Shown piece after piece: positions 1 through 7,052 of a stretch of DNA of 7,052 bases. Below the pieces are notes generated by a model. That model did no database searches. It was not told where the DNA came from and saw nothing but the letters and a program-made list of their open reading frames with translations. The stretch is taken from IMG/VR virus record IMGVR_UViG_2585427745_000012, one strand, 5' to 3'. The DNA comes from a virus (lineage: Duplodnaviria; Heunggongvirae; Uroviricota; Caudoviricetes). How positions within the stretch are numbered: the stretch's first letter is position 1; each line of letters starts with the position of its first letter. The position numbers and the translations under genes are program-made.

Positions 1-495
<495 letters not shown>

Positions 496-581
496 GGACT
501 TCCTTCACTGCCTCAGCAGTGACCAGGGATGTGATTTCTGACATGGGATTTTCTCGTTGAAAGGTGTTGTCAAGAAAGTGA

Positions 582-764
582 CTACGGAATGAGCGGATCT
601 TCGGGTTTGCTTCCGGCTGACTGACTGGCGCTGATTCTCTCAGCGGCCCTTTTATCAATCTGCCTGCGCCAGAAATCGCGCACTGCCCTGTACCCACCCG
701 AAAGAAGATACATAACACAGACTGCCATACAGAAGTACAGCATTACCTGATGAATAAATGTCAT
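582..764 (-). CDS. Hypothetical small protein (60 aa) with one hydrophobic segment and a basic C-terminal tail
   Basis: ATG at 764-762, stop TAG at 584-582. It has the same orientation as the late operon and lies downstream of the esterase, where small accessory or lysis genes sit in lambdoid phages. The RBS is weak, so it may not be a real gene. Confidence 0.25.
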   Translation of the reverse strand: MTFIHQVMLYFCMAVCVMYLLSGGYRAVRDFWRRQIDKRAAERISASQSAGSKPEDPLIP

Positions 765-900
765 AATTTCTTACCGTTATGGTTGACAATGAGAACTGTT
801 TTCATTTAGAAATGATTGATGTCGAAAGCATCTTTTCTTTACATTCTCCATTGGGATTACCTCCGCCAGCTTCCATTCCTGCCGCTGGCGGCTTTTTTTA

Positions 901-2862
901 TCATGCCGCGATGTCCGCGTTGTTCACTTCCACCTTCACACTGTCAATCAGCAGCGTATATGTCGCCGCCTTTGATATGCCTGTCAGTTGCAGTTTGTCC
1001 GCCGCCCCTGATGCCGGAGATTTCACCAGTGTGAACGGCGTCCCCCGTTTCTCATCCAGTACCGGCGTCACCTGAATGCTGTTGTTTCCGGCAAACTCAA
1101 AAGCCAGTGTGTGCCATCCGTTATCAAAGACCCCGAACGTTTCCAGCTTCGCATTCGGCTTCTTGTGGTGCATCGCGTTCAGGTTCGTCGCATCCGTCTG
1201 CAGAAAGAAGGACATCAGCATGTCGTTGCCTTCCTCTGCCAGCGTCACTCCCTCCGGCAGGGACGACAACTGCCAGTAAATGCCCAGGGCAAACTGATTC
1301 GGCACCAGTGAACCCGGCAACTTAAACCGTACGCTCACACGTCCCCCCTTCTTCAGTAACTCCACTCCCTGTCCGGCTGCATCATGCTCCAGAAACCAGA
1401 TGTGGTTTTCCGGTTTATTCAGTTGCAGGGCCTTACCTCCCGTAGCCCCCGCATCACTGACCACCGCTTCAGCAATGTTTTTGTTAACATTGTCTCCGCT
1501 CGCCGGTTTGTGATAATAGCGCCAGCCCTGTGATGCCAGGTCTTCGCCGGACGCCAGCAGACTCATCAGGGTTCGGTTACTGACCGGGGCTTCCGGCTCT
1601 CTCTCCGTACCTTCACCGGAAGGTCCGGTGGGCTTCACCGTATCAGGCTGTTTTCCGGTAATGAATTCAGCGTTTCTCCCGGCATGCACAAGAATCGCCG
1701 TTGCCAGACGGTCGGAAATAATCCCACGACGTGCCCATGATCCAAAATGCGTTTTACGGTCGGCCGTCGTCCAGGTTTTGGCGTCCGTTCGACCACCGCC
1801 TCCGTAATACCCAATATCCGCAACATCCGGATCTTCTGACGGCTCGTTGGTACCCACATTTCGCCCGTTTTCATCCGTCATAAACGGCACAAAGAAGATT
1901 TTTTTTGCGGATTTCGTCTTGTATGCACCATACACCGCATCGTATTGCGAAGAATAAGTCTGCTTCCAGTAGTAGGTCGTGTCGCCACAAATCCAGGGAA
2001 CCGATGACGGAGAGCCCCCGAGACACTGACCTCCGAATTCCGACAGGTCAGAACGATATTTTTCCACCATGGAATCAAACAGCCCCGGCTGAGTGGCGTA
2101 TGCACCCTGTTTCAAATCAAACTCGCCCTGCATCCAGACCACTGCAAGCAGAATATTTTTAGGGTTGGCCTTCAGTGCGGCCTGAGTACGGGTAAGCAGG
2201 TCCTTGTACAGTGGCTTATCAACACCCCAGCGTGCCGAGGTCTCGCTTGCGCCGGTGGATTCGCTGAAGGTACCTTCATCGCCCGCCAAAAATGCAGAAC
2301 CACCACGGCAGCACGGAACCAGAAGAATACCGGCATTCGCCGGAATAAACGGCAACAATTTCTTCGCGATATGTAATCCCTGCCCCACGCATCCATACTG
2401 AGCTGCGCTGGCTTTCGGGTGTGAAAACTTACTCAAATCCTGAACATCATGCAGGCAGTGGTCCGCAGGAATAATGTCATTGTAGTTACAGGACGCACCA
2501 CCCGGCGTGACAGTGCTGCGACGCGCCAGCTGTTTAATACGCGGGTCCGGACGGTCATATGTCTCCGGCAGCGGAAGCCCTTCACCATACGCCATACCGT
2601 TTGACTGCCCGGCCAGGGCAACAACAAAGTAATACTCCGGGTTGCTGGTGGTGCTGATAACTGCGCCTTCTCCATCCGACGGCTTCACCACCACAGGTGT
2701 GGTGACATCACCTTCCGCCGCAATGGCCTGCATCAGGGTATAAGGCGTGATGGCCACCGGACTGCCAAATGGCTGCCACCCCTCCTTCAGTTTTTGTGTC
2801 AGTCGTTTCGCAAGGTCTGACGGCGATGCCGCCCTGACAACATCATAGTGTTTAAATGCCAT
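901..2862 (-). CDS. nanS-p: NanS-p-like prophage sialate (9-O-acetyl-N-acetylneuraminate) O-acetylesterase; N-terminal DUF1737-like region plus SASA/SGNH esterase domain plus C-terminal domain
   Basis: Long uninterrupted minus-strand ORF. The product starts MAFKHYDVVRAASPSDLAKRL, carries the serine-esterase motif ALAGQSNGMAYG, and is about 650 aa, matching the prophage esterases found just downstream of stx in Stx phages. Start chosen at ATG 2862-2860 (SD-like GGTGGAAAG upstream); an in-frame ATG at 2877-2875 has no SD. Stop TGA at 903-901. Confidence 0.75.
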   Translation of the reverse strand: MAFKHYDVVRAASPSDLAKRLTQKLKEGWQPFGSPVAITPYTLMQAIAAEGDVTTPVVVKPSDGEGAVISTTSNPEYYFVVALAGQSNGMAYGEGLPLPETYDRPDPRIKQLARRSTVTPGGASCNYNDIIPADHCLHDVQDLSKFSHPKASAAQYGCVGQGLHIAKKLLPFIPANAGILLVPCCRGGSAFLAGDEGTFSESTGASETSARWGVDKPLYKDLLTRTQAALKANPKNILLAVVWMQGEFDLKQGAYATQPGLFDSMVEKYRSDLSEFGGQCLGGSPSSVPWICGDTTYYWKQTYSSQYDAVYGAYKTKSAKKIFFVPFMTDENGRNVGTNEPSEDPDVADIGYYGGGGRTDAKTWTTADRKTHFGSWARRGIISDRLATAILVHAGRNAEFITGKQPDTVKPTGPSGEGTEREPEAPVSNRTLMSLLASGEDLASQGWRYYHKPASGDNVNKNIAEAVVSDAGATGGKALQLNKPENHIWFLEHDAAGQGVELLKKGGRVSVRFKLPGSLVPNQFALGIYWQLSSLPEGVTLAEEGNDMLMSFFLQTDATNLNAMHHKKPNAKLETFGVFDNGWHTLAFEFAGNNSIQVTPVLDEKRGTPFTLVKSPASGAADKLQLTGISKAATYTLLIDSVKVEVNNADIAA

Positions 2863-3052
2863 GGTTCTTTCCACCATCTGAAAAATAATTCTTTAAAATA
2901 CCTGACATGTAATACAGAAAAAACACAAAACCATACCTTAAATAAAAACCTCATCATCAAGCAGATATGCATGGATAAACTACAAGACGAGATATAAACC
3001 ACCCTGCATTTAAATAAACAATAAACAACATCAGAAAAATAATTCTGCTCTA

Positions 3053-3082
3053 TGGTTTACATTCAAAAATATCATTTATACT
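3053..3082 (+). promoter_or_regulatory. Candidate sigma70 promoter for the 111-aa cargo ORF
   Basis: TTTACA (3056-3061) and TATACT (3077-3082) lie in an AT-rich leader about 40 bp upstream of ATG 3123. The 15-bp spacer is short; the alternative -35 TGGTTT (3053-3058) gives an 18-bp spacer. Sequence-only prediction. Confidence 0.3.
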
Positions 3083-3122
3083 TTTCAGAACATCACCAGC
3101 AAGACATAAACAAGGAAACTAA

Positions 3123-3458
3123 ATGAAGTGGATTGTGATTGATACAGTTATCCAGCCATCATGCGGAATATCTTTTTCAGTCATATGGAGTAAAATAAAA
3201 TTAATAATCTGGTATCAATCGGATGCTTTCTTACCTCCTGAAAGTATATTTACACTGACTCACACAGGTATCATGCTCAATAACAAAGTGCTACCTGTAA
3301 CCATTTACAACGTAGCACCATTCAATAAAACATTCTGGAATTTAATCAAAAACAGCCAGGAATGTCCTACAAATACAGATAACGTATTGAATGAATGCTT
3401 TAATAACCGTTGCACTCTGCAAATATGTCCTTATGGACTAAAACAACAAAGTCCATAA
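3123..3458 (+). CDS. Hypothetical protein, 111 aa, AT-rich moron-like gene, function unknown
   Basis: ATG at 3123 preceded by a good SD (AAGGAAA, 4-5 nt spacer). AT-rich codon usage differs from the flanking phage genes. It is transcribed opposite to the late operon. The C-terminus carries 5 Cys. No family recognised by eye. Confidence 0.45.
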
Positions 3459-3462
3459 GGAG
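3428..3462. repeat. Perfect 12-bp inverted repeat (TCCTTATGGACT / AGTCCATAAGGA) with an 11-nt loop, overlapping the stop codon of the 111-aa ORF
   Basis: Read directly from the sequence. It could form a stable hairpin on either strand. Confidence 0.6.
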
Positions 3463-3475
3463 TTTACTCACATCT

Positions 3476-3514
3476 GACAAAATCAATATAAACAGCCCCT
3501 CCGGAGAGGGGCTG
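3476..3514 (-). terminator. Candidate intrinsic terminator for minus-strand transcription
   Basis: A 9-bp GC-rich stem (3493-3514, CAGCCCCTC/GAGGGGCTG, loop CGGA) is followed on the minus strand by the U-rich tract TGTTTATATTGATTTTG. There is no T-run after it on the plus strand. Confidence 0.45.
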
Positions 3515-3905
3515 GAGAGTGGCGCTATGTGCCATTGCATGGTGCCGGGTGCCTCCCGGTGAATTCAGTACCAGCACCTGAATCCGCGATTATCCCATAT
3601 ACCTACTCGCTGATTGCCCCTCCGCACAGGGGGATTCACCATGCCAGTTTCTTTTAACAAACTCCCCGCAAACCAGACAACAGTCAACCGCCTGAATTGT
3701 GAAGTATTTAAAAATTTCTCCCGCTAACTGATACCCGGCTAACAGTCTGGCGTTTTCTTTTTCAGCAACGGGAAAGCAACAACCACCACACCCGCCACCA
3801 GCACACCGTCAGCCAGCACTGACATTATCCGGCTGCTGCAATGCCACTCACAAAAACAGTAAGCAATCACTTTTTACCGTAACAAGTGATAATCCAGATA
3901 TGTAT

Positions 3906-4259
3906 CTACCCCAGATGAGTAATCCGAAGTTCATCCATACCACAGGTCCTGGCTATTCTGTTGTACTCCTGAACAAGAGCAAATAATTCTGAATTAGCAA
4001 CCATGAACTCATCGCAAACCCTCTGAATAGCATCACTATTCAGAATAATAACGTCTCTTCCCGAAAGACGATCAGGAGTACAGAACAAAACTGTCAAACG
4101 GCTGAAGGCCTTTGCTCGTGCTGCATTGACTATATCAATACGCTGCCTAAGGATGAAACACCCCGACGCCTCATCAATATTCACTCTACCCACACCATAT
4201 GAATGATAAATATTTAATGCTGAAAAAACCATTAGACCGTATAACAAACACTCAATCAA
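3906..4259 (-). CDS. Hypothetical protein (about 108-117 aa), cargo gene in late-operon orientation immediately downstream of the tRNA cluster
   Basis: The ORF opens at TTG 4259-4257; the first in-frame ATG is 4232-4230; stop TAG at 3908-3906. There is no convincing SD for either start. It shares strand and position with stxA in Stx phages but shows no resemblance to Stx. Function unknown. Confidence 0.35.
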   Translation of the reverse strand: MIECLLYGLMVFSALNIYHSYGVGRVNIDEASGCFILRQRIDIVNAARAKAFSRLTVLFCTPDRLSGRDVIILNSDAIQRVCDEFMVANSELFALVQEYNRIARTCGMDELRITHLG

Positions 4260-4372
4260 TACTTAACAGAACTTTTATTTTTGACAAACATATAATATTT
4301 TCAACAATATCCTGAGCCAGGTATATTTCAGTATAAGGCTCTGCCGGAAGGAATCTGGAAGAATGAATATAG

Positions 4373-4446
4373 CGCGCTGTACTGGATTCGAACCAGTGAC
4401 CGATTGCTTAGAAGGCAATTGCTCTGTCCGGCTGAGCTAACAACGC
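4373..4446 (-). tRNA. argO: tRNA-Arg (anticodon UCU), argO-like
   Basis: Manual fold on the minus strand: acceptor GCGTTGT/ACAGCGC, D-arm GCTC-AGCCGGACA-GAGC, anticodon arm ATTGC-CTTCTAA-GCAAT (anticodon TCT), T-arm ACTGG-TTCGAAT-CCAGT. CCA is not encoded. Confidence 0.9.
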
Positions 4447-4459
4447 TGAATACCGATAA

Positions 4460-4539
4460 TGGACCGCCATCGGGGACCCGCCCCCGCACCAACAACCCTG
4501 TTATCGCGTCGTCTGCTCTTCCTGATAAGCTAATGGCGG
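4460..4539 (-). tRNA. tRNA-like element, probably degenerate or non-canonical (argN-position), between the two canonical tRNAs
   Basis: Perfect 7-bp acceptor pairing (CCGCCAT ... ATGGCGG) followed by T-CCA; the D-arm (TAGCTTATCAGGAAGAGC) is similar to that of the neighbouring tRNA-Arg. The anticodon arm and T-loop (GCGGGT) are non-canonical and no clean cloverleaf could be drawn. Confidence 0.3.
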
Positions 4540-4546
4540 TTTGTGA

Positions 4547-4622
4547 TGGTGGCCCTTGCTGGATTTGAACCAGCGACCTGGCGATTATGAGTCGCTCGCT
4601 CTCACCACTGAGCTAAAGGGCC
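4547..4622 (-). tRNA. ileZ: tRNA-Ile2 (anticodon CAU, lysidine type; ileX/ileZ-like)
   Basis: Minus-strand sequence GGCCCTTTAGCTCAGTGGTGAGAGCGAGCGACTCATAATCGCCAGGTCGCTGGTTCAAATCCAGCAAGGGCCACCA folds canonically (acceptor GGCCCTT/AAGGGCC, anticodon loop CTCATAA, T-loop TTCAAAT, encoded CCA). It closely resembles E. coli ileX from memory; an elongator tRNA-Met cannot be fully excluded from sequence alone. Confidence 0.88.
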
Positions 4623-4658
4623 GGGAGCAGAATAATAACGGTCCGTAATTAATTCCGC

Positions 4659-4685
4659 AATAAAAAACCCGCTCGGCGGCGGGTT
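4659..4685 (-). terminator. tR'-like intrinsic terminator of the short pR' transcript
   Basis: On the minus strand, stem AACCCGC / GCGGGTT with loop CGCCGA is followed by TTTTTTATTG, about 65 nt downstream of the predicted pR' start. Confidence 0.6.
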
Positions 4686-4716
4686 GTAGAAACTCTTCTA
4701 ACGTCAGGCATAAAAG

Positions 4717-4760
4717 GCCCATCGTTATGACGAATTTACCACAGATTCCGGAAAAATCAA
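4717..4760 (-). promoter_or_regulatory. Late promoter pR'-like with pause/qut element
   Basis: On the minus strand: -35 TTGATT (4760-4755), 16-nt spacer, -10 TAAATT (4738-4733), then CGTCATAACGATGGG. The TAAATT -10 and the downstream AACGAT element mirror lambda pR' and its sigma-dependent pause signal as I recall them. It lies 6-30 bp downstream of the Q stop. Confidence 0.55.
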
Positions 4761-4765
4761 CCTTG

Positions 4766-5587
4766 TTACCTAGTTACCTTTTTTAACTGCCGCTCAGCCC
4801 ATGCTTCTTCAATATCAAACCGGGTCACCAGCGCATCATAGAATTTCTTAACTGTTTTTTCCCATGACGCGCGTGTTATCTGGTTTGTCACCTCGCATAT
4901 AGCATTAAATGCCTCCGTTGATGGTAGTCTTTCATAGCCACGACCACCACAACGCTGGCAGTCTCTGATAACAGGCATACCACGTTTTACCGACTCTTCA
5001 CGGTGAATGGCGACACCACGCCCACGGCAATCCTTACAGGCGGTGGAAACCTCACCCTTTCCGCCACACTCCGGACAGGCAACTTTTACCACCTCCCTGA
5101 CTTTTTTCCATTCTTCCCAGTAAGACGGATACACACCTTTCGTACACTTTGCCCATACCGGCGGCTTACCATCCGGATACTGGACCTTGTTTGTAAAAAC
5201 TATGCTTTCAATAAATTTTTCCCCATAGCAACAAGGGCACTGCTTTTTACTCGCTGCGCTGCGGGCATAATCCTCAAAAGCGTACGAAGCCATAATGCGC
5301 ATCACTACCGGTTTTATTTCTGCCGGAAGTTTTCTCAACGCCGCCACACGATCGCACCGACTGAGTGCATAATCTGCCAGTAATTCTGTTGCCCGCACCC
5401 TGTCATTCATACTGATGCCCATTTTCCCCAGGAACGCAGAAAAACCCATCTCAGCCCGATTCTGTGTCATGCCCTGCGCGGCCATCACATCAGTGATACT
5501 CAGCGCATCTTTTGACGTTGAGGCCGATGCATCGGTCAGGCCAGGGGATTTTGGGGAGTAGTATTTCGGTAAATCTTCCAGTTTCAT
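4766..5587 (-). CDS. Q: Late-gene antitermination protein Q (lambda-type Q family) with an enlarged zinc-finger region
   Basis: 273-aa product. Blocks YSPKSPGLTD, TDVMAAQGMTQNRAEMGFSAFLGK, ASYAFEDYARSAA, CQRCGGRGYERLP and the C-terminus WEKTVKKFYDALV...KVTR align with lambda Q as recalled. Its position (after rusA, before pR' and the tRNAs) is canonical. The start ATG overlaps the rusA stop (ATGA). Confidence 0.8.
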   Translation of the reverse strand: MKLEDLPKYYSPKSPGLTDASASTSKDALSITDVMAAQGMTQNRAEMGFSAFLGKMGISMNDRVRATELLADYALSRCDRVAALRKLPAEIKPVVMRIMASYAFEDYARSAASKKQCPCCYGEKFIESIVFTNKVQYPDGKPPVWAKCTKGVYPSYWEEWKKVREVVKVACPECGGKGEVSTACKDCRGRGVAIHREESVKRGMPVIRDCQRCGGRGYERLPSTEAFNAICEVTNQITRASWEKTVKKFYDALVTRFDIEEAWAERQLKKVTR

Positions 5588-5958
5588 TTTTTGACCTGCT
5601 CTTCATGCATTATGGGGTAAATCTTCACCCCCAGACGTCCACCAGATACTGGCTGACCACGAACGATATTGATTTCATCAAACTGCTCATCGTCCATTAA
5701 CACTCCCGCATGCGTCAGCGCATCCAGCGGTGCTTTCAGGATATTGTCCAGGTCGCGACGACGCTTATCCGGTGGCTCTGCAATCACCTTTATCGCCAGC
5801 CTTCCGGACAGGCTTAATTTCAGCCGCTGCTGGCGAACAATAAGCGCCACAGCCCGGCGATAACGCTTTCCCTCCTCCGAGATAAAATATGTGCTGCCAC
5901 GGCGTCGCCAGTAAGTGTTCACCGTCGGCGGGTAAGGTAAAACCAAATCTATGAGCAT
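5584..5958 (-). CDS. rusA: RusA-family Holliday junction resolvase (crossover junction endodeoxyribonuclease)
   Basis: 124 aa. The N-terminus LPYPPTVNTYWRRRG...SEEGKRYR and the PDKRRRDLDNILKAPLDALTHAGVLMDDEQ block carrying the catalytic acidic residues resemble E. coli RusA. Good SD (AGAGGTGA) before ATG 5958. Confidence 0.85.
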   Translation of the reverse strand: MLIDLVLPYPPTVNTYWRRRGSTYFISEEGKRYRRAVALIVRQQRLKLSLSGRLAIKVIAEPPDKRRRDLDNILKAPLDALTHAGVLMDDEQFDEINIVRGQPVSGGRLGVKIYPIMHEEQVKK

Positions 5959-5970
5959 CAGTCACCTCTT

Positions 5971-7052
5971 TTACCCAAGCACGCCAGTTGCAAAGGCGTG
6001 ATCAAGAAAACGAAAAATTAAATCAACCTGAGAACCATGCTTTTCTTCGAACGCCAGAGGATCCGCATGAAGCTCGTTGTGATGCTCCCGACACAGCGGT
6101 AGCGTGAAAATATCGTGAGATTTTGTCCCCATTCCGCCCTGACCATGACCAATCAGGTGATGGGGATCGTCGGCTGGCTTACCACAACACGCACACGGCT
6201 GTGTCTTCACCCAGCGTGTGTATTTCTCGTTAACCCAGCGGCGACGTTTAGGTCGTTTCATGAAAGATTCCGGAGACTCAGGATCAACGGCAATGCTGAC
6301 CACCGTCTCTTCCTGTGGCGGGTTTTGCTGGTGGGCGTGAGGCAGCGGCGCAAGATTTTTTGTGCGCTGCTTCAGTATGCTGGTGGCGGTCTGCTCTCCC
6401 GGTACGATGTCGCTTTCACGGTACATTGAGCGGATTTTTTCCGCACGCAACCCCAGCGAACGACGTAATACCGCTTCCGGTAGCGCGTCCGCCACCTGAT
6501 TGCGGACCGCCCACCAGGATAATTCAGCCAGCGATAATTCCCGTTCCTGCGAGCCATTCATTGCATGGCGTATGACGTCAATCATCCATGCAGACAGGTT
6601 TTGGTGAGCAAGTTGCCCGAGTGATTCGGAGGTCTGGTCGCGCAGCTGGTTGTCGCAGTGCCAGCACAACACCATTGCGCCGGTACCATAACGGTGAATG
6701 ACGGTTTCACTGTGGTGATAATCGCCGTGTTGCCACTGGCAGGATTTAACATGGCGCAGTAACCAGTCAGACAATGCGCCAGCGCCACCAGCAGCACGAA
6801 TCACTCGTTCGTCGCTGAAAAATGGCAGTAATGATTTATCCTCCGCCAGCGGCTGGCGAACGGCAGGAACGACCCCGGACGGCAGATTACGCATGCTTTT
6901 CGGTTCCGGCTCCACCAGTACCCGGGTATTGTGGAATACCGGCATGGATTCACGGCCCGGCTTAACGATCACCAGCCCGAGTTCCGGTACCAGAACAGGT
7001 CGAAGTAATACCCGCACGTTACCTCCAGATGCGTTGCTGGAATGTGCGGGAC
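5971..7052 (-). CDS. Lambdoid prophage DUF968-like protein with C-terminal HNH-type Cys/His motif (YdfU-like); 5' end beyond the window
   Basis: The frame is open to the window edge with no stop upstream of the reported GTG at 7017. The C-terminal region CACCGKPADDPHHLIGHGQGG...CREHHNELH is HNH-like. It sits immediately upstream of rusA as in other lambdoid prophages. Stop TAA at 5973-5971. Family assignment is from memory. Confidence 0.6.
   Translation of the reverse strand, partial: PAHSSNASGGNVRVLLRPVLVPELGLVIVKPGRESMPVFHNTRVLVEPEPKSMRNLPSGVVPAVRQPLAEDKSLLPFFSDERVIRAAGGAGALSDWLLRHVKSCQWQHGDYHHSETVIHRYGTGAMVLCWHCDNQLRDQTSESLGQLAHQNLSAWMIDVIRHAMNGSQERELSLAELSWWAVRNQVADALPEAVLRRSLGLRAEKIRSMYRESDIVPGEQTATSILKQRTKNLAPLPHAHQQNPPQEETVVSIAVDPESPESFMKRPKRRRWVNEKYTRWVKTQPCACCGKPADDPHHLIGHGQGGMGTKSHDIFTLPLCREHHNELHADPLAFEEKHGSQVDLIFRFLDHAFATGVLG

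Follow-up and report, generated by a model that had tools for sequence, protein, structure and literature searches.

What fills the AT-rich interval between the tRNA genes and the nanS-p-type esterase gene of this prophage, and does it encode a new system? The preliminary description of the window (the whole stretch of 7,052 nucleotides that was analysed) saw there a cargo cassette in the stx-equivalent moron site and the best candidate for an undescribed system, and that interpretation is partly supported. The backbone and the composition are as described, but the contents are not new. The region is very probably the iraL locus of a potB-type E. coli lambdoid prophage, and consists of a mosaic of four small elements lying between Q and the tRNAs on one side and the esterase and lysis genes on the other (Table 1).

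Table 1. Features of the late-regulatory region in phage order, with window coordinates.
Feature	Position	Strand	Evidence or remark
DUF968 gene	5971-7017	-	Backbone
RusA gene	5584-5958	-	Backbone
Q-type late antiterminator	4766-5587	-	PF03589 Antiterm, 182 bits; upstream boundary of the late operon
Candidate tR' terminator	4666-4685	-	GC-rich hairpin of 7 pairs with T-run (TTTTATTG tail); just 3' of Q
tRNA, CAT anticodon	4547-4622	-	ARAGORN; Rfam tRNA, 72.5 bits; RefSeq tRNA-Ile, ileZ-type
tRNA-Arg (TCT)	4372-4446	-	ARAGORN; Rfam tRNA, 68 bits
orf92, conserved 92-aa phage protein	3906-4184	-	phrog_2873; GTG start at 4184
DUF3927/TciB-like small hydrophobic membrane peptide, 43 aa	3739-3870	-	PF13064
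STnc100-family (PasD-related) prophage sRNA	3484-3673	-	Rfam RF02076
STnc100 intrinsic terminator	3493-3514	-	9-pair stem, TTTATATT tail; found independently of the Rfam match
iraL, IraM-family RssB anti-adaptor, 111 aa	3123-3458	+	110/111 identical to CFT073 IraL
iraL putative -10 (TATACT, 3077-3082), transcription start (3090) and 33-nt leader	3077-3122	+	RACE match; -10 read from the sequence
nanS-p-type sialate O-acetylesterase gene, 658 aa	901-2877	-	Pfam DUF1737, SASA and DUF6645; downstream boundary of the slot

The minus strand carries the late-regulatory region of a lambdoid prophage, and the window is read in phage order on that strand. The described succession of Q and tRNAs, variable slot and nanS-p-like gene was confirmed with Pfam and ARAGORN, all on the minus strand. 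In identical genomes the RefSeq annotation labels the Q gene as antitermination protein and the esterase gene as SASA family carbohydrate esterase. The Q product has two Antiterm-domain stretches together with a sub-threshold match to a DnaJ-type CXXCXGXG zinc finger at residues 171-218. The position of this strong hairpin just behind Q makes it a candidate for tR'. A weak Rfam Trp_leader match (E=0.084) overlaps this hairpin stretch downstream of Q (4659-4765, minus strand), and probably reflects merely the shape of a leader followed by a terminator.

Between the two called tRNAs lie 100 nt (4447-4546, minus strand) that correspond to the middle tRNA-Arg of CFT073 in diverged form: the sequences of the acceptor, D and T arms are kept, and the anticodon-arm region is replaced and slightly longer. 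Phage mEp460_ev081 has the same version of this element. Neither ARAGORN nor Rfam calls a tRNA there; a tRNA pseudogene is one possible reading of the element, an unusual tRNA-like structure another. At the other end of the window, a fragment of an IS3-family transposase (window 1-493, with rve domains in the plus-strand ORF 7-453) adjoins the prophage 3' of a DUF1378 gene. Most otherwise identical genomes match from position 494 onward, and the whole window is covered only by strain 3059 (NZ_CP103559.1).

The slot itself (2878-4372) is AT-rich over about 1.5 kb, as described, with 39.3% GC compared to 54.7% in the esterase gene and 52.4% in the right flank; the lowest-GC stretch of 1495 nt in the whole window begins at 2842. 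The AT-richness is uneven, since iraL and its upstream region have 29-34% GC and the intergenic stretch next to the tRNAs has 31%, while the sRNA and the DUF3927 gene have 52-55%. The high non-coding fraction also holds, with proteins encoded by only about 50% of the slot, or 63% coding when the sRNA is counted. Promoter-like sites are not in excess in the slot (6, against 4.5 +/- 1.8 in shuffled sequence). All 1495 bases were found by BLASTN at 100% identity in at least 16 complete E. coli genomes, and the slot is covered to at least 80% in 863 of 5426. Many E. coli isolates of human origin have the identical slot. The annotations in the matching genomes are "anti-adapter protein IraM" and "DUF3927 family protein".

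Both of the ORFs on which the idea of new cargo was built are present, at 3123-3458 (plus strand, 111 aa) and 3906-4259 (minus strand, 117 aa from a TTG), but neither is without a recognisable family: the former is IraL (NF007393) and the latter matches phrog_2873. The reported hairpins and mini-ORFs correspond to a full-length STnc100 with its terminator.

The plus-strand ORF passes the curated NCBIfam model NF007393 (IraM) with 162.4 bits against a cut-off of 121, over residues 1-110 of 111. It also has a full-length match to phrog_4407 and, in a search of PDB sequences, matches the solved IraM structure 8twd with E=2.2e-32. The protein is 63% identical to K-12 IraM over 107 aa, and the sole amino acid change relative to CFT073 IraL is at residue 65, which is alanine here and valine in CFT073. 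Pfam has no match for this ORF, a null result that is misleading because NCBIfam, PHROGs and the PDB all identify it. The likeness extends beyond the gene, as the window is collinear from 4664 to 2705 with CFT073 1342263-1344219, in the potB prophage, at 96.9% identity. The claim of an undescribed system therefore fails: the cassette matches the well-characterised iraL locus of CFT073, an Rfam sRNA family and a Pfam family, and a match to a characterised locus is what the preliminary description had itself named as grounds for giving the idea up.

In CFT073 the homologue of IraM is IraL, whose gene lies on the potB island (Hryckowian et al., mBio 2014, PMC4045071); this protein was shown experimentally to bind RssB and to stabilise RpoS (PMC4045071). 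From the literature on this 99%-identical protein, the IraL encoded here is predicted to be an anti-adaptor that stabilises RpoS. The published 5'-RACE sequence of iraL (PMC4045071) matches positions 3090-3121 at 30 of 32 bases, where no match is expected by chance, and therefore places the start of transcription at 3090; the resulting leader of 33 nt carries two substitutions relative to the published sequence. The leader agrees with the published promoter construct, which spans "-100 to +33" (PMC4045071). The hexamer TATACT, 7 nt 5' of the start, would be the -10 element. The iraL promoter is a sigma-70 promoter that is active in log-phase lysogens (PMC4045071). Strong expression on prophage induction, as proposed for the cargo, does not fit such a gene, which is opposed to late transcription and has its own log-phase promoter.

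iraL is widespread in E. coli. Copies of at least 95% identity occur in about 1415 of the 5426 complete genomes, and 3330 have only a copy of 60-80% identity, the K-12-type iraM being at about 71% at the nucleotide level. Identities across these genomes are bimodal (at least 95% or about 71%), mirroring the iraL/iraM dichotomy already published for E. coli (PMC4045071). The same gene is also carried by induced temperate phages such as vB_EcoS-640R1.

The STnc100 sRNA matches RF02076 over model positions 1-206 of 206, with 132.4 bits against a gathering score of 47 (E=7.7e-30). The two primers used for STnc_100 qPCR in PMC12370729 have exact matches in the window (3624-3643 and 3551-3570). STnc100 lies 75 nt downstream of stx2 (PMC12370729), and is related to the PasD sRNAs, which lie 3' of Q and directly 5' of the sialate esterase gene (Zhu, Shabalina and Storz, 2026 preprint). 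Its reported position relative to stx2, Q and the esterase makes STnc100 a landmark of the backbone, and from this landmark it follows that the stx-equivalent position proper is the interval of 700 bp between tRNA-Arg and the sRNA, and that iraL, which lies between the sRNA and the esterase gene, is a second insertion. The equation of the slot with the stx moron site is thus right in that the site is variable, as seen in phi296, JLK-2012 and stx2 phages, and too broad in that only these 700 bp have the exact position of stx.

RefSeq genomes have a PGAP pseudo "hypothetical protein" CDS on the plus strand at 3529-3657. As this CDS is contained within the STnc100 match in antisense orientation, it was rejected as a gene, and the annotation is probably spurious. 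The related prophage of E. coli STEC1585 has a tolA-like gene and, in the corresponding late region, about four segments that resemble STnc100 (3537-3783, 5473-5689, 5769-6001 and 6023-6199 in its coordinates).

The DUF3927 peptide matches PF13064 with 95.6 bits against a gathering cut-off of 25, and phrog_1470 ("TciB-like") with E=7.8e-13. The RefSeq protein WP_000562553.1 is identical in SCU-172 and CFT073, two distant strains. Its start lies 35 nt beyond the end of orf92. Phage JLK-2012 pairs the TciB-like gene with a TerB-type tciA, unlike the window, which has no TerB-like ORF. A literature search on tciA, tciB and DUF3927 returned only unrelated Trypanosoma papers.

The minus-strand ORF of 117 aa contains a shorter gene. 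Its phrog_2873 match (233.9 bits) pairs residues 10-117 with profile positions 1-108 of 108. Other E. coli prophages have homologues with about 70% nucleotide identity, and there the annotated protein has 92 aa, with a GTG start preceded by an AGGAG Shine-Dalgarno sequence and equivalent to GTG-4184 in the window. In four other lineages (L005, which is that of E. coli STEC1585, L008, L009 and L010) the 25-codon N-terminal extension is closed by stops and the 92-codon core is intact despite them. Distant relatives of 91-95 aa align only from about position 26 of the ORF. The 117-aa ORF is best read as a maximal-ORF over-call, and the conserved gene as one of 92 codons. The full ORF from its TTG and a 108-aa product starting at Met10 were both rejected as the real protein in view of the upstream stops and of where the homologues start.

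orf92 is under purifying selection. In three lineages the 92 codons align without gaps, the differences are distributed about 20/20/42 over the three codon positions, and dN/dS is 0.21-0.31. No disruption of the 92 codons was seen in the window, CFT073 or those copies of this lineage that were inspected, and 1111 E. coli genomes share the DNA at 99% identity or more. PGAP calls no orf92 in the identical genomes, in phage mEp460_ev081 or in any copy of at least 95% identity among the matches listed; the diverged alleles that are annotated have a stronger Shine-Dalgarno sequence. The ribosome-binding site in the window is weak (GGTGTGGGTAGA-GTG, compared to GGCAGGAGTAGA-GTG in L008 and L010).

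A search for an own promoter of orf92 or STnc100 gave only weak consensus matches, no more than expected by chance. The spacer that separates orf92 from tRNA-Arg, with 31% GC, contains overlapping divergent promoter-like hexamers at 4277-4308 (TTGACA-16-AACAAT on the plus strand and TTGAAA-16-AAAAAT on the minus strand). Of these, the minus-strand pair could be a promoter for orf92, DUF3927 and STnc100, with the reservation that such matches are no commoner here than chance.

The orf92 family, whose full-length members have 91-95 aa, is a small one: 1.84 billion proteins yielded 21 cluster representatives. AlphaFold, given an alignment of nine sequences, predicts a two-helix hairpin (pLDDT 88) with helices at residues 3-33 and 50-81 and a conserved TPDR loop between them. 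Structure prediction, one of the proposed checks, thus gave a confident model, and the Foldseek and profile searches gave no assignment: Pfam has no match for the 117-aa ORF or for the distant members, the best hit of the profile against PDB sequences is the nucleoid protein GapR at a non-significant E=0.06, and Foldseek of the model against the PDB and viral structures returned nothing at E<=0.001, only generic helical or coiled-coil hairpins. Some members of the family lie in the post-Q region of lambdoid prophages. Other relatives lie directly 3' of a YdeO/GadX-like AraC regulator, 3' of a GerE/LuxR-type HTH gene, or near PapB; the AraC regulator in the E. coli STEC1585 prophage is directly upstream of an unannotated orf92 homologue. 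This proximity to regulators hints at a role as regulatory partner without establishing one.

Could the slot still hold an undescribed system, for toxicity, exclusion or defence, that prophage induction turns on? The moron site is genuine, and holds stx and tciAB in relatives; two of the four elements, orf92 and DUF3927, are without assigned function; and the PHROGs label for the DUF3927 family reads [quoted passage not shown]. The largest and AT-rich part of the cassette, however, is IraL, which has a different published function and is transcribed against the late operon. PADLOC assigned none of its families to IraL, orf92, DUF3927 or the esterase, and neither fold nor sequence searches matched orf92 to toxins. 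The parts of the cassette also occur separately in other phages, and so do not constitute one co-inherited system. Such a system is highly improbable. A different possibility is that the half of the slot next to the tRNAs (3674-4372) is decaying: it would be what is left of an orf92-tciA(TerB)-tciB module after loss of tciA, with orf92 now silent in this lineage. Strain C311 has the order orf92, TerB pseudogene and DUF3927, JLK-2012 has tciA ahead of tciB, and the window has no TerB gene; the weaker ribosome-binding site compared to L008 and L010 and the missing PGAP calls in copies of at least 95% identity among the matches listed are consistent with silence of orf92. Decay is difficult to reconcile with 92 intact codons in the window, CFT073 and the inspected copies, with near-identical DNA in more than a thousand genomes, with a cross-lineage dN/dS of 0.2-0.3 that indicates purifying selection, and with a DUF3927 protein that is identical in two distant strains. 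This explanation appears unlikely.

The residual novelty of the slot is confined to orf92. Its product might be a small regulatory partner, such as a modulator of adjacent transcription factors or nucleoid proteins, and not structural or lysis-related. Its diverged homologues adjoin YdeO/GadX-like AraC and GerE/LuxR-type HTH genes or lie near PapB, its modelled helical hairpin is typical of small protein-binding modulators, and the weak, sub-threshold profile matches are to GapR. Yet no regulator is adjacent in the window, CFT073, C311 or ETEC4075, the GapR matches are not significant, the fold matches are to generic coiled-coil hairpins with none at E<=0.001, and the sample of contexts is very small, making this role improbable on present evidence. 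A broader guess, that orf92, alone or with the DUF3927 peptide, is an undescribed small effector of lambdoid moron sites, for example one that modulates transcription regulators of host or prophage, is speculative and quite unlikely.

The reading that the slot is the iraL locus leads to the following model. In the lysogen, iraL would be transcribed from its own sigma-70 promoter, starting at 3090 and running opposite to phage late transcription. IraL would then sequester the adaptor RssB and block the delivery of RpoS to ClpXP, increasing sigma-S in exponential growth, as the literature describes for the 99%-identical protein. Since IraL raises sigma-S in growing cells, iraL would serve lysogenic conversion, acting on the stress physiology of the host, and would not be a toxin or defence gene. 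The STnc100/PasD sRNA and its terminator, on the phage strand 5' of the esterase gene, take the backbone position that they have just after stxB in Stx phages. Upon induction, Q-modified RNA polymerase would proceed from PR' through tR', the tRNAs, orf92, DUF3927 and the STnc100 terminator, with orf92 and DUF3927 presumably co-transcribed as part of the late operon. Late transcription would then run antisense over iraL into the esterase and lysis genes, and antisense interference between the two may be expected.

The slot is already known, comprising the iraL locus, a known phage sRNA and two tiny phage genes, and is ordinary, not a new system. The result is mainly corrective. The AT-rich "orphan" cargo that stands out most in this prophage has been published as a lysogenic-conversion gene tuning the general stress response of the host, and is therefore no target in a search for new toxins or defence systems. 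In addition, the RefSeq annotation of more than 1,100 E. coli genomes systematically lacks a 92-aa phage gene that is conserved and under purifying selection.

The closest known counterpart is the iraL locus of CFT073, which has the same neighbours in the same orientation within a lambdoid prophage, with 96.9% identity over the 1.96-kb locus and a shared promoter and transcription start region (30 of 32 bases of the RACE sequence). CFT073 differs in having an IS200 between Q and the tRNAs, in having three called tRNAs where the window has two, and in its truncated esterase gene, which is intact with 658 aa in the window. The K-12 protein IraM belongs to the same NF007393 family, and both have the conserved N-terminal RssB-binding region and the C-terminal Cys motif, but K-12 iraM adjoins icd/ycgX, unlike the prophage-borne iraL. 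IraM is a Mg2+-starvation anti-adaptor, and the condition that induces it differs from that of IraL; it binds both domains of RssB, whereas IraL binds only the N-terminal domain (PMC4045071).

The sRNA resembles the STnc100/PasD sRNAs in its full-length model match with terminator and in its location 3' of Q and the tRNAs and 5' of the sialate esterase gene, and differs in that the iraL insertion separates it from that gene. The order on one strand of Q, terminator, tRNAs, cargo, STnc100 and nanS-p-type esterase is of the same type as the moron site of Stx phages. Comparison of this slot across related prophages, a check proposed in the preliminary description, showed that the contents vary. 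Phage phi296 has the tRNAs and the sRNA region followed by NanS, with no added cargo; JLK-2012 has tciA-tciB, with tciA ahead of tciB; and Stx phages have stx2AB, 75 nt upstream of STnc100 (PMC12370729). The frame shared by the window and the stx and tciAB sites is Q, tR', tRNAs, variable cargo, STnc100, nanS-p and lysis genes. The window has neither stx nor a TerB-type tciA, and its cargo between the tRNAs and the sRNA consists of orf92 and DUF3927. It also differs in having a second insertion, iraL, on the other side of the sRNA, and the two insertion points around STnc100 help in reading the moron sites of Stx-like phages.

Follow-up and report, generated by a model that had tools for sequence, protein, structure and literature searches.

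A very probable iraL moron, encoding a small RssB anti-adaptor, lies inverted in the late region of a lambdoid prophage

The stretch of DNA analysed here, 7,052 nucleotides from a virus record (IMG/VR IMGVR_UViG_2585427745_000012) and referred to throughout as the window, carries part of a lambdoid late region on its minus strand and, facing this on the plus strand, a small gene of 111 codons that we identify as iraL (Table 1). The pR'-like late promoter consists of TTGATT and TAAATT with 16 nt between them, and AACGAT follows six bases after the -10, which we take to match the layout of pR' and the pause-inducing element in lambda; the leader transcript that is implied from pR' to tR' would be short, at approximately 50–60 nt. 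Since Q, the pR'-like promoter and tR' all lie upstream on the opposite strand, the sequence-only reading was right to place the small gene in convergent orientation to the late operon. The tRNA with the CAT anticodon is assigned to Met by ARAGORN and to Ile in RefSeq, and the number of tRNAs in the interval from tR' to the accessory genes ranges from one to three among related prophages. The phrog_2873 ORF is present in 50 of the 80 viral loci that were fetched and unannotated in the RefSeq record examined; its profile begins at residue 10, indicating that the real start is probably ATG 4232. With the DUF3927/TciB-like ORF, the interval from the tRNAs to the sRNA gene contains a second small accessory gene. 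A RefSeq pseudo entry for a 'hypothetical protein' at about 3529–3654 on the plus strand overlaps the sRNA gene and is probably spurious. For the esterase gene, the mechanical ORF begins at 2877, and the CDS length in RefSeq indicates ATG 2862 as the start, as does the point described below at which homology breaks off. In other strains the holin, lysis and structural genes lie past the esterase gene. In the window the late operon is interrupted by an IS3-family element inserted downstream of the DUF1378 gene, and strains without this element match the window at 100% from base 494 onward; given this insertion, phage-level regulation in the window prophage may differ.

Table 1. Positions of the features in the window and the evidence for each
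Feature	Position	Strand	Evidence or remark
End of IS3-family element	1-493		transposase C-terminus at 7-453
DUF1378 gene	582-764	-	
nanS-p-like SASA esterase gene	901..2862	-	Pfam DUF1737 + SASA + DUF6645; first late gene downstream of iraL
iraL moron cassette	2864..3493	.	630 bp, 32% GC; comparison with iraL-less PPwrbA_EH2201
Putative -35 hexamer TTTACA	3056..3061	+	5/6 to consensus; identical in CFT073
Putative -10 hexamer TATACT	3077..3082	+	5/6 to consensus; identical in CFT073
Transcription start (predicted by homology)	3090	+	CFT073 5' RACE end aligned
Shine-Dalgarno AAGGA	3112..3116	+	6 nt before ATG
iraL CDS, RssB anti-adaptor (very probable), 111 aa	3123..3458	+	homology to CFT073 IraL, NF007393, 8TWD
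Motif C81-x10-C92-x4-C97-x4-C102-P-Y-G (residues 81-105)	3363..3437	+	
Perfect 12-bp stem with 10-nt loop	3428..3461	+	spans stop codon, no U-tract; folding against shuffles
STnc100-family sRNA gene	3484..3673	-	Rfam RF02076, 132.4 bits (gathering score 47)
sRNA terminator	3493-3514	-	GC-rich hairpin, then T-run
DUF3927/TciB-like ORF, 43 aa	3739-3870	-	PF13064, E = 2e-27; phrog_1470, category 'moron'
phrog_2873 ORF (unknown function)	3906-4259	-	E = 4e-70
Two phage tRNA genes, tRNA-Arg(UCU) and CAT-anticodon tRNA	4372-4446 and 4547-4622	-	
tR'-like intrinsic terminator	4666..4685	-	7-bp GC-rich stem, then TTTTATT
pR'-like late promoter	4721..4760	-	hexamers 4760-4733; AACGAT 4726-4721
Late antiterminator gene Q	4766..5587	-	Pfam PF03589 Antiterm, E = 2e-54; annotated antitermination protein
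rusA	5584-5958	-	
DUF968 gene	5971-7017	-	

The ORF of interest runs from ATG 3123 to the TAA at 3456–3458. Its length alone is modest evidence for a gene, as in 2000 dinucleotide-preserving shuffles of the AT-rich 630-bp cassette in which it lies the longest ORF had a mean length of 55 ± 15 aa and reached 111 aa in 10; it is homology that decides. The product matches IraL of uropathogenic E. coli CFT073, encoded by c1429 in the potB prophage (Hryckowian et al., 2014, mBio; PMC4045071), at 110 of 111 residues, the sole change being A65 for V65. The coding sequence has 3 mismatches over 336 nt, within the criterion of at least 95% nucleotide identity used in that study, and the cassette DNA is 98% identical to CFT073 over the aligned stretch, within the corresponding criterion of at least 96% for the promoter and upstream region. 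The NCBIfam model NF007393, which describes the IraM/IraL/RssC anti-adaptors and has a curated cut-off of 121 bits, was matched with 162.4 bits (residues 1–110 on profile positions 1–113 of 114), and residues 1–78 matched chain A of PDB entry 8TWD, IraM bound to RssB, with E = 2e-32. A PHROGs search also matched the product, a Pfam-A scan of the ORF returned no match at E ≤ 0.01, and the precomputed database tags for relatives of IraL give PF11183, which is shown as PmrD. We are highly confident that ORF 3123–3458 is the lambdoid-prophage moron iraL, whose product is a small RssB anti-adaptor. The gene is already known, having been characterised in 2014 within a family for which there is a solved structure. 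The sequence-only reading had found the 111-aa ORF, now backed by homology, and had remarked on its AT-rich codon usage, which is confirmed by a GC content of 34% and GC3 of 32% as compared with 55% and 59% for the esterase gene (50% GC for the whole window); its statement that the protein belonged to no family that it recognised is superseded by the assignment to IraM/IraL/RssC.

An alternative is that the ORF is the orthologue of K-12 iraM, the expression of which is induced by Mg2+ starvation through PhoP and the product of which binds both domains of RssB. The identical DNA in many E. coli chromosomes does carry the RefSeq product name 'anti-adapter protein IraM', the two proteins fall under the same NCBIfam model, and a PhoP-box-like sequence, TGTTTATTGTTTATTTA, with one mismatch to the consensus, is present at 3011–3027 on the minus strand, upstream of the promoter. 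However, a PhoP-box-like match of this quality is at chance level, occurring at least once in 173 of 200 shuffles, and PhoP control of iraL was rejected on this basis. Amino acid identity to K-12 IraM is 63%, below the 95% or more that would be expected of an iraM gene, as against 99% to IraL; the upstream DNA, and with it the promoter context, is unrelated to that of K-12 iraM; and the window gene occupies a lambdoid late region, K-12 iraM a site next to e14. Expression of iraL in log phase has been published, and in the same study the iraL and iraM matches did not overlap (PMC4045071). By that criterion, at least 95% identity to iraL without overlap with iraM, the window gene is iraL and not iraM, and we regard the iraM reading as extremely improbable. 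The RefSeq label 'IraM' is a family-level name that masks the distinction between the two genes. [quoted passage not shown]

The limits of the cassette were determined by comparison with PPwrbA_EH2201, a related prophage that lacks iraL. Homology to this prophage ends at 2863, immediately before the ATG of the esterase gene, and resumes at 3494, within the stem of the sRNA terminator; in PPwrbA_EH2201 the slot from the sRNA terminator to the esterase start holds an unrelated 227-bp spacer. The cassette thus separates elements that are adjacent in the related prophage, and its GC content is 32% as compared with 55% on both sides, with individual segments at 29–34%. Its hexamers are identical to those of the RACE-mapped CFT073 promoter and would provide iraL with a promoter of its own. 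The cassette is therefore a fit to the moron pattern in the Juhala/Hendrix sense, being AT-rich and self-contained with a putative sigma-70-type promoter, and the moron architecture that had been proposed from the letters alone is upheld by the insertion relative to PPwrbA_EH2201, the deviant GC content and the CFT073-identical hexamers. As with other lambdoid morons, such as stxAB and the lambda genes bor and lom, the cassette is autonomous, deviates in composition, lies in the Q-to-lysis region and benefits the lysogen. The stxAB genes, in contrast, are co-oriented with pR' and largely driven by it, whereas iraL is inverted and would be expressed from its own promoter in the uninduced state.

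[quoted passage not shown] This 32-nt end aligns with 3090–3121 of the window with 2 mismatches, which would place the start of transcription 7 nt downstream of TATACT. From 3090 up through the -35 the only difference from CFT073 is the -1 base (3089), with both hexamers and the spacer identical, so that base -1 and two leader bases differ overall. The sequence-only reading had noted promoter-like hexamers and a strong Shine-Dalgarno sequence, and both were found: TTTACA and TATACT each match the consensus at 5 of 6 positions, separated by a suboptimal spacer of 15 nt, and AAGGA is placed 6 nt from the ATG. A generic promoter scan that allowed spacers of 16–18 nt only did not list the iraL promoter, because of this 15-nt spacer. 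In two of the more diverged alleles of iraL, with 77% and 60% identity of the protein, the -35 is ATTACA or GTTACA, retaining the TTACA core, and the -10 is TATGAT, while the upstream DNA around the hexamers diverges; this suggests that the hexamers may be under constraint across alleles. Deletion of iraL in CFT073 lowers both the level and the stability of RpoS in log phase (PMC4045071). Expression in the lysogen, as predicted from the letters alone, is published for the CFT073 copy, by 5' RACE and by the effect of the deletion on RpoS stability, and the window copy shares its -35 and -10. Published data also have iraL up in a fur mutant, and up by 1.6 log2 after a shift from 23 to 37 °C.

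Another possibility is that iraL is a silent passenger in a decaying prophage, silenced by H-NS or otherwise unexpressed and without effect on the host. H-NS targets typically have a GC content such as the 29–34% of the cassette, an IS element disrupts the prophage and the published induction at 37 °C is compatible with relief of silencing. Against this, the -35 and -10 are identical to those of a CFT073 promoter that is active in log phase, and the ORF is intact and almost invariant over hundreds of genomes and 253 viral contigs. We consider it very unlikely that the gene is silent, and favour iraL as a functional moron.

The hairpin at the iraL stop codon was also part of the sequence-only reading. 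As a structure it stands: the stem is perfect over 12 bp, and its predicted ΔG of -17.5 kcal/mol (z = -4.95) was not reached by any of 200 shuffles. As a terminator it is not supported. It is followed by GUUU alone, for which reason it is not a canonical intrinsic terminator, and the intrinsic-terminator scan called none on the plus strand. When the same region was folded for three diverged alleles (88%, 77% and 60%) and for K-12 iraM, z ranged from -0.9 to +0.65, demonstrating that the hairpin is not conserved. The next hairpin, at 3493–3514, has a T-run on the minus strand only and is the terminator of the opposite strand. It belongs to the STnc100-family sRNA gene, which converges on iraL and ends 26 nt from that gene's stop codon. 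It is a matter of speculation that iraL mRNA reading on past its hairpin would be antisense to this sRNA.

The profile and AlphaFold check that had been suggested for the ORF was run, with the NF007393 match given above and a structural model (AF2) built on 42 family sequences. The model has a pLDDT of 84, with strands predicted at residues 2–66 and a helix at 69–77, and superimposes on 8twd_A with an rmsd of 1.2 Å and a target-normalised TM of 0.90; the next match is PmrD (4HN7). The predicted structure is thus a PmrD-like antiparallel beta-barrel with a flanking helix, as in IraM (8TWD). PmrD, the PhoP–PmrA connector (4HN7, 2JSO), shares the beta-barrel with a Foldseek probability of 1.00 and TM values of 0.72–0.75, and according to published work PmrD and IraL both bind the receiver domain of a response regulator. 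PmrD differs in having 13–14% identity to IraL and in its target, which is PmrA rather than RssB; moreover, PmrD chains of 85–88 residues align to the IraL model over 85 columns, which would leave PmrD with no counterpart of the Cys-rich tail.

The IraM–RssB structure paper (8TWD) describes three contact clusters, of which clusters II and III touch the C-terminal domain and linker of RssB. IraM makes contact with RssB through 14 residues, and IraL has the same amino acid at 10 of these positions, including all five of cluster I, which faces the N-terminal domain; the four changes from IraM to IraL (T13S, L75I, H63N and I64V) are all in clusters II and III. IraL was shown to bind RssB by two-hybrid and pull-down, through the N-terminal domain only (PMC4045071), and the pattern of contact changes, a comparison of aligned residues, would fit this report. 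We propose that in the lysogen iraL would be transcribed from its own sigma-70 promoter with a start at 3090, independently of the late promoter, and that the PmrD-like beta-barrel of IraL would bind the receiver (N-terminal) domain of RssB. RssB is the adaptor that passes RpoS to ClpXP; when sequestered by IraL it would allow RpoS to escape degradation, and RpoS would then be stabilised even in exponential growth, leaving the general stress response of the host pre-armed. Sequestration of RssB, as published for the 99%-identical CFT073 protein, is the most likely mechanism of the window IraL.

The C-terminal part of the protein is the less familiar one. IraL has cysteines at positions 14, 81, 92, 97 and 102, and the Cys-rich C-terminal half that had been pointed out from the translation proved to be shared: the four tail cysteines, C81, C92, C97 and C102, are found in 42 of 42 IraM/IraL-family sequences, down to 24% identity. 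Over these 42 sequences M1, C81, C97 and C102 were the only fully invariant columns, with C92 present in at least 90%, and all four cysteines were invariant in an alignment of 27 tails. The four-cysteine tail is, on the strength of these alignments, an apparent signature of the family. In the IraM structure paper, which gives the only crystal structure, residues 79–107 were removed as proteolytically unstable and the tail was called less conserved and flexible; in the IraL model it has a pLDDT of 52–72, which is moderate confidence. A profile of the tail searched against the PDB gave nothing significant, with CCCH zinc fingers at E = 1.8–7.5 as the only matches, a lead rather than evidence, and a literature search on IraM and cysteine or zinc found no discussion of the four-cysteine tail. 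We infer that the four tail cysteines may bind a metal, as a Cys4 site.

The iraL gene and its promoter are present in 1446 of 5426 complete E. coli genomes, with one to three copies in each, on 253 IMG/VR viral contigs and in four sequenced phage records. The IraM/IraL family as a whole has 74 representatives at 50% clustering, and members with checked source names come from Escherichia, Salmonella, Citrobacter, Klebsiella, Enterobacter, Kosakonia, Cronobacter, Franconibacter and Intestinirhabdus. The architecture of the iraL locus is common to CFT073, strain SCU-172 and phage vB_EcoS-640R1. In CFT073 iraL likewise occupies an inverted position in the lambdoid-prophage slot between the DUF3927/sRNA region and the esterase gene, with 110 of 111 residues, the -35 and the -10 identical and, by alignment, the same start of transcription; CFT073 differs in that an IS200 separates Q from the tRNAs and the esterase gene is truncated, whereas in the window the esterase gene is intact and the IS3-family insertion lies further downstream. 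Among the IMG/VR loci, the relative orientation of every element is as in the window in all 80 that were fetched. The distance from the iraL stop to the sRNA gene is exactly 26 nt in 79 of these, the eightieth ending at a contig edge. The esterase gene was detected in 78 and in 75 of them is placed 245–246 nt upstream of iraL; the segment from the sRNA gene to Q varies. The fixed 26-nt spacing between sRNA gene and iraL appears to be unreported in the literature that we searched.

The slot and the inversion are both shared with the window by the 88%, 77% and 60% alleles, which follow different Q families; two of them, those of 88% and 77%, also adjoin an STnc100-family gene. The 77% allele is located directly downstream of stx2AB and convergent with it, and so are alleles of 72–75% in 41 records of Stx2-converting phages; for example, gp43 of the Stx2c phage 1717 is an IraL-like gene beside stx2c (locus L092, 4501–4824). 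Phages of the Stx2c, Stx2a and Stx2k types carry these stx2-adjacent IraL-like genes, for which many of the records have no annotation. In one such locus (L087, 3206–3541) an STnc100-family gene lies between stx2AB and the IraL-like gene. A literature search for IraM and Stx2 returned nothing on copies of IraL-like genes in Stx phages.

Given the gene order, a Q-modified transcript from pR' can arrive at the lysis genes only by crossing iraL in antisense. In lambda, terminators are read through by polymerase that Q has modified, and we infer that Q-dependent late transcription running antisense through iraL would lower its expression on induction. The retained inverted orientation could be compatible with such an antisense switch, and equally with simple inheritance of the cassette. 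The cassette may in this way act as a convergent-transcription unit, in which IraL and the stabilisation of RpoS are turned off at induction or are modulated by the sRNA. An extension of this idea is that iraL mainly serves the phage, a rise in RpoS or its loss through transcription collision tuning the stability of the lysogen or the timing of lysis, and that the orientation is a selected switch. Consistent with this, alleles of 60–100% identity lie inverted in the slot that the STnc100 sRNA gene and nanS-p delimit, the arrangement persists with three Q families and in the Stx2c phage 1717, and the anatomy of pR', tR' and Q obliges late transcripts to cross iraL antisense. However, the conserved orientation may have been inherited with the cassette, and a benefit at the level of the host is already documented. 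We think it rather unlikely that service to the phage is the main role of iraL; this reading adds to the main explanation, an anti-adaptor moron that acts on host RpoS, and is not exclusive of it. More tentatively than for the identity of the gene, we raise the possibility that the tail is a Cys4 metal or redox module which controls the stability or activity of the anti-adaptor, and that the convergent unit switches or modulates IraL through induction or the sRNA.

With iraL, the rewiring of a core host stress pathway by a prophage has already been documented, and finding the gene in the window adds nothing new in that respect. In growing cells IraL maintains a high level of RpoS, and it shows enrichment among uropathogenic E. 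coli and in Shigella. What goes beyond the known gene is modest: the four-cysteine tail, the tail-to-tail pairing with an STnc100-type sRNA and the IraL-like genes beside stx2. If the proposals made here are true, the cysteine tail and the convergent transcription from the sRNA gene and the late promoter would add a regulatory layer to a known gene.

Follow-up and report, generated by a model that had tools for sequence, protein, structure and literature searches.

A minus-strand element of the STnc100 small RNA family and a probable tciB (DUF3927) remnant between two cargo genes of a lambdoid prophage

Gene content of the locus and its occurrence in Escherichia

The DNA analysed herein (7,052 nucleotides in full, hereafter called the window) comes from a lambdoid prophage, of which it forms the late-regulatory ('moron') region; its genes and features are listed in Table 1. 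Two cargo genes flank the region under study. In the one upstream, an ORF of PHROG 2873, residues 10-117 align to profile positions 1-108 of 108, and the start codon is probably the ATG at 4232. The same 117-aa ORF is found intact, at 99.1% protein identity and without annotation, in a related locus (L001). The other, an iraM-like gene, scores 162.4 bits on NF007393 over residues 1-110 (cut-off 121), and iraM is also the annotation of the corresponding gene in related records.

Table 1. Features of the window, by position
Feature	Position	Strand	Remarks
IS3-type transposase fragment	1-453		end of window
DUF1737/SASA sialate esterase	901-2877		beyond the iraM-like gene
iraM-like anti-adapter gene	3123-3458	plus	convergent with the sRNA; NCBIfam NF007393
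Intrinsic terminator	3485-3514	minus	stem CAGCCCCUC/GAGGGGCUG, loop UCCG, then UUUAUAUU; stem 1 of the preliminary description
Predicted STnc100 transcript	3644 to 3486, ~159 nt	minus	starts at the G of GCAUGGUG and ends within the U-tract
Variable, mostly single-stranded 3' segment	3515-3536	minus	AAUGGCACAUAGCGCCACUCUC; candidate seed region
P1, 5' strand	3637-3644	minus	GCAUGGUG; pairs with 3537-3544 (CACCAUGC); closes the multi-branch domain
P4 hairpin	3545-3559	minus	CCGGG/CCCGG; stem 2 of the preliminary description
P3 hairpin	3561-3585	minus	GGAUUCAG/CUGAAUUC; stem 3 of the preliminary description
P2 hairpin	3617-3632	minus	CCCCU/AGGGG; stem 4 of the preliminary description
Proposed sigma-70 promoter	3645-3680	minus	-35 TTGTCT (3675-3680), 18-nt spacer, TG (3658-3659), -10 TAAAAG (3651-3656)
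Conserved upstream block	3681-3718	minus	AAATTTTTAAATACTTCACAATTCAGGCGGTTGAC; accompanies the sRNA in every context
43-aa DUF3927/TciB-like ORF	3739-3870	minus	hydrophobic; probable 5'-degenerate remnant
Hairpin ATCACTT/AAGTGAT	3866-3890	minus	stem 5 of the preliminary description; covers the present GTG start; outside the sRNA
Decayed tciA-3'/tciB-5' junction	3871-3905	minus	by DNA alignment
Cargo ORF, PHROG 2873 (unknown function)	3906-4259	minus	upstream of the region; E 3.8e-70
tRNA-Arg(TCT)	4372-4446		3' of tRNA(CAT)
tRNA(CAT)	4547-4622		3' of Q
tR'-like terminator	4666-4685		between Q and the tRNAs
Antiterminator Q	4766-5587		PF03589
RusA	5584-5958	minus	lambdoid late-regulatory region
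DUF968 gene	5971-7017	minus	lambdoid late-regulatory region
Inverted repeats (repeat search)	3493-3501/3506-3514; 3563-3568/3578-3583; 3866-3877/3879-3890		

A preliminary description of positions 3476-3905 had noted that this interval holds no ORF of 60 aa or more, and this is borne out (the longest overlapping ORFs are of 50, 46, 43 and 42 aa). The five inverted repeats that it reported are all present where it placed them, and the CCGGG/CCCGG and CCCCT/AGGGG stems are visible in computed folds. It had further taken the whole ~430 bp to be highly structured, which is true of ~190 bp only. Perfect stems of 5 bp or longer number 10 in the lower part (3476-3673), where 2.2 are expected, and none of 300 dinucleotide shuffles has as many; in the upper part (3674-3905), they number 2 against 2.0 expected (p 0.55, dinucleotide shuffles). 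The fold z-score is -2.26 for 3484-3673 on the minus strand and +0.24 for 3674-3905. Its view that random spacer is a poorer explanation than either an RNA module (regulatory or non-coding) or a decayed gene turns out to be apt on both counts, with each alternative true of one part. Both parts are read on the minus strand. Very probably, the lower one (approximately 3486-3718) is a self-contained STnc100 gene, and the upper one (3739-3905) is probably a degenerate tciB (DUF3927) gene. That the features lie on the minus strand, and that four of the five stems belong to a single multi-branched RNA with a long-range closing helix, had not been noticed before; nor had it been noticed that the fifth hairpin is unrelated to the other four and probably meaningless. 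The RNA element is already known as a curated Rfam family, and close relatives of it are the subject of several experimental papers, among them a 2026 preprint devoted to this very family and setting. Nothing in the region is new in kind.

The module is widespread. The segment 3460-3910 recurs at 100% identity and with the same gene order in one E. coli chromosome; among 5,426 complete E. coli genomes, 2,860 show a match to the region in whole or in part, and in 1,189 the match covers 80% of it or more. Homologs were gathered from phage records, E. coli genomes, two other Escherichia species and IMG/VR contigs. An exact scan of genome contigs with a 27-nt core motif found E. albertii and E. 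ruysiae only, the motif being too strict to give a taxonomic picture. The Rfam model RF02076 recognizes 19 copies across 16 related phage or prophage loci, always between Q, tRNAs or cargo on one side and an esterase or holin on the other. The order seen in the window, i.e. Q, tRNAs, sRNA and then the SASA esterase, as expected of the STnc100 family, is the same in 16 loci.

A probable remnant of tciB upstream of the sRNA

Among the mini-ORFs singled out in the preliminary description, the hydrophobic one on the minus strand does correspond to a known protein family. Its 43 codons match Pfam PF13064 (DUF3927) with 95.6 bits and E 1.7e-27 (gathering cut-off 25) and PHROG 1470 ('TciB-like') with E 7.8e-13, and the product is annotated in RefSeq as WP_000562553.1. 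Its C-terminal 32 residues (SSRIMSVLADGVLVAGVVVVAFPLLKKK...) are nearly identical to those of the TciB protein of JLK-2012. In contrast, full-length TciB/DUF3927 proteins are 52-55 aa long and have two hydrophobic segments, the first of which is missing from the window ORF; its first 11 codons are not homologous to that N-terminal segment. The partner gene tciA, to which tciB is start-coupled in the full-length architecture, is lost in the window. None of the three marks of full-length TciB (a length of 52-55 aa, two segments and coupling to tciA) is therefore found here.

An alignment at the DNA level with the tciB genes of JLK-2012, phage Evi and E2348/69 suggests how this state arose. Upstream of the present start, homology to tciB goes on in a degraded form. 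The ancestral GTG start of tciB is now GTT (3881-3883), and the overlapping tciA stop codon TGA is now TTA. Moreover, deletions of 11, 4 and 5 nt (20 nt net) break the ancestral tciB frame. As it stands now, the ORF opens with a new GTG at 3870, which no clear Shine-Dalgarno sequence precedes. The alignment thus bears out, for this upper part, the earlier suggestion of a decayed gene, and 3739-3905 is most plausibly a gene in decay whose frame has stayed open by chance. Since the 43-aa ORF is open and scores above the Pfam threshold, its status as a remnant is something that we infer rather than observe.

The same facts leave some room for a shortened but functional TciB, i.e. a single-pass small membrane protein whose translation is controlled by the hairpin over the GTG. 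Besides the open frame, the Pfam score and the intact protein in RefSeq, this reading can draw on the occurrence of the same allele in over 1,000 E. coli genomes (with an identity of 99% or higher) and in phage mEp460_ev081, and on a DUF3927-like ORF preceding about half (73/150) of the STnc100/PasD copies. We consider it unlikely, though worth keeping in mind. The ancestral start is mutated, 20 nt net are lost, codons 2-11 lie outside the ancestral frame, and the new GTG is without a clear Shine-Dalgarno sequence, while the high copy number at ~99% identity reflects the spread of one module rather than purifying selection. Nor does the hairpin (3866-3890) behave like a conserved control element: its right arm spans the junction of the 11-nt deletion, in none of the three aligned homologs would its arms pair, and a 7-bp repeat of this kind does not stand above chance (p ~0.11). 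The other four stems, in contrast, are conserved among related prophages as P2, P3, P4 and the terminator. A search of the literature for TciB/DUF3927 found only irrelevant papers.

The STnc100 element: fold, strand and transcript ends

The Rfam scan and the structure and covariation analysis proposed with the preliminary description settle the nature of the lower part. With cmscan, 3484-3673 on the minus strand matches RF02076 (STnc100, 'Gammaproteobacterial sRNA') with 132.4 bits and E 7.7e-30, against a gathering score of 47 bits, and the match runs the full length of the model (positions 1-206 of 206). Of other RNA families, only a chance snoRNA match was found in 3380-3960 at E <=10. Judged by the Rfam model, the copy in the window belongs to STnc100 itself rather than to PasD.

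The fold of the family is kept, with compensatory changes. From 20 copies, RNAalifold recovered P1-P4 and the terminator without the Rfam structure as input. In pair counts on 20 copies, 96.4% of cells are paired, as opposed to 37-53% when the 3' partners were slid. Among 84 distinct copies, 90.5% of cells are paired (36-49% with the partners slid), 15 pairs carry compensatory double changes (8.6+-1.4 in shuffles), and compensatory changes occur in 105 cells (32+-10 in shuffles); on none of the five measures used did any of 500 shuffles do as well. The closing helix P1, also recovered independently by RNAalifold, is paired in 95% of cells and varies via G-U only; P2 (96% paired) is almost invariant, and P4 is 94% paired. 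P3, at 97.1%, shows compensatory double changes at 6 of its 8 pairs, and in one variant (L091) it is wholly rewritten as GGGACGCUG/CAGCGUCUC. P1, P2 and P4, being almost constant in sequence, are uninformative either way, and real covariation is confined to P3 and the terminator. All elements of the RF02076 structure (closing helix, three hairpins and terminator) are present in the window. Trimmed to 3486-3644, the minus-strand RNA folds at -69.5 kcal/mol (z -3.10; none of 200 shuffles folds as well), and its minimum-free-energy structure equals the centroid and reproduces the consensus fold.

Folding energy alone leaves the strand undecided: the plus strand is at least as stable by this measure (z -3.20). 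The minus strand is identified by the covariance model, by the U-tract and by the frequent G-U pairs of the fold (for example, in 74 of 84 sequences at one P3 pair), whose counterparts on the opposite strand would read A-C. The U-tract follows a Rho-independent terminator at the 3' end, as in other members of the family: a terminator scan reported a 9-bp stem with seven GC pairs followed by TTTATATT on the minus strand, and the terminator also forms part of the Rfam consensus. No T-run follows this stem on the plus strand. The U-tract of the window copy (UGUUUAUAUU) is weaker than those of most relatives.

The 5' end can be placed by homology with a published start. PasD2 is listed at NC_011601 741157-741328 (172 nt) by Pearl Mizrahi et al. 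(PMC8550237, supplement), and its start aligns to the G of the invariant GCAUGGUG, i.e. position 3644 of the window; that start is an estimate from RNA-seq coverage rather than a mapped transcription start site, and PasD2 itself, at 41 bits, lies below the STnc100 gathering threshold. On this alignment, the transcript probably runs from 3644 to 3486. Immediately upstream lies a putative sigma-70 promoter, the arrangement of which (TTGnnT, 17 or 18 nt and (TGn)TAAAA, the end of which lies 6-8 nt ahead of GCATGG) recurs in 46 of the 52 distinct upstream sequences. The motif TTGTTAAAA is invariant in the DNA, is unpaired in every fold and lies at -10 distance from the published PasD2 start. The proposed -10 element, TAAAAG, lacks the usual T at position 6. 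The PasD and Evi copies lack the TG but have a better -35 (TTGACT or TTGATT). Given the conserved arrangement and the aligned PasD2 start, the first ~29 positions of RF02076 (3645-3673) would be promoter DNA. Homology between copies begins ~75 nt upstream of GCATGG, behind stx2B, stx1B, tRNA-Arg or DUF3927 alike. The upstream block (3681-3718) also holds a CRP-like TCACA half-site, centred near -61.5, which is a lead only. A simple consensus promoter scan gave a single minus-strand match in the region (3853..3824), which lies inside the DUF3927 ORF and is unsupported.

The 29 nt by which RF02076 extends further 5' could instead mean that the transcript is longer, or that it is processed out of a late transcript that reads through. 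The structured element would then act in cis within the late (pR') or cargo transcript, as a 3'-UTR element or one for processing and stability, and RNase cleavage would release a stable, sRNA-like fragment. Such a reading would fit a position always directly 3' of a cargo gene or tRNAs and on the strand of the late operon, and it would account for the failure of the simple scan to report the proposed sRNA promoter. We regard it as improbable, because the promoter-like block travels with the RNA whatever gene precedes it (stx2B, stx1B, tRNA-Arg or DUF3927), and because the invariant TTGTTAAAA stays unpaired where a -10 element would be expected. Moreover, the STnc100 promoters of Salmonella LT2 show RpoD ChIP-exo peaks (PMC10794520), and uninduced lysogens express STnc100 copies (PMC5331693).

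Less probable still, to the point of being hardly tenable, is that the region encodes one or more small proteins, either from the plus-strand ORFs of 42 and 37 aa (3529-3657 and 3614-3727) or from a near-leaderless 25-aa ORF at the AUG of GCAUGG. Public records do annotate ORFs on the strand opposite the element (a pseudo-CDS in L001, Stx1_p144 and E2348C_RS28255), and ribosome footprints were reported on some EDL933 STnc100 copies, with RCV up to 3.2 (PMC5331693). However, the two plus-strand ORFs, which are antisense to the sRNA or its promoter, are artefacts of the G-rich helices of the RNA, and the 'SD' sequences for which they had been picked out are the complements of its C-rich helix arms. 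A Pfam search with both of them and with a 40-aa minus-strand ORF, which also overlaps the sRNA or its promoter, gave no family match, and no candidate small-protein ORF matches any family. In homologs, indels are not multiples of three, stops fall at differing places in the variable segment, and the variation retained is base-pair-compensatory and without a third-codon pattern. Finally, although the upper 232 nt are no more structured than shuffles (z +0.24; 2 stems against 2.0), random spacer with stems produced by chance from a GC-rich composition is refuted by the match to a curated covariance model (E 8e-30), the covariation in the lower 190 nt and the recognizable homology of the upper part to tciB.

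Relatives, proposed action and significance

The window copy has in common with STnc100/EcOnc27/sRNA103 the four-helix 5' domain, the terminator, the promoter-like upstream block and the position between Q, tRNAs or cargo and the sialate esterase and lysis genes. It is, however, only ~71% identical in sequence to the copy of VT2-Sakai. Compared with EcOnc27/sRNA103, its 3' cassette is AAUGGCACAUAGCGCCACUC instead of AGUAUACAGAGAUUAGGCAUAU, its central variable loop differs, and it lies behind a tciB remnant rather than stx2B, with no AsxR partner downstream. With PasD1 and PasD2 (EPEC E2348/69; EcOnc13 homologs), it shares the 5' start motif GCAUGGUGAAUCC, P1-P3 and the promoter layout; a DUF3927 gene lies ~40 nt upstream in both, and an esterase follows PasD2 too. 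In contrast, PasD scores 38-41 bits on RF02076, below the gathering score, is altered in P4 and in the 3' strand of P1, and carries the seed cassette CUUGUGAG. This cassette is absent from the window, which has AAUGGCACAUAGCGCCACUC and a CCCCUC/GAGGGG terminator in its place.

Sequences of this type also occur in sRNA/anti-sRNA dyads (EcOnc27-AsxR and EcOnc06-AgvB; Tree et al. 2014), whose 'sense' position the STnc100 of the window takes. A dyad is recognized by a convergent anti-sRNA of 51-60 nt, encoded opposite the 3' end of the sRNA. Neither AsxR nor AgvB (RF02702/RF02703) was detected at E <=10 in 3380-3960, or at E <=1 in the whole window. Whereas VT2-Sakai has AsxR and Shigella phage 75/02 has AgvB at this place, the slot in the window is held by the convergent iraM-like gene. 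RF02702/RF02703 anti-sRNAs are both present in the related loci L005 and L012. The slot 3' of the sRNA carries an anti-sRNA-type terminator or iraM, never both.

What is known of expression, Hfq binding and effects on targets comes from the literature on relatives and can be carried over to the window copy by analogy. In EDL933, eleven STnc100 copies are transcribed, one of them confirmed by Northern blot (PMC5331693). EcOnc27/sRNA103, just 3' of stx2B, was crosslinked in Hfq-CRAC and confirmed by Northern blot, and its overexpression raised fimZ and espA transcripts (PMC7873438; PMC12711010). PasD1/2, which are related to STnc100, are among the most abundant sRNAs in EPEC Hfq RIL-seq and have many chimeric partners (PMC8550237); Zhu, Shabalina and Storz concluded that PasD and STnc100 share an ancestor (bioRxiv 10.64898/2026.05.13.724894). 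By this analogy, STnc100 would be a ~160-nt Hfq-associated trans-acting sRNA; in lambdoid prophages, it is lodged in the 'moron' slot, with Q and the late promoter on one side and the lysis genes on the other. Transcription would begin at ~3644 from the sRNA's own predicted promoter and end at the intrinsic terminator (3493-3514) and its U-tract. The RNA folds into an almost invariant 5' domain, in which P1 encloses P2, P3 and P4, followed by the variable segment and the terminator. If it works like PasD and other sRNAs that act with Hfq, targets are likely to pair with the variable and largely unpaired 3' segment as the seed, and Hfq is likely to contact the terminator and its U-tail.

The contrast between an almost invariant 5' domain and a variable 3' segment makes an Hfq-dependent, trans-acting base-pairing sRNA with its specificity in 3515-3536 the most likely interpretation. 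The published seed of PasD occupies the equivalent place, just 5' of the terminator (PMC8550237). Among the 84 homologs, the stretch between P1 and the terminator exists in no fewer than 20 distinct cassettes, of which the window type, AAUGGCACAUAGCGCCACUC, is the commonest (20 of 84 variants). With RNAduplex, neither the 3' variable segment nor the internal variable loop pairs better than dinucleotide shuffles (best p 0.09) with local candidates, i.e. the 5' regions of iraM, the esterase, the PHROG-2873 ORF, DUF3927 and Q and the 3' end of iraM.

The cassettes include hybrids of an STnc100 5' part and a PasD-like 3' part, as in JLK-2012. We tentatively suggest that the four-helix 5' domain of STnc100/PasD may be a portable scaffold whose 3' seed-terminator cassettes are swapped by recombination, with promoter variants tuning the dose. 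If so, one promoter-plus-scaffold unit would deliver many regulatory specificities, and the 5' domain would serve, for instance, as a protein-binding or stabilizing module. The change of TG to CG in the extended -10 and the deletion of one T before the start would then be dose variants, and such variants could underlie the HUS-predictive SNPs reported downstream of stx2B.

For annotation, an 'empty' gap of 430 bp becomes a minus-strand sRNA gene and a probable tciB remnant, and the antisense ORFs that public records place at the STnc100 element are likely spurious. For biology, little is added: STnc100, EcOnc27 and PasD were already known as abundant, Hfq-bound and prophage-borne, and the relative next to stx2 had already been linked to virulence-gene expression and clinical outcome. 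The additions are modest ones. They consist of a model of the promoter and 5' end, in which the initial stretch of the Rfam model would be DNA promoter and not RNA; the location of published HUS-associated SNPs in the proposed promoter; the frequent presence of DUF3927 genes upstream of the sRNA; and a downstream slot that is taken either by an anti-sRNA-type terminator or by iraM.

Inferred start of the RNA and its proposed promoter

In the Rfam STnc100 model, what the first ~29 positions represent is probably promoter DNA, not RNA. The invariant TTGTTAAAA falls within these positions in alignments A1 and A2, in which the G of GCAUGGUG, located 7 nt past TAAAAG (the proposed -10 element), aligns with the published 5' end of PasD2, an STnc100-related sRNA of EPEC E2348/69. 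Farther upstream, a conserved block contains a nearly invariant TCACA. Compared with the CRP consensus, this is a possible CRP half-site, which would be centred at ~-61.5 from the inferred start (a class I position). Copies in Stx2 phages read TGTAA-N6-TCACA, and the left half is weak (TTTTA) in the window.

Two HUS-associated mutations were reported 3' of stx2B, a T>C change at +90 and a T deletion at +103 (PMC12711010). Both are found as differences between phage 1717 (stx2c) and VT2-Sakai, ~89 and 100-102 nt after stx2B, at the equivalents of window positions 3659 and 3645-3650. In this comparison, the T>C mutation gives CG in place of the TG in the proposed extended -10, and the T deletion shortens the spacer between the proposed -10 and the start. 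These changes suggest that the mutations act on the dose of the sRNA, not on its sequence.

Annotation of the locus in public records

In several public records, CDSs or pseudo-CDSs labelled "hypothetical protein" lie antisense to STnc100/PasD (see table). These are probably spurious calls propagated via homology-based annotation. An intact ORF has an end-to-end match to PHROG 2873 (E 4e-70), and its likely start is an ATG giving a product of 108 aa; PGAP does not annotate it in phage mEp460_ev081 or in the nearly identical locus of E. coli. A tRNA gene identified by ARAGORN as tRNA-Met (CAT) is identical to a gene that RefSeq names tRNA-Ile in one record and tRNA-Met in other records. This ileZ-type phage tRNA is inconsistently annotated across records.

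The ~100-nt stretch that separates the stop codon of Q from the following terminator is presumably the pR'-tR' leader, the position that gives rise to StxS in Stx phages (review PMC7873438). A Trp_leader match in this stretch is weak and sub-threshold (25 bits, E 0.08).

Coordinates of features in the window and in related loci (L-numbers)
Feature	Locus	Coordinates	Strand	Remark
Inverted repeat	window	3428-3461		across iraM stop codon
First ~29 model positions	window	3645-3673	-	probable promoter DNA
CRP-like part of conserved upstream block	window	3695-3716	-	TCACA at 3698-3702
PHROG 2873 ORF	window	3906-4259	-	likely ATG at 4232
PHROG 2873 ORF	L001 (E. coli)	4050-4400
tRNA	window	4547-4622
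Presumed leader after Q	window	4659-4765	-	terminator 4666-4685
Antisense CDS call	L001	3670-3795	+	window 3529-3654
Antisense CDS call	L009	2517-2840		Stx1_p144
Antisense CDS call	L019	2301-2699		E2348C_RS28255
Tandem STnc100 copies	L003 (E. albertii)	4825-5013, 5289-5482
Tandem STnc100 copies	L008	2061-2254, 2530-2739
Tandem STnc100 copies	L016	2031-2219, 2495-2688
Hybrid variant	L002 (JLK-2012)	2924-3108		also several IMG/VR loci in alignment A5

Neighbours and possible recombination of STnc100/PasD copies

Upstream contexts were counted for 150 STnc100/PasD copies, from L002-L140 plus the window. For 73 copies (40 of the 88 distinct contexts), the 400 nt upstream hold a DUF3927/TciB-like ORF on the same strand; both PasD loci of E2348/69 are among them. 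StxB precedes 12 copies and tRNAs precede 34. The terms DUF3927 and IraM are absent from the 2026 Pas preprint (bioRxiv 10.64898/2026.05.13.724894).

In the 134 copies whose downstream sequence extends for 700 nt or more, crude motif counts show the slot directly 3' of the sRNA filled by an anti-sRNA-type convergent terminator in 50, by a convergent iraM-like gene in 36 (in the window, 3123-3458), by neither in 48 and by both in none. A perfect 12-bp inverted repeat, TCCTTATGGACT / AGTCCATAAGGA, with a 10-nt loop, spans the window's iraM stop codon. It is the sole repeat of such length in window 3000-3999, is followed by no U-run, and is possibly a 3' stabiliser or terminator of iraM.

Some prophages carry tandem STnc100 pairs of differing subtypes, ~280-470 nt apart, with small ORFs in between.

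In hybrid variants, an STnc100 5' domain is joined to a longer PasD-like 3' part (…UAUCAUCGUUAUCCCUUUAUUUCCGGCUGCGCAUGGCG…). These variants point to recombination between cassettes within the sRNA gene itself.

Follow-up and report, generated by a model that had tools for sequence, protein, structure and literature searches.

A probable 92-codon late-region moron at the stx2AB position of an Escherichia coli lambdoid prophage

In Shiga toxin (Stx) phages the slot between the Q-linked tRNA genes and nanS-p is the toxin site, and expression from this slot is tied to prophage induction. In the Stx2a phage Stx2_EH1846, a DNA methylase gene is followed by tRNA-Met(CAT), two tRNA-Arg genes, stx2A, stx2B, STnc100, iraM on the opposite strand, and yjhS/nanS-p. 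STnc100 follows stx2B by about 75 nt in this phage, and in several Stx2a phages the annotation places iraM right behind stx2B. Two other described systems bear on the locus analysed here. The first are the morons, whose classic definition includes a promoter and a terminator of their own; in lambdoid phages, late-region morons are extra genes of lower GC content that lie in late-operon orientation in the cargo hot-spot between Q and the lysis genes. The second is the tciA-tciB-tciC region of phage P1, which contains TerB-like and TciB-like genes and lies among tRNA genes next to a DNA methyltransferase gene.

The stretch of DNA under study has 7,052 nt in total (hereafter the window). Along its minus strand it presents the late-regulatory genes and signals of a lambdoid prophage of E. 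coli. A phage-genome search with window positions 2700-5600 returned many Stx-converting phages. On this strand the ORF list contains an open frame of 117 codons, from TTG 4259 to the stop at 3906-3908, in the same orientation as the tRNA-Ile2/Met(CAT), Q, RusA, and DUF968 genes. The tRNA-Arg(UCU) gene ends 112 nt upstream of it. The frame at 3906-4259 is thus present, downstream of tRNA-Arg and in late-operon orientation, as first described. We use the name ORF92 for its conserved core of 92 codons, which extends from GTG 4184 to the stop at 3906. In the direction of late transcription, the features of the window are the following.

7017-5971, minus strand: DUF968 gene
5958-5584, minus strand: RusA gene
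4766-5587, minus strand: Q antiterminator gene (Pfam PF03589, E = 2.2e-54)
4721-4760, minus strand: pR'-like late promoter, with -35 TTGATT at 4755-4760, -10 TAAATT at 4733-4738, 16 nt between them, and a AACGATGGG pause-inducing element from 4726
4660-4685, minus strand: tR'-like intrinsic terminator (terminator scan), stem at 4666-4685 followed by a T run
4547-4622, minus strand: tRNA gene with CAT anticodon (ARAGORN), annotated as tRNA-Ile in RefSeq (PGAP) in a genome identical to the window over 3700-4400
4372-4446, minus strand: tRNA-Arg(UCU) gene (ARAGORN, Rfam tRNA), immediately upstream of the cassette
3703-4361, minus strand: cargo cassette of 659 bp with ORF92 and a truncated DUF3927 gene, delimited by blastn of the window against Stx2_EH1846
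4231-4259, minus strand: putative weak sigma-70 promoter, TTGATT-17 nt-TCTAAT, read off the sequence and speculative
4185-4259, minus strand: upstream extension of 25 codons (TTG 4259, ATG 4232), most likely a non-coding 5' leader
4188-4193, minus strand: Shine-Dalgarno (SD)-like GUGGGU, 3 nt ahead of the GTG start
3906-4184, minus strand: ORF92 coding sequence, 92 codons and stop, GTG start at 4184-4182, the probable real gene within the 117-codon frame
3739-3870, minus strand: DUF3927/TciB-like ORF, 43 aa, N-terminally truncated (PGAP name DUF3927 family protein; PHROG 1470)
3484-3673, minus strand: STnc100 sRNA gene (Rfam RF02076, 132 bits against a gathering score of 47)
3493-3514, minus strand: intrinsic terminator of STnc100 (terminator scan)
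3123-3458, plus strand: iraM homolog, convergent with the late operon (NCBIfam NF007393, 162 bits; PGAP)
901-2877, minus strand: NanS-p-type sialate O-acetylesterase gene (Pfam DUF1737, SASA, DUF6645)
582-764, minus strand: DUF1378 gene
7-453, plus strand: C-terminal fragment of an IS3-family transposase (rve domains)

The preliminary description had placed the frame in the position of stx, and the alignment of the flanks around stx2AB of Stx2_EH1846 bears this out to within a few bases. In blastn comparisons, window 4362-4662 corresponds to the tRNA genes of this phage and window 1675-3702 to its STnc100, iraM, and nanS-p. Homology stops at window position 4362 and resumes at 3702, and in Stx2_EH1846 stx2A and stx2B are found between these points. 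The 659 bp at 3703-4361 stand where the 1.37-kb stx2AB cassette stands in the phage, with tRNA-Ile2/Arg upstream and STnc100, iraM, and nanS-p downstream of either cargo. As stx2AB and ORF92 also have the same orientation, transcription of both presumably depends on pR' and Q. Beyond the slot the two cargoes differ: Stx is an AB5 toxin, ORF92 specifies a single small protein predicted to be soluble and helical, and no relation in sequence, domain, or fold links it to StxA or StxB. Neither an N-glycosidase domain of the RIP type, nor an OB-fold B subunit, nor a signal peptide was found in ORF92, whose predicted fold is a two-helix hairpin.

Several observations concern the surroundings of the slot. 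The spacer of 100 nt between the two tRNA genes (4447-4546) contains no tRNA gene in the window, but a third tRNA gene (tRNA-Arg; anticodon TCG in related loci) occupies it in the genome identical over 3700-4400 and in Stx2a phages; the tRNA array is therefore variable. The iraM homolog, which lies between the cargo slot and nanS-p, codes for an anti-adaptor that stabilises RpoS. For nanS-p, the longest ORF begins at ATG 2877 without an SD (-0.9 kcal/mol), while ATG 2862 has a better one (-4.9 kcal/mol) and agrees with the length of the PGAP-annotated CDS in the same identical genome, 1962 nt. At the distal end of the window the IS3 fragment (window 1-480) abuts the late operon just past DUF1378. 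Since related prophages continue at this point with DUF826, holin, and lysozyme, the late operon of this copy may be interrupted and the prophage defective.

Comparison with diverged copies argues that ORF92 encodes a protein. From 126 genomes with copies at 60-80% nucleotide identity, three E. coli loci (L002, L003, and L004) were picked. All three contain a 92-codon ORF on the same strand, with a GTG homologous to 4184 and a homologous stop, and in two of them PGAP annotates a 92-aa hypothetical protein. Over the 279 nt of ORF92 the alignment of three E. coli lineages has not a single indel at a DNA divergence of ~28% (about 70-76% identity). The differences cluster at third codon positions (e.g., 19/19/40), and dN/dS between the lineages, calculated according to Nei and Gojobori, is 0.21-0.32 in the frame of ORF92. 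Shifted frames give dN/dS values of ~1, and the antisense frame with the same wobble position contains stops in the window and in L002. Conservation of the reading frame at homologous loci, proposed at the outset as a check, is thus borne out. Among close copies in IMG/VR, ORF92 is intact with its GTG kept in 77 of 77, and the core polymorphisms of this set comprise five non-synonymous and five synonymous changes in 279 nt. Because of the indel-free alignment, the confinement of low dN/dS to one frame, the intact close copies, and the existence of collinear distant relatives, ORF92 is, as far as comparative sequence data can tell, protein-coding and not spurious.

A chance frame in an AT-rich spacer, which the preliminary description had considered possible, or a sequence conserved for what it does as RNA or as DNA, would agree with the missing PGAP annotation in the window clade, with the lack of a Pfam domain (a search of ORF92 gave nothing except a sub-threshold RHIM match, E = 0.09), and with the virtual absence of an SD at the starts that were first proposed. 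Such a sequence would, however, hardly show purifying selection in the ORF92 frame alone, nor would it have protein relatives that match in length and at both ends down to 22% identity, and the Rfam search over 3906-4259 found no match. By the frame-specific dN/dS and the indel-free alignment, this explanation appears effectively refuted already and is barely tenable.

A related question is where the gene begins. In L002, L003, and L004 the ORF starts at the GTG homologous to 4184. Upstream of it, L003 and L004 have an in-frame stop in the region of the extension, and L002 carries a 7-nt indel there. Within the close clade, the polymorphisms of the extension (five non-synonymous and one synonymous in 75 nt) occur at roughly twice the density of those in the core and look non-coding. 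The predicted duplex with the 3' end of 16S rRNA is most stable at GTG 4184 (-4.5 kcal/mol), weaker at ATG 4232 (-2.4 kcal/mol), and weakest at TTG 4259 (-0.9 kcal/mol); in L003 and L004, AGGAG replaces GUGGGU and gives -6.9 kcal/mol. The distant relatives, too, begin at the GTG position. A longer product of 117 aa (from TTG 4259) or 108 aa (from ATG 4232), whose hydrophobic N-terminus MIECLLYGLMVFSAL... would serve as a membrane anchor, has some points in its favor: the extension is open throughout the close copies, it is also open and somewhat similar in P0014, one variant of the L002 type, and the profile of PHROG 2873 as well as many gene callers and database entries start at ATG 4232 with the 108-aa form. 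A point against the main reading is that the SD of the window copy is only moderate and lies just 3 nt from the GTG. The interrupted or frameshifted extensions of L002, L003, and L004, the non-coding pattern of polymorphism, the lack of an SD at the long-form starts, and the starts of the distant relatives nevertheless make the longer product very improbable. The members of PHROG 2873 are prophage proteins of about the size of ORF92, but the profile start at ATG 4232 is not supported by the comparative data obtained here. As the extension is not conserved as coding sequence and the SD is stronger at the GTG, the gene should probably be annotated as 4184-3906 (92 aa), and the 108-aa form is probably too long. 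The starts named in the preliminary description, TTG or an ATG without SD, would then fall in a 5' leader, and the conserved GTG 4184 has the moderate SD that they lack.

ORF92 DNA occurs in 1312 of 5426 complete E. coli genomes. A single match covers at least 80% of the 411-bp query in 1184 of these 1312, and the best match reaches at least 95% identity in about 1185 E. coli genomes. Among the listed genomes with an identity of at least 98%, no RefSeq/PGAP annotation lies under the match; RefSeq thus leaves the ORF, described at first as unrecognised, without annotation in the window clade. The protein belongs to PHROG 2873 according to a full-length HMM match (E = 5.6e-58 for the 92-aa form, residues 1-92 against positions 17-108 of the 108-position profile; E = 3.8e-70 for the 117-aa form), which the L002 and L003 proteins match at about 1e-46. 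PHROG 4827 is matched weakly by ORF92 (E about 2e-5 to 5e-8), and to our knowledge neither family has a known function. The earlier remark that the ORF has no recognisable motifs therefore holds for Pfam motifs, but not at the family level, given the match to PHROG 2873 and the annotation of diverged copies as a hypothetical protein of 92 aa.

The family appears to be narrow. An exhaustive HMM search of 1.84 billion representative proteins produced only 22 matches, all of them small hypothetical proteins with the exception of one repetitive 696-aa protein that we regard as spurious. The relatives have 91-106 aa and 22-41% identity, stem from Citrobacter, Providencia, and E. coli plasmids, and are collinear from start to stop. 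In a tblastn search against 50,697 phage genomes the gene was found only in mEp460_ev081, where the annotated ORF is a small antisense one. A locus search with a profile from a narrower alignment recovered only three species-level genome loci, and scans of IMG/VR with the distant relatives P0035, P0032, and P0038 gave no match. Outside Enterobacterales prophages, where they frequently precede TerB-TciB, relatives turned up only on a small number of IncF plasmids. At about 125 loci the gene is invariably located between the Q/DNA methyltransferase/tRNA block and the holin gene, in late-operon orientation. The immediate neighbours distinguish several arrangements.

Window clade: tRNA-Arg upstream; truncated TciB and then STnc100 downstream
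L004 type: TerB, TciB, and then holin downstream of ORF92
Citrobacter braakii (L008, L121, L122): TerB, TciB, and then holin downstream
L003 type: DUF1883 on the opposite strand and then holin as neighbours
L002 type: YdeO/GadX-like AraC regulator upstream; several STnc100 copies downstream

In L002, the gene of the AraC-family regulator (5323-6048, minus strand) is closest to those of the acid-resistance regulators YdeO and GadX and lies 90 nt upstream of ORF92. The same locus contains four tandem STnc100 copies (3687-4666) and a fifth one upstream (6425-6637); Stx2_EH1846 has its copy at 3198-3413. STnc100 may serve as a common 3' end with terminator for any cargo in the slot. On IncF plasmids of animal E. 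coli, a relative of 91 aa with about 34% identity (5001-5276 in both L089 and L090) is isolated, AT-rich, and flanked by IS elements beside fimbrial operons. A tRNA-like sequence (4344-4415) about 590 nt upstream of the relative on the L090 plasmid suggests that the plasmid copy derives from a captured prophage fragment. The weakest member of the family, from Providencia (L123 and L124, 5001-5294; E = 3e-5 to the profile), lies between tail-completion and major-tail/tail-tube genes. Provided that this protein is truly homologous, the family would represent a free-standing moron able to enter more than one phage module. The contigs of the distant relatives offer no consistent context (a head-tail module in Providencia, a metagenome contig with a GerE regulator), and the hints from synteny conflict with each other, with TerB-TciB following in three lineages, an AraC-like gene preceding in another, and head-tail genes surrounding the Providencia copy. 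Literature searches for tciA/tciB, DUF3927, and iraM together with stx2 yielded nothing on ORF92.

The frequent company of TerB and TciB raises the possibility that ORF92 is the first gene of an ORF92-TerB(TciA)-DUF3927(TciB) module that acts at the envelope shortly ahead of lysis (conceivable tasks being superinfection exclusion, resistance to colicins or phages, and control of membrane stress), and of which the window would retain a decayed version with ORF92 as the only gene kept. The order ORF92, TerB, TciB, holin is found in E. coli loci of the L004 type, in C. braakii, and in L007, and TciB directly follows ORF92 throughout the window clade. Comparison of the TciB-like ORF of the window with the full-length TciB of L004 and P1 revealed that it matches only positions 23-51 of the 54 in the TciB profile (PHROG 1470) and has lost the first hydrophobic segment. 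Relatives have a TerB-like gene ahead of TciB. The window lacks this gene, and only 35 nt separate ORF92 from the TciB remnant there; this suggests that a deletion brought the two almost directly together. Yet ORF92 has remained intact in all 77 close copies in spite of the loss of TerB and the truncation of TciB, and it is therefore maintained or selected independently of both. Loci of the L003 and L002 types lack both partner genes, the gap between ORF92 and TerB is about 180-200 nt where TerB is present, the plasmid copies of the relative stand alone, and P1 possesses tciABC without a relative of ORF92 in the inspected tci region. ORF92 itself contains no TerB domain (PF05099) and no DUF3927, which are separate neighbouring genes in the relatives. 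A functional tie between ORF92 and TerB-TciB is possible, although weakened by the losses in the window clade, and a dedicated three-gene module is an unlikely explanation of the locus.

We now turn to the expression of ORF92. The pR'/tR' block directly follows Q and, without Q, is predicted to yield a short, terminated leader RNA of about 65 nt. An alignment with lambda 44504-44629 has the common block GGTAAATT..AACGATGGG, in which the roles of the -35, the -10, and the pause element are those we take over from established knowledge of lambda pR'. ORF92 lies downstream of pR'/tR' in the same orientation. A terminator scan from tR' to ORF92 predicted no further terminator, apart from a weak hairpin inside the coding sequence, and the first predicted terminator downstream is the one of STnc100. 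Since ORF92 has the late orientation, lies behind pR'/tR', and is not separated from them by a predicted terminator, its Q-dependent co-transcription is plausible and a reasonable reading of the sequence. ORF92 would then be transcribed mainly by Q-antiterminated read-through after induction, as is the case for stx2, perhaps with low-level transcription from the tRNA region or from a weak promoter of its own, and would be translated from the GTG with its modest SD.

Were the weak promoter the decisive one, ORF92 could instead be a lysogenic-conversion regulator, expressed in the uninduced lysogen and modulating the host together with IraM, the AraC/YdeO-like regulator, and STnc100. The candidate TTGATT-17-TCTAAT promoter at 4231-4259 and the host-physiology regulators among the neighbours of ORF92 would fit this role, as would the plasmid relative, which is free-standing, AT-rich, and IS-flanked and must rely on a promoter of its own. 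However, the promoter proposed at 4231-4259 is weak; it is partly conserved in L002, absent from L003 and L004, and not reported by the consensus scan, and ORF92 displays neither a DNA-binding motif nor a match to families of regulators. A regulatory role of this kind is thus quite improbable, even more so than the three-gene module. Candidates of a similar nature, namely an H-NS/H-NST-like or PerC/Pch-like regulator, a Rop-like RNA-binding protein, and a protein like lambda Gam, were rejected as no match was detectable.

The predicted ORF92 protein has about 10.4 kDa, a pI of 5.7, and a GRAVY of 0.13, and any hydrophobic segments in it are too short to cross a membrane. AlphaFold2, run with a shallow alignment, produced a model with a mean pLDDT of 80.8, in which two helices (3-35 and 50-81) are joined by a conserved loop with the motif TPDR and the C-terminal tail is of low confidence. 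Within the family R23, Y74, and N75 are invariant, and P37, N64, and A78 nearly so. According to the model, the product would be a soluble, mildly acidic α-helical hairpin without signal peptide, membrane segment, or enzymatic motif. Searches for a function-bearing homolog were negative within their scope. Pfam, NCBIfam, and PADLOC returned nothing meaningful when queried with the window protein, with its relatives, and with 11 members of the family, and PADLOC specifically had no match at E <= 1 for the window, L002, and L003 proteins. The sequence-profile search of the PDB gave an incoherent set of matches with E values of at least 0.038 (Rop: E = 0.59), and Foldseek with the AlphaFold2 model found only generic helical hairpins, with E values of at least 0.14 in the PDB and at least 0.19 in BFVD. 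Among helical-hairpin proteins of solved structure, such as Rop, the tips of MCPs, and flagellin D0/D1, none matched ORF92 significantly.

With low confidence, ORF92 may be considered neither an enzyme, nor a secreted toxin, nor a membrane protein. Tentatively, it could act stoichiometrically by binding to another protein, probably as an oligomeric helical bundle, and would in that case be a modulator of exclusion, anti-defence, or host physiology rather than a toxin or an enzyme. Since the helical hairpin is too generic a fold (all Foldseek E values at least 0.14), this putative mechanism is reached by exclusion of alternatives, which counts against it. A more specific proposal is that ORF92 is an induction-coupled effector with a new activity, made in bulk from the Q-antiterminated transcript in the stx slot, for instance as a helical-hairpin inhibitor of a host defence or stress system or as a modulator of lysis or exclusion. 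This is more doubtful than protein binding as such.

Taken together, the 117-codon frame in all likelihood holds a genuine gene of 92 aa that belongs to a narrow family of Enterobacterales prophages, PHROG 2873, and represents a late-region moron in the stx2AB slot that is unrelated to Shiga toxin. The cassette at 3703-4361 has a GC content of 41%, lower than that of Q (0.49), nanS-p (0.55), and the window as a whole (50%), and it is absent from Stx2_EH1846 and vB_EcoS-640R1, which share the flanks. Like other lambdoid late-region morons, ORF92 is an extra gene that is missing from otherwise homologous phages at the locus, differs in base composition from its neighbours, and occupies the cargo hot-spot between Q and the lysis genes in late-operon orientation. 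In contrast to the classic moron, it has only a weak, non-conserved candidate promoter, and the nearest terminator is that of STnc100. ORF92 is therefore best described as an ordinary late-region moron, a further member of a familiar class and nothing categorically new. It is also catalogued already, as a hypothetical protein and as a PHROG family, with consequences for annotation: RefSeq omits the copy of the window clade, and other databases start the gene too early.

The interest of ORF92 lies in its exact positional equivalence with stx2AB and in its wide spread. Given its presence in so many complete E. coli genomes, a selectively maintained and unannotated 92-aa gene fills the cargo position of the late region in numerous strains, commensal as well as pathogenic, and it offers an inexpensive candidate for an accessory function expressed late. 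If ORF92 were indeed an effector made upon induction, the stx slot would be a general exchange site for late-expressed cargo, and ORF92, with or without TerB-TciB, would be a widespread alternative occupant of this slot in roughly a quarter of the complete E. coli genomes.
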